NCBI GenBank assembly: GCA_963820525.1
Contig: CAWGAA010000001.1
Span: 285,299-349,298, forward strand
Direction of reading: 5' to 3'
Source of the DNA: an uncultured Spirochaetota bacterium
GTDB taxonomy: Bacteria > Spirochaetota > Spirochaetia > SZUA-6 > Fen-1364
Length of the DNA stretch: 64,000 nt
The notes under the pieces were generated by a model. It searched no databases and was not told the DNA's origin. It saw only the letters and a list, made by a program, of their open reading frames with translations. The position numbers and the translations under genes were made by a program. Positions 1-64,000 of this stretch are shown here, in pieces; positions within the stretch are counted from its first letter, which is position 1, and every line of letters starts with the position of its first letter.

Positions 1-491
1 CGCTCAGCCGGACCGACCCCATTCTCATCGCGGAAGACGGGAGAGGAGTTTTCTTGAAGGCCTCGGGCCACATCCGCGCCCTCGACTGCTACCCCTTGCG
101 CGAAGAGCTGCTTTCCCGGCTGGACTGCCCGAAGTCCCCGACCGCCGTCTTCATAGAGCTTTCCGACTGCCGATACATGGACTCCACGTTCATCGGCCTC
201 CTCGTCGCCATGGACGGGAGGTTGAAGAGCCACGGCGGGAGGCTCCGCGTTTTCAACCCGTCCGCCGAATGCCTCGAATCCTTGGGCCGTCTCGGGCTGG
301 ACAGGGTGCTGTCTGTCGAGCATGGCCCCCTGGAGCTTCCTCCCGGATCGCGCCCCCTGCCCTACCGGGGGAGCCCCGGGGCTGAGTTCGTTCTGAAAGC
401 CCATGAGGCCCTCATGGAAAAATCCGAAGAGGCGAAAAAGAAGTTCAGCCTGCTCAAGGAGATGCTTGAGAAAAAGCTCAGGAAGGGCTAG
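1..491 (+). CDS. STAS-domain protein (anti-sigma-factor antagonist-like), 5' end truncated by window edge
   Basis: The frame is open from position 3 with no stop. It has a DSTFIGLL motif around a phosphorylatable Ser, typical of SpoIIAA/STAS. The C-terminus is a Lys/Glu-rich tail. Confidence 0.5.
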   Translation, partial: LSRTDPILIAEDGRGVFLKASGHIRALDCYPLREELLSRLDCPKSPTAVFIELSDCRYMDSTFIGLLVAMDGRLKSHGGRLRVFNPSAECLESLGRLGLDRVLSVEHGPLELPPGSRPLPYRGSPGAEFVLKAHEALMEKSEEAKKKFSLLKEMLEKKLRKG

Positions 492-497
492 CGATGC

Positions 498-941
498 TCA
501 GGGCCTCCCGGGCCCCGAACCTCGCCCTCTCAGCGCCTTCGAATCGAGGTAGTCCCGAAGGAAGAGCGACGCGGCAATGGCATCCACTTTTTCCTTGGCC
601 GTGCGGCGGGTCTTGCCGACGGCGGCGAGAATTTCTTCCGCTCTCCTGCTGGACCAGCTTTCGTCCCAGAGGGTGCACGCCGAGCCGCGAGCCGCCAGCC
701 GCTGGCAGAGCAGCCGCGAGCGTTCGCATCCCTCCCCTTCCCTGCCGTCATCCCGCACGGGATAGCCCACCACCACGAGATCGACCTCTTTCTCGCGGCA
801 CAGATCGATCAGCTTCGCCGTGAGCCTGTCCAGGGATGTGAAGGGGATGGTAGCGAAGGGCGAGGCGATCATGCCGAGCGGATCCGTCAGGGCCAGGCCA
901 ACACGCCGGGTGCCGAGGTCCACGGCGAGGGTCCGTCCCAC
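498..941 (-). CDS. ruvX: Holliday junction resolvase-like protein RuvX/YqgF
   Basis: N-terminus is MGRTLAVDLGTRRVGLALTD, the classic YqgF RNase H-fold start. It is ~147 aa. Confidence 0.8.
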   Translation of the reverse strand: MGRTLAVDLGTRRVGLALTDPLGMIASPFATIPFTSLDRLTAKLIDLCREKEVDLVVVGYPVRDDGREGEGCERSRLLCQRLAARGSACTLWDESWSSRRAEEILAAVGKTRRTAKEKVDAIAASLFLRDYLDSKALRGRGSGPGRP

Positions 942-942
942 C

Positions 943-1491
943 TCAATCCCCTCCGGTATACGTCTTTCCCGCCAGCTCGTAGAGCCGCTTGATCACTTTC
1001 GTGGTGATGTCGATTTCGGGAATGTTGGCCAGGATCAGGTCCGCATAGGCGCCGTCGCTCCTCAGGACCAGGGCGTAGCCGTCTCTCTCCGCGACGTAAT
1101 GGACCGCGTCAAGGATCTCCTTGACTATCGAGGTGGAGAGGATCTTGTCCGCCTGTCTCTTATAGGCTTCCTTCTTGATGCGCTGATAATCGTCGAGGTA
1201 TGCCTTCTTGTCGTTGATCTTCTTTTCCAGCTGGAGGGAAGCGTCCTTGTTTCCGGCCTTGTCCGCGTCGAGCTTCTGGTTCTCGAGGTCGCTTATGTCG
1301 CGGTTCACGGACTGCACCTCTTTCTGGTACGCCACCCTGAAATCCTCAAGCTCCCGAACGGCCTGCGATTCCTTGTAGGAGGTTGTGAGGACCTGGGTCC
1401 AGTTGCATACCGCCACCATGGTCACCTGCTGGCCCCAGAGCGGCAGCCCAAGGACGGCGGCAAAGGCGATACAGACAATCGCGCTCTTCAT
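943..1491 (-). CDS. skp: Periplasmic chaperone Skp/OmpH
   Basis: Has a signal peptide and a coiled-coil Lys/Glu/Gln-rich body of ~180 aa. It lies immediately downstream of bamA, as in skp loci. Confidence 0.75.
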   Translation of the reverse strand: MKSAIVCIAFAAVLGLPLWGQQVTMVAVCNWTQVLTTSYKESQAVRELEDFRVAYQKEVQSVNRDISDLENQKLDADKAGNKDASLQLEKKINDKKAYLDDYQRIKKEAYKRQADKILSTSIVKEILDAVHYVAERDGYALVLRSDGAYADLILANIPEIDITTKVIKRLYELAGKTYTGGD

Positions 1492-1500
1492 TCGGGCCCC

Positions 1501-4041
1501 CTAGAATACGTCCCCGCCGAGGGAGATGATGAAATCGAAGTTCCAGAAGCTCGAGGGATCTCCGAGGAGTCCGGCCTTATAGACCACCTGCCCGTTCTGG
1601 ATCTGGAACTTCTTGCCCAGATACAGCCTGATGGGGAACTGGGGCAGCGTGAAGCGCAGCCCGAACCCGTAGGAGAAATAGAACTGGTTGATGTTGGCGT
1701 TCACGAGGTCCGCCGGGGTCTGCCACAGCCCGACTACATCGAAGAAGCCCGTGAGCCAGAGCAGCTCCTTGGAGATCGGCATACGCAGCTCCACCTTGTT
1801 GTCCCAAAGCGCTTTGCCGTACATCAGGCTCCAACCCCGGCCTATCGTCATGCCGTCGATGTAGAGCAGGTCCGTGGAATCCGTTACCGGCAGCGTCCAT
1901 TGCCAGATCGCGTTTGTAGTGCCCGGCGCGGCCACGTACGCGAACTGAGGCAGGAGCAGCGAGAATCCCGAGTGCGCGGCCAGGACGAACATGAGGCTCC
2001 AGTCCTCGGCAACGGGAACATTGAGGAGCGTGAGGAAGCCTTCGACGAAGGAATCGGTGCGGTTGTAATGCCGGCTGCCGAAGAGCACACCGCCGGTGTA
2101 GGCGAAGGATTGGCTTATCTGGTAGCCCGTGGTGGGAGAGAGCGGGTTGTCCCGCCCGTCCAGGTACACGGTGGCCGAAAGCTGGTCGATGATGTTCCAC
2201 GTATTGAGGTTGTTTCGGACGGTCACGTCGTAGGGACGGTAGAGAGTCGGATCGTAGGTGAGGTAGCGCAGCCGGGTGCTCAGCCCGCCCCGCACGCCGA
2301 AGTACCCGAATATGGGCACCTGCCACCGGTAGCCCGAGTTGAGCCCGAGGCCGATGTCCCAGGAATCGTAGCTCATGAGGTACTGCTTTGGGATGGTCTG
2401 CCCCCGCTGGATCATGGAGAGGTAGTCCGCCTGGTTGGTGAATGGATCGGGGGCCGCGATTGCGGACTGGTCGTCCGTGAAGAATGGGGGAAGGATGTCT
2501 TGCAGCACGTTCTGCATTGTCGAGTGGACAAAGGACAGAGAAATCCCCGCGGACCAGCGCGCGCCGAACATCCACGGTTCCAGGTAGCTCAAGGCGACGG
2601 TCTGCTTGATCGGCGATGCCTCGAGGTCGATGCCGATGGTCTGGCCGGTGCCCATGAAGTTCTTTTCATTCCACTTGACGTTGCCCGAGATCGGGAAGTC
2701 CTGCCCGGAGAAGATGACGCCGAACTGGATGTCCGCGGTGCTCTGCTCCTCGAGGTTGAACACGATGTTCATGAGCCCTTCGGCCGAGCCGATGGGCGTT
2801 TCGGGCTGTATCGAGCTGAAGAACTGAAGGTAGTAGAGGTTTCTGAGGCCTTCGATGATCTTCGTCCGATTGAAGATGTCCCCCTCTTCGAAGGGAAGCT
2901 CCCTGCGCAGGACGAACTCCTTGGTCCGCGTGTTTCCCTTGAAGATGATGTTCTCGATGTGGGCCTTGTCCCTTTCCACGATGTTGAGGGTGTAGGTTAT
3001 CGTCTTCTTCGCGTCGTCTCGCGCCTCCTTCAGATCGAAGGAGTTGAAGATGTAGCCGTTTTCGTAGTAGAGATCCGTGATCCGCTGGATGTCCTTCTGC
3101 AGCTTCTGGAGGCTCAGGACCTTCTGCGGCTTCTGATAGATCAGGTCCGAAAGCCGCGCGGTTATGAACACCGAGTTTCCGGAGAGGTTCAAGCCGCCGA
3201 AGGTCCACTGATCCCCCTCGTTGACGTAGACCGTGAGGACCAGCTGGTTCTTGCCCTGCTGGCTCTGGACCTGCCTGTCCACCCGCTCGATCTTCGAGTC
3301 GATGTACCCATGGTCGGTGTAGTAATCGATGATCGCCTTCTTGTCCTCCTCGAGCTTCGATTCCTGGAACACGCCGGTATCGAAGAGGAAGGGGGGCTTG
3401 GTCTTCATGAGATTTCTCAAGCTGCTCTCCGAGGCGAAGGCGTTGCCCGAGAACCGGACCTCTTTTACGGTTGTCTGCGACCCTTCGGAGATCTCGAAGG
3501 TGACAACGGCGGTATTGTCCTTTTCATCCGTCGTGATTGTGCCGGTGACGGTTGCTTCCGTATACCCCTTGTCCAGGTAGAGGGCGCGGATGGCCGTCTC
3601 ATCCGTCTTCACCTTGGCCTGGCTCACCAGATCGCCCTTCTTGATCACGATCTTGTCCATGATGTCCGGGGTTCTCACCTCCCTGTTGCCCGAGAGGACT
3701 ATGGAGCTCACCGAGGGCCTCTCCTTGACGACGAAATTGACGATGACGGCGGTTTTCGCCTCGTCCGTGGGCTTCGCGTCCCCCTCGATGGTCTCGAAGT
3801 AATCGAGAGCGAAGAGCTTGCCCTGGATCTCCCAGAAAAGATCGATGGAGAAATTGCGGCCGATATACGGCTTCACGATCGTCTGCAGGTCCTTTGCGGC
3901 CACCGTAGCCAGGCCGGTGAAGGTGATATCGTTGATCGGCTTGCCGATGTACCACTCCTCCTGGCTCTGGGCGAAGAGGCTGCCCGGCAGGGATATCAGG
4001 AGGAACATGGCGAAAGCCGCGGTCGTGACACGTCTCATCAT
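1501..4041 (-). CDS. bamA: Outer membrane protein assembly factor BamA (Omp85)
   Basis: 846 aa with a signal peptide, multiple POTRA-like segments, a C-terminal beta-barrel and a terminal aromatic residue (GGDVF). Confidence 0.9.
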   Translation of the reverse strand: MMRRVTTAAFAMFLLISLPGSLFAQSQEEWYIGKPINDITFTGLATVAAKDLQTIVKPYIGRNFSIDLFWEIQGKLFALDYFETIEGDAKPTDEAKTAVIVNFVVKERPSVSSIVLSGNREVRTPDIMDKIVIKKGDLVSQAKVKTDETAIRALYLDKGYTEATVTGTITTDEKDNTAVVTFEISEGSQTTVKEVRFSGNAFASESSLRNLMKTKPPFLFDTGVFQESKLEEDKKAIIDYYTDHGYIDSKIERVDRQVQSQQGKNQLVLTVYVNEGDQWTFGGLNLSGNSVFITARLSDLIYQKPQKVLSLQKLQKDIQRITDLYYENGYIFNSFDLKEARDDAKKTITYTLNIVERDKAHIENIIFKGNTRTKEFVLRRELPFEEGDIFNRTKIIEGLRNLYYLQFFSSIQPETPIGSAEGLMNIVFNLEEQSTADIQFGVIFSGQDFPISGNVKWNEKNFMGTGQTIGIDLEASPIKQTVALSYLEPWMFGARWSAGISLSFVHSTMQNVLQDILPPFFTDDQSAIAAPDPFTNQADYLSMIQRGQTIPKQYLMSYDSWDIGLGLNSGYRWQVPIFGYFGVRGGLSTRLRYLTYDPTLYRPYDVTVRNNLNTWNIIDQLSATVYLDGRDNPLSPTTGYQISQSFAYTGGVLFGSRHYNRTDSFVEGFLTLLNVPVAEDWSLMFVLAAHSGFSLLLPQFAYVAAPGTTNAIWQWTLPVTDSTDLLYIDGMTIGRGWSLMYGKALWDNKVELRMPISKELLWLTGFFDVVGLWQTPADLVNANINQFYFSYGFGLRFTLPQFPIRLYLGKKFQIQNGQVVYKAGLLGDPSSFWNFDFIISLGGDVF

Positions 4042-4073
4042 TCAAGCTCCTTGCTCGCCTCGGGAAGGGCGTT

Positions 4074-7000
4074 TCAGTACGAAAATCTCCAGCGTATGGA
4101 GATCGAGTTGTCGGGAATGAAGAGGCTCTGCGGTGTCTGAGGGGTCAGGGTCCAGTCAAGAAGGAACAGAGGCGTGGCCCATTCGAGGTTGAACTCCACC
4201 TCGCTCTTCAGTCCGGCAACGGAGCTGCCGACGCCGGGGTAGGTGGCCTGTGACTGCAGCCTCATGAGCATCTCCACGAACAAGTCATTTCCCAGATACC
4301 ATCCAAGAGATAGGCTGGTATTGTCAAGAGGATTGATCGCCGTGCCGAAAAGCTTCTGCGCAATGAGGTTCTGGATCAGCTGGGTGCGCAGGGAAAAGGT
4401 GTCCAGCCCCAGGAGCTCCCGCATCTTCTGCTCGAAGGGCCGCAGGATCGCGAACTGGATGGGGATATCGCTTCCCAGGAGCACGGCGGAGACGCCGAGT
4501 CCCTGAGTCTCCGCCCGGGTGACGATGGGCGCACCGATCATCGCCATGATATCGACGTCCAGCCGGGAGGGGTCCGAGGAGAATCGGGGCGAGAACTTGG
4601 ACAGCTTGTTGTCGGCGTCGAGAAAGATCTTCACCTCTTCATTGGTCTTGGCATCCCACTCCCGGATCTCGCCGTGCACGGTGATCCGGGGGTCGAAATC
4701 GGTCTGGTTCTCATCGAAGACGATCCGCCCGCTCTTCAGCACGAAACTCCTGTCGAAGTAGTAGACCTCGCCGCCCTGGATCTCGGTGGTCCCCTTCACC
4801 GTGTAGGCTCCCGAGTCTCCCCGGTAGGTGATGGCCAGAGAGTTTCCCGTTTTGGCCACGGTCCGCACAACGGGAACTTCCATTGAAGGCCAGTTGAACT
4901 CCACCCTCTTTCCCAGCTCAACCCCCAGGGTCAGGAAGGTGGGGGGGTCTTCGGGAACGAATTTTCCCGAAGCCGCCGGGCCCAGAGTGATGCGGCAGTC
5001 TGAGGCGACCATCGAGCCGTTCACCTCGGTGCGTTCCTCGTTGCCGGAGATCTTGATCCGTCCGGAAGCCAGCCCATCCGCGCGCACGGATCCGAATTTC
5101 CCTGTCAGTCGCGCAGAGGTCTGATCCTCCGTGGCGATCTCCACGGTGAAGGAGTTTGGCACCCAGTGGTCAATGGTGAAAGATCCGGAGGCGCTCAGGC
5201 GGGCCGCCCCCGCGGAGGCGAAGACGGTCGGGAAGGAGAAGGTCTTTCCGGTGAAGGAGAGCCGGGTGCTCATTGGCCCCGCCGTGTCCTTGGCGAAGAA
5301 ACAGGAGATGCCGGCATCCGTGACAATAAGGGAGCCGGTGTAATCGGGGTCATTGAGAGGGCCCGCCAGCGCGAGCTCTCCCGAGGCCGTTCCCGAGGCG
5401 AAGGAGACGATCGGGTTCTTGAGGATCGGGTTCAGCACGCGAAGGTCCACGGCGGACATCGACAGCTTCGTGTCGATGCGGTCCCGGATTATTCTTCCCT
5501 CGGCGCTGCCGATCAGGGGAAGCGGCGCCTGAAGCTCCAGCGTAAAAGCCTTGTTCGAGGTGAATGTCCCGTGAATGGAGTTGCCGGGCCCCCCGTCGAA
5601 GCGGAGGATTCCTCCCTCAGTGCGGACATCCATGCCCCAGGAGGGAAAGGCGGTGCCGTTCACCATGATGTCGGACAGGGTCAGCCGGCCGCGCACGGCG
5701 CCCTCGAAGAAGTGCGACGTGAAGCTGTCCCAGCTCGCCGCCTGAACCTGGCCGTCGAGATGGGCCACCGTCTCCACCTTGTCCCCGAAGAATCCTCCCT
5801 GGAAACGAGTCGTGAAGGAGTAGGCGCCCTTGCCGAGCTCGAGGGAGCCCGTGGATTCATTGATCCTGTGGGAGAGGTAGCTCACCGAAAGGTTCTTCAC
5901 CTCGAGGCGGTCTCCCGCCAGCCCCAGGGCGGCGCTCATACCGATGGGATCCGTGCCCAGTCTTCCGTTCAACAGCGTCACCGTCAGGTCCGCGGCTGGA
6001 TTGGTCACCAGGCCGACCACGCGCGCGCTGCCCGTGAGCTCTCCCGCCAGGGCGAACGAGCCGACGCGCTTGAGAGGCACCCCCTTGAACTCTGCCTGCA
6101 CGCTCAAGGATCCCTTCTTGACTCCCCCCCGGACGGCATAGGTTTCCGAGCTGCCCTTCCCCTTGAGATCGACCGTCACCTGCGCGTCGAGGTTGTCGAG
6201 GAAGCGCGGGTCGAAGGGATCGGCTTCGACCTGATAGGTGGCCTTCCCGCTCCCTTCCAGGACGGAAAGCTCGTCCGTGAAGCGCACCCCCGGCACGCTG
6301 AGCGTTCCCGGCATCAGCACGAAAGACATCTCCGTGGTGTTGAGCCGTGACTGCAGGAGCGGCAGGTCAAATACGGCGAGCGATGGGCACGTCACCCACC
6401 AGGGGCCGTTGGCGGGGAATCTTCCCTCCAGGCCGAAGGAAATCTTTCGAAAGCCGCCCCCGAGCGGAAGTGGAAAGCGATCCGCCTTGGCAAGAAGGGT
6501 GTAAACCTTGTCCATATCGGGCGTGAGCTCGACCTCCAGGCCGTAGGAGCCCGTCACTTTCAACCCCGCAAGGGCCGAATATGTTCCCGCAAAGGAGTAC
6601 GGAGTATCCCTGAACGTGATGCCCGAGGAGAAGGCGATTTTATCACGGGAGCTGAACTGCCCCGACAGGTCCCCTTTTACAGTATAGCCGCGCCAGGTCC
6701 CCGAGAATCCGGAAACGGAGAAGCCCCCGCGATCAAGCGTGAAAGCGAAATCCAGCCGCGTTCCTGGATCGTCCCATTTGGACAGCCGGACCGATGTTCC
6801 GGAGATGATGTAGTCCGAAAAATCCGTGGTCAGGGAGAAGCGTGTCGTGAGGGCGAACTGCGAGAGGAAGCCTTCGATATTGCGCTGCTCCCGTGACCCC
6901 GTCGAGCCGGCAACGATCTGCAACAGCTTGTCGGGAGGGACATCGGCAAGGTCCGCGGAAAGGGAGAGGCGCGGATGCTCGCCGATATCGACCAGACCGT

Positions 7001-8366
7001 CCGCCTGCAGGCTGTGCCTGTGGCTTTCCTGGGCGAAGGACAAAGCGAGATGGAACCGGTCGCCGTCCTTGCCGGGCGCCAGAGTGAGATCGAAGACATC
7101 GAAGGGAACGTCGCCGACGCTCATCTCCCTGCCCGTGATCTGAAGAGACCCGCCGCTTCTCTGCAGTGAAATGAGCGCGCTTACACGCTCCCCCCGATAC
7201 ACGTCAAGGTCCGACAGGGCAAGCGTTCCCTGCGGGAGGAAGCTGTCGAGCAGGACGTCTCCGGTGAACTCGGCGTTGCCGGTCGCCGAGGTGAGGCGCA
7301 GCTGCTGCAGGGCGATCCTCTTTTGCGTGCCCGCGAAAGCGCCCGCGACACGCACGTCGCGCACCGGAAGCTGGTCCGGGAAGAAGGCGTCCAGGTCTCC
7401 GCTGTACGAGAGGTTCTTGGCCGCCAGATCGTAGGTCACCTTCCCGGAGGCGGTGATGGAGGCGGAGAGCCATTTATTGTATTTGGACAGCCAACCGGAA
7501 AGCCGCAGAAGCTTGTCGGGCTGGAAGCCCTCGCTCTGGAAATTGAGGGTATAGACATTGCTCGCCAGGTCCGCCAGGAAGTGCATATCGAAGGGGGAAT
7601 GGTCCCATATTTTCCTTGCTTCGATGGTGTTGTTCTTCCAGACGAGCTGGAAGGTCTGGCCGCCCGTGCTGAGCAGGGAAGAGGAGAAGGAAACGACCTT
7701 GAAGGTCAGGTCCGACCAGTCGAGGAGGCGTCCGATCTTCCCCTGGACCTTGAGGGAAGAGGTGAAACCGAAATCGGTTCCCACCGAGCCGTTCGCCCCG
7801 CCGCGGAAGCTCACGGCGAGGGCGTCCGATCTGCTGTCGATCGTGAAGAAGAGGTTCGCGAGCGATACGCTGGCGCCGTCCATCGTGACGTTGAAGCTCA
7901 CGTTGGCTCCCGAGAAGCGCACCCGCAGCCTGTCCTCTCCCTCGCGCGACGTCAGCAGGTTTTCCAATAGCCGTGTAATGTCCGAGTCCCTGCGGACGTC
8001 GATGTCGAACACCGAGTTCTCGATGCTGATTTCCCGCATGGACCCCACGGGGTCTCGGTGCAGAAGGAGCTGCAGGAGGCTGTAGGAGATGCGCATCTTT
8101 CGGATCGTGAGAAGCACCGAGTCGGGATTCGTCGAGTCGTAGATGGAAAGATTTCGGATCTCCATGTACCTGAGCACCGATGGGGAGATGCTCTGATAGC
8201 TGATCTTCCGCCCGACGGCCTTTTCCAGAAGAGCGACGGTTTGCTCTTTCAGCTCCGCCATGCGTTGGGAGAGAGCCCTGTCGAGGACTGCGACGAGCGC
8301 TGCCGTGGCTGCAATGAGGAAAATCGCCGCGAGGACCGCCGAGGCGACGGAAAGAGATTTCTTCAA
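4074..8366 (-). CDS. tamB: Translocation and assembly module protein TamB (AsmA-family giant periplasm-spanning protein)
   Basis: 1430 aa with an N-terminal TM anchor and a long beta-rich body. It sits directly upstream of bamA, as in spirochaete tamB-bamA operons. Confidence 0.8.
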   Translation of the reverse strand: MKKSLSVASAVLAAIFLIAATAALVAVLDRALSQRMAELKEQTVALLEKAVGRKISYQSISPSVLRYMEIRNLSIYDSTNPDSVLLTIRKMRISYSLLQLLLHRDPVGSMREISIENSVFDIDVRRDSDITRLLENLLTSREGEDRLRVRFSGANVSFNVTMDGASVSLANLFFTIDSRSDALAVSFRGGANGSVGTDFGFTSSLKVQGKIGRLLDWSDLTFKVVSFSSSLLSTGGQTFQLVWKNNTIEARKIWDHSPFDMHFLADLASNVYTLNFQSEGFQPDKLLRLSGWLSKYNKWLSASITASGKVTYDLAAKNLSYSGDLDAFFPDQLPVRDVRVAGAFAGTQKRIALQQLRLTSATGNAEFTGDVLLDSFLPQGTLALSDLDVYRGERVSALISLQRSGGSLQITGREMSVGDVPFDVFDLTLAPGKDGDRFHLALSFAQESHRHSLQADGLVDIGEHPRLSLSADLADVPPDKLLQIVAGSTGSREQRNIEGFLSQFALTTRFSLTTDFSDYIISGTSVRLSKWDDPGTRLDFAFTLDRGGFSVSGFSGTWRGYTVKGDLSGQFSSRDKIAFSSGITFRDTPYSFAGTYSALAGLKVTGSYGLEVELTPDMDKVYTLLAKADRFPLPLGGGFRKISFGLEGRFPANGPWWVTCPSLAVFDLPLLQSRLNTTEMSFVLMPGTLSVPGVRFTDELSVLEGSGKATYQVEADPFDPRFLDNLDAQVTVDLKGKGSSETYAVRGGVKKGSLSVQAEFKGVPLKRVGSFALAGELTGSARVVGLVTNPAADLTVTLLNGRLGTDPIGMSAALGLAGDRLEVKNLSVSYLSHRINESTGSLELGKGAYSFTTRFQGGFFGDKVETVAHLDGQVQAASWDSFTSHFFEGAVRGRLTLSDIMVNGTAFPSWGMDVRTEGGILRFDGGPGNSIHGTFTSNKAFTLELQAPLPLIGSAEGRIIRDRIDTKLSMSAVDLRVLNPILKNPIVSFASGTASGELALAGPLNDPDYTGSLIVTDAGISCFFAKDTAGPMSTRLSFTGKTFSFPTVFASAGAARLSASGSFTIDHWVPNSFTVEIATEDQTSARLTGKFGSVRADGLASGRIKISGNEERTEVNGSMVASDCRITLGPAASGKFVPEDPPTFLTLGVELGKRVEFNWPSMEVPVVRTVAKTGNSLAITYRGDSGAYTVKGTTEIQGGEVYYFDRSFVLKSGRIVFDENQTDFDPRITVHGEIREWDAKTNEEVKIFLDADNKLSKFSPRFSSDPSRLDVDIMAMIGAPIVTRAETQGLGVSAVLLGSDIPIQFAILRPFEQKMRELLGLDTFSLRTQLIQNLIAQKLFGTAINPLDNTSLSLGWYLGNDLFVEMLMRLQSQATYPGVGSSVAGLKSEVEFNLEWATPLFLLDWTLTPQTPQSLFIPDNSISIRWRFSY

Positions 8367-8977
8367 TCGAACTTCTCCAAACGAAAGCGGAACCTCACAA
8401 TCCCGCTCGAGCTGTTCTTTGCAAAGCCGTAGTCCCGGGCGAATAGGTATCCGCGCAGCGCCGCCTCCACTCCGGCATCAATTTCAGTATACCCGGAACT
8501 CCTGATGATTTCCACCTTTATTACCGTTCCCAGGGGAGAAACCGTAATCCTCGCCTCGCAATCCGTCTCCTGGCCGGAGGCGCTTAAAATGCGGGGAAAC
8601 TCGACTGCCTGTCTCTGGAGAATGGCGCGCGACTCTCCTTCCCAGCCGATCTCTGGATCGGCATTCGGAGCTGAGGACTGCTGGGCGGCGGATACGACCT
8701 CGGTCGGAGTCACGGAAACCGGTGCCGGCGCATCCGTTTGGGCCGTGCTGTCAATGGTTTTCATGGCAGGATTCTGAGGTCGGGGCGCGGGAAGCGTTTC
8801 ACTTTTCGATGAGTCAGCCGCCGAGGAGCCGGCCTCAGCGGGCTCGAACTCGAAGTTAAGGCTCTTCATGCCGCTCAGGGCGCCGGAAGAACGGACTGAA
8901 AGCCCAACCGGGATGAGCAGGAAGAGCGAATGGATGAGGAGAGCGGCAAACCAGAAATACCACCTGCGAAGGCGCAT
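8363..8977 (-). CDS. TonB C-terminal-domain-like energy transducer protein
   Basis: Has an N-terminal TM helix, a Pro/Ala/Ser-rich linker and a C-terminal ~90-aa TonB-like domain. It overlaps the tamB start by 4 nt. Confidence 0.5.
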   Translation of the reverse strand: MRLRRWYFWFAALLIHSLFLLIPVGLSVRSSGALSGMKSLNFEFEPAEAGSSAADSSKSETLPAPRPQNPAMKTIDSTAQTDAPAPVSVTPTEVVSAAQQSSAPNADPEIGWEGESRAILQRQAVEFPRILSASGQETDCEARITVSPLGTVIKVEIIRSSGYTEIDAGVEAALRGYLFARDYGFAKNSSSGIVRFRFRLEKFD

Positions 8978-9270
8978 CAGGGCGAAGGGGCCGCGGGCTC
9001 CGGGATGCCGAGCAGGAATGCGGGGAACTCAACGGTGATGGACTCCTGCCAGTCTCCCGAGGGAGGCGATACGGGGGGAAGCCAGGAACCCGGCTGCAGA
9101 GAGCTCTCCAGGGGGGGCAAATCGAGCTCTTCGGGCACCCAAGGCTCCGGCACCTCCAGGATTGCCTCGTCGCTTCCCAGAACGAGCACTTCCTGGTCTA
9201 GGGAATCATCCGCCGCGGCGGCGATTGCGGCGAAGAGCGCGAAGAGCATGACAAGGCGAAGGGTTTTCAT
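8977..9270 (-). CDS. Small secreted Pro/Glu-rich hypothetical protein
   Basis: Has a signal peptide. It is the first gene of the tonB-like/tamB/bamA run. Confidence 0.35.
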   Translation of the reverse strand: MKTLRLVMLFALFAAIAAAADDSLDQEVLVLGSDEAILEVPEPWVPEELDLPPLESSLQPGSWLPPVSPPSGDWQESITVEFPAFLLGIPEPAAPSP

Positions 9271-9284
9271 TATGCTTTCTGCCC

Positions 9285-9908
9285 GTGGCTCATACTATAC
9301 AGGAAAGGTTCGTCGTGCTGGAAGGCCTCGATGGAGCGGGAACCACAACCCAGATGCGGCTTCTCGACGAGCGGCTTCGCGCGGGAGGCACGCCCTTTTG
9401 GGCCACATGGGAGCCGACGGACGGGCCCGTCGGCTCCCTCATCCGCTCCATCCTCGCCCATGAAGTCGCCGCCATGCCCCGAACCATTGCAATGCTGTAC
9501 GCAGCGGACAGGAACGAGCACGTCAACCGGCCCGGCGGCATCCTCGCGCGGGCCGCTCGCGGGGAGCTCGTGATTTCCGACCGCTACCTGTTTTCCAGCC
9601 TTGCCTACCAGTCGGTCGAGCTGGGCATCGACTTTGTCGATTCATTGAACTCAGCCTTCCCCCTGCCCCAATGCCTTTTCTTCATCGACACGCCCCTGGA
9701 GGTCTGCCAGAGCCGCCTCTCGCGGCGCGACTCGCGCGAGCTCTTCGACGGACTCGAGTTCCAGGCGCGGGTGCGGGAGGCGTACATGGAGACCATCGAA
9801 AGATACAGGTCCAGCGGCATGCGGATAGAAGTTCTCGAGGGCGAGAAACCTCCGCGTGAGATCCACGAGCAGCTCTGGAAGGTATTGACGGCGCTGCCGA
9901 TAATGTAA
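9285..9908 (+). CDS. tmk: Thymidylate kinase
   Basis: P-loop EGLDGAGTTT with a DRY motif and LID region, 207 aa. Confidence 0.85.
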   Translation: MAHTIQERFVVLEGLDGAGTTTQMRLLDERLRAGGTPFWATWEPTDGPVGSLIRSILAHEVAAMPRTIAMLYAADRNEHVNRPGGILARAARGELVISDRYLFSSLAYQSVELGIDFVDSLNSAFPLPQCLFFIDTPLEVCQSRLSRRDSRELFDGLEFQARVREAYMETIERYRSSGMRIEVLEGEKPPREIHEQLWKVLTALPIM

Positions 9909-9911
9909 GTC

Positions 9912-10511
9912 GTGAAGAAGGCGCTTCTGCTCGCGCTGCTCCTCCTCGTTCCCCTCTCCTCCGCTTCGGGCTGGAGGATCCTGTACAAGGAGCAGTACTA
10001 CAAGCTGTACCACGAGCAGCTCCACCACTACCCCGAGGACACCACCGAGAGCATGTATTACCTGGAGCAGGCCGTGAAGGCCGACTTCGCCAACCCGCTC
10101 TATGCCCTTGCCAGGATAAACAACCCCACGGATTGGGAGCGCTATCGCAACCTTTTCATGATGCACGTGAACCTGAAGCTGGTCTCCCTTACCCTCACCC
10201 TGGGCGCCAAGTTCGACAAGATGGTGGCCTACTTCTACAACGCCCCCTGGAAGGCCCAGAACCTCGACAGCCTGAAGACCGCAGAGAACGTCTACAACTC
10301 CGCGTACGGCTATTGGAACGAGGCGAAGAGCTGGTCCGACAAGGCGTGGTCCCTGCGCGGCGTTCATCTCGAGCAGATCCAGGACTGGGAAGACGAGAAC
10401 GCGCGGATCGTCAATGGCGATCTCGACTATGCAGCGGTCATCTCGGAGCAGCTCGCCCGTCTTGCCCGAGTGCGCGACGCCTTCCAGAAAATGGACCAGA
10501 GCACATACTGA
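9912..10511 (+). CDS. Secreted hypothetical protein (Tyr/Trp-rich)
   Basis: Has a signal peptide (LLLALLLLVPLSSASG). No recognisable catalytic motifs. Confidence 0.45.
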   Translation: MKKALLLALLLLVPLSSASGWRILYKEQYYKLYHEQLHHYPEDTTESMYYLEQAVKADFANPLYALARINNPTDWERYRNLFMMHVNLKLVSLTLTLGAKFDKMVAYFYNAPWKAQNLDSLKTAENVYNSAYGYWNEAKSWSDKAWSLRGVHLEQIQDWEDENARIVNGDLDYAAVISEQLARLARVRDAFQKMDQSTY

Positions 10512-10523
10512 TCCAGGCCAACC

Positions 10524-11540
10524 CTATCGGATCAACATCGCATCGCCGTAGCTGAAGAACCTGTATCTCCTCTCCACCGCCTCGCGGTAGGCATGCAGGA
10601 TCAGCTGCCGATCCGCGAACCCGCAGACGAGCGCCAGCAGGCTGGAGCCCGGCGTGTGGAAATTCGTGAAAAGCCTGCTCACCACCTTGAATCGGAATCC
10701 GGGATAGATATAGATCTTCGTCCTTCCTTCCCCTTCCCGCAGGCCTCCATCCTGCCAGGCGGACTCCAGGGCCCGTACCACCGTTGTGCCCACGGCCAGA
10801 ATGGGTTTGGGCCCGGCCAGCGCCTCTTCGACCAGCCCTTTTGTCCGGTGAGGAATCGAATACGCCTCCTCGTGCATGACGTGATCCTCGATATTCTCCG
10901 TCCTGATGGGAAGGAACGTCCCGAGTCCGACGTGGAGCGTGACGTAGCCGATTGCCGCTCCCGCCGCCTCAAGCGCAGCGAGGAGCCCGGGGGTGAAGTG
11001 GAGCCCAGCCGTGGGAGCGGCCGCGGAGCCCATGACGCGGGCAAAAACCGTCTGGTACATCTCGGCATCCGTGTTCGTGTCCGGCCTTCTGATATAGGGA
11101 GGAAGGGGCACGTGCCCGTGGCGCTCGAGGTACGCCTCGTCAATGGGGGGGTTGAAACGAATCAGATGCACCCCGCCGGGAGCGGGTGAGATCTCGCCGG
11201 TGACTCCCTCGGGAAACCGGAATGTCTTTGCCGTCTTCAGCCGCCGGGTCCTGCCCGCCAGGGCCTCCCAGACTTCGGCGGATCGCCTTTCCAGCAGGAG
11301 GAACTCCATCCTGCCTCCACCGGGGCCATCGGCGAAGAGGCGTGCCTTCCTCACGCGCGTGTCGTTGAGCACGACCAGGGTCCCCGGCTCCACCCAGCGG
11401 GGGAGCTGGTCCACATGCGAGTCGCAAAGGCTCGCGGCTGCGCGATCGACGACGAGAAGCCGCGCGCTTTCTCGGTCTTTCAGCGGCTCCTGGGCTATCA
11501 GCTCTTCGGGCAGATCAAAGGAGAATAGGCTGGTCTTCAC
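10524..11540 (-). CDS. queA: S-adenosylmethionine:tRNA ribosyltransferase-isomerase
   Basis: N-terminus FSFDLPEELIAQEPL and overall 338 aa match the QueA family. Confidence 0.9.
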   Translation of the reverse strand: MKTSLFSFDLPEELIAQEPLKDRESARLLVVDRAAASLCDSHVDQLPRWVEPGTLVVLNDTRVRKARLFADGPGGGRMEFLLLERRSAEVWEALAGRTRRLKTAKTFRFPEGVTGEISPAPGGVHLIRFNPPIDEAYLERHGHVPLPPYIRRPDTNTDAEMYQTVFARVMGSAAAPTAGLHFTPGLLAALEAAGAAIGYVTLHVGLGTFLPIRTENIEDHVMHEEAYSIPHRTKGLVEEALAGPKPILAVGTTVVRALESAWQDGGLREGEGRTKIYIYPGFRFKVVSRLFTNFHTPGSSLLALVCGFADRQLILHAYREAVERRYRFFSYGDAMLIR

Positions 11541-12543
11541 TCCCGCCCCGCCGCTCGGCCCCGAGGTGATCGTACGCCCCGCGCGTCGCCATTCTTCCCC
11601 TCGGAGTTCGCTTGAGGAAACCGATCTGGATCAGATACGGCTCGTACACGTCTTCAAGGGTGTCCACGGCCTCTCCGATAGAGATGGCCAGGGTTTCGGA
11701 GCCCACGGGCCCGCCCGAGTACTTGTCCACGATGGTGCGAAGGATCTCGCGGTCGATCTTGTCCAGGCCTCTGCCGTCGATTTCAAGGGCTTCCAGCCCG
11801 CGCCGTACTATCGGGCTGTCGATGATGCCGTTTCCCCATACCTGGGCGAAATCGCGCATCCGCCGGAGGATCCTGTTGGCGATTCGCGGCGTGCCGCGGG
11901 AGCATCTGGCGATGAGATCTCCCGCCTCCTCCTCGACGCTGACATTGAGGATTCCGGCGGACCGGGAAACGATCTTTCGAATATCGGCCGGGTCGTAGAA
12001 GTCGAGGCGCATGGGGATTCCGAACCGCGAGTACAGGGGGCTTGAGACCAGGCCCGTCTTCGTCGTCGCGCCCACCAGGGTGAACGGAGCAAGGGGGATC
12101 TTGATGGTCCGGGCGCCCGGGCCCTGCCCGATGACGACATCGATCTCGAAGTCCTCCATGGCGGAGTAGAGCATCTCCTCGACCACGGGCTTCAGGCGGT
12201 GTATCTCGTCGATGAAGAAGATATTCCTCTCACCGATGCTGGTGAGAATCGCGGCGAGATCTCCCGGTCTCTCGAGAGCGGGGGCCGAGGTGGCGCGGAA
12301 CTGAACGCCGAGCTCGTGAGCGATGATTCCCGCCAGAGTGGTCTTTCCGAGGCCGGGCGGCCCGGAGAGGAATACGTGATCGAGGTGCTCGCCGCGTCCC
12401 CGGGCGGCGGTGATGTAGACGGCAAGGTTTTCCCGCAGCTTGTCCTGGCCCACGAACTCGGCAAGCAGGCGGGGCCGCAGGCTCGACTCTTCCCCGTCTT
12501 CCTCGCGAAACGCCGGACTACCCAGACGATCAGCTTCCTTCAT
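11515..12543 (-). CDS. ruvB: Holliday junction branch migration helicase RuvB
   Basis: Walker A GPPGLGKTTLA, an AAA+ fold and a RuvB-type winged-helix C-terminus. Confidence 0.92.
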   Translation of the reverse strand: MKEADRLGSPAFREEDGEESSLRPRLLAEFVGQDKLRENLAVYITAARGRGEHLDHVFLSGPPGLGKTTLAGIIAHELGVQFRATSAPALERPGDLAAILTSIGERNIFFIDEIHRLKPVVEEMLYSAMEDFEIDVVIGQGPGARTIKIPLAPFTLVGATTKTGLVSSPLYSRFGIPMRLDFYDPADIRKIVSRSAGILNVSVEEEAGDLIARCSRGTPRIANRILRRMRDFAQVWGNGIIDSPIVRRGLEALEIDGRGLDKIDREILRTIVDKYSGGPVGSETLAISIGEAVDTLEDVYEPYLIQIGFLKRTPRGRMATRGAYDHLGAERRGGSEDQPILL

Positions 12544-12556
12544 GCGCGCCCTTCAG

Positions 12557-13162
12557 TCACGCGCGTCCTTCTGTGCCGCCCGCGATGGCGACGGCGCGCT
12601 TGAAGAGCTCGCGCTCCAGGTCTTCGCCCTTCACATCGAGGCCCGCCATAGACTTCAGCGCAGAGGAAGCCGCCTCCTTGGCCGTCTTCCTGTCGAAGCC
12701 CATGCCCACAAGGGCGGTGGCGATGTCCAGCTCCGTGTTTCTGGCCGCCGCGGGAGTGGCGGGAGTGAGCTTGCCTTTGAGCGTGAGAATGATCTTTTGA
12801 GCCGTCTTCTTCCCGATCCCGGGCACGGCGGAGAGGGCCTCTACATCATCCCGCTCCAGCGCATGCGCGAACTGCTCTCGATCTATCCCCGAGAGTACCT
12901 TCATCGCGCCGCGGGGTCCCATCCCTTCCACCTTCTGGAGGTCGAGAAAGAGAGCCCTTTCCGCGGGATCGGGGAATCCGTAGAGCCGCATTGCGTCATC
13001 CCGATGCACCAGATGCGTGTACACGCGGGCAGGCTGACCCACGGCCGGAAAATGCTCGAAGGCCTTGCGGGAGATCGAAAGCTCCCACTCGACGCCCCCG
13101 GTGAGCACGCAGATCCTGTCTTCCTCTTTCTGGGTGACTTCGCCCGACAAGCTGTTAAACAT
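12557..13162 (-). CDS. ruvA: Holliday junction DNA-binding protein RuvA
   Basis: Internal start MFNSLSGEV is typical of RuvA. The ORF upstream of that Met overlaps ruvC and is non-coding-looking. Confidence 0.85.
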   Translation of the reverse strand: MFNSLSGEVTQKEEDRICVLTGGVEWELSISRKAFEHFPAVGQPARVYTHLVHRDDAMRLYGFPDPAERALFLDLQKVEGMGPRGAMKVLSGIDREQFAHALERDDVEALSAVPGIGKKTAQKIILTLKGKLTPATPAAARNTELDIATALVGMGFDRKTAKEAASSALKSMAGLDVKGEDLERELFKRAVAIAGGTEGRA

Positions 13163-13637
13163 GTACCTGGACCCTGTTCGCGTGGCAGATCGCCACGGCA
13201 AGCGCGTCAGCCGCGTGGTCTGGGCACGGTATGGACTCAAGCCCCAGGAGCACCGCTACCAGGCGCTGCACCTGGTCTTTCTCGGCCCTGCCTCTTCCTA
13301 TCACCGCCTGTTTCACCTGTTGAGGGGAATAGAAGCCCACGGGGATCCCCGCTTCCCCCAGGGCGAGAATGACCACTCCCCGCGCATGCGCTACCTGCAT
13401 GGCGCTGGAAGCGTTCCGTGCGAAATAGAGCTCTTCCACCGCAGCTTCATCGGGGGCGAACTCCACGATGAGGCGCCGTATCTCGCGATAGATGTGGAGG
13501 AGCCTTTCAGCGAGAGATGTGCCGGGGCAGGTCTTCACGACCCCGTGGTCGACGTGAGTGAAACGAGAGCCGTGGAAACGAACGATTCCGTATCCCGTGG
13601 ATGCGAGCCCTGGATCGATCCCAATCAGGGTCGTCAT
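13155..13637 (-). CDS. ruvC: Crossover junction endodeoxyribonuclease RuvC
   Basis: N-terminus IGIDPGLASTGYGIV and 160 aa. Confidence 0.9.
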   Translation of the reverse strand: MTTLIGIDPGLASTGYGIVRFHGSRFTHVDHGVVKTCPGTSLAERLLHIYREIRRLIVEFAPDEAAVEELYFARNASSAMQVAHARGVVILALGEAGIPVGFYSPQQVKQAVIGRGRAEKDQVQRLVAVLLGLESIPCPDHAADALAVAICHANRVQVHV

Positions 13638-14377
13638 TCACTCATGACAAATCCGGCGGGGATCTCCAGATTCGTCGCGACGCTCTGAACGTCCTCGTGG
13701 TCTTCCAGGTGCTCCACGAGCTTGAGAGCCTTCTGCGTCTTTTCGTTGTCCAGGGTGACGGTCGTGTCGGGCACCCTGGCGAGCTCCGCCATCGTGTGTT
13801 CGAACCCCGCCGATTCCAGCGCCTTGACCACCTTGTAGAAGTCATCGGGGCTCGTGGTCACCTCTATGGTCTCTCCATCGTTAGTCACGTCCTCGGCGCC
13901 GGCGTCGATGGCAACGCCCAGGATGTCGTCCTCTTTATACTTGGCCGGATCGTAGGCGATGAGGCCCTTGCGCTTGAAAAGATATGCGACGCTTCCGGCG
14001 CCTCCCAGGTTCCCCCCGCCTTTGTTCAGCAGGTTCCTGATCTCCGCAGCCGCCCTGTTCTTGTTGTCCGTGAGAATGTCGATGAGGAGGGCAACCCCGC
14101 CCGGACCGTAGGCTTCGTAGAGGATCTCCTCGTAGCTCACCCCTTCCAGCTCGCCCGTGCCCTTCTTGATGGCGCGGTCGATGTTGTCCTTGGGCATGTT
14201 CGCCGCTTTCGCCTTGAGGATCGCAGCGCGGAGCCGCGGGTTGGTTTCAGCGTCTCCCCCGCTCAGCCGGGCCGCGATGCTGATCTCTTTGATCAGCTTG
14301 GTGAACATCTGGCCGCGTTTGGCATCCGCGGCGCCCTTCTTATGCTTGATTGTATGCCATTTGCTATGGCCTGACAT
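13634..14377 (-). CDS. yebC: YebC/PmpR-family transcriptional regulator
   Basis: N-terminus MSGHSKWHTIKHKKG is diagnostic of the family. Confidence 0.9.
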   Translation of the reverse strand: MSGHSKWHTIKHKKGAADAKRGQMFTKLIKEISIAARLSGGDAETNPRLRAAILKAKAANMPKDNIDRAIKKGTGELEGVSYEEILYEAYGPGGVALLIDILTDNKNRAAAEIRNLLNKGGGNLGGAGSVAYLFKRKGLIAYDPAKYKEDDILGVAIDAGAEDVTNDGETIEVTTSPDDFYKVVKALESAGFEHTMAELARVPDTTVTLDNEKTQKALKLVEHLEDHEDVQSVATNLEIPAGFVMSE

Positions 14378-14437
14378 ATTCCCCTTTTCTCCTCGTCGTG
14401 TATGCTCTCACGGTATCACAAAGAAAAAATCGGTGTC

Positions 14438-14575
14438 AAGCCAACTGCGCGCCGAAGGCGCGCAGTTGGGGGCCCCAGAGCGGCAACCGTTTCGGCGGCG
14501 TCGGCCCTAGGGCGGCAGCGGTGCTACCGCACCGCGAGAGCCGCGAAGCGCGACACCGCCAGGAGCAAACGGCGG
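14438..14575. repeat. REP-like palindromic intergenic repeat, intact copy
   Basis: It contains two hairpins: ccaactgcgcgcc/ggcgcgcagttgg, and GCGGTGC-TACC-GCACCGC. The core 14493-14562 is near-identical to the sequence flanking the IS at 49014-49031 and 50565-50616. Confidence 0.55.
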
Positions 14576-14620
14576 GAGCTCTGGGGATACCAGGCCACGG
14601 GAGCTCGCGGGGTGCGCGGT

Positions 14621-15868
14621 CTACGGCCACTCGACGCGGAGGTGTGGAAGCTTGTCGCTGTGCACGCGTTCCTCCACTCCCGCGAGAAGACGGTTGAGGA
14701 GGAGCCTCCCTTTCTGCGTGAACGCGAGCCGATCAGCCCCCGATTCGGCGAGTCCCTCATCGGCCCATTCGTTCCACAATCCGGGGAAGAGCGCGTCGAA
14801 GTCAAACCCGAAGCGCCTCTGGAACGCGGCCCGCTCGATTCCATACCGGGTGCGCAAGCCCATCATGAGGGTCTCAAGGAGGAAGTCGCGATCCGAAACG
14901 GCTTCAAGCTCCATCCCCCACAGCTCCCCGGGGCCGAGGAGAAACTTCCCGATATCGCGCGGGTTGGAGATCCGCATCACCGTGACGTCCCGCCCATGCG
15001 GGATGGCGGAATCTGCCACGGCCTCGACAACACGCGCGGGAAGCGTCGAGACGGCTCCCGGTCCGACCCCGAGGTACGGCTCGAGCCGCCAGTAGCGAAG
15101 GTTGTGCCGGCATTCCCGCCCTGGGAGCGCGAAGTTCGATATCTCGTAGTTCCGGTAGCCCATCCGTTCCAGGAGACGCTTTCCCGTGAGCCACAGCTCA
15201 TCGTCCATCTCTGCGGTATTGGGGCGGATGCTTCCGGCACGGATCAATCGATGAAGCTCGGTGCCCGGCTCCACGGTAAGAGAATACAACGAGATATGGC
15301 CTGGCGTGAGATCCGACAGGAGAGAGAAGTCGTCGGCGAGATCCTCGGTTTTCTGGCCCGGTATCCCCGCCAGGAAATCAAGGCTGACTTCCCGCTTCCA
15401 GCTCTCTTTGAGGAGCCCGATCGCCCGCAGGTTATCTTCGTTTCCCCCCGGCCTCCCGAGGATCTCGAGAAGACCGCTTTTACTGCTTTGGATTCCCACA
15501 CTGATGCGGGAAACCCCTTCACGCGAACAGCGTCCCAGGAAGCCGGCGTCGAGCGATTCCGGGTTCGCCTCCACCGTCCATTCCTGCGGGCAGAGCGGCG
15601 AGAGGAAGCCGATCAGCTTCTGGAACTCGTCACCTTCAATGACGCTCGGGGTTCCGCCCCCGACATAGATCGATTCAACGGATCGGGCTTCCAGCGCATC
15701 GAGAAAGCGTTCGGCCTGTCTGAGTGTCTCTGAGACTACCCGCGCCTGCTGGGCACGCTCTTGCCCGCCGCGCCGGCACGGAACGGAATAAAAGTCGCAG
15801 TACCGGCATTTGCTCGCGCAGAAAGGGATGTGAACGTAGAGGGAGAGAGCGTTTCTAGAGCTTTCCAA
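14621..15868 (-). CDS. hemW: Radical SAM heme chaperone HemW (HemN-like coproporphyrinogen oxidase family)
   Basis: CxxxCxxC motif in HIPFCASKCRYCDFYS and a HemN_C-like C-terminus. Confidence 0.85.
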   Translation of the reverse strand: MESSRNALSLYVHIPFCASKCRYCDFYSVPCRRGGQERAQQARVVSETLRQAERFLDALEARSVESIYVGGGTPSVIEGDEFQKLIGFLSPLCPQEWTVEANPESLDAGFLGRCSREGVSRISVGIQSSKSGLLEILGRPGGNEDNLRAIGLLKESWKREVSLDFLAGIPGQKTEDLADDFSLLSDLTPGHISLYSLTVEPGTELHRLIRAGSIRPNTAEMDDELWLTGKRLLERMGYRNYEISNFALPGRECRHNLRYWRLEPYLGVGPGAVSTLPARVVEAVADSAIPHGRDVTVMRISNPRDIGKFLLGPGELWGMELEAVSDRDFLLETLMMGLRTRYGIERAAFQRRFGFDFDALFPGLWNEWADEGLAESGADRLAFTQKGRLLLNRLLAGVEERVHSDKLPHLRVEWP

Positions 15869-16604
15869 ATTCTCTCGGAGGCCAATAGCGAAGGATGACC
15901 TTTGCCAGGATGCGCGATCCGGATACGGGCCCCCAGGAGCGCGAATCGCTGGAGTCCGGGCGGTTGTCCCCCAGAACGAAATACTGGTCTTCGGCGAGCA
16001 CGATCTCTTCGCCGTTTCCCGAAAAGGGAAGCTCCGGCTGCCAGCCTTTGGCCGAGAAGGCCGTGGTGACTTTTTCCGATGGGCCGACGAGCTCCGATTC
16101 GGGAACGAACTGCGCCGCGCCTCTCGGCCTGATTGATACGGCGAAGCCGCGCATGCGGATGGTGTCTCCCGGCATACCGACGATCCTCTTCACGATGTAG
16201 CTCTGGACGCGTCTCCCGCCCAGATCGCGGTGGAGCGTGACCTTCTGCAGGGAGAAAAAGCTCACGAAGGGCTCGAAGATGCGCGCCACCAGGGAATCCG
16301 GGTTGAAGTAGGGGGGCTGAACGACGACTATGTCCCCGCGGGCGGGCTTCTCGAGGCCGGGGAGCCGGATTGCCGTGAAGGGCACGCGACCGCCGAAGGA
16401 TATGATGCTCGCCATCACCTTATCGGCGGGCCGGAGAAGCGGATCCATGGAAACCGAATCGACGCGGAACGTGGACACGAAGAAACGGGAAACGATCAGG
16501 TACAGGAGAAGGGATATGAGGATGACCTTCACCGTTCTTGAGCCGAAAAGGCTTGCGCGCCTCTTTCGCGCGGAGGAAGAATAGCGCTCAACGGATCCGA
16601 TCAT
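15855..16604 (-). CDS. lepB: Signal peptidase I
   Basis: Catalytic Ser box DSVSMDP and GDNRPDSSDSR box E, 249 aa. Confidence 0.85.
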   Translation of the reverse strand: MIGSVERYSSSARKRRASLFGSRTVKVILISLLLYLIVSRFFVSTFRVDSVSMDPLLRPADKVMASIISFGGRVPFTAIRLPGLEKPARGDIVVVQPPYFNPDSLVARIFEPFVSFFSLQKVTLHRDLGGRRVQSYIVKRIVGMPGDTIRMRGFAVSIRPRGAAQFVPESELVGPSEKVTTAFSAKGWQPELPFSGNGEEIVLAEDQYFVLGDNRPDSSDSRSWGPVSGSRILAKVILRYWPPREFGKL

Positions 16605-16610
16605 CAGTGC

Positions 16611-17650
16611 TCACCTGACCAGGCCGAAGCGGCCGAGAGGCCAGTAGCGGAAGAGTCCCTTGCCCAGAACCTTGGCGAGGCGAACCTCCCCGAAGTACCT
16701 GGCGTCGTGGGAGTCGTCGCGATTGTCTCCCATGGGAAAGATGCTGTTCGTGTCGATGTACCAGCCATTCTGGAGAATCGTCCAGGTGATCTGGGCGGGG
16801 AGGTTCGAGGGGTCCATTTCGGCAATCGTGCGATAGCGCCACGCGTCGAAGTATTTCCCGTCGTTGATCGCCGTGATCTCGATCTGAGTCTTTCCCTGCG
16901 GGTCCTTGGAGAACTGGAAGTAACGCGAGACGGCGCTCTTCTGCTGGTCCGTCATTGGCAGCCCGGCGAGCTCAAGGGCAATTCCGATGCCCGAGGCCTT
17001 GAATAAGGGATAGTCGTCGGGCGTGAAGCTTCTCACCGTCGGGTACGTGAAGCCCAGCTCCTGCTTCAAGGTCGGCTCCGGCTTCCACTCGGTTTCTCCG
17101 GGGGTGAGAATCTCAACGTTGCCTTCCCGCATGCGCAGGCGGTCCCCCCCACCCCGATTTCGCGCTTGATGAGAAAGTGGTGCTTGGGGTTCCCGTTCTG
17201 GTCCCTGTCGATATCGACGAGGGAGAGGGTGACCATGTAGATGACCCGTTGGAGCACATCCATGAGCACGGGGCCCAGCACGGAGGATTTGTTGGGGAGG
17301 TACTCGGGGTTTTCGAAGATGATGACGTCCCCGCGGGCCGGGACGCGGAACCCCGGCATCTTGAGGATCCCGGGGGCGATCTCCGGACCGTAGACGAGCT
17401 TGTTCACGAAGATGCGGTCGCTCACCAGGAGCGTCGGGACCATGGATTGAGAGGGAATCTGGTATGCCTGCAGCAGATACTGGTTGATGAGCAGGACGAT
17501 CACGACCGCGGAGAGTATGGCGTCGAGCCAGTCGATGATCGGGTTCTTTTTCTTTTGTTTTTCTCGCCGGGCAATCCGCCTGCGCTTGCGCCATGAGAGG
17601 TAGCGTTCGGTGATTCGAACGACCTCCGCTTCCCATTGTCTCACCGTCAT
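16611..17650 (-). pseudogene. Second signal peptidase I paralog, split by a frameshift at a G8/C8 homopolymer (~17146-17153)
   Basis: N-terminal ORF 17066-17650 carries SQSMVPTL and IKREIGVGG. C-terminal ORF 16611-~17110 carries GDRLRMREGNV and box E GDNRDDSHDARYFG. Removing one G restores a continuous KRxIGxxGD motif. Confidence 0.6.
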
Positions 17651-17689
17651 GCCTGCTCCGTCGGGTGAGGATAGCAGAGAGCTCGAACA

Positions 17690-17718
17690 TTGACAAGCGA
17701 AAGCCCCGTTTCTATAAT
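17690..17718 (+). promoter_or_regulatory. Consensus sigma-70 promoter TTGACA-N17-TATAAT, 6 nt before the ATG (leaderless or near-leaderless)
   Basis: TTGACA at 17690-17695, a 17-nt spacer, and TATAAT at 17713-17718. The ATG is at 17725. Confidence 0.5.
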
Positions 17719-17724
17719 CCGCAC

Positions 17725-19416
17725 ATGTCGAAAAAAGACAGGCAGAGCGCCCAACCGGAAGCGCCGGATTCAACCGTCACGCTCACGCCGATCCTCGGCG
17801 TGCGCCCCGGCCAATATCTCACCGCGATCTATGTCGTTGCGCTCGCCCTGATCGTTTTCTTTCTCCTGCTCTATCCCGGCATCAGGAATCCCGGCTCCTA
17901 CGTCACCGTCGACGTCCGGCCCGGCTTCGCCCCCATCAAGGTCGACGGCGTGTTTGCCGGCACCGCCCCGGGGACGGTCTTCGTCAAACGCGGAAAGAGG
18001 AGAATCGAGGTTTCACGAACCTTTTTTCAGGGTTCCTCCCAGGAGGTGGACGTGCGGGGGAGGGTCTTCGCCACTCTCCTTTTCCCGTCCCGGATGAAAC
18101 TCTCCTTCACGCTATCCGTCTCGGACCTGGATGGGCTCGTCAAACACTCACTCGACGACTTTTCTCAGAATCCCTACATACCACGCGTCCTCTCCGACAC
18201 GGCGTGGGCGGCGTTCGGCGCTCCAAGCGGCACAGTCGATGAGGCCCGGAGTCGGCTCTGGGGATTTGTCAACGACTCATTGTTCTTCGTCAACCCCGCC
18301 CTTGATGCCTCTGCCTCCACATCGACGGCTGAAGACCAGCTCGCCGAGCTCTTGAAGGCCTCGGCGCGGATAGCGACGTCGGGTGGGTTCCTCACCCCCT
18401 CCACTTTCCTTTCCCTTGTCCGCCAGGGGCTTATTATAAAGGAAAAATACGATAATTCACCCGCGTGGCTCCTGCTCGCCCTTTCGAGAGACCACGCCAA
18501 GGCCATCGCCTCCTCGACCTGGATCGCGTCCCACTTCACATCCTACAGGGACGCTCTTTCCCGATACTACCAGGCCAACCTCTCAACCGCCGGAATCGGA
18601 GACGGCGGCGCAGTCGCCGTCATGGGAGGCATGGGTTTCCGATCCATTCCTCGCGGCGTTCTGGTCATGGGGAGGGACGACAATCTCGAATCGCTGGGAA
18701 AAAGCATCGATCTCCTCCTCCCCCACCCCGTCGAAACAGCCCCTTTCTTCCTCTCCGAGACCGAGGTCACCAACGCCCAATTCCTGGCCTTCATCGAGGA
18801 CAGCCCCCCGTGGAGGCCGTCCAACCGCGATTCCCTTGTCACCCAGGGCCTCGTGTCCGACACCTATCTCTCCGGTTGGGCCGACGATCGGCCTCCGTCC
18901 GGCTCGGCGGAGCTTCCCGTGGTCAACGTCTCTTATGACGCCGCCCGCGCATATTGCGACTGGCTGACCAGGAGGATCCAGGGACAGTATCCGGCCGCCG
19001 TCGCCCGCCTCCCTTCCGAAGCCGAATGGGAATGGGCCGCCCGCGGCGGGCTTCGCGGCATGCCCTACCCCCTTGGCGCCAGGCCGGGCAATGCCGTGTT
19101 CTTTCAGACCGGAATCTCCGGTCCTTCCCGTGCGGGTTCTTCCGAGCCCAATGGGTACGGTCTTCGCGACATGGTGGGAAACGTCTGGGAATGGTGCGCC
19201 GACAGCTTTGGCCCCTCCGACTACCTCCTCTCCTCCCTCGATCCGCGGGCGAACGCGGATCTCATCCCCCGCCATCCCGTGGCGCGGAACAAAGCGGTCC
19301 GCGGGGGGAGCTGGAACAACCAGCGGGACATTATCAGGGTATACACGCGCGGGTCGCAGCCCGAAGACTGGTGCACTCCCTTTCTCGGATTCAGGGTCGC
19401 GGTCTCGCGGCCGTAA
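17725..19416 (+). CDS. Membrane-anchored formylglycine-generating-enzyme (FGE/SUMF1)-domain protein
   Basis: Has an N-terminal TM helix. The C-terminal ~260 aa carry FGE-sulfatase signatures (EWEWAARGG, YPLGA, RGGSWNN). Confidence 0.7.
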   Translation: MSKKDRQSAQPEAPDSTVTLTPILGVRPGQYLTAIYVVALALIVFFLLLYPGIRNPGSYVTVDVRPGFAPIKVDGVFAGTAPGTVFVKRGKRRIEVSRTFFQGSSQEVDVRGRVFATLLFPSRMKLSFTLSVSDLDGLVKHSLDDFSQNPYIPRVLSDTAWAAFGAPSGTVDEARSRLWGFVNDSLFFVNPALDASASTSTAEDQLAELLKASARIATSGGFLTPSTFLSLVRQGLIIKEKYDNSPAWLLLALSRDHAKAIASSTWIASHFTSYRDALSRYYQANLSTAGIGDGGAVAVMGGMGFRSIPRGVLVMGRDDNLESLGKSIDLLLPHPVETAPFFLSETEVTNAQFLAFIEDSPPWRPSNRDSLVTQGLVSDTYLSGWADDRPPSGSAELPVVNVSYDAARAYCDWLTRRIQGQYPAAVARLPSEAEWEWAARGGLRGMPYPLGARPGNAVFFQTGISGPSRAGSSEPNGYGLRDMVGNVWEWCADSFGPSDYLLSSLDPRANADLIPRHPVARNKAVRGGSWNNQRDIIRVYTRGSQPEDWCTPFLGFRVAVSRP

Positions 19417-19433
19417 ACGGGCGAACACGCTGT

Positions 19434-19895
19434 ATGTCAAAAGCGGAAGGCGTCAAGGTACTGGCCGTCAACAAGAAGGCCAGGTTCAACTATTCGATCG
19501 AGGAATCCTTCGAATGCGGCATATCTCTGGTCGGTACGGAAGTGAAATCCATCAAGGAGGGAAGGCTGTCCTTCGCCGACTCCTACGGGCAGGTTGAAAA
19601 CGATGAGCTGTGGCTCGTCTCGTTTCACGTCACGCCGTACGCGTTCGGAAACCGCTACAACCTGGACCCGATGCGAAAACGCAAGCTCCTGGTACACAAA
19701 AAGGAGATCAAGCGCCTCAAGAGGATAACCGAGGAGAAAGGCTTGACTCTCGTTCCACTCAGATTCTATCTTAAGAGGGGTCTCGTGAAGTGCGAGCTGG
19801 GCATTGCTCGCGGGAAAAAGCTCTTTGACAAGCGCCAGGATATCAAGCGGCGCGATCTGAAGAGAGAGGTTGAACGCGAGTTCAGGATCAAGTAA
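19434..19895 (+). CDS. smpB: SsrA-binding protein SmpB
   Basis: 153 aa (KVLAVNKKARFNY ... RGKKLFDKRQDIKRRD), immediately upstream of the tmRNA. Confidence 0.9.
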   Translation: MSKAEGVKVLAVNKKARFNYSIEESFECGISLVGTEVKSIKEGRLSFADSYGQVENDELWLVSFHVTPYAFGNRYNLDPMRKRKLLVHKKEIKRLKRITEEKGLTLVPLRFYLKRGLVKCELGIARGKKLFDKRQDIKRRDLKREVEREFRIK

Positions 19896-19935
19896 GGCCC
19901 TCCCGTTGTCTGCTTCGCAGATTGCTGACGGGCTA

Positions 19936-20282
19936 GGGGGTGCAACGGTCTCGACTGGGGTCGGTTCGGTCATGGGCTGCAGGTGGAGCGCCAATCTCCT
20001 AAAAGTGGCAAAAACAAAACTGCCAATAACGCAGATTTCGCACTGGCCGCTTAATTGCGACCACGGGTCTCTGGAGTGTGGTCCCGAACATCCGGAGGTG
20101 CCCGCAACAAACCGGGGCTTACCTTCTCGCACGCCTGTGGGCGAGTAGGGAAAACAAAGCAGGCTCGGGCGGGAAGCGGGATGCCGCCTCCCAAACTCCC
20201 CGCCGAGATCTAACGGGCGGATAAACCTGTAGAGGTTCATGGTCAACACTCCAGGACGCGGGTTCGACTCCCGCCACCTCCA
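19936..20282 (+). ncRNA. ssrA: tmRNA (SsrA), tag peptide ANNADFALAA
   Basis: 5' GGGGGUGCAACGGUCUCGACUGGGG pairs with 3' GGACGCGGGUUCGACUCCCGCCACCUCCA (tRNA-like T-arm). The internal frame GCC AAU AAC GCA GAU UUC GCA CUG GCC GCU UAA runs 20022-20054. Confidence 0.85.
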
Positions 20283-20354
20283 TAAAGAAAAGTGGGCTGA
20301 CCCGGCAGTGCCGATACATACAATAGGTATAAGCACGGGTAAAGGGACGAAATC

Positions 20355-21638
20355 GTGAGCGAGTTGGCCATGAAAAGCGGGGGCGGACCCTCCCCTCGGC
20401 AGTGGATCTGTCCCGAATGCGGTTTCGACGTAGACGGCCGCGAGGCGTGCCGCGTATGCGGCTATGATCCTCGGCGGGACCTCTGCACCCCCGCGGCCGG
20501 CGCGGAAGGCAATCGCTTCTCCTTTGTCTATATCTTCTGTCTTGTCGCGGTGTTCTCGGTCCTCTTCATCGTCACGGATCTCTCGGTCAAACATCGGCCG
20601 CCTGCCGCATCCCTTGCTTCGGCCGCCGCGCAGAAAACAGTGGATCCTCCCGCACCGACGCCCCAAGCGCCGGCTCCACAACCCGCGGCGCCGGCGCCCC
20701 AGCCCGGAACGCCGAAACCCCAACCCGAGGCGGGGCCGCAACCGCCGGCTGCGCTCCAACCCTCTGCGCCTGCACCTCCCGAAAATCGGCCCAAACCTGC
20801 AAAGCCCGCGGCGCCTCGCAGAGCTGCCGCCGTCGTCGATGTCGGAAAACGGATCACCCATCCCCCGCTCTCCGATCGCGAATCATACGTCTCCTGGATG
20901 CTCGAGCATACCAGCCAGAAGGAGAGCTTCCTCCGCGGACGCTGGGATCGTGCCCAGGCCATCCTTTCGTTTGATGGGATCAATAACCAGCGCGTCCTGG
21001 AGGCTTTCCTCCTCACTCCGAGGGAATACTTCTGCAGGGACATCCGGCGCGCGTATGAGAGCGCCGCCCTTCCCATCGGATACGGACAGACGATTTCCGG
21101 GCCCCACATGGTTGCCCGAATGACCGATTACCTCAACCCGCTTCCCGGACAGAAGGTCTTGGAGATCGGTACAGGCTCGGGCTACCAGTCCGGCGTGCTC
21201 TCCGAGCTTTCCAACCATGTCTACACGATCGAGATCGTGGCCGCCCTGGCCGAGGAGACTGATCAGATCTACACCCGCCTGGAGAAGAGCTTCCCCGAAT
21301 ACGGCAATATCCGGCGGAAAGTCGATGACGGGTACTACGGATGGCGGGAGTATGCCCCCTTCGACAGGATCATCGTAACATGCGGAATCGACCACGTTCC
21401 GCCCGAGCTCCTCAAGCAGCTCGCCCCGAATGGGATCATGGTGATTCCCGTCGGCCCCCCATCCGGCCAGACGATCATGCGCATCGTCAAGCGCGTCGCG
21501 AGCGACGGGACGGTGAGCCTCGACCGAGAAGACATCTACCATGGCAAGAGGAAGGAGATCTTCGTTCCCTTCACGGCGCGCGAGGGCGGAGTGCACAGCG
21601 GAGGTTCCGGCGCGGACGAGGAGAAGGCCACTCAGTGA
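20355..21638 (+). CDS. pcm: Protein-L-isoaspartate O-methyltransferase fused to an N-terminal zinc-ribbon, TM helix and Pro-rich linker
   Basis: The C-terminal 210 aa are a PCMT fold (VLEIGTGSGYQS). The N-terminus has CPECG...CRVCG, one TM helix and a PAPQPAAPAPQPGTPKPQP tract. A GTG start is inferred. Confidence 0.8.
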   Translation: MSELAMKSGGGPSPRQWICPECGFDVDGREACRVCGYDPRRDLCTPAAGAEGNRFSFVYIFCLVAVFSVLFIVTDLSVKHRPPAASLASAAAQKTVDPPAPTPQAPAPQPAAPAPQPGTPKPQPEAGPQPPAALQPSAPAPPENRPKPAKPAAPRRAAAVVDVGKRITHPPLSDRESYVSWMLEHTSQKESFLRGRWDRAQAILSFDGINNQRVLEAFLLTPREYFCRDIRRAYESAALPIGYGQTISGPHMVARMTDYLNPLPGQKVLEIGTGSGYQSGVLSELSNHVYTIEIVAALAEETDQIYTRLEKSFPEYGNIRRKVDDGYYGWREYAPFDRIIVTCGIDHVPPELLKQLAPNGIMVIPVGPPSGQTIMRIVKRVASDGTVSLDREDIYHGKRKEIFVPFTAREGGVHSGGSGADEEKATQ

Positions 21639-24208
21639 TGACGCGCGCGCCGACCAGGCTCTCCGATGTGAGGCTGGCTTCGCTGTTCTTCGTCTCCGTC
21701 ACCGTGCTTGCGTTCGAGATCGAGGTCATGCGCACCTTCGCCGTGACCAGCTGGTCCAACTTCGGCTCCATGGTGATCAGCATAGCCCTCCTGGGCTTCG
21801 GACTGTCCGGCACCCTGCTCACCTTTTGCGGCAGGAGCATTCGAAGGAATCCCGACGGGTGGCTCGGCGCGGCGGCCTTCGCCCTCGCCCCCTCCATCGC
21901 GTCGGCCCACACTCTGGCCCAGCGGGTGCCTTTCAATCCCGTTCTCATCGCCTCCGACATGTCGCAGCTATGGTGGGTGGGCGCCTATTATCTTGTGTAC
22001 TCCATTCCCTTCTTCGCCGGAGGAATCTTCATCGGCGCTATTTTCTCGGCCCTCTCCAGCCGGTCCCACCAACTGTACTTCTGGAACATGCTGGGCTCCG
22101 GGCTGGGCGGTCTCGCAATCCTGGGCCTCATGTTCATCATTCCGCCGGGCATGCTCATCTTTCCCCTCGTCGGCATTGCCTGCGTACCCGCGCTCTTGTG
22201 CAGCATCCACTGGTCTGCGATCGATGGGCGTTTCCGGCTGAGCCCCCCCGAGATCGTGCTCTCCCTCGGATTGGCCGGTTTGTGCTTCCTGCTCCTGGCG
22301 AGCTTTGGCGGTCTTTCCGTGTCGGATTTCAAGCCGATAAGCTACGCGCGAAAGTTTCCCGATTCCAAAGAGGTGTACAGCTTTTTCAGCCCGCGCGGAG
22401 AGATGCGCGCCTATTCCAGCTCCTATTTTCATTTCGCTCCCGGACTGAGCGACAATGCGAGCATCTCCCTCTCCCAGATGCCGCGAAACGCCTTTCTCGG
22501 CCTGTACACGGACGGCGATGGCCCTGTCGGCATCATGCGCAAGATGCAGCCGGGAGAGGAGGGCTACCTCGATTACCTCCCCATGTCGGCGCCCTACCGG
22601 CTGCTCTCCAAGCCCAAGGTGCTGCTCCTGCGCCTTGGCGGGGGAGCAGGCGTGCACACGGCTCTCCACAATGGCGCCCGCGAAGTCAGGGTGGTCGAGT
22701 CGAACCCGGACCTGATCTCCATGCTTCGCGATGTGGACTTTTTCAAGGAGTACACGGGAGGAATGCTGGAGGACCCGCGGGTGCGGCTGGAAAGCTCCGA
22801 AGTGAGGGCCTTTGCCGGCTCGACGGCCGAGAAGTTCGACCTTGTCGAGATCGGCCTCATCGACTCGATCGGATTGTCCCAGGCCGGAGGGTACTCCGTG
22901 GAGGAGAACTATATCTACACCGTCGAGGCGATCAGGGAGTATCTCTCGTGCCTGGCTCCTCAGGGCATCCTCTCCATCACGGTCTGGGACCGCCTCACCC
23001 CGCCGCGCAACGTGCCGAAGCTTCTCGCCACGGTCGTGGAAGCGCTCAAACAGGCACGGCTGCCAGACCCCGAGAAGAGGATCTATTCCTTCGATCTTCT
23101 TCTCTCAACCGCCACAATCCTCGTGAAGAACGGGGAGTTCATCCCGGCTGAGATCGAGCAGCTCAACTCGTATTGCAAACGGATGTCCTTTGAAGTCGTC
23201 TACTACCCCGGAACGCCGCCGGGGGCAAAGAGCTTCGACCAGATCCTGGACGTCTATGGCGGCATCTATGGACAGGCGGGACGAGCCGCTGCCTCTCAGA
23301 GCAGCGCCCAGGGAATCGACCTCATCCCCGGCGACCTCTACCATTTCTCGTTGCTGTGGCTGCTCTCAGGCCGGGAAACCGAGCTTTTCGACCGATACGT
23401 TTTCGATATCCGCCCCGCCACTGACGATAAACCCTATTACTCGGGATACATCAAGCCGCGGACGCTCCCGCTCCTCATTCACCGCATCGGGGAGTTTTCC
23501 GAGGAATGGGGATACATCCTTCTTCTGGCAACCCTGGTCCAGTCCCTTATCTTCGGCTTTCTGATCATCCTCGTGCCCCTTACCCTTCGATGGCGGGAGC
23601 TGTTCAAGGGCAGGAGGGGGACTTTCGGAGTCATCCTGTACTTCGCTTGCCTGGGGCTCGGATACATGATGGCGGAGATATTCCTCATCCAGCGCTTCGT
23701 GTTCTTCCTTGCGGATCCCGTCTATGCCAATGCAATCGTGCTGACCGTGCTGCTCATCTCCTCGGGATTCGGAAGCCTCGTGAGCGAAGGTCTGAAAATG
23801 GAGAGAAACGCCGCGGTTCGCGCGGCGGCCGCGGGGATCGCCGCGTTGGCCGTCTTCTATTTTTTCGGTCTCCCCTGGCTGCTGCGGGAGCTGCTCGGCG
23901 CGTCGCTGCTCGTGAAAGCGGCTCTCGCGGCCGTTTTCATCGCCCCCATCGGGCTTTGCCTCGGTTTTCCCTTTCCCTGCGGCCTTGCTGCCCTCTCGGA
24001 ATCGCGCCGCGAGATCCTGCCCTGGGCATGGGGGATGAACGGCGCCCTTTCTGTGACAGGCTCGGTTCTCACGAGGGTGATCTCGACATCCGCGGGATTC
24101 TCCATAGTGCTTGCGGCAATGGCAGGGCTCTATCTCTGTGCTGGACTTCTCTTTTCGGCGAACGAATCCACCATCCGCATACCCCGCATCAGGCTGCGGG
24201 CCCGCTGA
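21638..24208 (+). CDS. Polytopic membrane protein with a central spermidine-synthase-like (PABS/SAM-MTase fold) domain
   Basis: The start overlaps the pcm stop (TGATG). It has N- and C-terminal multi-TM blocks. The central domain reads LLLRLGGGAGVHTALHNGAREVRVVESNPDLI...FDLVEIGLID. Confidence 0.65.
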   Translation: MTRAPTRLSDVRLASLFFVSVTVLAFEIEVMRTFAVTSWSNFGSMVISIALLGFGLSGTLLTFCGRSIRRNPDGWLGAAAFALAPSIASAHTLAQRVPFNPVLIASDMSQLWWVGAYYLVYSIPFFAGGIFIGAIFSALSSRSHQLYFWNMLGSGLGGLAILGLMFIIPPGMLIFPLVGIACVPALLCSIHWSAIDGRFRLSPPEIVLSLGLAGLCFLLLASFGGLSVSDFKPISYARKFPDSKEVYSFFSPRGEMRAYSSSYFHFAPGLSDNASISLSQMPRNAFLGLYTDGDGPVGIMRKMQPGEEGYLDYLPMSAPYRLLSKPKVLLLRLGGGAGVHTALHNGAREVRVVESNPDLISMLRDVDFFKEYTGGMLEDPRVRLESSEVRAFAGSTAEKFDLVEIGLIDSIGLSQAGGYSVEENYIYTVEAIREYLSCLAPQGILSITVWDRLTPPRNVPKLLATVVEALKQARLPDPEKRIYSFDLLLSTATILVKNGEFIPAEIEQLNSYCKRMSFEVVYYPGTPPGAKSFDQILDVYGGIYGQAGRAAASQSSAQGIDLIPGDLYHFSLLWLLSGRETELFDRYVFDIRPATDDKPYYSGYIKPRTLPLLIHRIGEFSEEWGYILLLATLVQSLIFGFLIILVPLTLRWRELFKGRRGTFGVILYFACLGLGYMMAEIFLIQRFVFFLADPVYANAIVLTVLLISSGFGSLVSEGLKMERNAAVRAAAAGIAALAVFYFFGLPWLLRELLGASLLVKAALAAVFIAPIGLCLGFPFPCGLAALSESRREILPWAWGMNGALSVTGSVLTRVISTSAGFSIVLAAMAGLYLCAGLLFSANESTIRIPRIRLRAR

Positions 24209-24225
24209 AGCCGCACGCGGGCGGA

Positions 24226-25131
24226 TCAATCCCCGGCGAAGACTTCCTTTTTCTTTTCAGCATCGGAACCCTCGAGCTGGGGAACCTGGGAGTACCCTTC
24301 GAACTTCAGGGACGCCCGCACTCTCTTCAGAAGCTCGGAGCGCGCAATCTTTCCCGCCGAATCCCTGACATGCTTGCAGAAGAAATAGGTGAAAGCGCCG
24401 TTCGGAGCGCCGCCGATCTCGGCATCGGAGGAGTACTGATCCGAGCGGCACGCGGCCCAGAGGACGTGGTTGATTGGAGTCTTCTCCTTCAGCCGTGCAA
24501 GGACCCCGAATCTTCGAAGCGGAAGCCCTTCGGCAAAGATCTCATCCGCGCGCGCGGCGATGTCGGCCGGAGGGATCATGTAGCGGTTTCGGATGCACAG
24601 GGCGCTGGACCAGAGGTCCTTCTCCGCGTTTCCCGGATGGAAGCCCTGGGAGATACCCGCAAGCCGGTCTATGGCCCGCCTGTCCATGACGAGCTCCCGG
24701 GTTCCGGTGCCGGAGTGGCATGAATCCAGGATCACCTCGAGGTGAACCCCGCTTTTCATGCCGGAAAAGATCTCTGAGAAATCGTCGTCGGAGATGTACG
24801 ACCCGCTCCAGTCGAAATCGTAGGGACAGATGATCTCGTCCTTCCCATCTGAAAGCTCGTCGCCCTCTTTGTCACGCACCTGAGATCCATGTCCCGAGTA
24901 ATGAAAAACGAGGATATCCCCCTTTGCCGATTTCGCGATCCGGGCCTCAAGCTCGTTCATGATGGCGCTTTTTGTCGCCCGCGAATCCTGAAGCATCCTG
25001 ATGTCTGCGGGAAGGAACCCGAAGTACTTCACGAGCGCGTCGTAGACGTTGGTGATGTCGTTGAGACATCCCTGGAGGTCGTTCTGGACACCGGGATAAT
25101 TGTTTATTCCGACGAGAAGTGCTGACTTCAT
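24226..25131 (-). CDS. Caspase-family (peptidase C14) protease, metacaspase/orthocaspase-like
   Basis: His-Cys dyad motifs HYSGHGS and DSCHSG in the right order. 301 aa with no extra domains. Confidence 0.75.
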   Translation of the reverse strand: MKSALLVGINNYPGVQNDLQGCLNDITNVYDALVKYFGFLPADIRMLQDSRATKSAIMNELEARIAKSAKGDILVFHYSGHGSQVRDKEGDELSDGKDEIICPYDFDWSGSYISDDDFSEIFSGMKSGVHLEVILDSCHSGTGTRELVMDRRAIDRLAGISQGFHPGNAEKDLWSSALCIRNRYMIPPADIAARADEIFAEGLPLRRFGVLARLKEKTPINHVLWAACRSDQYSSDAEIGGAPNGAFTYFFCKHVRDSAGKIARSELLKRVRASLKFEGYSQVPQLEGSDAEKKKEVFAGD

Positions 25132-25201
25132 GGGATTGATCGTACCATTTCGAGCCTAGCAGCACAAGAAATAACAAGTACAGCTGAAGCTCTTTGAATC
25201 A

Positions 25202-26137
25202 TCAGCCCATCTTTTCAAGGAACCACGAATATGTCCTGTGTATGCCCTCTTCGAGCCTCGTGCCGGCTCTCCAACCCAGCGAGCTCAAGCGGCTGACATC
25301 GAGCAGCTTCTGCGGTGTCCCATTCGGCTTCGAGCCGTCGTAGATAAACCGTCCTCCGAACCCGACTTCCCGCGCCACTGTCTGATAGAGCTCCGCGATA
25401 GAGCAGTCTTCTCCGGTCCCCACATTGATGATCTCTCCGGCTTGCTTGTAATCGCAGTGTTCCATCAGGAAGAGCGCGGCTTGCGCAAGGTCTTCCACGA
25501 ACAGAAACTCCCGGCGCGGCTTCCCGTCTCCCCAGATCGTGACATCTTTGCCCTGCTTTTTCGCCTCGTGAACCTTCCTGATCGCGGCGGGCAGGACATG
25601 CGATGTCGCCGGATTGAAATTGTCTCCCGGGCCATAAAGATTCGTCGGCATCGCGGAGATGAAGTTCGTGCCGTACTGTTCATTGTAGTAGCGGCAGAGC
25701 TTGATAGCCGTGATTTTCGCAATGGCATAGGCTTCGTTTGTAGGCTCGAGCGGCCCCGTGAGCAGGTACTCTTCCCGGAGGGGCTGGGGAGCCATCTTCG
25801 GGTAGATGCAGGAAGAGCCGAGGTTGAGAAGCTTTTCCACGCCGTTTGCGTATGAAGCGTTTATGACATTCGCGGCGATCATCATGTTGTCGTAGATGAA
25901 TTCGGCCTTGTAGGTGTTGTTGGCGAGAATCCCCCCCACCTTGGCAGCGGCCAGGAACACATAGCGGGGCTTCTCCCCGCGAAAGAACTCGTCCGCGGAG
26001 CTCTGGTTCCTGAGGTCAAGCTCATCGAGGTCGCGCGTAACGATATTCTTGAAGCCGGCCGCATCCAGGGCCCGGCAGATGGCCGAACCGACAAGGCCGG
26101 TATGCCCGGCAACAAAGATCTTTCCCTTCTTATTCAT
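25202..26137 (-). CDS. fcl: GDP-L-fucose synthase
   Basis: N-terminus [13 protein letters not shown], an SDR fold and 311 aa. It is adjacent to gmd. Confidence 0.9.
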
Positions 26138-27215
26138 GGTAGTTCTTCACCTCGAATCCACCTTTCTTGAGGTATATTTCCCGCTCAGCGGCCTCACGAT
26201 CAGCCTTGACCATCATTTCAACGAGCTCGTCGAAACGCACGGTCGGCTCCCATTTCAGGAGCTTTTTTGCCTTCGATGGGTCGCCGAGAAGCTGGTCCAC
26301 CTCCGCGGGCCTGAAGTAGCGCGGGTCGATCTGGACCAACGTCTTCCCGTTCGCTCGATTGATCCCCTTCTCCTCCACGCCGCTGCCGTGCCACTCGATC
26401 TGCGCGCCTGAGGCCGCGAAGGCGCGCTCGACGAACTCCCGCACCGTATGAGACTCTCCCGTTGCGATGATGAAATCGTCAGGCCTCTCGGCCTGCAGGA
26501 TCATCCATATGGCCTCGACGTAGTCCCCCGCGAATCCCCAATCCCTTTTGGCGCCGAGGTTTCCCAGATACAGCTTCTCCTGAAGCCCGAGGGCTATCCG
26601 CGCGGCTGCGCGCGTGATTTTCCGGGTCACGAAAGTTTCCCCGCGGAGCGGGCTTTCATGATTGAAGAGGATCCCATTGGAGGCGAAAATGCCGTAGGAC
26701 TCCCGATAGTTCACCGTGATCCAGTACCCATAGAGCTTAGCGACGCCGTACGGGCTCCTGGGATAGAACGGCGTGGCTTCCGTTTGGGGTATTCTCTGAA
26801 CCTTGCCGTAGAGCTCGCTCGTGGAGGCCTGGTAGAAGCGCACTTTCTTCTCCATGCGGAGAATCCTTATCGCCTCCAGGATGCGAAGCGGCCCCAGCGC
26901 GTCGGAGTTGGCCGTGTACTCCGAGGTCTCGAAGGAAACGTGCACGTGGCTTTGAGCGGCGAGGTTGTAGATCTCGTCGGGCTGGATGTCCTGGATCACC
27001 CGGATGAGGTTCGTCGAATCGGTGAGATCCCCGTAGTGGAGGAAGAACCTCACCCCTTTTTCGTGGAGATCCCGATACAGGTGATCGATCCGATCCGTAT
27101 TGAAGGAAGACGAGCGGCGTTTGATCCCGTGCACGGTATAGCCTTTTCCCAGGAGAAACTCCGAGAGGTAGGCGCCGTCCTGACCCGTGACACCGGTTAT
27201 GAGAGCTACTGGCAT
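26130..27215 (-). CDS. gmd: GDP-mannose 4,6-dehydratase
   Basis: N-terminus [19 protein letters not shown] and 361 aa. Confidence 0.92.
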
Positions 27216-27318
27216 AGTGACTCCTTGTCAGTGTTTATCCAGGATCGCGAGTTCATGATCTGGCACGTTCGGAGTGTTCAACCTATGAACACTATATGAA
27301 TTCAGGTGAAAATGACAA

Positions 27319-27801
27319 GTGCAAGAGCACCTTTCCCCGTCCCTTTACAAATCCTTGCCCATCCGATATCTCATAACGAGCATGGCAGCTACACCAAAGC
27401 CCAGCCGGCCAGGCCGCTCGCTGCGCGACAGGGCCCGAGAAATGAGGAACGAAACGCTCGCCATCTCCCTGGCATGCCGGGACCCACGCGTGCCCTGGTA
27501 CGCCAGGGCCCTGGCAGCGGTGATCGTCGGATATGCTCTGAGCCCCATAGACCTGATTCCCGACTTCATCCCCGTGCTTGGCTACCTCGACGATCTCATC
27601 CTCATCCCGCTGGGAATCGCGCTTTTGCTGCGGATGATCCCCGTGGAGGTCATGGAGGAGGCGCGGGAAGCGGCCCGAAAGCGGTTTGCGTCCGGCAGCC
27701 CCCGAAGCAGGATTCTGGCGGCGCTCATTATTGCGGCCGCATGGGCGGCTGCCGCGTTCCTGGCTGCCCGCGCAATCTACCGCGCATTCTTTCGGAGGTA
27801 G
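27319..27801 (+). CDS. YkvA/DUF1232-family small membrane protein
   Basis: Carries the [17 protein letters not shown] signature. The true start may be the internal Met at 27385. Confidence 0.55.
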
Positions 27802-27803
27802 CG

Positions 27804-28511
27804 ATGGGCACGCTTTTCATCATCGCCACGCCAATCGGGAACCTCGAAGATATAACGCTGCGCGCAGTCAGGGTGCTGGGCGAAGTTGGCGCGCTGGCAT
27901 GCGAAGATACCCGGCGGACCCGCATCCTTTACGAGCGGCACGGGATCAAGAGCCCCGGCATCATCTTTTCCTACCGCGAACAGAACGAGGATTCCGCCGG
28001 ATCCCGCATCCTCGGCCTGCTCGGCCAGGGGCTTTCCGTCGGCCTCTGCTCCGACGCGGGATATCCGGCCATCAGCGACCCCGGCTACCGGATAATCTCC
28101 CGGGCCATTGCCGAGGGGCACCGTGTCGAGGTGATCCCCGGCGCTGGCGCCGTATCCGCCGCCCTCCTCTCTTCCGGCCTGCCGACATCGAGCTTCACGT
28201 TCAAGGGCTTCCCCCCGAAAAAGCCGGGACTGCGCAGGCGGTTTCTCGCCATGGAGAAGGATGCTCCGCACACCCTGGTGTTCTACGAGTCGCCATTCCG
28301 CATCGCCAAGCTGCTCGCCGATGCGCGCGAGGTTCTCGGCAACAGGATGGCCGCGGTGTGCGTCGAGCTCACCAAGCAGTTCGAAAAGGTCCACCGCGGG
28401 ACCCTGGATGAGCTGTGCCGCCAATTCGAGGGCAAGAGCGTGAAGGGAGAGATCGCCGTCGTCATCGCGGGCAGCAACCCCAAGTTCACCTTCGAACAGC
28501 CGGAAGATTGA
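27804..28511 (+). CDS. rsmI: 16S rRNA (cytidine1402-2'-O)-methyltransferase
   Basis: N-terminus MGTLFIIATPIGNLEDITLRA. A GGAGGT ribosome-binding site lies 4 nt upstream. Confidence 0.88.
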   Translation: MGTLFIIATPIGNLEDITLRAVRVLGEVGALACEDTRRTRILYERHGIKSPGIIFSYREQNEDSAGSRILGLLGQGLSVGLCSDAGYPAISDPGYRIISRAIAEGHRVEVIPGAGAVSAALLSSGLPTSSFTFKGFPPKKPGLRRRFLAMEKDAPHTLVFYESPFRIAKLLADAREVLGNRMAAVCVELTKQFEKVHRGTLDELCRQFEGKSVKGEIAVVIAGSNPKFTFEQPED

Positions 28512-28549
28512 TTGACACTCCCGCCGTGCGGCCCTAGTATGGCCTCACT

Positions 28550-29935
28550 ATGGCCAAGCTCTGGGACAAGGGATTCGACCAGGACGCCCTCATGGAGGCC
28601 TTCACGGTCGGCGAAGATTATTCTTTGGACTCGCGTCTGGTCAACGCGGACTGCGTGGCGAGCATGGCCCATGCCGCCATGCTGGGCGCCATCGGGATAC
28701 TGGAAAAGCGCGAGGTTGAGGCGCTGCGCCGCGAGCTGGCCGAGATCATTGCGGCCAACGCCCAGGGACGGTTCGCCATCCGCCGATCGGACGAAGATGT
28801 CCATACGGCGATCGAAAATCGCCTGACCGCCGTCCTGGGAGACGCTGGGAAGAAGATCCACACGGGAAGGTCGAGAAACGACCAGGTGATCGCCGCGCTC
28901 CGTCTCTGGACGCGCGGTTTTCTCTTCTCCTTCCAGAGAGCCTGCCTCACCCTCGTCCAGCGGCTCCTCGCGCTTTCAGAGGCGCACGCCTTGACCCCCA
29001 TGCCGGGCCGGACCCACATGCAGATCGCGATGCCGTCCTCGGTCGGGTTGTGGGCGGCCGCCTATGCCGAGGAGCTGCTCGACGACGCGCTTCTGGCCCA
29101 GGGCGCCTACGAGATATGCGACTGCTCCCCGCTGGGTTCCGCGGCAAGCTATGGCGTGCCCATTCCCCTGGACAGGGAGATGACGGCCCGGCTCCTCGGC
29201 TTCTCCCGCGTGCAGAACAATGTTCTGTACGCCAACAACAGCCGGGGGAAATTCGAGTCGATCGTGCTCGGCGCCGTGGAGCAAGCGGCTCTCACCCTGA
29301 GCAAGATGGCCCAGGACCTCATCCTCTACTCCATGCCCGAGTTCGGCTATTTCACGCTGCCCGCAGAGCTGTGTTCGGGTTCCAGCATCATGCCCCAGAA
29401 GAAGAATCCCGACGGACTGGAGGCTGTGCGTGCCAAGAGCTCTGTGATCTCCGCGGACAGGTGCGCGGTGACAGGGGCGATCCGCGCCCTGCCCAGCGGC
29501 TACAATCGGGATTTCCAAGACACCAAGGGCCCGTATTTCAGGGGATGCGAGACGGGGCTTGCCTGCCTGCGCGTGATGGACCTCACCATCGTCAAGCTCG
29601 AGGTGAACCGCGAGAGGCTGCTTGGCGCGTTCACTCCGGAGATCTTCGCGACGGATCGCGCACTCGAGCTGGTAGCCCGGGGGATGCCCTTCCGGGACGC
29701 CTACAGGGAGGTGGGCGGCAGCCTTGAAAAGCTGGCGGGAAGCGATCCCGTGGAGGCGATAAAGAAAAAGACCTCCTCCGGCGCCACGGGGAATCTCCGC
29801 CTGGATGTGGCCAAGAACGGGGCTGCGGCTCTGCTTAAAAAGGTAGATGCCGAGGAGTCGGCAAGCAGGGAAAAGATCTCTTCGCTCGCCGGAAGAGACG
29901 TCGAGCTTTTCGTGGATCCCCTGGCTCAGCGGTAG
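28550..29935 (+). CDS. argH: Argininosuccinate lyase
   Basis: Fumarate-lyase signature GSSIMPQKKNPD and 461 aa. Confidence 0.92.
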   Translation: MAKLWDKGFDQDALMEAFTVGEDYSLDSRLVNADCVASMAHAAMLGAIGILEKREVEALRRELAEIIAANAQGRFAIRRSDEDVHTAIENRLTAVLGDAGKKIHTGRSRNDQVIAALRLWTRGFLFSFQRACLTLVQRLLALSEAHALTPMPGRTHMQIAMPSSVGLWAAAYAEELLDDALLAQGAYEICDCSPLGSAASYGVPIPLDREMTARLLGFSRVQNNVLYANNSRGKFESIVLGAVEQAALTLSKMAQDLILYSMPEFGYFTLPAELCSGSSIMPQKKNPDGLEAVRAKSSVISADRCAVTGAIRALPSGYNRDFQDTKGPYFRGCETGLACLRVMDLTIVKLEVNRERLLGAFTPEIFATDRALELVARGMPFRDAYREVGGSLEKLAGSDPVEAIKKKTSSGATGNLRLDVAKNGAAALLKKVDAEESASREKISSLAGRDVELFVDPLAQR

Positions 29936-30735
29936 GTCTGGGAACCGGAAACTGTTTCCCCCGTGAGCATCACATCCCCGTTTCCCATTTGAAGGCCGCG
30001 CGTTGCCCTGACGGATCCCACCGTCAGCCTTCCCGAAACCGTGGACAGGTCGTAGCGAAGCCCGTCGAGGGCGTTCACCAGATCCATCCTGATCTCCCCC
30101 GAGACCGTCTTGAAGTACGAGCTCGCCGTGAGCAGCACCCGGTGGCCGCTGATGGACCCGGAGATGCTCGCCGCCCGGATCTTTCCCTCGACGTCGTTCA
30201 TCTCGATGGGGCCCGACACGGTTGAGAGGTCCGCATCCCCGCGGATTCTCCGTGCTTCGAGGCTGCCGGAGACGCTGCCTGCGGTTACCGCCGCTTCGAT
30301 GTCGCGAATGATGAGGCGGCCGGAGGCCGATCTGGCCTTGAGCTCGTCTGCCGACAACCCCGTGATGCGGATGTCGCCGGATGCGGAATCCACCGTGACA
30401 AGGGTATCCCTCGGGACGCTGAAAAAGAGAGTGCCGCTGCCGTGGGAAAAGAGGCCCTCCCGCTCCACCCAGACGCGAACGCCCGAGCCGTTTACCTCGT
30501 GCTTCACCGTGAAGCTGCGCGATTCGAAAAAGGAATCTTCGGGCAGGTCTGCTCGCATGGAAACGGAGCTTCCCTCTCCCCCCCTGATCTCGACATTGAG
30601 GAACTCCGCCCGGATTTCCAGGCGGTCGATCCCCGGATAGGAGAACGAATCATCTTCGCGGGCCCCCGAGGCCGAGGCAATGGCGGTGCCCAGCGACAAG
30701 AGCGATACCAGGGCGAACAGAAACGATTTCTTCAC
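29926..30735 (-). CDS. DUF4097-family putative adhesin/beta-helix lipoprotein
   Basis: Has a signal peptide and repetitive G-x-I/V-R-I/V beta-strand repeats. Confidence 0.6.
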   Translation of the reverse strand: MKKSFLFALVSLLSLGTAIASASGAREDDSFSYPGIDRLEIRAEFLNVEIRGGEGSSVSMRADLPEDSFFESRSFTVKHEVNGSGVRVWVEREGLFSHGSGTLFFSVPRDTLVTVDSASGDIRITGLSADELKARSASGRLIIRDIEAAVTAGSVSGSLEARRIRGDADLSTVSGPIEMNDVEGKIRAASISGSISGHRVLLTASSYFKTVSGEIRMDLVNALDGLRYDLSTVSGRLTVGSVRATRGLQMGNGDVMLTGETVSGSQTYR

Positions 30736-30842
30736 GTGCGGCTCCTTGAAAAGCTTCTGACAAGTATAACACCGCGGGCAGGATAAGGGGACCCTTCCCT
30801 CGCGCGTTTGCCCCCAGCGCAGTTCCTTCGTATTATCGTGCC

Positions 30843-31838
30843 ATGAAAAGCGAAGCCCCGGCCGCGGAGGACCTTGAGCTCCTCGACGCCTACTCGCAAG
30901 CGGTTATCCAGGGCGCCGCCACGGTGAGCCCGGCGGTCGTCCATATCGAAGTTTCGGGCAAATCCCAGCGCAGGGCATTTGCCGGCCTGCCTGACGAGCG
31001 GCACGGCACCGGCTCGGGATTCATCTTCACCCCGGACGGGTTCATCCTCACGAACAGCCATGTGGTGCATGGGGCGGGGAGGATCGACGTGAGCCTTCCC
31101 GACGGCCGGCGCTTCTCCGCGGATCCGGTGGGCGAAGACCCCGATACCGATCTCGCGGTGATCCGCGTCTCCGAATCGGGCCTCCCGGCAGCTTCGCTGG
31201 GAGAATCAACCTCGCTTCGCGTCGGTCAGCTCGTGATCGCAATCGGAAACCCCTTCGGCTTCCAGTACACGGTCACGGCGGGAGTGGTAAGCGCATTGGG
31301 GCGTTCTCTTCGTTCCCAGTCGGGACGGCTGATCGACAACGTGATCCAGACCGACGCAGCCCTCAACCCGGGAAACTCGGGCGGACCGCTCGTCACCTTC
31401 CGCGGCGAGGTGATCGGAGTGAACACCGCAATCATCCTTCCCGCGCAGGGACTCTGCTTCGCGATCCCGATCAATACGGCGCAGTACGTCGTCCCCCGCC
31501 TGATCAGGGACGGCAGGATCCGCCGGGGATACCTCGGCATCGGCGGCCAGAATGTGCCTCTCCCTCCCCACGCCGTCCACGTCCTCGGCTTGAAGGCGGA
31601 CAGCGGCGTGTTTGTCATTTCCGTGGAGCCCGCAAGCCCCGCCGAAAAGGCGGGGATGCGCGAAAAGGACGTCATAGTCGAAATGGACGGCAATCCCATC
31701 GCGTCCATCGACGATCTTCACAAGCTCCTCACGACGGAGAAGATAGGCGCTCCCACCAGCGTGACGGTGATCAGGCGCTCAGAGAGGCTGACCCTCTCTG
31801 CCGTACCTATCGAGTCCGGAAGCCTCACAACCGACTAG
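30843..31838 (+). CDS. HtrA/DegP-family trypsin-like serine protease with a C-terminal PDZ domain
   Basis: Catalytic motifs TNSHVV and GNSGGPL, followed by a PDZ domain. Confidence 0.85.
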
Positions 31839-33643
31839 AGCAGGCCGCGAGCGGAGCCGATGAATCGGGCGAACTCCTCGCTGAAGGGCACCAGCTTCTC
31901 ACCTTCCCTGCGGAGATAGCCCTTCTTTTCCAGGCCCGCGCACGCGGCAAGCGAGCGGCCGGCTTCTCCAGAGCTTGCGCATTGACGGAAAGCTTCCCGC
32001 TCTTCTTCCGATGCGCTTTCGAGGATGAACTCGAAGTGCGGGCGAGTTTCCTCCCGAAAGATTTCGAGCACTTCCTGCGGCGTCGGCTTTCCCTTGTAGT
32101 CCTCTGCCCGTTTCTCCTCGGACTCGAGGTGCTCGAACCATGCGCTGCACGCCATCTGAAGGAAAAAGGGATACAGCCCGCCCATCGCGATGATCGTTTC
32201 GGCGAGCGGGGCAAGCGCGAGCCCTCGCGCCTGGGAAGGGGCTGCTATGAGCGCCTCGGCATCCTCCCTCTGAAACGGCCCGACATGATGAACCGAGAAG
32301 ATGTTGAAGAAAGGGGAGTCCGAGATCTCATGGCTGACGCACATGTCCTTGAGATCCCGGCCGGAGGCCGTGATGAAGCAGACGGACAGGCTGTTTGCAA
32401 GCGAGCGGAGGAAGGAGTAGAACTCCGGCCCGATCCGTTCGTTCTTGGTGACGCACTCGAACTCGTCGAAGAGAAAGACAAGCCGAAATCCGGCGTCGCA
32501 GGCCGCTTCGACGAACATGCGCATTCCCTGATCGTCGGAGGGAAGATCCATTTCGATCATTCCCCCGTGCTTCCTCTGCACTTCGGAAAAGACGAGCTGG
32601 AAGAACTGCCCCGAGTCCAGGGCCCGGGTCTGCTGGAAATCCACGTAGATGGGGAGATACGCGTCCGGATCTTCCAGGTAATCCAGCCGAGCCGCCGGGG
32701 AGCGCAGGTAATTGAGCAGGGAGGATTTCCCGATCCTCCTCTCCCCCACGAGCGAGACGGATTGCGGTTTCTGCGCCGAAAGGCGGCTCATGACGCGGCG
32801 CACGAGGGCCCGGCGGCCGAAAAACATTTCGGGGTGGGGAATCATGACCCTGTTGAGATAGGGATTGCCCCGGACGGGAAGCGGAGGCAGGGACGCCCGC
32901 TCGCCGCGCGTGTCGAGTCTTCCCCGAACCCTGATGCGAGGCCTGCCTGCCGCAGGCGCTGTTGGCCGCTCTGTGGCCCCGGCATCGCGGGCAGGCGCGT
33001 CGGGGGCGGCGCCTCCCTTGCGCGCTCTCCAGGACCGCGCGATCTGTTCTTCCGGCACGCCGCGCCAGTTCGCGAGGTAGATCTCGACCCGTTCCTTCTT
33101 TCCCTTGACCTCCTCGCTTCCGAGCAGTACCAGGGGAACCCCGGCGGCTTCAGTCTTCTCTTTGACGGCTCCCGAGACGAGTATCTCTTCACCATCGGCA
33201 AGGGACTCGACCCGGGCCGCCGTGTTTACCACGTCGCCGAAGAGATCCTTTTCTTCCACCACCGCCAGCCCGTAGTGAAGGCCCATGCGCACCCGCAAAG
33301 CGTATGCGGAGGATGCCGTGGCGTTATGCTTCTGGATTGCCTTCTGGAGATCTACCGTGCAATTCAGCGCGCGCAGGGGATCGTCGAAGCTCGCCATGAT
33401 CGAGTCGCCGATGGTCTTGATGATCCTGCCGCCGAAAGACTCGATTATCGGAAAGAGCAGATCGTTGTGCGTCTGCACCATCTGCCTTCCCGCGATGTCT
33501 CCCATGCGCTCGAAAAAGCCCGTGGAGCCGACGATATCCGTGAAAAGGAGAGTCACTGCCCTGGTGTGATCGGCGACGATGAGCCTGTCGATTTCCTCCA
33601 GGAGCTCTTTCCTTTTTCGCAAAAGCTCTTCGATCGTCTCCAT
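31835..33643 (-). CDS. Class III nucleotidyl (adenylate/guanylate) cyclase fused to a STAND-type P-loop NTPase
   Basis: N-terminal cyclase motifs [17 protein letters not shown] and [12 protein letters not shown]. After a Pro/Arg linker comes [15 protein letters not shown]...[17 protein letters not shown] (AAA_16-like NOD). Confidence 0.7.
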
Positions 33644-33644
33644 C

Positions 33645-34637
33645 TCATTCGATGCCTGAAAGCATTCCCTCGGTGAGCCCTGTGCGCAGAAAAGCAAGGA
33701 ACGCGGGGCTGAAGCACGCTACCTCGCCATCATGCTCCACGAGGAATCCCTGCTTGATGAGGGAACTCACATGATGGAGCTCGGATTGCCCGATTGCCTT
33801 GCCCCGGCTGACCGCCTGAAGGGGCTTGAAAGCCTCCTTCGGCAGAAGGGACACGATCTGGTGGAAGTACGGCGCCGCCGCGGGAAGAAGGACCCGCTGG
33901 AAGCCCGCATCATCGAGGGCCTCGGGATGAGCTTCCGTTGAAAACTGCGATGCAACCAGCTTTACGAGGTAGGGGGAGCTTCCGCACCATGCAACCACCT
34001 TTTGCGAGAGCGCCTCATCGACTCCGGTGAGCTTTACGAAAAGAGCCTCCGCCTCCTCGCGAGCGAGCATGCCAATCGCCAGGTTCGTGAAAATGTTGAA
34101 GAACGGCGATTCCTGGACATCCTTTACCGCACAGAGCCTCTGGAGCTCCACGAAAGAGGTCGTCACATAGGCGAGATTGTAGTTGTTTGCCATGGAGCGG
34201 AGAAACGAGAAGAACTCCAGGGGGAAAAGCTTATTCTGAGTGATGTAATGGAAGTCGTCGAGGAGAATGACAACGCGCTTTCCCGCGGCGTGGAGTCCGT
34301 CAATTGTTTTTTTCACCCTCTCGTAGGGATTTCCGCCCCCGGCCGGCATGGGGAGGAGCCCCTCGAGGCCCGCTAAAAAGGAGTCGGGATCGCGCGACAT
34401 CGCGCCGCCGGAGCATACGGGGACGAAAACGAAACGCCCCATGTCCTCCAGGAATCGCTCCTTCACGCTTTCAGCCGAGATGTACGCCAGAAGCGACGTC
34501 TTTCCGCTCTTCTTCCCCCCGATGACCGCGACGGATTGCGGTCTTTCAGCCCCGATTCGTGAGAATATCCGGCGGACCAATCCCGCGTGACCGAAGAAGT
34601 CGGAAGGGTCCGTCACCGGCGCTTCCGGATCCAGCAT
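33645..34637 (-). CDS. Stand-alone STAND-type P-loop NTPase (paralog of the ATPase module in the neighbouring gene)
   Basis: DFFGHAGLVRRIFSRI...VAVIGGKKSGKTSLLAYI, Walker B LLDDFHY, 330 aa. Confidence 0.6.
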   Translation of the reverse strand: MLDPEAPVTDPSDFFGHAGLVRRIFSRIGAERPQSVAVIGGKKSGKTSLLAYISAESVKERFLEDMGRFVFVPVCSGGAMSRDPDSFLAGLEGLLPMPAGGGNPYERVKKTIDGLHAAGKRVVILLDDFHYITQNKLFPLEFFSFLRSMANNYNLAYVTTSFVELQRLCAVKDVQESPFFNIFTNLAIGMLAREEAEALFVKLTGVDEALSQKVVAWCGSSPYLVKLVASQFSTEAHPEALDDAGFQRVLLPAAAPYFHQIVSLLPKEAFKPLQAVSRGKAIGQSELHHVSSLIKQGFLVEHDGEVACFSPAFLAFLRTGLTEGMLSGIE

Positions 34638-34649
34638 CTTTCTTCCCTT

Positions 34650-35570
34650 TCAAAACGCGTAGAACGCATAGATCGTGACGTTGGCAAACACGACCTGCAA
34701 GAGGCCGAGAAAAGGCACCGTGTTGTAGGTGGGCGGCTTGGCGAGATTTTCCGAGCCGATGACGAGGTCCGCGCGGAGAAGCTCGGCATTGGCCACGAAG
34801 CCGAAGCCGGAACGCGTCAAGAACTCCATTCTGCCGCCTAACGAGACGGAGTGGGTATAGGTGGTGAGCTTGTCGAGGCCGAACGTGTAGGAGAAGGACA
34901 TCCCTGTAGCGATCTTTTCGATACGGAATGAGGGATACCAGATGAGCCCGAGCTGGCCGCGGATCGAGTTCCAGATCGGAAGCTGCAGGGGAAAACGAAG
35001 CTCGGCATCGAGGGCGAATGATTCGTTTATATTGAAGGTATACACGATTCCCGGCTGGAGCAGCGACAGGTTCTGAAGCACCGTCGGCTCCAGGACCAGG
35101 GCCCAGAACGCCCCGATCGCATTCCTGCGCGCTGTGCGGGAAAACCGCGCAAAGTAGGCGGCCTTCACTTTCGAAAACCTTTCCAGAACGAAGGGTGGCA
35201 CTTCGGCGGGGTCTCCCAGATCGAGATCGAGGTCGATTTCCAGCCCCATGGCCAGCTGCTCATCCACCTTCTGCTCGTATCCCGGGTCCCGAAACGTGTA
35301 TGCCAGGAGAGCCGAAAGGCCGTAGAGGCGTGCTATGGACTTCGACGGACGTCTCGTGGCCGCCGACTGGTACGTTTCGATGGCCTGGGAAACGATGCCG
35401 AAACATTCCTCGTACCGCCCGGAGGCGTACAGCTCTTGAGCCTTTGCCAGCGCCTCCCCTTCGACATCAACGGTCTTTTGCTGGCCTGACTGCTGCGCCC
35501 CAAGCGGCGCGATTGCGGAGAGAAATAATGCCAGGAGAACGAGGGCAGGCGGGCTGCTCCGGGAGGTCAC
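34650..35570 (-). CDS. Secreted protein, predicted outer-membrane beta-barrel with an N-terminal TPR-like helix pair
   Basis: Has a signal peptide, alternating hydrophobic strands and a C-terminal aromatic residue (YAFYAF). Confidence 0.45.
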   Translation of the reverse strand: MTSRSSPPALVLLALFLSAIAPLGAQQSGQQKTVDVEGEALAKAQELYASGRYEECFGIVSQAIETYQSAATRRPSKSIARLYGLSALLAYTFRDPGYEQKVDEQLAMGLEIDLDLDLGDPAEVPPFVLERFSKVKAAYFARFSRTARRNAIGAFWALVLEPTVLQNLSLLQPGIVYTFNINESFALDAELRFPLQLPIWNSIRGQLGLIWYPSFRIEKIATGMSFSYTFGLDKLTTYTHSVSLGGRMEFLTRSGFGFVANAELLRADLVIGSENLAKPPTYNTVPFLGLLQVVFANVTIYAFYAF

Positions 35571-37675
35571 TTCAGCACCTCCTGTATCCGGAGCGGTGTA
35601 TCGCCCTCGCGGATGTAGATCGTGCGGCTCCTGCTATAGCCCAGGGCTTCATTCGCGATGGTAAGCGTATGCGTACCGGCCTGTACGCGGTAGGGTTTCA
35701 CGTACGGGGTGTCCAGAACGTACTTTCCGTCCAGCGAAATCCGCGCGGTTGGCCTCACGTCGAAAGTGATCCAGCCCCAGACCTCTTCGAGCGACACCTC
35801 GCTTTTGGCCTGCTCGCCGGCCGCCACGGTCGCGGTGAACGAATTGGCCCCATACCCTTCCATTTCGAGGCTGACGATGTGATCGCCGGACTGGATGTTT
35901 TCAGCGTACGGGGTTCTTTTTCCCGTGCGCTGTCCGTCCACCGAAACTTCGGCGCCGGGAGGCTGGGAATTGATGATGAGGATACCGGTGTCCTTCTCAG
36001 CCCCCCCCTGGGCGGCCTCACTCGTGCCGGCGGCCGCCTCGGAAGGGGCCGCGGGCTTGGGCTGGCCGGCGCGAGCCTGGGGGGGAGCCGTTTTCGCGGC
36101 CTCCGCCGGGAAGGGGATGCTGAAGGCGCGACGCTCGGGAGAAATCCCGACGTCAAGCTCCACCTTCTCCCCGGTCTTGAGAACCGCGATGATTCTATGC
36201 GGCCCGAGCTCGAGGGAGGGGACCTGAATGATGAGGGGATCGCGCTGCCCCTCACTCGTGAGAGCCTGCTCGTTGTCGATAGAGAGCCGATAGGGGCCGC
36301 GGTTTGCGATGAAAGTGACCCCCTTCACCAGGGGCCGCGAGGAGTCGGCGGCTGCGGCGCCGTCGGTCCGGCGCGACTGGGCTGAAGATATCCCCAGTCT
36401 CTGGGCGGCCTCGGGGAGATAGCGCGGAATCAGGAAAAACCACGAAACGAGGCCAACCGCCAACACCCCGGCGGCAACGATCGCAGCGAGGAGGGTCCGC
36501 GAGCCTTTCTGGAACTGGAGGCCGGCTTCCTTTGCCGCTTTCCAGATCGAATGCTCGCGGCGGATCCAGCGTCGAAAAAGGTCCATCTTGAACCTGTACG
36601 TCGCGCTCTCGCCCTTCTCGAGGAACTCCCCATGATACCCCTCTTCGAGCAGCACGTTCACCTGCTCCTTCTTGAAGGGAAGCACAATCCTGTTCGTCTT
36701 GATGAAATGAACTATCTGCTCGGAATCGGACCATCCCTCGGGATCCGCGAGCCTGCTGGCAAGGGATGAGAGGATGATCTGATCCCACTCGCTCACGCTG
36801 TTCCAGCTGTAGATCATCTGCGGCAGGGGGTTGTCGACGATCTCCCGAACGATTCGCTCCAGATCCTCCGCGCCGGGCTGGCCCTTCTGGTCTTCGATGA
36901 GAAGGTCGACCATGTTCTGGCAGATCACCTGCGTATAGAAAGGCTGGCCGCCGGTAAGCCGATAGATCGACTCGACCATGCCCGCCGGGTACGACACATA
37001 CTCGCGGAGGGGCTCCGTGATGAGCCGGGAGGTGTCTCCGCGCGAGAGGTACGAGATCTTTCTGTACACGGATTTGCCCAGGAGAGACTTCCAGATGTCG
37101 ACTTTCCTGTCTTCCAGGTTGGTGGAGCCGGTGAAGATGAAGGAGACCCGATATGGGCTCTCCAGTATTCCCGCAAGGTAGTGGATTGCCGATTCGCCGA
37201 GAGATCCGTCCTTGATCTTGGTTTCTATCAGCTCGTACTCGTCGAAGAGAAAAAGAACGATCCGCTCGGGTGCGTTGGCGCGCGCCAGCGCCAGAAAGGA
37301 TTCGAAGAGCCGCTCGACGCTCGGTGTTCCCGCCTCCGCCTCGAGCCTCTCCATGGAGAGGCCCCTGCTGCCCAGGGCCTCGCAGCCGGCTTTCAGGACG
37401 GATCGGAAGAAATCCAGCTCTCCACGGATGCCGGCCAGCATCTGCATGTCGATGAGGACGGGCAGAAAGACGCTCCCCAGCCTGCCGCCGAGGATCTGGA
37501 AGAGAATCGAGGTCTTGCCCGAGCGCCTTTCGCCGCAGAGCACGAGGATCTGATTGGCTTTTCCTTCCCCGATCTTCTTCGCCACGAACTGGAAATCGTC
37601 CTCGCGGCCGAAAAACATCTCCTTCGACTTTATGGGATTGCCGACGATGTAGGGATTGAATGGGATTGACTTCAT
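35567..37675 (-). CDS. Membrane-anchored STAND-type P-loop NTPase with two periplasmic PEGA-like domains
   Basis: MFFGREDDFQFVAKKI...LVLCGERRSGKTSILFQI, then one TM helix (LLAAIVAAGVLAVGLVSWFFLI), then a Pro/Ala linker and PEGA-like beta domains. An internal ATG at 37675 is chosen as the start. Confidence 0.6.
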   Translation of the reverse strand: MKSIPFNPYIVGNPIKSKEMFFGREDDFQFVAKKIGEGKANQILVLCGERRSGKTSILFQILGGRLGSVFLPVLIDMQMLAGIRGELDFFRSVLKAGCEALGSRGLSMERLEAEAGTPSVERLFESFLALARANAPERIVLFLFDEYELIETKIKDGSLGESAIHYLAGILESPYRVSFIFTGSTNLEDRKVDIWKSLLGKSVYRKISYLSRGDTSRLITEPLREYVSYPAGMVESIYRLTGGQPFYTQVICQNMVDLLIEDQKGQPGAEDLERIVREIVDNPLPQMIYSWNSVSEWDQIILSSLASRLADPEGWSDSEQIVHFIKTNRIVLPFKKEQVNVLLEEGYHGEFLEKGESATYRFKMDLFRRWIRREHSIWKAAKEAGLQFQKGSRTLLAAIVAAGVLAVGLVSWFFLIPRYLPEAAQRLGISSAQSRRTDGAAAADSSRPLVKGVTFIANRGPYRLSIDNEQALTSEGQRDPLIIQVPSLELGPHRIIAVLKTGEKVELDVGISPERRAFSIPFPAEAAKTAPPQARAGQPKPAAPSEAAAGTSEAAQGGAEKDTGILIINSQPPGAEVSVDGQRTGKRTPYAENIQSGDHIVSLEMEGYGANSFTATVAAGEQAKSEVSLEEVWGWITFDVRPTARISLDGKYVLDTPYVKPYRVQAGTHTLTIANEALGYSRSRTIYIREGDTPLRIQEVLK

Positions 37676-37811
37676 CTCTGACACCGAGTATAGCACAGAT
37701 GCAGCCGATTGCCACTGCAGAGGACGGCGGGCTCCCGGCCAAGACCTTCCGGCGGCACCCTGGTGAATTGAAAAAAGCCGTGCTATATTCTGGACAGTAA
37801 GAGCAAATGAC

Positions 37812-38696
37812 ATGAAAAAGAAAAATCTCGTGACACTGGTTCTCCTGTTCGCGGCAGTCGCTTTGCTGTCCGCCGAAAAGATCTCCATCGACTACCTCGA
37901 TGGGACGGTGGAGCTGAAGACGGCGAAGGGCTGGGCACTCCTTTCCATCGGTGACACGATCCCCACCGATGCGAGCGTTCGGGTCTCCAAGGGCGGCTCG
38001 TTGGAGCTTTCCAGCGGAACCCAGCGGATAACGCTCCTGAAAGATGGGGTCTACGCCGTCGCCGACCTCTTGAAAGCCGGTGGGAAGAGCGGAAAAGCCG
38101 GCATTGGAGTGGCTCTCACGCAAAAGCTGCACTCTATGACGGCCGAAAAGGAGCAGCAAGGCACCGTGGCGGGCGCACGTGGCGCGCAGCAGGGGCAGGG
38201 AGCGGACGTCCAATGGGTCGACGAAAACGAGGAAACCCGGGCGACTGTGAACGACCTGTTCGAGAAAGGCAAGTACGCGGACGCGGTGTCCATCATCAAG
38301 GGGGCGATCGCGGACGCGTCGACCAGCGATGAGAGGAAAGAGCTCAGCTACCAGCTTGCCGTCGCGTACTACGGATCGGGGAAAACGGCGCTCGCGTTCC
38401 GCACGGTTTCCAAAGTCTCCCCCGCGGTGACGGTGGGATACTACCCCGATTTCATGATCCTCAAGGCAAACATCCTCCTGGACAGCGCCGCTTACAAGGA
38501 CGGGCTTGCGGTGCTCGGCGAGTTCCTCAAGACCAAGCCGCAAAACTCGTACGCCCAGGTGGCGTACCTGCTCTCGGCCGAGTGCTCGAGAGGGCTGGGC
38601 GACGAGAAGGCTTCCGCGGAGGCTTTAAAGACCGGCTACGCGCTGGATCCGCAGAGCGAAACGGCGAAGCAGATCTCCGACATGCAGGGCAACTAG
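37812..38696 (+). CDS. Secreted FecR-like/TPR-like protein
   Basis: Has a signal peptide, a FecR-like beta segment and a C-terminal helical repeat. It is divergent from the STAND operon. Confidence 0.5.
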   Translation: MKKKNLVTLVLLFAAVALLSAEKISIDYLDGTVELKTAKGWALLSIGDTIPTDASVRVSKGGSLELSSGTQRITLLKDGVYAVADLLKAGGKSGKAGIGVALTQKLHSMTAEKEQQGTVAGARGAQQGQGADVQWVDENEETRATVNDLFEKGKYADAVSIIKGAIADASTSDERKELSYQLAVAYYGSGKTALAFRTVSKVSPAVTVGYYPDFMILKANILLDSAAYKDGLAVLGEFLKTKPQNSYAQVAYLLSAECSRGLGDEKASAEALKTGYALDPQSETAKQISDMQGN

Positions 38697-38736
38697 CCCG
38701 GTGAGATAGACGATAAGAACCTCCTTGGCCCCGGCG

Positions 38737-38797
38737 CCGGACGGCCCCTACTCTCAGGGCGTTTCGGCCTCGGGGCCGCTTTTTTTTTGCGGGACAA
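38737..38797 (+). terminator. Intrinsic terminator (GC hairpin followed by T9)
   Basis: ggccccg...cggggcc stem followed by ttttttttt. Confidence 0.5.
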
Positions 38798-38831
38798 ATG
38801 CCGAAGGCCCCGGCGGTGGTCGCGTTGCCTT

Positions 38832-39485
38832 CTACAGAAGTTCGATAAGGTTGAGGGGGGCCCGGATCACTTCTCGTGCACCGGCCGCGAGCAGCTCCTC
38901 TTGAGTGCGGAATCCCCAGAGCGCCCCCACGGGAAACATTCCCGCGGCACGGGCGGTTGCCATGTCCGTGTCGCTGTCTCCAAGGTAGAGAAAGCCTTCG
39001 GGGGGAATCCCGAGGAGGCTGGCGATCTCCTTGCACCCTGCCGGGTCCGGTTTTCTCGGGATCCCCGCCCGCTCGCCGAATGCCGCATCGAATTGGAGGC
39101 CGGGAAAGTAATGCTCGAGCATTTCAGCCACGAACGCATTCGGCTTGTTGGAGAGAACCGCTCGCTTCACTCCCAGCTCTGAAAGCCTCTGCAATAACTC
39201 GCTGATTCCCGGATACGGCCGGGTCTTGAGGCTCCACCTCCGGCTGTATTCCTCCCCCATTTCCCGCGCGCAGATGGAGACGAGATTCGAGTCGCCGCGC
39301 GCTGATCGGGGAAGGGCCCGCTCGAGGAGGGTCCTGACGCCCTCTCCCACGAAGAGCCTGTATGCCGGAATGGGATGAACGGGAAAGCCATGGGCTGCCA
39401 GGACGGAGTTGGCCGACTCCGCCAGGTCTTCCAGTGTGTTCAAAAGCGTGCCGTCCAGATCGAAGAGAACAGCGTGGTGGCTCAT
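38832..39485 (-). CDS. HAD-IA family hydrolase (phosphoglycolate phosphatase-like)
   Basis: Motif I reads DLDGTLLNT. 217 aa. Confidence 0.8.
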   Translation of the reverse strand: MSHHAVLFDLDGTLLNTLEDLAESANSVLAAHGFPVHPIPAYRLFVGEGVRTLLERALPRSARGDSNLVSICAREMGEEYSRRWSLKTRPYPGISELLQRLSELGVKRAVLSNKPNAFVAEMLEHYFPGLQFDAAFGERAGIPRKPDPAGCKEIASLLGIPPEGFLYLGDSDTDMATARAAGMFPVGALWGFRTQEELLAAGAREVIRAPLNLIELL

Positions 39486-39501
39486 GTCGTGAAAAAAGCG
39501 G

Positions 39502-40248
39502 CTATGTCCGCCTGCTGAGGTAGAAGAAGAGCATCCCCCCCTGAGTCTCCACCGTGAGATTCCATTGGGCTGGATCGAAAATGGAGAAGACTTCCTGGAT
39601 GAGACGCGCTGAAACGGGCCTCTCCGAGATCACCTCTTGTGGGGGATTCTGGAAGAATACGGTCCCGTAGAGGCCGCCATCACGCTTGAGGACCCGCTTG
39701 ATCTCCTCTGCGCACTTCTGGGGCTCCGGGAATGCATTGAAAACCATGAGAGCAAGACACAGGTCCACGCAGTTGTCGGGAAGCGGGATCCGCTCGGCGT
39801 CGATGTTCCAGAGGGCCATGTTGAAACTCTCACCCAGGAGGCTCTTCGCGTGGGCCAGCATCTCGGCCGAGATATCCATCCCGAGGTAGATGGAATTTGA
39901 GGGAATGAAGGAGCCCACCGGAAACGAGGTCCCGCAGCCGACGTCGAGGATGACCTTCCCGCCGGCGCCCGCCATGAAGGCCTCGAGCTTCGCGGCGTAG
40001 GCGCTCCACGGGCAGCCGAGGCTTTCGATGAGTCGAACAATGGCATTGTCGTAGGTGGAAGCCAGCGTTTCGAATGTCTTTTGGACCACCCTTTGGGCAT
40101 CAGAAAGGGGGAGAGACGTGAGAAAATCGATTACTCCGTTTTTTATGGGGTACACCCTTCCGCACTTGGAGCAGGTGAAAGAGTCTCCGTTTCGCGCAAG
40201 ACTCTCCCTGCAGCTCGGGCAGAAGGGCGAGAACAGTTGCATAATCAT
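39502..40248 (-). CDS. Class I SAM-dependent methyltransferase with an N-terminal Cys4 zinc-ribbon
   Basis: N-terminal CPSC...CSKCG pair and an LDVGCGTSFP motif. Confidence 0.75.
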   Translation of the reverse strand: MIMQLFSPFCPSCRESLARNGDSFTCSKCGRVYPIKNGVIDFLTSLPLSDAQRVVQKTFETLASTYDNAIVRLIESLGCPWSAYAAKLEAFMAGAGGKVILDVGCGTSFPVGSFIPSNSIYLGMDISAEMLAHAKSLLGESFNMALWNIDAERIPLPDNCVDLCLALMVFNAFPEPQKCAEEIKRVLKRDGGLYGTVFFQNPPQEVISERPVSARLIQEVFSIFDPAQWNLTVETQGGMLFFYLSRRT

Positions 40249-40329
40249 TATTTTATGGTACTATGCCGCGGTCTGTCAAATAGGGAGCCACCAGGCCCGC
40301 GTGCCATCCCTGCTTGATGGCTCCTGGTT

Positions 40330-42342
40330 TTGCCGTTTATGAAAGCAATAGCCTTTGAAAATCTCAATGAATATCAGCTTGCAGCAGTGCAAGCAACCGA
40401 GGGCCCTCTTCTCATCCTTGCGGGCGCCGGCTCGGGCAAAACCCGCGTCATAACCTATCGGATCGCCCAACTTCTGGCCAAGGGCGTTCCCCAGTCTGAG
40501 GTCCTGGCCGTCACATTCACGAACAAGGCCGCCCGGGAGATGGCTCAAAGGGTCAAGCAGCTCATTCCCCGGAAGCTTTCACGCCTTACCATCAGCACGT
40601 TCCACTCCTTTGGCGCTCAAATCCTCAGGGAGAAGGGCTCTCTTCTCGGCTACCGGCCGAACCTCACCATCTACGATTCCCAGGACCAGGTCTCGCTGAT
40701 GAAAGAAACGGCTCGCGAGATGGCCATGAAGACCGATGAGTACGATTTCGCCAAGGTGGCCGGATACCTGTCCGGCATAAAAACGGGGCGCAAGGCATGG
40801 AAAGCCTCGGACAAGGCCCTCAAGCCGCTGTTCAAGGAATACCAGAAGAACCTGAAGCTCGCAAATGCTGTGGACTTCGACGATCTGATCGTCCTTCCCA
40901 TCAAGATCCTCGGAGAATCCGAGGAGGCACGGACAGCCTACCGGGAGCGGTTCCGCTATATCCTGGTGGATGAGTTCCAGGATACCTCCGCCAATCAGTA
41001 CGAGCTCATGAAGCTCCTGGCAGAGGGACGGGGAAACATCTGCGTTGTCGGAGACGACGACCAGTCCATATACTCCTGGCGGGGGGCAAGCTTCGAGAAT
41101 ATCGTGAAATTCGAGAGAGACTTTCCCGGCCTTCGGGTGATAAAGCTGGAGCAGAACTACCGCTCCACCCGTGCAATACTTCGGGCCGCAAACGGCCTCA
41201 TCAGCCATAACAAGAACCGGAAGCCCAAGCAGCTGTGGAGCGGTCTGCCCGAGGGGGAACCGATCGAGCTCTCCTACCCTGACAATGAGCTTGAGGAAGC
41301 CGAGCACATCGCCGACGCGATCAGGGCGCTTGCCATCCGGCATTCACTCACCTACCACGACTTCGCAGTTCTGGTGAGAGCCAACCATCTCACGCGCGCC
41401 CTGGAAGAGGTCTTCCGCAAGGAAAGCATCCCCTACGTGATCTCTGGTGGAACCGGCTTCTTCGAACGACAGGAGGTCCGGGACGTCCTTGCATACCTGA
41501 AGGTGATCGTCAACCACGATGACGACACGAGCCTGCTCAGGATCGTCAACACTCCCCGGAGGGGCTTGGGCCGGAAGCTCCTGGAGCATGTCATGATCTA
41601 CGCCGCCAAGCAGGGATTCTCCCTGTACTCCGCCATGTCCGCTGCCGTCGCTGGGAAGGTTCCGGCCGTCGAAGAAAAGGCCCGCGGGCTGATCTCGGAG
41701 TTCCTCCAGCTGATCGAGGGCTTCCGGGAGCGCTTCTTTTCCGGAGATAAAATCGCTCCAAGCCTCAAGGCCCTTGTTGAGGAGATCGACTACTGGGGCC
41801 ATCTCATGGCGGAAACCAAGGACAAGGATGCCGCCCGCTGGAAGCTCGCCAATGTGGAGTCCCTCATTGGATCCGTGGCAGACTACGAAGAGGACCCCGA
41901 CAACGTGTCGCCCAGCATCTACGATTACCTGCGCAATGTGAGCCTCGCGGGCCGCGACGACCTGGAAGAGAAGGACTCCTCCGGCAGGGTCAATGTGATG
42001 ACAATCCACGCGGCAAAGGGACTGGAGTTCCCCGTCGTCTTCGTGGCCGGAGTGGAGGAAGGGATCATTCCTCATGCCCGCTCCGTGGAGGAGGCAAACG
42101 CAGACGAGGAGGAGGAGCGAAGGCTCTTCTACGTGGCCATCACAAGGGCGCAGCGGAGGCTGTTCCTCAGCGCCTGCTCTTCCCGGCGGAGGATGGGCAG
42201 GCCCTGCGAGTCCGTCCCCTCCCCCTTCCTCGACGAGATCCCTCCGGAGTGTCTCTCCGTGCGCGAGCAGGAAGGAGATCTGGCGGCGGAGGAGGCGGCG
42301 CGCCTTTTCGCCGAGGCGCGAAGGCGGTTCGTCAAGGAGTAG
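40330..42342 (+). CDS. pcrA: ATP-dependent DNA helicase PcrA/UvrD family
   Basis: N-terminus LNEYQLAAVQATEGPLLILAGAGSGKTRV and 670 aa. Confidence 0.9.
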   Translation: MPFMKAIAFENLNEYQLAAVQATEGPLLILAGAGSGKTRVITYRIAQLLAKGVPQSEVLAVTFTNKAAREMAQRVKQLIPRKLSRLTISTFHSFGAQILREKGSLLGYRPNLTIYDSQDQVSLMKETAREMAMKTDEYDFAKVAGYLSGIKTGRKAWKASDKALKPLFKEYQKNLKLANAVDFDDLIVLPIKILGESEEARTAYRERFRYILVDEFQDTSANQYELMKLLAEGRGNICVVGDDDQSIYSWRGASFENIVKFERDFPGLRVIKLEQNYRSTRAILRAANGLISHNKNRKPKQLWSGLPEGEPIELSYPDNELEEAEHIADAIRALAIRHSLTYHDFAVLVRANHLTRALEEVFRKESIPYVISGGTGFFERQEVRDVLAYLKVIVNHDDDTSLLRIVNTPRRGLGRKLLEHVMIYAAKQGFSLYSAMSAAVAGKVPAVEEKARGLISEFLQLIEGFRERFFSGDKIAPSLKALVEEIDYWGHLMAETKDKDAARWKLANVESLIGSVADYEEDPDNVSPSIYDYLRNVSLAGRDDLEEKDSSGRVNVMTIHAAKGLEFPVVFVAGVEEGIIPHARSVEEANADEEEERRLFYVAITRAQRRLFLSACSSRRRMGRPCESVPSPFLDEIPPECLSVREQEGDLAAEEAARLFAEARRRFVKE

Positions 42343-42344
42343 GG

Positions 42345-42380
42345 AAAAAAAGGGGCGCCTTCCGGCGCCCCCTGTCTCGT
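42345..42380. terminator. Bidirectional intrinsic terminator between pcrA and the sigma-factor gene
   Basis: aaaaaaaggggcgccttccggcgcccc. On the minus strand the stem is followed by a T-run. Confidence 0.5.
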
Positions 42381-42393
42381 CATATCTGATTTT

Positions 42394-43290
42394 CTACATG
42401 TAGGCGCGCAGCACGTGGCTCCGGGAAGGGTGTTGGAGCCGCTTGATTGCTTTCTTCTCGATCTGCCTGATGCGTTCCTTGGTCAGCTTGTACTTCGAGC
42501 CGATCTCCTTCAACGACATCGGTCTCTTCCCGTTCAAGCCGAAGCGGTACTGGATGATCTCCGCCTCTTTCTGGGTGAGGGTTTTCAGGATGCTGTTGAT
42601 GTCCTCGCGCAGGGAGTTTTCAATGACCATATCGTCCGGCATCGGCTGTTCCTTGTCCTCGACGAAGTCGCCCAGGAGCGAGGAATCCTTCTCGGAGTAG
42701 ACGGGAGTGTCCAGGGAGATGAGCTCGCGGGAGATGTTGATCAGGTCTGCGACGTGATCCGGGTCGATGTCCAGCTTCTTGGCGATCATATCCGTCTCCG
42801 ATATGGAGTATTGCTCGCCCTGCAGGTCCTTCTTGACCTTCTCGATCTGGACCAGCTCGTTCGCCCTGTTCAGGGGAAGGCGGATCATCCGCGACTTTTC
42901 GCAGATCGCCTTGAGTATCGCCTGGCGGATCCACCATACGGCGTAAGAGATGAAGTGGTATCCCTTGTCCACGTCAAAGCGTTCGATCGCATTCATCAGC
43001 CCGATGTTTCCCTCGCTGATGAGGTCGGCCAGGGGAAGGCCCTGATTCTGGTACTTTTTGGCGACGTTCACGACAAACCGGAGGTTGGCGCGGATCAGCT
43101 TGTCTTTAGAGATGCCCTCGCCCTTTGCGGCCCTCCGGGCAAGATGCTCCTCCTCTCCCCGAGTCAGGAGCGGGATCTTGTTTATTTCCTTCAGATAAAG
43201 GGACAGGACGTTTTCATCCGCCCGCGTTGTCTTTCGTTCTTTCTCAGTTTTCTCAATTCTCTCCTCTTTGACTGCTACGCTCATATTCAC
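42394..43290 (-). CDS. RNA polymerase sigma factor, sigma-70 family (group 2/RpoS-like, regions 1.2-4)
   Basis: Region 2.4 YAVWWIRQAI, region 4 KLTKERIRQIEKKAIKRL, 298 aa. Confidence 0.85.
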   Translation of the reverse strand: MNMSVAVKEERIEKTEKERKTTRADENVLSLYLKEINKIPLLTRGEEEHLARRAAKGEGISKDKLIRANLRFVVNVAKKYQNQGLPLADLISEGNIGLMNAIERFDVDKGYHFISYAVWWIRQAILKAICEKSRMIRLPLNRANELVQIEKVKKDLQGEQYSISETDMIAKKLDIDPDHVADLINISRELISLDTPVYSEKDSSLLGDFVEDKEQPMPDDMVIENSLREDINSILKTLTQKEAEIIQYRFGLNGKRPMSLKEIGSKYKLTKERIRQIEKKAIKRLQHPSRSHVLRAYM

Positions 43291-43452
43291 CTCGTGCTAA
43301 TACAAAGCAAGTAATGTGCCAAAGGGAGAATTGGGTCAGCTTATATTTATTTATAGAATAGATAATTAGAATCTATTGCGAACGATGTTCTTATTCCTGG
43401 ACCTGCAATGAGTCAAAATGATACAGATCGGCGAAAACCGCCGAATTCCGCA
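43291..43452 (-). promoter_or_regulatory. AT-rich (~35% GC) promoter region upstream of the sigma-factor gene
   Basis: A sharp GC drop. On the minus strand there are TTGACT and several TATAAAT/AATATAA -10-like hexamers. Confidence 0.4.
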
Positions 43453-44199
43453 TCAAAATATACCACTCAAGACCTCCTCATTTCCAGGCGTTCGACCGCA
43501 ACAGAGGCTGTAGGGCAAGCCGGAGCCGCAGGTGCAGCGGTCGGTCAGATTCACCCGCCTTTGGGTGCTGAAGTTCACCGCAATGACGCTCTGGGTGGGC
43601 GGCTCGGAAAGGAGAACTGTGGGAAATATGATCCGGGTGGATACGAAGATCGTGCGCTTTTCGTCGCACGACTTGCCCGCCAGCACTCCCGACTTCACGA
43701 GGTTGCCCCAGTAGTCGCGGATGAGATCCACCACCATGTCCTGTTCCGCAAGCGTGGAGAAGGTCCGCTTGTTCTTGGAGAGCAGGTAGCGGGCCAGCTG
43801 GACGGAGGCGAATGCCTTCCAATCATCCAGATCCTCTCTCTTCTGCTTCTCCATGCCGTACGAGTTTGTGAGTCTCGAGAGCATCCGTCGGGCATGCCCG
43901 CGCTTCTGAAGCCGCTGACAGGACACCCAGCTCTTGATCGCCGTCTCGGGATGGCCCAGACGCCGAAGGGCGACACCGAGATAGAAACAGATGCGGTAGA
44001 GGTCCCTGCCCTTCGATGCCGGGCATTCCTGGAGCGCTTTTTCGAAATACCGGGAGGCTCCCTGCGGATCGTGCCGCGCGAGAAGGCGCAACCCGCGTGT
44101 GAAGTACATGACCCATGCAGTCATTTCAAGACTCAAGACAATGTACATCATGGCCGGGATGGTGACAACTTGGGGACGCAAGGGAGGCACAGCCGGCAC
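43453..44199 (-). CDS. TPR-repeat protein with a C-terminal SEC-C zinc-binding motif
   Basis: TPR-like helices. The C-terminus CTCGSGLPYSLCCG is a SEC-C motif. Confidence 0.55.
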   Translation of the reverse strand: MPAVPPLRPQVVTIPAMMYIVLSLEMTAWVMYFTRGLRLLARHDPQGASRYFEKALQECPASKGRDLYRICFYLGVALRRLGHPETAIKSWVSCQRLQKRGHARRMLSRLTNSYGMEKQKREDLDDWKAFASVQLARYLLSKNKRTFSTLAEQDMVVDLIRDYWGNLVKSGVLAGKSCDEKRTIFVSTRIIFPTVLLSEPPTQSVIAVNFSTQRRVNLTDRCTCGSGLPYSLCCGRTPGNEEVLSGIF

Positions 44200-44315
44200 C
44201 CCCGGAGGCGCATAGTCCTTGACGAACCATGCCCATCGTCGTTATATTCCCAGTAAAACCACAGCCACTTTTGGTGGAATATATAGCGAAACATCGTGTC
44301 AGGAGGACAACGTAC

Positions 44316-44579
44316 ATGAAGGTGAAGCCGCTCGCAGACCGCATTCTCGTCAAGATGGTGGAGATGGAGACCAAGACCGCCGGAGGCATCCTCATCCCCC
44401 AGACCGCCCAGGAGAAGACCCAGGAAGGGATCGTCCTCGCCGTGGGCGACGACGAGGCAATCAAGGTGAAGGTGAACGACCGCGTCATCTACGACAAGTA
44501 TGCCGGCACCACGATCAAGGTCGGGGGTGAAGAGCAGTTGATCCTCAAGGCGGCCGACATCCTCGCCAAGGTGGAATAA
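44316..44579 (+). CDS. groES: Co-chaperonin GroES (no groEL downstream)
   Basis: MKVKPLADRILVK...GGILIP, 88 aa. An AGGAGG ribosome-binding site precedes it and a terminator hairpin follows. Confidence 0.9.
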   Translation: MKVKPLADRILVKMVEMETKTAGGILIPQTAQEKTQEGIVLAVGDDEAIKVKVNDRVIYDKYAGTTIKVGGEEQLILKAADILAKVE

Positions 44580-44640
44580 GGCCCCTTTTTTCTCGCGGCC
44601 AAGGGGCTGTCCAGGGAGGACGGCCCTTTTTATTGCCTCT

Positions 44641-47067
44641 TTAATCGAAAAACGAACGAACTGCCTGAAGGACTTCCGCCGAGCCGGCGATGAGACGTCG
44701 GGTGCGCGGGAGCGACTCGATGAAAACCGAACCGTACTGCTTCGAGACGATGCGGGAATCGAGGATGAGAACGACTCCCCGATCGTCGTGCCGCCGCATG
44801 AGCCTGCCGAATCCCTGGCGCAGCCTTACAACCGCGTCGGGCAGGGAAAGCTCGGTGAAAGGATTTCCCCCCCGCTCCTCGATGGCCGCCATCCGGGCCC
44901 TGAGAACCGGCTCCGAGGGCACGCGGAAGGGAAGCCGGCAGAGGATGACGGCCTGCAGGGTCTCGCCCGGCGCATCGACGCCTTCCCAGAACGAATCAGT
45001 GGCAAAAAGGACGCTCGAGGTGTCCTCGCGGAACCTGTCCAGGAGCCTCGCCCTCTCCTCGTCTCCCTGCTTGTAGATCCGAATCCCGTGGGAGGAAAGG
45101 GCCGGCTCCACGGCGGAATACACCTCCCGCAGGAGGGAATATGAGGTAAAAAGAACGAGGCCGGCTCCGTGGCTTGCCCGCAAGCTTTCCGCGATGAAGC
45201 GGGAAAGGAACTCGCGATACCCGGGCTGATCCGGGGCTGGGGCATCGGTAGGCACCCCGAGGAGCACCTGCTCCTGGAAGTTGAAGGGAGACGGGAAGGT
45301 CTTTGTTATCGGCTCCCGCGCCGAGAAGCCGGAGAGCCCGACCCTGCCCGCCCAGAAATCGAACCTCCCCGCCACGGTAAGAGTCGCGGAGGTGAGGACC
45401 ACGGTCTTGAGCGGCTCGAAGACGGCCTCCCTCATGAGAGGGGCGATATCGAGAGGGGTGATCACCAGGCGAGCGAACCTCTCCGCCCCCTGCCCCCGCA
45501 CGGCCTCCATCCACAGCACATCGTTTGCGGCCGAGCCGCCGCCGCGGAAGCGGTCCGCGATTTCGGCAAGTCCCGCAAGGCGCGTCACCTGGACGCGGCA
45601 GTCCCAGATCAGGTTCTCCTCGTCGGAAGCCGGCGCCTTCTCGAAGATCTCTTCGAAAGCCGCCGTAAATGCGGCCACGGAGGCCGAGAACTCGGCCAGC
45701 GGGGCCGATGCCGGTGAAAACCGCGAGCGCCCCTGGTCGTCCAGGAGGAGGTTTCCCTCCTCACCCATGAGAGCCACCAGCGCCGCGTCCAGCTCCGCCG
45801 CCTTCTGCTGGACGTCCGCCGCCAGGTCGGGGATTTTCTTGACCACGGCCTTTCTTCCCATGAGCTTGACCAGCGCGGGATAGAGCCCCGTGACCCTGTT
45901 CCTTCGCTTGCGGTATATCCTTCCCACGAACTTGGAGACGGCGGCCCGCGAGAGCACGCGCGAGAAGAAAGACGTGGCCGCCCGTTCTATGTTGTGCGCT
46001 TCATCGAAGACGATCCGGCGGAACGGCGGAAGCACGGCGGGATCGTCGAAGCCTGAGCCGGCCAGTCGCAGTGCGAGGTCCGAGAACAAAAGGTGATGAT
46101 TGGCCACCAGCACCTTGGCAGATGCCGCCTCCCTGCGCGCCTTGAGCACGAAACAACCGTCCCGAAGCCGGCAGCGCAGTCCCAGGCAAGTATCCGCTTC
46201 GGAACAGACCCTGGACCAGGTCTCCTCCCGTGGGTAGAAGGACAGGTCGGTCCTGCTTCCCGTGGCGGTCGTGCGCGACCACTCCATGATGGCGGAAAGC
46301 TCCTCGTTTTCCTCCTTGAAAAGCGAGAGCTCCGTGAGGGCCTCCCCGAGTCGATGGAGGCAGAGGTAGTTCCCCCTCCCTTTGACCAGGACCACCTTGG
46401 GATCCTCACGGAGGATGTGCTTCACCAGGGGGATGTCCTTTTCGACGAGCTGCTGCTGGAGGTTGATGGTGTTGGTGGAGACCACGACGCGCTCGTTGTT
46501 TGCGATGGCCCAGGAGATGGCGGGCAGAAGGTATGCCAGGGATTTTCCCACGCCGGTTCCGGCTTCGGCGGCCACGATCTCCTCGTCGTTGAAGGCCCTG
46601 CAGACGAGCTTCAACATTCCGACCTGGCTGTCCCTCTGCTCGTATTGGGGGTAGATCCTCGAAAAACCGCCGCCGGGAGAAAGCTCGGCGGCCAGCCGCT
46701 TTTCGTCGAGGAGGGTTATCTCCTGGGCAGAGACGGGCTCGGCAACGACATACACGTTTTGCACGGTGTTGTCGACGATGGCGAAGCCGATGCCTTCGTT
46801 TCCCAGCCGCGAGGCGATGGCGATGTCGGGCCCGCTGGGGGAAAGCTCGCCCGAGGGGTGGTTGTGGATGACCATGTCGCCCTGCTGGAGGTGGGGCCTC
46901 AAGATGGGAACGAGGTTTTCGGTTCCCCTCGCCCCCACCACGACATCCTCGACCTTTCCGGCAGGGCCAGCGCGGCCTACAAGAAAGACCTCGTTTCCGC
47001 CGGCATCCTCGATCGCCTCGCGGATCTGCTCCATGGCGAACGGCTCGAATCGCTCGTCAGCCGTCAC
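44641..47067 (-). CDS. DinG-family Fe-S ATP-dependent helicase with an N-terminal JAB/MPN (RadC-like) domain
   Basis: N-terminal JAMM motif HNHPSGELSPSGPD. Helicase motif I is AEAGTGVGKS, the DEAH box is VFDEAHN, and there is a four-Cys Fe-S cluster. Start is GTG at 47067, or ATG at 47034. Confidence 0.75.
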   Translation of the reverse strand: MTADERFEPFAMEQIREAIEDAGGNEVFLVGRAGPAGKVEDVVVGARGTENLVPILRPHLQQGDMVIHNHPSGELSPSGPDIAIASRLGNEGIGFAIVDNTVQNVYVVAEPVSAQEITLLDEKRLAAELSPGGGFSRIYPQYEQRDSQVGMLKLVCRAFNDEEIVAAEAGTGVGKSLAYLLPAISWAIANNERVVVSTNTINLQQQLVEKDIPLVKHILREDPKVVLVKGRGNYLCLHRLGEALTELSLFKEENEELSAIMEWSRTTATGSRTDLSFYPREETWSRVCSEADTCLGLRCRLRDGCFVLKARREAASAKVLVANHHLLFSDLALRLAGSGFDDPAVLPPFRRIVFDEAHNIERAATSFFSRVLSRAAVSKFVGRIYRKRRNRVTGLYPALVKLMGRKAVVKKIPDLAADVQQKAAELDAALVALMGEEGNLLLDDQGRSRFSPASAPLAEFSASVAAFTAAFEEIFEKAPASDEENLIWDCRVQVTRLAGLAEIADRFRGGGSAANDVLWMEAVRGQGAERFARLVITPLDIAPLMREAVFEPLKTVVLTSATLTVAGRFDFWAGRVGLSGFSAREPITKTFPSPFNFQEQVLLGVPTDAPAPDQPGYREFLSRFIAESLRASHGAGLVLFTSYSLLREVYSAVEPALSSHGIRIYKQGDEERARLLDRFREDTSSVLFATDSFWEGVDAPGETLQAVILCRLPFRVPSEPVLRARMAAIEERGGNPFTELSLPDAVVRLRQGFGRLMRRHDDRGVVLILDSRIVSKQYGSVFIESLPRTRRLIAGSAEVLQAVRSFFD

Positions 47068-47896
47068 CGAATTTCGCTCCAAGCTCCCGCACCGTCTTCT
47101 CCAAAAGACCGGCGAATCGGGGGGCTGCTTCCGTGCCGCGGGCGATGACCTCGGCATGATCGAGCGGCTCAGGGAGGATTCCCGCGGCCATGTTGGTGAT
47201 GCAGGAGACTCCCAACACGTCCATCGCGAGGTATCTGGCGGCGATGACCTCGGGAACGGTGGACATGCCCACCATGTCCGCCCCCATCGCGGCAAGCATG
47301 GAGATTTCTGCGGGAGTCTCGTAGCTGGGGCCCGAGAGCGCCGCGTACACCCCTTCGGCAAGGGGACGGTCCGAGGCCTTGCGGGCGGCGGCTCGAAGCG
47401 GTGCGGAGTATGATGTGCTCATGTCGGGAAACCGGGGGCCCAGATCCGGGTTGGGGCCGCGCAGGGGATTCACGCCCATCAGGTTGATGTGGTCCTTGAT
47501 CAGCACAAGGTCTCCCGGAGCGTAGGAACGGTTGATGCCCCCGGCGGCATTGGTCACGATGAGGGTTCTCACACCCAGGCTGTAGAGGAAGAAAACCGAG
47601 AATACGACGTCGTCGATGGGCCGGCCTTCATAGTAATGGATGCGGCCGGCGAGAATGGCGAGATCCCCCCCGAGGGTGAGCACTCCGTGATGGCCGGCGA
47701 CGGAAGGCAGCGGGAATCCCGCTATGGAAGAGTACGGGATACGGATTCCCTTTACCTTGGAGGCGAACTCTCCAAGCCCGGAGCCAAGCACGATTCCGAT
47801 CCGCGGCGTCCGCTTCCTGTTCCCGCCAAGCGAATCGAGAGCGATGGCGAGCCTTTTCGAGAGACTCTCATCCATAGCAACCTCCCCTCGGCGCAC
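47057..47896 (-). CDS. Purine nucleoside phosphorylase (PNP/MTAP family)
   Basis: IGIVLGSGLG...GVLTLGG...STVPEVIAA, 279 aa. Confidence 0.85.
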   Translation of the reverse strand: MRRGEVAMDESLSKRLAIALDSLGGNRKRTPRIGIVLGSGLGEFASKVKGIRIPYSSIAGFPLPSVAGHHGVLTLGGDLAILAGRIHYYEGRPIDDVVFSVFFLYSLGVRTLIVTNAAGGINRSYAPGDLVLIKDHINLMGVNPLRGPNPDLGPRFPDMSTSYSAPLRAAARKASDRPLAEGVYAALSGPSYETPAEISMLAAMGADMVGMSTVPEVIAARYLAMDVLGVSCITNMAAGILPEPLDHAEVIARGTEAAPRFAGLLEKTVRELGAKFGDG

Positions 47897-48884
47897 TCAA
47901 GACAGGGACCTCAGAAGCTCCGCGGGATCGCGATAGTAGCCCACGGTGAGGGCCCGGCCCGCCTTCTGGAAAACCTTCCAGTTCCAGGGCATCTGGAGCC
48001 CGGCCGCGGAGGCGAGCTCGACGGCCCGCTTGTTCAGCTCCTTCGCTTCAGTCGGCTTCCCCTCCAGGGAATCCTGGAGCACGGGAGGATACGAGCGGCC
48101 GGGTTTGAAGCGCGCGGCCTGGAAGCTCGCATGATCGCGCTCCATGCGCTCCATGAGCGCCTGAGGATCCATGATCGGCAGCCGTGCGGTCCGTCTCCCC
48201 GTTCTCTGCATTAGCTTCAGCCCCTCAGAAAGGATGCATTTGGCAAGCTCCCTCCCCTCCGTGAACGTGAGGAAGTGGTCGAGCGTGGTGTTGCAAAGCG
48301 ATGCGGGAAGGGAGAGAAGCTGGTAAACGAAAAACGAGTTCAGGCAGGAGACGACGTCAGCGGCGAATTGAACCGAAACGCCGAATCGCTCCAGGCCTTC
48401 CGCCAGCTCCGCCATGGGGGAGAGCTTCTCCGCGATGATGACGGGCCTCCTGGTGAACACCTCAACCTCTCCATCCTGCAGCGCTGACGCCTCCATGAGA
48501 GTGAGGAGAAATGATCGTGACAGAGCCGAAAAGCCGAGCCTCTCCGGCTCAGCGGGATCGCTGTTGCAGAACAGGGTATGGCCATGCTCGGGATCTACGA
48601 TGCCGCGGAAGGAGTCCTTCTTCATGGCCCGAAGGTGCTGCCGGCCCAATGTGACGAAGAGGACGTCGGGATCAGCCTGGAGGCCCGTTCGAATTCCCCG
48701 CGCGATCAGCCATCCGTCGGGATGGACGATCCGAACGGAGAGCTCCCCGGGGGCCGGAGCTGCGAGTTCCCGCAGCCTTGCGTGCTGAATCCGGCAAGCC
48801 GAAGCTCACTGCATGCCCGCTCAAGGCAAGGAGGCCGCCGAGGTAGCGCCCTATTGCCCCGGGTCCGAGAATGGACACCTTCAT
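47897..48884 (-). pseudogene. 2-dehydropantoate 2-reductase (PanE/ApbA)-like gene, apparently frameshifted
   Basis: N-terminal Rossmann ORF MKVSILGPGAIGRYLGG (48672-48884). The remainder, in another frame, reads ...DPDVLFVTLGRQHLRAMKK... (47897-~48790). The frame switch lies near a CCCCCGGGG tract at ~48740-48760. Confidence 0.5.
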
Positions 48885-48939
48885 AGTTGCCTCCGATTAT
48901 GGAAGGCGAAAGGAAAAGATCAAGGCGGCTTCCGCGGCG

Positions 48940-49031
48940 CAGTAGCGCCGCTGCCGCCGCCCGAGGGCCGCGTGCTTGCCGGAGGCATGCACGCCTGCCG
49001 GCAGCGGTTTGCTCGGCGGCGTCGGCCCTAG
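48940..49031. repeat. Left half of a REP-like palindromic repeat interrupted by the IS
   Basis: 49014-49031 is identical to 14493-14510, including CTAG. Confidence 0.5.
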
Positions 49032-50564
49032 GAGCCTGTCGCGAAACCCTCTTCCGGGAAGCCATTGAATTGAGGGTCCCGGCCATTGATAGAGTGGCCG
49101 CATGGGAGAGGGAACTTTTCGATCCTATCAGCCTGATCAGCCGTACCTCCTTCCACCCCGAGTGGATGAATGGCTGCCCGACGGCCACTTGGTGTACTTC
49201 ATGCGCGACGTGGTGGAAACGCTGGACCTCGAGGCGATTTATTCAAGCTATCAATTGAGCGAAGGCGGACGTCCGCCGTACGAGCCGCGGATGATGCTGG
49301 CCTTGGTTCTGTATGCCTACAGCGTCGGGGTATACAGTTCGCGAAAGATCGAGCAGGCCTGCTGGGAGTCGGTGGCCTTTCGGGTACTCAGTGCGGATCA
49401 ACATCCCGACCATGCGACGATCGCCAGCTTCCGCAAGCGGCATTTGAAGGAGTTGGGGTTGTTGTTCAACCAGGTGCTGAAGCTGTGCCAACGGGCGGGG
49501 TTGGTGAAGTTGGGGCACGTGGCGCTGGACAGCACGAAGGTGAAAGCCAACGCCTCCAGGCACAAAGCGATGAGCTACGGGCGAATGCTGAAGAGTGAGC
49601 AGCGGCTGAACGATGAGATCGCGGCGCTGTTGAAGCGGGCGCAGCGTGAGGATGAAGAAGAGGACGCACGCCTGGGGCCCGGGGGCAAGGATGAGGATCT
49701 GCCCGAGGAGTTGAAGCGGCGGCAGACGAGGCTGGCCAGGATTCGGGAAGCCAAGGCAGCGTTGGAAGCCGAGGCGCAAGAGAAAGCAGAGGAAGAGGTT
49801 CGGCGCAAGGGGGGAGACCCTGGGGCCGCCGGTGGGAAGGGGCGGGCGGAGGTAAAGCCAGCCGAGAAGGCGCAACGCAATTTCACCGACCCGCAATCGC
49901 GGATCATGCTGGACAAGTCCAGCAACAGCTTTGTGCAGGCCTACAATTGCCAGGCGGCGGTCGACGGGAAGGCCCAGGTGATTGTTGCCGCCGAGGTCAC
50001 GCAGGAAACCAACGACAGCCGTCAACTGCATCCGATGCTGGAGAAGCTCAAGGCCAACACCGACGGGCAACTTCCCCGGCGTCTGACTGCCGACAGTGGC
50101 TACTACAACGGGGAGCATGTGCAATCCCATGAAAAGGAAGTGGACCTCTACATTGCTACCGAGCAGTTCCGCCATGGGGAGCGTGTACCGGCTCCGAGGG
50201 GGCGCATTCCTTCCGGATTGAGCAAGAAGCAACTGATGGGGCGCAAGGTGCGGAGCGCACGGGGGCAACGGATCTACGGGAAGCGTAAACAGATCGTGGA
50301 GCCGGTATTCGGGCAGATCAAGGAAGCGCGGGGCTTTCGTCAGTTCTTGCTTCGTGGGCTGGAGAACGTCTGGGGTGAATGGCAAGTAGTATGTACGACG
50401 CACAACCTATTGAAGCTGTTCAGAAGCGGATGGAGATTGAGCGAAGCGTAGGAGAGAGAAGGAATCCCGGCTCGATGACAAGTTGAGTTGGGGGCGCCTC
50501 ATCATGAAAACGGCCCGCTCGCCTACCACAAACGGAGACTTGCGGGCCGGTTTCGCGACAGGCT
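49032..50564 (+). mobile_element. Insertion sequence, IS1182 family (IS5 superfamily), 1533 bp, with 17-bp perfect terminal inverted repeats and a CTAG target duplication
   Basis: Left inverted repeat gagcctgtcgcgaaacc (49032-49048) is the reverse complement of the right one ggtttcgcgacaggctc (50548-50564). CTAG lies at 49028-49031 and 50565-50568. The uninterrupted target is at 14507-14510. Confidence 0.8.
49102..50451 (+). CDS. DDE transposase (IS1182/IS5-like)
   Basis: 449 aa with an N-terminal DNA-binding region, a central coiled-coil, and a C-terminal DDE region (ADSGYYNGEH...GQIKEARGFRQFLLRGL). Confidence 0.85.
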   Translation: MGEGTFRSYQPDQPYLLPPRVDEWLPDGHLVYFMRDVVETLDLEAIYSSYQLSEGGRPPYEPRMMLALVLYAYSVGVYSSRKIEQACWESVAFRVLSADQHPDHATIASFRKRHLKELGLLFNQVLKLCQRAGLVKLGHVALDSTKVKANASRHKAMSYGRMLKSEQRLNDEIAALLKRAQREDEEEDARLGPGGKDEDLPEELKRRQTRLARIREAKAALEAEAQEKAEEEVRRKGGDPGAAGGKGRAEVKPAEKAQRNFTDPQSRIMLDKSSNSFVQAYNCQAAVDGKAQVIVAAEVTQETNDSRQLHPMLEKLKANTDGQLPRRLTADSGYYNGEHVQSHEKEVDLYIATEQFRHGERVPAPRGRIPSGLSKKQLMGRKVRSARGQRIYGKRKQIVEPVFGQIKEARGFRQFLLRGLENVWGEWQVVCTTHNLLKLFRSGWRLSEA

Positions 50565-50640
50565 CCTAGGGCGGAAGCGGTGCTACCGCACCGCGAGAGC
50601 CGCGAAGCGCGACACCGCCAGCCGCTAGAGGCGCCTTTCT
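50565..50640. repeat. Right half of the REP-like repeat interrupted by the IS
   Basis: 50565-50616 matches 14507-14562, apart from a single c/a difference. Confidence 0.5.
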
Positions 50641-50734
50641 CGCGGCATAGAGGGCCGGAGTCCCGCGCGCGGAATGCATTAAATGCAAATTTATGCAAGA
50701 AACGCATACAGATTATTGACACGTTGCAAAGGAT

Positions 50735-51820
50735 ATGGTAACCGTGCTGGAACAGTACGAAGAGCCGGAGGCATTCGTGAAGGACAGGATACCAGTAGCG
50801 ATTCTCGGAGCGACAGGCCAGGTAGGCCAGAAATTCGTTCTCCTGCTGAGCGACCACCCGCAGTTTCAAATCACGGAGCTGGTTGCATCGCAGAGGTCCG
50901 CCGGAAGCAGGTACGGGGACATCTGCAACTGGAAGCAGACGACGCCCATTCCCCGCGAGATAGCGGGCATGACCGTGAAGTACACGGATGACCCTCTCTC
51001 GAGCCCCATCCTCTTCTCCGGCCTCGACTCATCGGTCGCCGGCCCGGTCGAGGAAGCCTACGCGAAGAAAGGCCACCACGTCATCTCAAACTCGAAGAAT
51101 CACCGCATGGACAGCGACGTTCCCATCGTCATCCCCGAGGTGAACGCCGACCATCTCCAGATCATCAAGCGCCAGCCCTACAAGGGATCCATCGTCACGA
51201 ACTCGAACTGCTCCACAATGTTCCTCGTCATGGCGCTGGCCCCCATCCAGCGCGCCTTCGGCGTGGAGGCGGTGCAGGTCACGACGATGCAGGCGGTTTC
51301 CGGGGCCGGCTATCCCGGCGTTGCCTCGATGGACATCCTGGGCAACGTCGTGCCCTACATCGGCGAGGAAGAGGAGAAGATGGAGCGGGAGACCAGGAAG
51401 ATGCTGGGCACCTTCACGGGCGCCGCGATAGAGCCCGCCCCCTTCATGGTGAGCGCACAGTGCAACCGCGTCGCGGTGTTCGACGGCCATACCGAGACGG
51501 TCTCGATCAAGCTCTCCTCAAAGGCCTCGCCGGCGGACATCGCCAGGGTCATGCGCGCGTTCCGCGGCCTTCCTCAGGAGCTCGCCCTGCCGTCTGCTCC
51601 CGCCGAGCCCATCGTCGTACTGGAAGAAAACGATCGGCCCCAGCCGGCCCGCGACGTGTGGATCAACCGCGGGATGTCGACGATCGTCGGCCGCATCAGG
51701 CCGTGCCCCGTGCTCGACATCAAGATGGTCATCCTGGGGCACAATACGATCCGGGGAGCCGCGGGGGCAGCGGTGCTCAATGGAGAAGCGATGCTCGCGA
51801 AAGGATACATCGCCTCATGA
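50735..51820 (+). CDS. asd: Aspartate-semialdehyde dehydrogenase
   Basis: IPVAILGATGQVGQ and an active-site Cys in SNCST. The GTG at 50775 with a GGAGG ribosome-binding site may be the true start. Confidence 0.9.
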   Translation: MVTVLEQYEEPEAFVKDRIPVAILGATGQVGQKFVLLLSDHPQFQITELVASQRSAGSRYGDICNWKQTTPIPREIAGMTVKYTDDPLSSPILFSGLDSSVAGPVEEAYAKKGHHVISNSKNHRMDSDVPIVIPEVNADHLQIIKRQPYKGSIVTNSNCSTMFLVMALAPIQRAFGVEAVQVTTMQAVSGAGYPGVASMDILGNVVPYIGEEEEKMERETRKMLGTFTGAAIEPAPFMVSAQCNRVAVFDGHTETVSIKLSSKASPADIARVMRAFRGLPQELALPSAPAEPIVVLEENDRPQPARDVWINRGMSTIVGRIRPCPVLDIKMVILGHNTIRGAAGAAVLNGEAMLAKGYIAS

Positions 51821-53151
51821 TCGTCCTGAAATTCGGTGGCACCTCGGTGGCCAACGCCGAGATGATGGACAAGGCCCTCTCCATAGCGGAAAGCCGGCTC
51901 GAACGGGCGCCGGTGCTCGTCTCCTCGGCGATGGCGAATATCACGGACCTGCTTCAGGAGCTCGCGAAGCTGCTCGGCTCCGGAGACGAGTCGGGCGCCG
52001 AGAAGATCCTCGCCACGATCGAGGAACGCCACATCTCCTGCGCATCGTCTTTCATCACGGGGGCGAACCTCGAGGGGTGCACGGCGGACCTGAAGGCCGT
52101 GATCTCGGAGCTCCGGGCCCTCATCAAGGCGCTTGCCATCCTCAAGGAGTGGTCCAAGAGGAGCAACGACGCCATCCTCGCCTTCGGCGAGAGGCTCTCC
52201 ACGATCATTCTCGCTTACCGGGCGCGCGAGCGCGGAATGAAGGCGGACCTCTATGATTCGCGCGAGCTCATCAAGACCGACGACAATTTCACGCAGGCCG
52301 CGCCCATCGAGGACCTGACCAATCGGCTGATCTCCTCCGCCATCAAGCCGAAGCCGGGCTCCCTGGCCATCCTCCAGGGCTTCATCGCCTCCACAACGGG
52401 GGGGGCTACCACGACGCTCGGCAGGGGCGGCTCGGACTACACTGCCACCATCGTGGGGGCCGCGCTGAAAGCCGAAGAAGTGGAGATCTGGACAGACGTG
52501 AACGGCATCATGACTTCGGACCCCCGGATCGTGAAGACCGCCAAGACGATAGGCAAGATCAGCTATCGGGAGGCCGCCGAGCTCGCCTACTTCGGAGCCA
52601 AGGTGATCCACCCCGCCACCATCCAGCCCGCCATCAACCTCGGGATCCCCGTTTGGGTGAAGAACACCTTCCAGCCGGAGCAGGCGGGAACCGAGATCAT
52701 CGCCAGCATCCCGGCGAACGGACTGAAGGCGATCGCCTGCAAGAAAGGGATCACCCTCGTCACGGTGAGCTCCTCCCGGATGCTCCTGGCCTACGGTTTT
52801 CTGCGCAAGATATTCGAGACCTTCGAGAAGCATCAGACGGCGGTGGATCTCGTCGCTACCTCCGAGGTCACCGTTTCCATGACGATAGACAATGCGTCCT
52901 CGGTGAACGCTATCGCGCGCGACCTTTCGGAGATCGGGACCGTGGGAGTGGAGTCCGAGAAGAGCATCATCTGCCTCGTCGGCCAGGACCTGTGGAAGGA
53001 CACCGTGTTCCTCTCCCGCGTCTTTCAGTCCCTGAAGTCCACGCCGGTCAGGATGATCTCCCTCGGCTCATCCGACATCAACCTCTCCCTCGTCGTGCCG
53101 GAGGCCATGATGGAAGACAGCGTGCGCAGGCTTCACGGCGAGTTCTTCTAA
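51817..53151 (+). CDS. lysC: Aspartokinase
   Basis: MIVLKFGGTSVANAE and C-terminal ACT domains. The ATG overlaps the asd stop (ATGA). Confidence 0.92.
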   Translation: MIVLKFGGTSVANAEMMDKALSIAESRLERAPVLVSSAMANITDLLQELAKLLGSGDESGAEKILATIEERHISCASSFITGANLEGCTADLKAVISELRALIKALAILKEWSKRSNDAILAFGERLSTIILAYRARERGMKADLYDSRELIKTDDNFTQAAPIEDLTNRLISSAIKPKPGSLAILQGFIASTTGGATTTLGRGGSDYTATIVGAALKAEEVEIWTDVNGIMTSDPRIVKTAKTIGKISYREAAELAYFGAKVIHPATIQPAINLGIPVWVKNTFQPEQAGTEIIASIPANGLKAIACKKGITLVTVSSSRMLLAYGFLRKIFETFEKHQTAVDLVATSEVTVSMTIDNASSVNAIARDLSEIGTVGVESEKSIICLVGQDLWKDTVFLSRVFQSLKSTPVRMISLGSSDINLSLVVPEAMMEDSVRRLHGEFF

Positions 53152-53214
53152 GAGCCTGATTCCCGGTTGAGGGAGGACGCGCCGATACCCGAGAGGCGCA
53201 TCCTTGGAGACGGA

Positions 53215-54123
53215 ATGGAAATCGAGTTTCTCAAGATGCAGGGCTGCGGTGACGACACCCTCCTCATCGACTGCTTCAAGCAGAGCCCGCCGCCGGATGG
53301 AGAGCTGGCGCGCCTGGCGAGGCGGATGCTCGACAGGAAAAGGGGCGTCGGAGCCAACAGCCTTCTCCTGCTGTCCCCCGGCCGGGCCTCGCGCATCAGC
53401 GCCCGCGCCTTCTCGACGAGCGGAGCCGCGGCAGCTGTTTCCTTCAACGCGCTTCGCTGCGCCGCGCGCTACGCTTCCGACTCGGGAACATCCGTGGACA
53501 GGGTCTTTCCCATTGAAACCCCCTCGGGCGATTTCGGCGTCGAGATCATAGACTCGGTCAATGTCCGGCTGGACATGGGCGCTCCAATGAGCCGGGAGCT
53601 GGGGACGGAGATCCGGGAGAAACCCCTCGACTCCTTCACCCGCGCCATCGTTGTCCAAGGAAAGAGCGTCACCTATACCCCGGTCTCCCTCACCGCTTCC
53701 TATGGGATCGTGTTCGTGCCGGCCTTCGATTTCCCTTTCCCCCGCACCGCCCGCTCGATCCTCAGCCACCCCGATTTTCCCGCCCAGACCGGGGTCGGCT
53801 TCGTGCAGCTCTATAGCAGGGAAAAGATCCGCATGCGCGACTGGCAGCCCGCGGGGGGATCGGCGATGGAGATGGAGCCCACTGCGGGCCCGCTTGATTC
53901 CCGCAGGCGCGGGGGCGGCGAGGAGCCCGCCAGCTGCCCGGCTGCTGCTGCCGCAGTGGTTGCATCCGTGGTGAACGGCTTCACGGACCGTGAAGTCTTT
54001 GTCCATCTGGCGGGGGGCGACGTATTCATCCAGTGGGATGAGAGGGACAATCGGCTGTACCTTACCGGCCCCGCTGCGTATGTTTTTACGGGCACTTTCT
54101 ACTTCGAAGAGGAAGAACATTGA
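53215..54123 (+). CDS. dapF: Diaminopimelate epimerase-like protein
   Basis: MEIEFLKMQGCGDD resembles the DapF start MxFxKMHGLGNDF. It sits in the asd-lysC context. See the finding on its catalytic residues. Confidence 0.7.
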   Translation: MEIEFLKMQGCGDDTLLIDCFKQSPPPDGELARLARRMLDRKRGVGANSLLLLSPGRASRISARAFSTSGAAAAVSFNALRCAARYASDSGTSVDRVFPIETPSGDFGVEIIDSVNVRLDMGAPMSRELGTEIREKPLDSFTRAIVVQGKSVTYTPVSLTASYGIVFVPAFDFPFPRTARSILSHPDFPAQTGVGFVQLYSREKIRMRDWQPAGGSAMEMEPTAGPLDSRRRGGGEEPASCPAAAAAVVASVVNGFTDREVFVHLAGGDVFIQWDERDNRLYLTGPAAYVFTGTFYFEEEEH

Positions 54124-54560
54124 TGGACGGCTTCCTGGACAGGCTCGCGGATCTGCTCAAATCGATCCTGGGCGAAACCCCCCAGGCGGAAGAACGCCGC
54201 GACCCGAAGTTCACCGATCCGGACCTTTCCGAGGCGTGGGAGGAACTTGACGACTATCTCAAGGGATCCGAAGGGAGGCGGAGCCGCGAAGAGCGGCGCG
54301 GCGGGGGCTCCCGCCGTCCCTCTCCCGGCTCCCTGGACGAGGATCTGCGGCAGGACTACGCCAATCTCGAAGTGCCCTTCGGGGCCGACATCGAGGAGGT
54401 GAAGCGTGCGTACAAGTCGCTCATCATGCGCTACCACCCCGACAAGCACGCGGGAAACCCCGAAAAGCTGAAGCTCGCAACTGAGATCACCAAGAAAGTG
54501 AACGAATCGTTCGAAAGAATCAGGTCACGACTGGAAGGCGGACGAACGTCCCGGCGATGA
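54123..54560 (+). CDS. J-domain (DnaJ-like) protein
   Basis: A C-terminal J domain carrying the HPDK motif. Confidence 0.6.
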   Translation: MDGFLDRLADLLKSILGETPQAEERRDPKFTDPDLSEAWEELDDYLKGSEGRRSREERRGGGSRRPSPGSLDEDLRQDYANLEVPFGADIEEVKRAYKSLIMRYHPDKHAGNPEKLKLATEITKKVNESFERIRSRLEGGRTSRR

Positions 54561-54618
54561 GCGGGCCTGGGTTTCGGCGCCCTCACGAGACCTCTCTTTC
54601 GTCCGCAGTCATCCCCCG

Positions 54619-56490
54619 CTATTCATCCACCCCCTCGAGCTCCTCCACTTCATCATCCACTCCATCCAGCTCCTGAAGCTCAGGCTTGGCGGCTCCGCCC
54701 GGCTTCTTCGCGGTCTTTCCGGGAGTCTCGGCAACCGAGAGATCGATGCCACCGAAGAGCCGGTCGATCTCGGAGCCCGCCGCCGGAGCGCTTGCGCCGC
54801 CCGCTTCTTCCCCTTCATTCGAGGTGCTCTTCGGTGTGGGTTTCAGCTCGTAGAGCAAGCCGGAATCTTCCAGTGAGCGCGAAGGTCCATAGCGTTCGGG
54901 GACTGCGGCCAGGCTCTCCTCGGGGAGCGTGCCTCCCTCCCTCCCGCCTTCCCGGGAAACGATCTCGGGGCGGCTCTCAGAAATGGAGGGAGCGCGTTCT
55001 GCATGCGCGGAGGCGATGCGCTCGACCTCGCGGACCGATTTCTCAAGGGTAACCGCCGTGACCGCCAGCTGTTCCACTTCCCTGGAGCCTTTCGAAACGA
55101 GGGCAAGCAGCGCGTCGAGGGCGCCCTCAGCCCTCCCAACCTGGCCTGATGCTCCCGCTGTTGCGGCCGATATCCCCTCGAGCTCTGCGCGGATGGTTGA
55201 CATCTCCTTCTGGGTGTCCGCCATGCCCATGAAACAGTCCCGCGCATCCGTGGCGATCCCCTTCACGGCGTCGAGAACGCTCTCGATGAGCTCGGAGATC
55301 TCGGAAGCGGCCCGCGCGCTTCGGTCCGAAAGCTTCCTCACCTGCTGGGCAACGGTGGTGAATCCCTTGCCCGCCTCTCCCGCCCGCGCCGCCTCGATGG
55401 CCGCATTGAGGGAGAGAAGCTCGGTCTGGTCTGCGACATCCCCGATGAGCTCGACGACCTCTTCCACCCGGGACGTCCTCTGCTCGAGGGAGCGCGTCTC
55501 TTCGATGCCCCGCCGGATCTTATCCTTGGACCGATCCAGCACGGCCTCCCCCGCCCGCGCCCGAGCGAATCCCGCGGATGCGGCGGTCACGATCGTTTCT
55601 ATTGTTTTCCCGACCGCGGAGAAAGCGTCGCTCGCCGTTTGAACGAGGCCGGCCTGGTCACGATATGCGGTTCCGGCTCCGTCGACGCCGTGCTCGAGCC
55701 TGCGGTAGTCTTCCGTGAGCCGATCCCGCACCGTCGCGAGATCCGTGAGCGCCGAATCCGCCACCGCGAGCTTTCGAAGCTGCACGAGAATCTCCCCGAG
55801 CTCATCCTCCCTGTTCAGAACCGGAGGAGCGGGAAGCCTTCCCCCCGATATTCCCCTCCCGAAGTCTACCAGCGCTCCAAAGTCCCTCTTGAGGCGGCCG
55901 AAGAGACGGCCGAACACGATAAGGGAGGCGATGCCGAGCGCCGCAAAGAGGGCGGAGGCGAGAACGGTTGCCCTCCGCAACGCGAGGCGTGAAGCGGAGA
56001 TTCTCGCGGAAACACCCTGTAGCTCTGAGAGGACCTTCTCCGTGCTCTGCAGGAAAGAAGCGTACTGCGAGGTGCTTCCCGCCTCGCTGGGCCGCGTGAC
56101 CGATCCTGACAGATCAGCAAGCGCCTGCTGGTAGCCCCCCTTCAGGGAAGAGACGGCCTGTGCCAGAGCGGTTTTCAAGCCTCGGGGATAGAAGAGCCCT
56201 CCAGAAAAAGGGATGCCGGAGGCATCGAGTGAAGCCAGCATTTCGGCATTGGCGCGGGCCATGTCGGCTCCGAGGGAGCCGCCGGCGGGCCGGTCGGCCT
56301 GCAAGGCGACAAGAGCGGCATTGCGCGCGATGGCATGAAGAGAATCCAGCGACGAGGCGAGAGCGCGGGAATCTCTTTCCAAGCCGCTCTCAATGAAGGC
56401 CTGGGCCGCGACGTAGAGCGAAATCCCCACGAGGGCGGCGAGCGGCAGGATAATGGATGCCGCCAGGGCATCGACGATAGATCGTTTCAT
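54619..56490 (-). CDS. Methyl-accepting chemotaxis protein
   Basis: An N-terminal TM, a HAMP domain, the MCP signalling region TVAQQVRKLSDRSARAASEISELI, and an acidic tail. The start overlaps the upstream stop (ATGA). A GGAGGG ribosome-binding site is present. Confidence 0.85.
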   Translation of the reverse strand: MKRSIVDALAASIILPLAALVGISLYVAAQAFIESGLERDSRALASSLDSLHAIARNAALVALQADRPAGGSLGADMARANAEMLASLDASGIPFSGGLFYPRGLKTALAQAVSSLKGGYQQALADLSGSVTRPSEAGSTSQYASFLQSTEKVLSELQGVSARISASRLALRRATVLASALFAALGIASLIVFGRLFGRLKRDFGALVDFGRGISGGRLPAPPVLNREDELGEILVQLRKLAVADSALTDLATVRDRLTEDYRRLEHGVDGAGTAYRDQAGLVQTASDAFSAVGKTIETIVTAASAGFARARAGEAVLDRSKDKIRRGIEETRSLEQRTSRVEEVVELIGDVADQTELLSLNAAIEAARAGEAGKGFTTVAQQVRKLSDRSARAASEISELIESVLDAVKGIATDARDCFMGMADTQKEMSTIRAELEGISAATAGASGQVGRAEGALDALLALVSKGSREVEQLAVTAVTLEKSVREVERIASAHAERAPSISESRPEIVSREGGREGGTLPEESLAAVPERYGPSRSLEDSGLLYELKPTPKSTSNEGEEAGGASAPAAGSEIDRLFGGIDLSVAETPGKTAKKPGGAAKPELQELDGVDDEVEELEGVDE

Positions 56491-57857
56491 GTTTGTCCCT
56501 CCGACTCCCGCGATTCCAGCCCGTATTCCTGGAGCTTGCGATGCAGGGTTTTTCTCCCGATGCCAAGGATCTCGGCCGTCCTGCTCTTGTTGCCGCCCTC
56601 GTGACTCAACGTGGAGCGGATGACCTCCTTCTCCACGTCTGAGAGATTGGCCCCGACCGGGACGCGAATGAACTCTTCGCTCGAATCCCCCCTGATACTC
56701 GGGGGAAGGTCGTCGATGCCGATCAGCGAGCCCTTGCACAGAACGACGGCGCTCTCGATGGAGTTTCGAAGCTGGCGGATGTTTCCGGGCCATGCGTAGT
56801 TGTACAAAGCGAGGCGCGCCTTGGGATCGATGCCGTCGATCCTTTTTCCGTTCTCACGGCTGAACTCGGCAAGGAAGGCGGCGACGAGAAGCGGGATATC
56901 ATCTTTCCTCTCGCGCAGGGGGGGGATGTGGATGTTCACGACGTTGAGCCGGTAGTACAAGTCCTCGCGGAATGTTCCCTTCGCGATCCCTTCCCTGAGG
57001 TCCCTGTTGGTGGCCGCGATCACCCGCACGTCAACCTCGATCGTCTCCTCCCCCCCGACCCTCTCGAACTTTTTCTCATCCAAAACCCGCAGGAGCTTGA
57101 TCTGGACATTGCCGTTGATGTCCCCGATCTCGTCGAGGAAGAGCGAGCCCAGGTGGGCCAGCTCGAACCTGCCGCGTTTGCGCGCGACGGCTCCCGTGAA
57201 GGCGCCCTTTTCATGGCCGAAGAGCTCCGATTCCAGGAGGGTTTCGGTCAGGGCGGCGCAGTGCACCTTGACCAGGGGCTTGTCCCGGCGGGGAGAGTTG
57301 TAGTGCAGCGCCTCCGCGATCATCTCCTTGCCCACCCCGCTCTCCCCTGTGATGAGCACCGAGGTGCGCGCCGGGGCCACCTGCCGCACCATCTCGAAGA
57401 CGTGCTTCATCTCCTGGCTCTTGCCGATGATGCTGGCGAACTGGTTCTTCTTCTCCAGCTCCTCCTGGAGAGCCCGGTTCTGCAGCACGAGCTCCCGGTT
57501 GGAGAGCGCGCGCTTGACCAGGAGGGAGAGCCGGTCCAGATTCACCGGCTTGGTGAGAAAGTCGTAGGCCCCGTCCCGCATCGCCTGCACGGCGGATTCG
57601 ATGGTGCCGTGCCCAGTGAGGATGATCACGGGAACCGTCGGGTAGAGGGATGAGACGTTGCGCAACAACTCCTCTCCCGACAGGCGGGGCATCTTCAGGT
57701 CCGTGATGACGAGGTCCACGTCGCCCTTTTCGAACGCCTCCAGGGCTTCCTTGCCGTCCGCAGCCAGCGTCACGTCATAGCTGTCGAGGGCAAGAGCTTC
57801 CCGCAGGCCCTCGCGGATATTCTTCTCGTCGTCCGCTACAAGGATGGTGAACTTCAT
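56487..57857 (-). CDS. Sigma-54-dependent two-component response regulator (NtrC family)
   Basis: REC domain with DLKMP. The AAA+ sigma-54 activator domain has GESGVGKE and GAFTGA. There is a C-terminal HTH. Confidence 0.92.
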   Translation of the reverse strand: MKFTILVADDEKNIREGLREALALDSYDVTLAADGKEALEAFEKGDVDLVITDLKMPRLSGEELLRNVSSLYPTVPVIILTGHGTIESAVQAMRDGAYDFLTKPVNLDRLSLLVKRALSNRELVLQNRALQEELEKKNQFASIIGKSQEMKHVFEMVRQVAPARTSVLITGESGVGKEMIAEALHYNSPRRDKPLVKVHCAALTETLLESELFGHEKGAFTGAVARKRGRFELAHLGSLFLDEIGDINGNVQIKLLRVLDEKKFERVGGEETIEVDVRVIAATNRDLREGIAKGTFREDLYYRLNVVNIHIPPLRERKDDIPLLVAAFLAEFSRENGKRIDGIDPKARLALYNYAWPGNIRQLRNSIESAVVLCKGSLIGIDDLPPSIRGDSSEEFIRVPVGANLSDVEKEVIRSTLSHEGGNKSRTAEILGIGRKTLHRKLQEYGLESRESEGQT

Positions 57858-59224
57858 CGGGCCTCTCCTTGAAGCTCGCCCCGCGGCGGCACCCCGCTTG
57901 GCGGCTCGCTGGATGTACCTTGAAGCTCGCCCCGCGGCGGCACCCCGCTTGGCGGCTCGCTGGATGTACCTTGAAGCTCGCCCCGCGGCGGCACCCCGCT
58001 TGGCGGCTCGCTGGATGTACCTTGAAGCTCGCCCCGCGGCGGCACCCCGCTTGGCGGCTCGCTGGATGTACCTTTGTAGTCGATCAGCATCTTCTCCTTC
58101 TGCGGGATGGGCAGCGTGATGGTGAAGGTTGCCCCTTCGCCGGGCTTGGAGGAGACGGAGATGTCGCCGAAATGTTCCTTGACGATCTTGAATACTATCG
58201 TGAGCCCGAGGCCGGTGCCGAAGGGCTTCGTGCTGAAGTACGGCTCGAAGATCTTGTCCATGATCTGCTCGGGGATGCCGGTGCCCGTGTCGGAGACCCG
58301 TATCTGCACCGAGTCTCCCGAGCGCAGGGTCTGGACCCGCAGGCTCCCTCCCTCGGGCATGGCGGATACGGCGTTCTTGATGAGGTTGAGCAGCGCCTGC
58401 TTGATGAAGCGGGCGTCGATGCGCAGCATCGGGACCGAGGCGGAAAGGTCGCTTTCAATCTTCACGCCTGCCTGCTCCAGCTCGGGGCGCACGAAATCGA
58501 GCAGCTCCGTGATGACCTGATTGATGTTGCCGTCCTCCAGCCGGGTATCCATCGGCTTCACGGCGAAGAGGAAATCCACGACGATCCTGTTGAGCCTGTC
58601 GACTTCCTCGTTTATCACGGCAAGGTACTGGCTGATATCCTTGGCCATGATCCTGCTCTTGCTGTTGATCTTCTTCTGAATGAGCTGGAGATGGATCCCG
58701 ATGGAGCCCAGGGGATTCTTGATCTCGTGGGCCACCCCCGCGGCCAGGTTGGTGAGCGATGCCAGGCTCTCAGCTCTTCGAAGCCGCGCCTCCTTGGAGC
58801 GCTTCTCCGTCACGTCTTCGATATGGACCAGATTGCCTTGGATGCTGCCCCCTCTCACCAGGGGCAGGATGCTGATGGACAGTATTCGCGGGGCACCGCT
58901 GTCCAGGATGAACTCGCGGTCCGCCACCTTCTCCTGGTTTGCCAGCTTCTCCTCAAGGAAAGCGGAGATCTCGCGGTCCGACAGCGCCTCCCAGAGGAGC
59001 TTCTCTAGGATATCCTCCCCGCGCAGCGAGAGAAGCCTGTCCGCCGCCTTGTTGAAGAGGATGATCCGGTGCTCCCTGTCGGTGACGACGATGCCGTCCG
59101 TCATGGACTCCAGGACCATTGCAAGGAGGTCGTTCTCGTCGGCGATGCGCAAAAGGAGGCCGCCGATCTGGTCCCTGTCCATCTTGCCGATCTTCTCCAG
59201 GGCCTTGCGGATGAACTTCCTCAT
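57854..59224 (-). CDS. Cytoplasmic PAS-domain sensor histidine kinase with a repeat-containing C-terminal tail
   Basis: A PAS domain, H-box HEIKNPL, an HATPase_c domain, then 4 copies of GTSSEPPSGVPPRGELQ. The start overlaps the holB stop (ATGA). Confidence 0.85.
   Translation of the reverse strand: MRKFIRKALEKIGKMDRDQIGGLLLRIADENDLLAMVLESMTDGIVVTDREHRIILFNKAADRLLSLRGEDILEKLLWEALSDREISAFLEEKLANQEKVADREFILDSGAPRILSISILPLVRGGSIQGNLVHIEDVTEKRSKEARLRRAESLASLTNLAAGVAHEIKNPLGSIGIHLQLIQKKINSKSRIMAKDISQYLAVINEEVDRLNRIVVDFLFAVKPMDTRLEDGNINQVITELLDFVRPELEQAGVKIESDLSASVPMLRIDARFIKQALLNLIKNAVSAMPEGGSLRVQTLRSGDSVQIRVSDTGTGIPEQIMDKIFEPYFSTKPFGTGLGLTIVFKIVKEHFGDISVSSKPGEGATFTITLPIPQKEKMLIDYKGTSSEPPSGVPPRGELQGTSSEPPSGVPPRGELQGTSSEPPSGVPPRGELQGTSSEPPSGVPPRGELQGEAR
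57868..58071. repeat. Perfect 51-bp direct tandem repeat, 4 copies, in frame inside the histidine-kinase 3' end
   Basis: cttgaagctcgccccgcggcggcaccccgcttggcggctcgctggatgtac repeated 4 times with no mismatch. Confidence 0.9.
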
Positions 59225-60540
59225 GCGCCGCTCCCCCGGGAACCGCTGCGTTCGGCCGGAGCCGCCGTCTCGCGGGCTGCCGCGCCGGGAATGAAGGAAG
59301 GGCTCCCCCCGGCGGAGAATACGGCCCTCATCTGGAGAAAGAGGCTTTCCACGGTCGCCTGGGGATTCATGTTGTACAGCTCGATCCGCGCCTGGGCCTC
59401 TCGGATGGACCGGTTCCATCCCTCCAGCGTGTCGAGGTCTGCGCTTCGCTGCCGAAGCGCGCATTGGAGGAAGAAGGTGAGCTCTTCGAGGAACGACATG
59501 ACAGCCTCCCGGTCTCGTTGTCCGATCCCGGGGAAAAGATCGCGCATCTCCTTGAGAATGTCGACCGATGGGCCGTCACGCTCCGTCACGCGCTCCATGA
59601 AACTGCGGCAGATTCGCGCAAGCTCCTCGGAATTGATCTCCTTCCATGCGAGGAAAAACGCCCGCAGGCCGAAGTAGCGGCCCGTCTCGTCCCTGAATAT
59701 CTTGGAAAGGACCTCCCTCTCCTCCTCCCGGCTGCGCTGGAGGAAGCTGTAGGGTCTGAGACGCGAGAGGACCGTGGGAATGATGGCGGAACGTCTCGTG
59801 CTGAGCAGGATGAGCCGCACCCCTTCGGGGGGCTCTTCCAGGAGCTTGAGAAGAGCGTTTCGGGCCGATTCCTGCATGCGGTCGGCGTTCTCCACGACGG
59901 CCACCTTCAGTGAGTCGGCCGTCGTGAGATGGGCCCACGTGGAGAGCTTCCTGACCTGGCCGATCGTTATATGGTCGTTCTTCACGACGGCGGCCAAATC
60001 CATGCTCGCCTCGATGATTGCCTGCAGGGCCTTCTCCAGCGCGACCGACCGCGTGGAGCCGCCCCGATTGTCGACGCCCGGCAGGGGCCGGCCCGGCGCG
60101 ACATCGGCCAGCAGCTCCTCGATCTGCGACACTTTCTCCTGCGCGCTCTTCATCCGGGCATCCTCGGCGTCCCAGACAAGGGCATCATAGCGGCGCAAGA
60201 GCTTTCGAACGGCGCGCAGGAAGAGGAATTGCGTCGGGGGCTTCGGATTTCGAATCAAGGCGTCCGCCGAGGCCGCGATCTCGATATCCGCATACCGATA
60301 TCCGAGCAGCACCGTATGCGGGTGCGCCAGCTCCTTCTGCATGCGGCAGGATGTGCATTCGCAGGTCCACGCTCCCGTTCCTTGCCGGCAGGTGAGCACC
60401 CGGGCGGTTTCCAGGGCCGCAGTCAGCTTTCCGCTGTAGGGAGGGCCGAAAAAAAGCGATGCCCGGGGGAACGCGCCTCCAGCCAGGTCCGCCGTCAGGG
60501 TCCGAATGGTTTCCCGCTGACCGATGACGTTCTCAAACAT
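59221..60540 (-). CDS. holB: DNA polymerase III delta' subunit-like (HolB) with a long C-terminal extension
   Basis: N-terminus MFENVIGQRETIRTLTADL...FFGPPYSGK, a Cys-rich Zn module, and 439 aa. Confidence 0.75.
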   Translation of the reverse strand: MFENVIGQRETIRTLTADLAGGAFPRASLFFGPPYSGKLTAALETARVLTCRQGTGAWTCECTSCRMQKELAHPHTVLLGYRYADIEIAASADALIRNPKPPTQFLFLRAVRKLLRRYDALVWDAEDARMKSAQEKVSQIEELLADVAPGRPLPGVDNRGGSTRSVALEKALQAIIEASMDLAAVVKNDHITIGQVRKLSTWAHLTTADSLKVAVVENADRMQESARNALLKLLEEPPEGVRLILLSTRRSAIIPTVLSRLRPYSFLQRSREEEREVLSKIFRDETGRYFGLRAFFLAWKEINSEELARICRSFMERVTERDGPSVDILKEMRDLFPGIGQRDREAVMSFLEELTFFLQCALRQRSADLDTLEGWNRSIREAQARIELYNMNPQATVESLFLQMRAVFSAGGSPSFIPGAAARETAAPAERSGSRGSGA

Positions 60541-61678
60541 TTCTCTCGTCCGCCGTCACGCCGATTCTGTCCAGGATAAGCCGGGCGATCTCCCGCGCCG
60601 GATTTCCCTTGCTCAAGGAACGGGCCTTCTTCCCCATGTCCTCCAGGCGGGTCTTGTCACCCAAGAGCCCGATGACGGCATCGAGGAGCCCGTCGCCCGT
60701 TGCGCCCTCCTGCTGGAGCACGAGCGCGGCCCCGTGAGCGCGGAACAGCTCCGCGTTCCGGACCTGGTCTCCCCGGCTCCCCCCGCTTCGAGGAAGCGGG
60801 ATGAGGATGGAAGGCTTGCCCAGCGCGGCAAGCTCGGCGAGGCTGTTGGCCCCCGCGCGTCCCACGACAAGGTCCGCCGCGGCCATGATATGCGGCAGCT
60901 CTTCACGGAAAAAGGGCGCGGGGAAATATCCCGTCCGTGTCGCCGGCCGGAAATCCTTCTCCCCCATCTGATGGACGACGAAGCAGGCATCATGGAGGCG
61001 AGGAAGGGCAGACTCCACCAATGCATTGATCGCCGAGGATCCCAGGCTCCCGCCCAAAACAAGGACCATTGGCGTTGAAGGGGGACAGCCGACGATGCGC
61101 CTGCCGAGGGCGGGATCTCCGCGGTATATGGCGCTCCTGACGGGGTTTCCCGAGACGACGGCCTTGGCCCGACAGCCGGGCGGGAGAAAGCCGACGGTCT
61201 GGTCGAAGGCGACGAAGATCTTCTCGCAGAAGCGTATGTTGATGCGCGTGGCAAGCCCAGGGTCATAGTCGGATTCATGAGTGAAGCAGGGGATGCCGCA
61301 TAGGGCAGCGGCCACCACGGGCGGAACGCTCACGAATCCTCCCTTGGAAAAAAGGATTGCGGGACGCCGGCGAAGGAGGATGACCATGGAGGCGAAAACG
61401 CCCGCCGCGATCTTGGCCAGGTCCGTTATGTTCGACAGCGAGGCGTACCTTCGGAGCTTTCCCGCGGGAATCCCGTGGAAGGGAATTCCCGCGGACTCAA
61501 CAAGAGCCTTCTCGATACCTCCCCGCGCGCCGATCCAGACCAGCGGTCCTCCCCAGAGACGGGAGATCTCTTCGGCCACGGCAAGACCGGGGAAAACATG
61601 GCCTCCCGTTCCACCTCCGACGATCGCAATTCCCGGCGGTCGAGGCCGCACCGCTTCCCTTGTCAGAGCCCTTGCCAT
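60533..61678 (-). CDS. murG: UDP-N-acetylglucosamine--N-acetylmuramyl-(pentapeptide) pyrophosphoryl-undecaprenol N-acetylglucosamine transferase
   Basis: N-terminus IAIVGGGTGGHVFPGLAVAEE and 381 aa. Confidence 0.9.
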   Translation of the reverse strand: MARALTREAVRPRPPGIAIVGGGTGGHVFPGLAVAEEISRLWGGPLVWIGARGGIEKALVESAGIPFHGIPAGKLRRYASLSNITDLAKIAAGVFASMVILLRRRPAILFSKGGFVSVPPVVAAALCGIPCFTHESDYDPGLATRINIRFCEKIFVAFDQTVGFLPPGCRAKAVVSGNPVRSAIYRGDPALGRRIVGCPPSTPMVLVLGGSLGSSAINALVESALPRLHDACFVVHQMGEKDFRPATRTGYFPAPFFREELPHIMAAADLVVGRAGANSLAELAALGKPSILIPLPRSGGSRGDQVRNAELFRAHGAALVLQQEGATGDGLLDAVIGLLGDKTRLEDMGKKARSLSKGNPAREIARLILDRIGVTADERNV

Positions 61679-61697
61679 AGTCTAATTTCACCATACC

Positions 61698-62468
61698 ATG
61701 AGAAAGCTCCTCCTAGCAATCGCGGCGGTTCTCGGCATGGCCCCCGCGGCCGCCCGCGCCGGCACGGACCGCTACCTCGACGATGCAATTCGTGCCGAGC
61801 TTGGCGCCAAGGGCACGATCTCGCGCGTTTTTCAGGGAAAGGAGCCCATCACACTCATCCCGTCGGTGGGCTCCAGTGCGAGCTTCACCGCCGATGTAGA
61901 GGCGTTCGACGCCACGGTCGGAGTGGAAGTGCTGCGGGCGTTTCCCCGGCCCCTGGCGGCCGGCGATGAATGCCGGGGAATGCTCGGCCTGCTCAACGCC
62001 CTCGCCTCGGTGAGCACCATGAAGGCTCTGCCGTATTGGTCGGTCACGCGGAACAAGGAGTGGACCCTGATCATCGATTCCTACACGGTCGAATCCCCCG
62101 ATAACCACGCGAAGAGACCGGACACGGTCTTCACAGCAGTCCCCGCCGGCGGGAGCTTCTACAGCTATCAGGAAGACTCCACTTTCGGCAAGAACATCTA
62201 CAAGACGAGCTTCATCTCCGGTTCCGACTCACTGTGGGTGAAGACCGAAAACCTCTCCTCCATTTCCTACCTTTTCATTCCGGTGATCCCTGAAAGAGGT
62301 TTTGTCAGCCATACCCTGATCATCGCGGGGGACGCGGAGATCCTGTTCTACGGCGTGGCGCTCCTGCGCACGACCTTTCCGATCGGGGACCGGCAATCGC
62401 GTGCCCAATCCCTCACGAACCGCGTGGTGGCCATGTCGAACTGGCTCAAGGAGAGGCTCGGGCTGTGA
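61698..62468 (+). CDS. Secreted hypothetical protein
   Basis: Has a signal peptide (LLLAIAAVLGMAPAAARA). No recognisable motifs. Confidence 0.4.
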   Translation: MRKLLLAIAAVLGMAPAAARAGTDRYLDDAIRAELGAKGTISRVFQGKEPITLIPSVGSSASFTADVEAFDATVGVEVLRAFPRPLAAGDECRGMLGLLNALASVSTMKALPYWSVTRNKEWTLIIDSYTVESPDNHAKRPDTVFTAVPAGGSFYSYQEDSTFGKNIYKTSFISGSDSLWVKTENLSSISYLFIPVIPERGFVSHTLIIAGDAEILFYGVALLRTTFPIGDRQSRAQSLTNRVVAMSNWLKERLGL

Positions 62469-62582
62469 CGCAGCTTCGGGGCGCGGCCCGGAACCTGTCG
62501 GCGACGCCTTGACGAACAGCCCCCGGCGCGGCTACCTTCTCATTGTCGTGGGGTGGTTCCCCGGGAGCCTTCTGCGGATGGC

Positions 62583-62660
62583 CGCGGGACTTTGCCGGGG
62601 AGCCTGAGATCATACCCGTTGAACCTGATCTGGATAATGCCAGCGCAGGGAACCTGACTC
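62583..62660 (+). ncRNA. TPP (thiamine pyrophosphate) riboswitch aptamer
   Basis: ggggagcCUGAGAucaUACCCgttGAACCUGAUCUGGAUAAUGCCAGCGcAGGGAA is the canonical THI-box core. It sits 70 nt upstream of the thiamine-binding-protein gene. Confidence 0.8.
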
Positions 62661-62726
62661 AAACGATCCCCACATACAAAGCGGCCTGTACGGCCGTGCT
62701 CGACAAGCCTCGTGAAGGGGGAACGT

Positions 62727-63791
62727 ATGACCAGAAACACCGTCTTTCTGATAATCCTCGTCGGCATGCTCCTTTCGGGTCCCGCCTCTCAAGGAGCCGC
62801 CGCGGAGGACCAACCCATCCTGCGTATCCTCACGCATGATTCCTTTTCAGCTTCCAAGGATGTGATCAGCGATTTCGAAAACTCAAACCACGCAAAGCTT
62901 CAGTTCATCACGGGCGGGGACGCGGGAGAAACACTGAACAAAGCCATCCTCTCCAAGGATAATCCGCTCGCCGACGTGATCTACGGCGTTGACAATACAT
63001 TCGCGAGCCGCGCCCTCTCCGCGGACATCCTGGCCCCCTATTCCTCGCCGCTTCTATCCCAGCTGCCGGCCGGCCTGAGGATCGACCCTTCCAATCGTCT
63101 CCTCCCCGTGGATTTCGGCTATGTCTGTCTCATCTACGACAAGGGGTTTTTCGAAAAATCCGGGCTTCCCGTGCCCGCGACGCTCTCCGACCTGGCGAAG
63201 CCGGCCTACAAGAGCCTCCTTGTCGTTGAAAACCCTGCCACGTCCTCTCCAGGACTCGCTTTCCTCTTGGCAACGGTGGCGACTTTCGGCGAGACGGGCG
63301 GCTCTTCGTGGCTCGACTTCTGGCGGGATCTGCGGAAGAACGACGTGCTCGTGGTAAACGGCTGGAGCGATGCGTACAACAACGAGTTCAGCGCCACGGG
63401 CAAGGGGCGCCGCCCCATCATGGTGAGCTATGCCACAGACCCGGCGGCGGACATCTTCTTCGCCTCCGAGCCGAAGCCCGAGCAGCCGAGAGTCGCCGTG
63501 ATAACGCCGCCTCAGGGATCGTTCCGCCAGATCGAGTTCGTCGGGATCCTCAAGGGCGCGAAGGCGCAGGCGCTTGCCCGGGCGTGGATCGACTACATGC
63601 TGTCCGTGAAGTTCCAGCAGGACATCCCCCTGCAGATGTTCGTCTACCCGGCCAATGAAAACGCGAAGCTGCCCGATCTCTTCGTTCGCTTCGCCCCGGT
63701 GCCTTCCCGCCCCGCGGTCCTGGACCCCGCGGCCATCGGAAAGAACCGGGATGACTGGATCAAGCGGTGGACGCAGACCATACTGCGCTGA
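62727..63791 (+). CDS. thiB: Thiamine ABC transporter substrate-binding protein
   Basis: Has a signal peptide and a TbpA/ThiB-like periplasmic-binding fold. It is preceded by a TPP riboswitch and an AGGGGGAA ribosome-binding site. Confidence 0.85.
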   Translation: MTRNTVFLIILVGMLLSGPASQGAAAEDQPILRILTHDSFSASKDVISDFENSNHAKLQFITGGDAGETLNKAILSKDNPLADVIYGVDNTFASRALSADILAPYSSPLLSQLPAGLRIDPSNRLLPVDFGYVCLIYDKGFFEKSGLPVPATLSDLAKPAYKSLLVVENPATSSPGLAFLLATVATFGETGGSSWLDFWRDLRKNDVLVVNGWSDAYNNEFSATGKGRRPIMVSYATDPAADIFFASEPKPEQPRVAVITPPQGSFRQIEFVGILKGAKAQALARAWIDYMLSVKFQQDIPLQMFVYPANENAKLPDLFVRFAPVPSRPAVLDPAAIGKNRDDWIKRWTQTILR

Positions 63792-64000
63792 ACAGGCCGA
63801 GCTTTCGCGGCGCCCGCTCGAAGTGGGCGACGGCGGGACTGTACTGCCTGCCCGTGCTCTTCCTCGCGCTGTTCCTGCTCTACCCGCTAGGCAAGAATTC
63901 TGGCCGTGGGGCTCGCGCCGCTTGCCGCCTCCGGCTTGCAGGGGCTCTCCGGCCTTGTCTCCGATACGGGCCTGTGGGGGCTCATTCTTTCGAGCGCAGG
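63767..64000 (+). CDS. thiP: Thiamine ABC transporter permease (ThiP-like), 3' end truncated by window edge
   Basis: A GTG overlaps the thiB end. A hydrophobic segment (LYCLPVLFLALFLLYPL) follows thiB directly. Confidence 0.4.
   Translation, partial: MDADHTALNRPSFRGARSKWATAGLYCLPVLFLALFLLYPLGKNSGRGARAACRLRLAGALRPCLRYGPVGAHSFERR

Follow-up and report, generated by a model that had tools for sequence, protein, structure and literature searches.

A conserved spirochaete cassette of paralogous STAND-type NTPases, a candidate route for signals across the envelope

What purpose is served by an operon that encodes three related STAND-type NTPases, one anchored in the membrane, one on its own and one fused to a nucleotidyl cyclase, together with an outer-membrane protein? 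Such an operon lies in the window, a 64,000-nucleotide stretch of contig CAWGAA010000001.1 from an uncultured Spirochaetota bacterium, and an initial annotation had seen in it a candidate for an undescribed envelope-spanning module for signalling or defence. Our analysis supports the signalling idea. On balance, the four genes probably form a trans-envelope signal-transduction cassette in which paralogous STAND-type (nSTAND2/ATPase_2-like) NTPases act as transmitters; the cassette looks like an undescribed route for signals across the bacterial envelope, and not like antiphage defence.

An ORF check placed genes A, B, C and D, tightly packed on one strand, where the initial annotation had put them (Table 1), and on public contigs that encode identical proteins, gene calling done independently gave the same four protein lengths. 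The junctions had all been described as overlaps of 0-4 nt; they are a 4-nt overlap for A/B, a 12-nt gap for B/C and a 1-nt gap for C/D. The ATG at 37675 is supported as the start of A by its orthologs, whose alignments begin at residue 1. The G+C content of the cassette is 0.59-0.61, against about 0.61 in its surroundings. The 136-bp divergent intergenic region contains a promoter-like site. No other sigma-70-like match lies in 31500-38200 but, because 1.2 matches are expected there by chance, the site is a weak lead only. The divergent gene had been read as a secreted FecR/TPR protein: its signal peptide and TPRs were recovered, whereas a Pfam search gave no match to a FecR domain. It stands beside the cassette only in the closest relatives (L001, L002 and L008) and is a possible accessory outside the conserved core. 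Envelope-stress genes (HtrA-like, LiaG-like DUF4097) also adjoin the operon.

Table 1. Positions of the operon and its features within the window
Feature	Position	Strand	Basis or remark
Divergent secreted TPR protein, 294 aa	37812..38696	+	signal peptide; TPR_19 1.2e-5
Promoter-like site GTGGCA-17-TATACT, TG extension	37687..37715	-	11 nt upstream of A start codon
Gene A: membrane-anchored A-type NTPase, putative receptor, 702 aa	35567..37675	-	ORF, Pfam, BLASTP, TM scan, public gene calls
A aa 1-390, cytoplasmic NTPase module	36506..37675	-	BLASTP to D NTPase; weak ATPase_2
A aa 398-416, single transmembrane helix (AIVAAGVLAVGLVSWFFLI)	36428..36484	-	hydropathy scan
A aa 417-702, extracytoplasmic region	35570..36427	-	PEGA 3e-18 in two stretches (Pfam)
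Gene B: secreted outer-membrane protein, 306 aa	34650..35570	-	
B aa 36-141, TPR-like helical domain	35148..35465	-	
B aa 150-305, 8-stranded OmpA-like barrel	34656..35123	-	
Gene C: solo nSTAND2 NTPase, 330 aa	33645..34637	-	
Gene D: predicted adenylate cyclase-nSTAND2 fusion, 602 aa	31835..33643	-	
D aa 24-189, class III (IIIc-like) cyclase catalytic domain	33077..33574	-	Guanylate_cyc 4e-21
D aa 260-602, nSTAND2 NTPase module	31838..32866	-	nSTAND2 1.9e-37, aa 290-551 (Pfam); alignments

Pfam, TM and structure results bore out the domain calls originally made for the four proteins, and BLASTP the paralogy of the three NTPases: C and D share 27% identity across the whole module (E 8e-37), and the NTPases of A and D 28% over 288 aa (E 7e-15). 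The A module carries NPY, FFGRE, Walker A (GERRSGKT), Walker B (LFDEYE) and a GQPFYTQ helical motif. No Pfam family is dedicated to it, its match to ATPase_2 (2.3e-5) lying below the Pfam cutoff, and its relatives at E<=1e-30 form 759 clusters among 1.84 billion representatives. The one transmembrane helix expected in A was found by hydropathy scan, and such a helix borders the NTPase module in 13 of the 14 A-type relatives checked. Beyond it, the best stretch of PEGA beta-sandwich spans aa 564-631 (nt 35783-35986), and a third beta-rich segment may occupy about aa 445-520, with a linker rich in Pro and Ala after it. B begins with a signal peptide (aa 1-25) and ends in YAFYAF; its barrel has short loops and resembles a minimal anchor.

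C matches Pfam nSTAND2 at 1.2e-19 and contains Walker A (GGKKSGKT), Walker B (LLDDF), an invariant ESPFFNIF and a C-terminal winged helix. In D, a conserved N-terminal helix (aa 1-23) precedes the cyclase domain, to which we assigned D36 and D80 as metal ligands, K76 and D133 as adenine-selecting residues, and N140 and R144 as transition-state residues. Across 16 aligned diverse homologs R144 is nearly invariant and the other five are invariant. Judged by these residues, the cyclase is catalytically complete and has the Lys/Asp (ATP) pair. The closest solved structures are the adenylyl cyclases Ma1120 (1.4e-23) and Rv1900c/LipJ (3e-17). Some 65 aa of variable, low-complexity sequence (aa 190-259) link the cyclase to an NTPase with the motifs NPYLNR, FFGR, Walker A (GERRIGKS) and GxYPFFLQ, and a winged helix that runs to the end. 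The C-terminal region of about 300 aa, earlier considered a possible sensor or effector, is thus the nSTAND2 module itself, and D holds no extra sensor, effector or LuxR domain beyond cyclase and module, the absence of a LuxR HTH having been noted from the start. Walker A is intact in every complete sequence (A-type 62/62, C-type 26/26, D-type 85/85), and activity is predicted for each of the three NTPases.

The co-conservation anticipated for the four genes was found: they occur together in 17 of the 18 Spirochaetia loci with enough flank, with D at 50-65% identity. The flanks are common to the three closest relatives only, and the cassette mostly lies in different surroundings. An A+D core reaches more than eight phyla and extends to Calditrichia, Cloacimonadota, Acidobacteriota, Eisenbacteria, Latescibacterota and KSB1. 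Of the 46 loci flanked by 4.5 kb or more on each side, 41 contain an A-type gene, in every case under 2.7 kb from D. The distance matrices of A and D correlate at r = 0.86, a value reached in none of 2000 permutations, although correlated trees can reflect joint inheritance as one operon and not contact. C is absent from one spirochaete and two Calditrichia loci, and its role is thus dispensable or variable.

A-type ectodomains are interchangeable: PEGA (17), CarboxypepD_reg (15), Reg_prop (11) and Y_Y_Y (7) lead among 52 sampled, with Kelch, Peripla_BP_6 and PD40 (2 each) rarer. On the D-type side, the output is a Ser/Thr kinase, a cyclase or the two combined. In Calditrichia, KSB1 and relatives, a secreted protein whose C-terminal Phe is OMP-like is again encoded between A and D; it is a Phenol_MetA_deg barrel in Calditrichia, and its Latescibacterota counterpart is a TPR+DUF5683 protein adjoining an A-type protein with four PEGA domains. 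Sequence comparison of B with the barrels of other phyla shows weak homology or none (a tiny database gave a best E of 2e-4), and outside the spirochaetes there are PEGA-type A genes that no barrel gene separates from D.

We infer the receptor model as a whole, purely by comparative genomics, from domain content, paralogy, intact catalytic motifs, topology pattern, co-conservation and co-diversification, each of them directly observed. A would be the receptor, with a periplasmic PEGA ectodomain, one inner-membrane helix and a cytoplasmic ATP-binding NTPase, and B its outer-membrane anchor, whose periplasmic TPR-like domain might, as a guess, touch the PEGA domains. Such a contact could serve to monitor the outer membrane, the cell wall or a ligand. 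A stimulus would bring the A NTPase into an ATP-bound, assembly-competent state, from which A could seed a hetero-oligomer close to the membrane, joined by D and by C, the latter a solo adaptor or regulator subunit. Assembly would let the flexibly tethered cyclase domains of D dimerise, as class III cyclases require, and convert ATP, presumably to cAMP, which would act on receptors encoded elsewhere; none was identified in the operon neighbourhood. In other phyla, an A+D core with other ectodomains and a Ser/Thr kinase output may likewise be switched on by induced proximity.

STAND NTPases such as MalT answer cytoplasmic ligands, and the NTPases of the operon might instead sense an intracellular cue (the ATP/ADP ratio or a metabolite) with no outside-in flow, A only tethering a cyclase complex to the membrane or cell wall via PEGA and B. 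We consider this unlikely. It would suit the minimal barrel of B, the failure of a Pfam search to find a sensor domain of their own in C or D, and the proposal that PEGA is peptidoglycan-associating rather than ligand-binding (PMC7159879). However, a mere anchor role for the A ectodomain is hard to explain because relatives swap in true ligand-binding modules (Peripla_BP_6/ANF_receptor, Reg_prop+Y_Y_Y, Kelch propellers).

STANDs and cyclases are both recurrent in defence systems, and the initial annotation leaned towards an antiphage role. Here, a paired-STAND sensor would detect an invader and the cyclase would make a nucleotide alarm in the manner of Pycsar or CBASS; the proteins of the membrane and outer membrane would be the effectors, or would sense a phage attacking the envelope. 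Although nSTAND2 was defined within a predicted two-gene counter-invader system (PMC8195603), we judge this quite improbable. PADLOC yields only weak PycC matches to the D cyclase (7.8e-8, against 4e-21 for the Pfam cyclase family) and none to A, B or C; the class III motifs of the cyclase are canonical, and its specificity pair is the purine-type Lys/Asp. No cNMP-binding, pore, nuclease, TIR, HEPN, GT4 or other toxic effector was found in the cassette, every P-loop is intact, and the ectodomains, the part that varies, are classical modules for environmental sensing, with kinases or cyclases as outputs. Furthermore, the cassette is kept across the spirochaete clade, no plasmid or phage copies of it were found, and its G+C content fits its surroundings. 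Highly improbable is an envelope machine, in which the ATPases power assembly, transport or inner-outer membrane tethering with the cyclase as a side regulator: the operon does unite an ATPase of the inner membrane with periplasmic domains and a barrel of the outer membrane, beside envelope-stress genes, but a single helix cannot make a conduit, the NTPase fold is of the ORC/STAND switch type and not that of a transporter or motor, and what is conserved across phyla is A and a kinase- or cyclase-fused partner, often without the barrel.

We found no published description of such a cassette as the proposed receptor system. Its nearest counterpart is the nSTAND2 two-gene conflict system (Kaur, Iyer, Burroughs and Aravind, eLife 2021; PMC8195603), paired nSTAND2 genes being read as conflict systems in such analyses. 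Both have adjacent co-directional genes, each with an MNS-like STAND NTPase. The matches of C and D to Pfam nSTAND2 (PF20702) clear the threshold by a wide margin, and for the conflict system, as here, paralogs were proposed to form a hetero-oligomer. That operon, however, is called mobile, and one partner combines eroded NTP-binding motifs with GT4 or HEPN effectors and TPRs (PMC8195603). The cassette described here is conserved within its clade, retains all P-loops and has cyclase or kinase outputs, and its partner is a transmembrane protein with sensor ectodomains, often joined by an outer-membrane protein. The archaeal ATPase_2 (PF01637) proteins PAB2304 and SSO1545, at only 15-16% identity, stand alone with no assigned role, and they lack a membrane anchor and a cyclase or kinase fusion.

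Mycobacterial cyclases of the Rv0386 type combine a class IIIc cyclase, an ATPase, TPRs and a LuxR HTH. D resembles them in placing an N-terminal class IIIc-like cyclase before a STAND-type NTPase in one polypeptide, and its closest solved cyclase domains are mycobacterial, but it lacks the TPRs and HTH, ends after the winged helix of an NTPase of a different family (nSTAND2), and shares its operon with two paralogous NTPases, one of them membrane-anchored. Pycsar, which pairs a PycC cyclase with a cNMP-activated effector, has a homologous cyclase fold, as the PADLOC matches reflect; unlike it, the cassette has a purine-type pair, a cyclase fused to an NTPase and no cNMP-binding effector gene. 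The same ectodomains occur in classical receptors, namely Reg_prop/Y_Y_Y hybrid two-component sensors and receptor kinases and cyclases of the PBP type, and FecA-FecR and RcsF-IgaA exemplify trans-envelope relays. As in these, a variable extracytoplasmic sensor, one membrane span and a cytoplasmic transmitter would control a kinase or cyclase, and an outer-membrane partner may feed in. Instead of a histidine kinase, HAMP domain, anti-sigma domain or directly fused enzyme, however, the transmitter here would be a P-loop NTPase that pairs with its own paralogs.

The four co-directional minus-strand reading frames of the operon were confirmed with only minor corrections to the initial annotation. 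They encode a membrane-anchored NTPase with a PEGA ectodomain (A), a secreted outer-membrane protein (B), a solo nSTAND2 NTPase (C) and a fusion of a class III cyclase to an nSTAND2 NTPase (D), and independent gene calls on public contigs with identical proteins gave the same lengths for all four. The A and B genes overlap by 4 nt, B and C are separated by 12 nt, and C and D by 1 nt; the G+C content of this A-B-C-D cassette (0.59-0.61) is the same as that of its surroundings. A divergent gene (37812-38696) is separated from A by 136 bp, and a Pfam scan of its product did not recover the FecR domain previously assigned to it. The DUF4097 and HtrA-like genes directly downstream of D are both envelope-stress-type, and they accompany the cassette only in its closest relatives (loci L001, L002 and partly L008). 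Three long ORFs (396-763 aa) that are antisense to, or overlap, the operon genes are of a kind common in high-G+C DNA and were discounted as artefacts; hundreds of conserved homologs exist for the sense-strand products.

Coordinates of the operon genes, shared motifs and adjoining features in the window
Feature	Position	Strand	Basis and remarks
A, membrane-anchored NTPase	35567-37675	minus	ORF, 702 aa
B, secreted outer-membrane protein	34650-35570	minus	ORF, 306 aa
C, solo nSTAND2 NTPase	33645-34637	minus	ORF, 330 aa
D, cyclase-nSTAND2 fusion	31835-33643	minus	ORF, 602 aa
(D/E)SPFFNIF motif, C aa 176-183	34089-34112	minus	alignment
(D/E)SPFFNIF motif, D aa 442-449	32297-32320	minus	alignment
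Sigma-70-like match	37715-37687		A-side of the 136-bp divergent region; single match in the area, about one expected by chance
Secreted DUF4097 'toastrack' LiaG-like protein	29926-30735	minus	Pfam 3.4e-15, NCBIfam LiaG 3.4e-14
HtrA-like Trypsin_2+PDZ protease	30843-31838	plus	converges on D, gene ends overlap by 4 nt
Long ORF over operon	31982-33676	plus	set aside as high-G+C artefact
Long ORF over operon	35195-36385	plus	set aside as high-G+C artefact
Long ORF over operon	36252-38543	minus	set aside as high-G+C artefact

The NTPase modules of A, C and D are paralogs, as had been proposed from their shared motifs: C and D align end to end at 27% identity (E 8e-37), and A and D across 288 residues at 28% identity (BLASTP, E 7e-15). 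Both C (71.1 bits, 1.2e-19) and D (129.5 bits, 1.9e-37, aa 290-551) match the Pfam family nSTAND2 (PF20702), which has a gathering score of 24 bits and to which their relatives score as high as 232 bits. A does not match the nSTAND2 model, and its sole NTPase match in Pfam is to ATPase_2 (aa 21-246) at 24.7 bits, under the cutoff of 33.2. Among the complete sequences examined, the Walker A motif G-x4-GK[ST] is intact in every relative of A (A-type, 62/62), of C (C-type, 26/26) and of D (D-type, 85/85), and the acidic residues of Walker B are present in A, C and D. Every C-type and D-type NTPase, in whatever phylum, has the sequence (D/E)SPFFNIF unchanged, and A-type NTPases lack it. In the AF2 model of C this motif occupies the only lower-confidence loop (pLDDT ~59-68), ahead of the last core strand; one possibility is that it forms a partner interface.

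The model of C (42 homologs; pLDDT 90.2, pTM 0.85) consists of a P-loop core, a helical domain and a winged helix, and a fold search gave alignments of 245-275 residues to PAB2304, SSO1545 and plant NB-ARC proteins. When a profile of C- and D-type sequences was compared with the PDB, the sole match was SSO1545, at full length (5.7e-5); single-sequence searches returned no solved structure for A or for the NTPase of D. Thus, the three-part model and the profile match give the module the tripartite architecture of STAND and ORC proteins. The STAND label comes from Pfam and from Kaur et al. 2021 (PMC8195603), where nSTAND2 is described as MNS-like, and fold scores alone do not separate the module from ORC/Cdc6. 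C and D stop at the winged helix and have no C-terminal TPR, WD40 or LRR sensor arm, and the 'arm' of A is a TM helix with an ectodomain rather than a repeat sensor arm. Within D, a variable low-complexity linker of ~65 residues leads into the NTPase-helical-winged-helix module, which runs to the end of the protein. The ~300-aa C-terminal region, earlier flagged as a possible sensor or effector fold, is this module itself, and there is thus no separate sensor or effector there. No further domain of D, LuxR-type HTH or TPR included, was matched in Pfam at E<=0.1, in agreement with the reported absence of a LuxR HTH.

The Guanylate_cyc domain of D (aa 24-189) was detected by Pfam at 4e-21 (75.9 bits, cutoff 21.9). 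Across 16 homologs with 38-65% identity, D36, D80, K76, D133 and N140 do not vary, and R144 reaches at least 90% conservation. By the canonical class III motifs (FTDIxxST, KTIGD, GDxVNxAxR), we take D36 and D80 to be the metal residues, K76 and D133 the adenine-specifying pair, and N140 and R144 the transition-state residues. The specificity class, on which the initial annotation made no call, is predicted after alignment from the Lys/Asp pair K76/D133, which is purine-type. All of the catalytic residues lie in one chain, as in homodimeric enzymes, and the short stretch between the GLHxG and DLFGD motifs fits class IIIc; among solved proteins, the domain comes closest to two mycobacterial adenylyl cyclases, Ma1120 (1.4e-23) and Rv1900c/LipJ (3e-17). 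With its class III residues and motifs complete, the domain is predicted to be an active, homodimeric, ATP-specific cyclase.

A carries two PEGA stretches (Pfam, 3e-18) and a single genuine TM helix (aa 398-416). Basic residues lie N-terminal to this helix, from which the NTPase is predicted to be cytoplasmic and the PEGA region to be outside. An exhaustive search with the NTPase module of A recovered 759 clusters (50% identity) at E<=1e-30. The module is always terminal, at one end of proteins of 400-1578 aa, and in 13 of the 14 A-type relatives checked a TM helix adjoins it at whichever end it lies. A Pfam census of 52 A-type proteins found PEGA (17), CarboxypepD_reg (15), Reg_prop (11) and Y_Y_Y (7), together with Kelch, Peripla_BP_6 and PD40 (2 each). 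PEGA is found in Spirochaetia, KSB1 and Latescibacterota; Blastocatellia have CarboxypepD_reg with a Reg_prop propeller, Eisenbacteria a Kelch propeller, and Acidobacteria Peripla_BP_6/ANF_receptor; PD40 is also among the ectodomains. The A-type region outside the NTPase is interchangeable, and its repertoire is that of the ectodomains of classical bacterial sensors.

Several A-type proteins have other layouts. At five acidobacteriotal loci (L040, L044, L051, L059 and L062) the NTPase is at the C-terminus, and D is encoded first, with A following after a gap of 1.3-1.8 kb. The protein from L040, the member of this group taken for a TM scan, has before the NTPase a polytopic domain of ~300 residues with ~9 TM helices, no Pfam match and no ectodomain. 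The Cloacimonadota proteins (L035 6459-10895 and L036 3674-8143) are ~1480 aa long with an extracytoplasmic region of ~1000 aa; that of L035, the one scanned, has no Pfam match. Proteins encoded just upstream of A-type genes at L046 (296-1033), L076 (2-811) and L085 (3857-4891) have a common Pro-rich C-terminal motif (PLPGPPAPP, PLPKPPDPP), with a hydrophobic N-terminal segment in the first two, and may be another recurrent accessory component.

B has no match in Pfam. It has a signal peptide, and its AF2 model (34 homologs; pLDDT 80, pTM 0.69) shows five helices (aa 36-141) and eight beta-strands (aa 150-305). The protein ends in YAFYAF, a typical barrel ending, so that the features by which OmpA/OmpW-like proteins are recognised (signal peptide, eight antiparallel strands, C-terminal aromatic residue) are all present. 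From the modelled strands and this ending, B appears to be a small outer-membrane anchor with a periplasmic TPR-like module. Its 50 homologs in the database are all ~300 aa long and all unannotated.

A secreted protein with an aromatic C-terminus is encoded between A and D in several phyla. It is 309-312 aa long in KSB1 and two unclassified MAGs and 433-444 aa in Calditrichia, where it matches Phenol_MetA_deg (4.7e-6); in Latescibacterota a 265-aa protein with TPR and DUF5683 adjoins an A-type protein with four PEGA domains. Sequence homology of B to these barrels was tried and not established: an HMM of 18 spirochaete orthologs matched them only marginally (E 2e-4 and 3e-3, database of 30 sequences). 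Because the similarity is marginal, the recurrence is positional, and we treat the barrels of other phyla as analogues of B by position rather than as proven homologs. Several PEGA-type A genes have no barrel-type gene between A and D. One Latescibacterota locus (L056, 2523-10820) combines two D-type genes, one C-type gene, the A-type gene with four PEGA domains and the 265-aa protein, which suggests local duplication and a B-like partner from a different barrel family.

Over 90 full-length orthologs share 50-65% identity with D, and all those with a source name come from Spirochaetia or Spirochaetales MAGs; more distant homologs (~38% identity) have an extra N-terminal Ser/Thr kinase. A, B, C and D occur in the same order in 17 of the 18 Spirochaetia loci with enough flank, the remaining one lacking C, which bears out the co-conservation of the four genes. 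Only the three closest relatives have the flanks in common (UvrD/methyltransferase/HAD/TPR on one side, HtrA/DUF4097/ArgH on the other). What is conserved as a unit is the cassette and not its region. At L007 (Spirochaetia SPRUCE 495) and at L023 and L026 (Calditrichia), A, the barrel gene and D are kept and the solo C is missing, so C is not strictly required.

Beyond the spirochaetes, the order in Calditrichia is A, a Phenol_MetA_deg-type barrel, C at some loci, and a kinase-cyclase-nSTAND2 protein; in Cloacimonadota it is inverted, with cyclase-nSTAND2, C and the long A-type protein. A-type genes lie beside kinase-nSTAND2 or nSTAND2-kinase genes in Acidobacteriota, Blastocatellia, Eisenbacteria, Latescibacterota, KSB1, Krumholzibacteriota and others, and D-type partners carry a kinase, a cyclase or both. 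An A-type gene, in every case less than 2.7 kb from D, occurs at 41 of the 46 loci whose flanks reach at least 4.5 kb on each side. For the NTPase modules of A and D, the matrices of pairwise distances are strongly correlated (r = 0.86 overall, a value that none of 2000 permutations reached; 0.91 in non-spirochaetes, 0.81 in spirochaetes). Thus, A and D diversified together. Database labels for these proteins are generic ('class 3 adenylate cyclase', 'ATP-binding protein', 'serine/threonine-protein kinase'). At JGI many solo C-type proteins (~330 aa, no kinase domain) bear the last of these, probably a misannotation propagated from kinase-nSTAND2 fusions.

Dimerisation activates both class III cyclases and Hanks-type kinases. 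Given that two paralogous NTPases, both apparently active, are constantly paired, A being membrane-anchored with swappable sensors and D being fused to such enzymes, we lean, with slightly better than even confidence, towards reading the cassette as a receptor-to-output relay coupled by nucleotide-dependent hetero-oligomerisation of the NTPase modules. The A-type NTPase would sit at the membrane behind a sensor ectodomain and the D-type NTPase would bring the cyclase or kinase output, which in the window would be cAMP. C, which has no output domain, would join as a further subunit in the role of adaptor or regulator. B would tie the PEGA ectodomain to the outer membrane, perhaps together with the divergent TPR protein in the closest relatives. 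We infer the assembly, the contact between A and B and the direction of information flow.

More tentatively, the A and D pair may represent a class of transmembrane signalling that has not been recognised before and could be named a 'STAND relay', in which the cytoplasmic P-loop NTPase of the receptor would recruit and activate paralogous kinase- or cyclase-fused NTPases by nucleotide-dependent hetero-oligomerisation. Such a relay would correspond, in bacteria and facing outward, to the induced-proximity signalling of apoptosomes or resistosomes; in some lineages a barrel/TPR partner dedicated to it would extend it as far as the outer membrane.

The main rival, that A merely tethers a cyclase regulated from the cytoplasm, is weakened by the ligand-binding ectodomains of A-type relatives and seems unlikely. 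A role in antiphage defence is more doubtful still: none of A, B and C is matched in PADLOC, neither an effector nor a cNMP-binding gene is present, the D cyclase is purine-type, the cassette is kept across a clade, and no plasmid or phage copies of it were found. The earlier interpretation thus survives as signalling and not as defence. An envelope machine fits poorly with a single-span anchor and a switch-type NTPase, and is very improbable.

In censuses, the main routes of trans-membrane signalling are histidine kinases, chemoreceptors, receptor Ser/Thr kinases, membrane and diguanylate cyclases, and anti-sigma factors; STAND ATPases, to our knowledge, have so far been known as cytoplasmic switches and immune sensors. 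If the relay reading is true, STAND-type ATPases would be another route across the bacterial membrane, and NLR induced-proximity logic would serve ordinary environmental sensing. It would also explain the role of hundreds of proteins annotated as 'AAA ATPase', 'adenylate cyclase' or 'Ser/Thr kinase', and open a way into the cAMP signalling of free-living spirochaetes. With its 759 clusters the receptor ATPase family is sizeable, and it is found mostly in little-studied phyla (Spirochaetota, Calditrichota, Acidobacteriota, Latescibacterota, Eisenbacteria). The case also counsels against taking every neighbourhood of STAND and cyclase genes for phage defence.

Among known systems, mycobacterial regulators of the Rv0386 type are cyclase-STAND-LuxR proteins with C-terminal TPR and a LuxR-type HTH; D shares their cyclase-then-NTPase order but differs in NTPase family, HTH and partners. 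The best PADLOC PycC match to D (7.8e-8, 29.8 bits) is far weaker than that of the generic cyclase model, and, unlike in Pycsar, no adjacent effector with a cNMP-binding domain is encoded in A, B, C or the scanned flanking genes. Defence classification was tried and rejected, as PADLOC and NCBIfam scans gave nothing meaningful: for Avs and NLR-like systems PADLOC returned only P-loop-level noise (E>=0.013), and NCBIfam DS8_antiphage scored 11-15 bits (E 0.003-0.06) against a cutoff of 790. Unlike Avs and bacterial NLR-like defence STANDs, the cassette matches none of their models and has no N-terminal nuclease, protease, TIR or SIR2 effector. No account of cassettes that combine a receptor NTPase with a kinase- or cyclase-nSTAND2 protein turned up in a full-text and supplement search of the literature outside subscription journals.

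Of the systems described so far, the two-gene nSTAND2 system reported by Kaur et al. 2021 (PMC8195603) comes closest. There, a STAND gene precedes the gene of an inactive nSTAND2 with eroded NTP-binding motifs, which carries wHTH, TPRs and variable effectors, mostly HEPN or GT4; the operon is described as mobile and predicted to act against invaders. The cassette resembles it in domain family, in the idea of paired paralogs and in the adjacency of STAND genes, C being adjacent to D in this operon and A being adjacent or nearly so to D in 41 of 46 informative loci. It differs in that no partner appears inactive, Walker A being intact in A-, C- and D-type proteins; in that GT4, HEPN and TPR are absent from A, C, D and the scanned relatives; and in that the fusions are to Guanylate_cyc and Pkinase. 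The cassette is distributed across a Spirochaetia clade, with flank synteny in the closest relatives only. We would class it as a variant of STAND-based signalling that draws on an already catalogued domain family.
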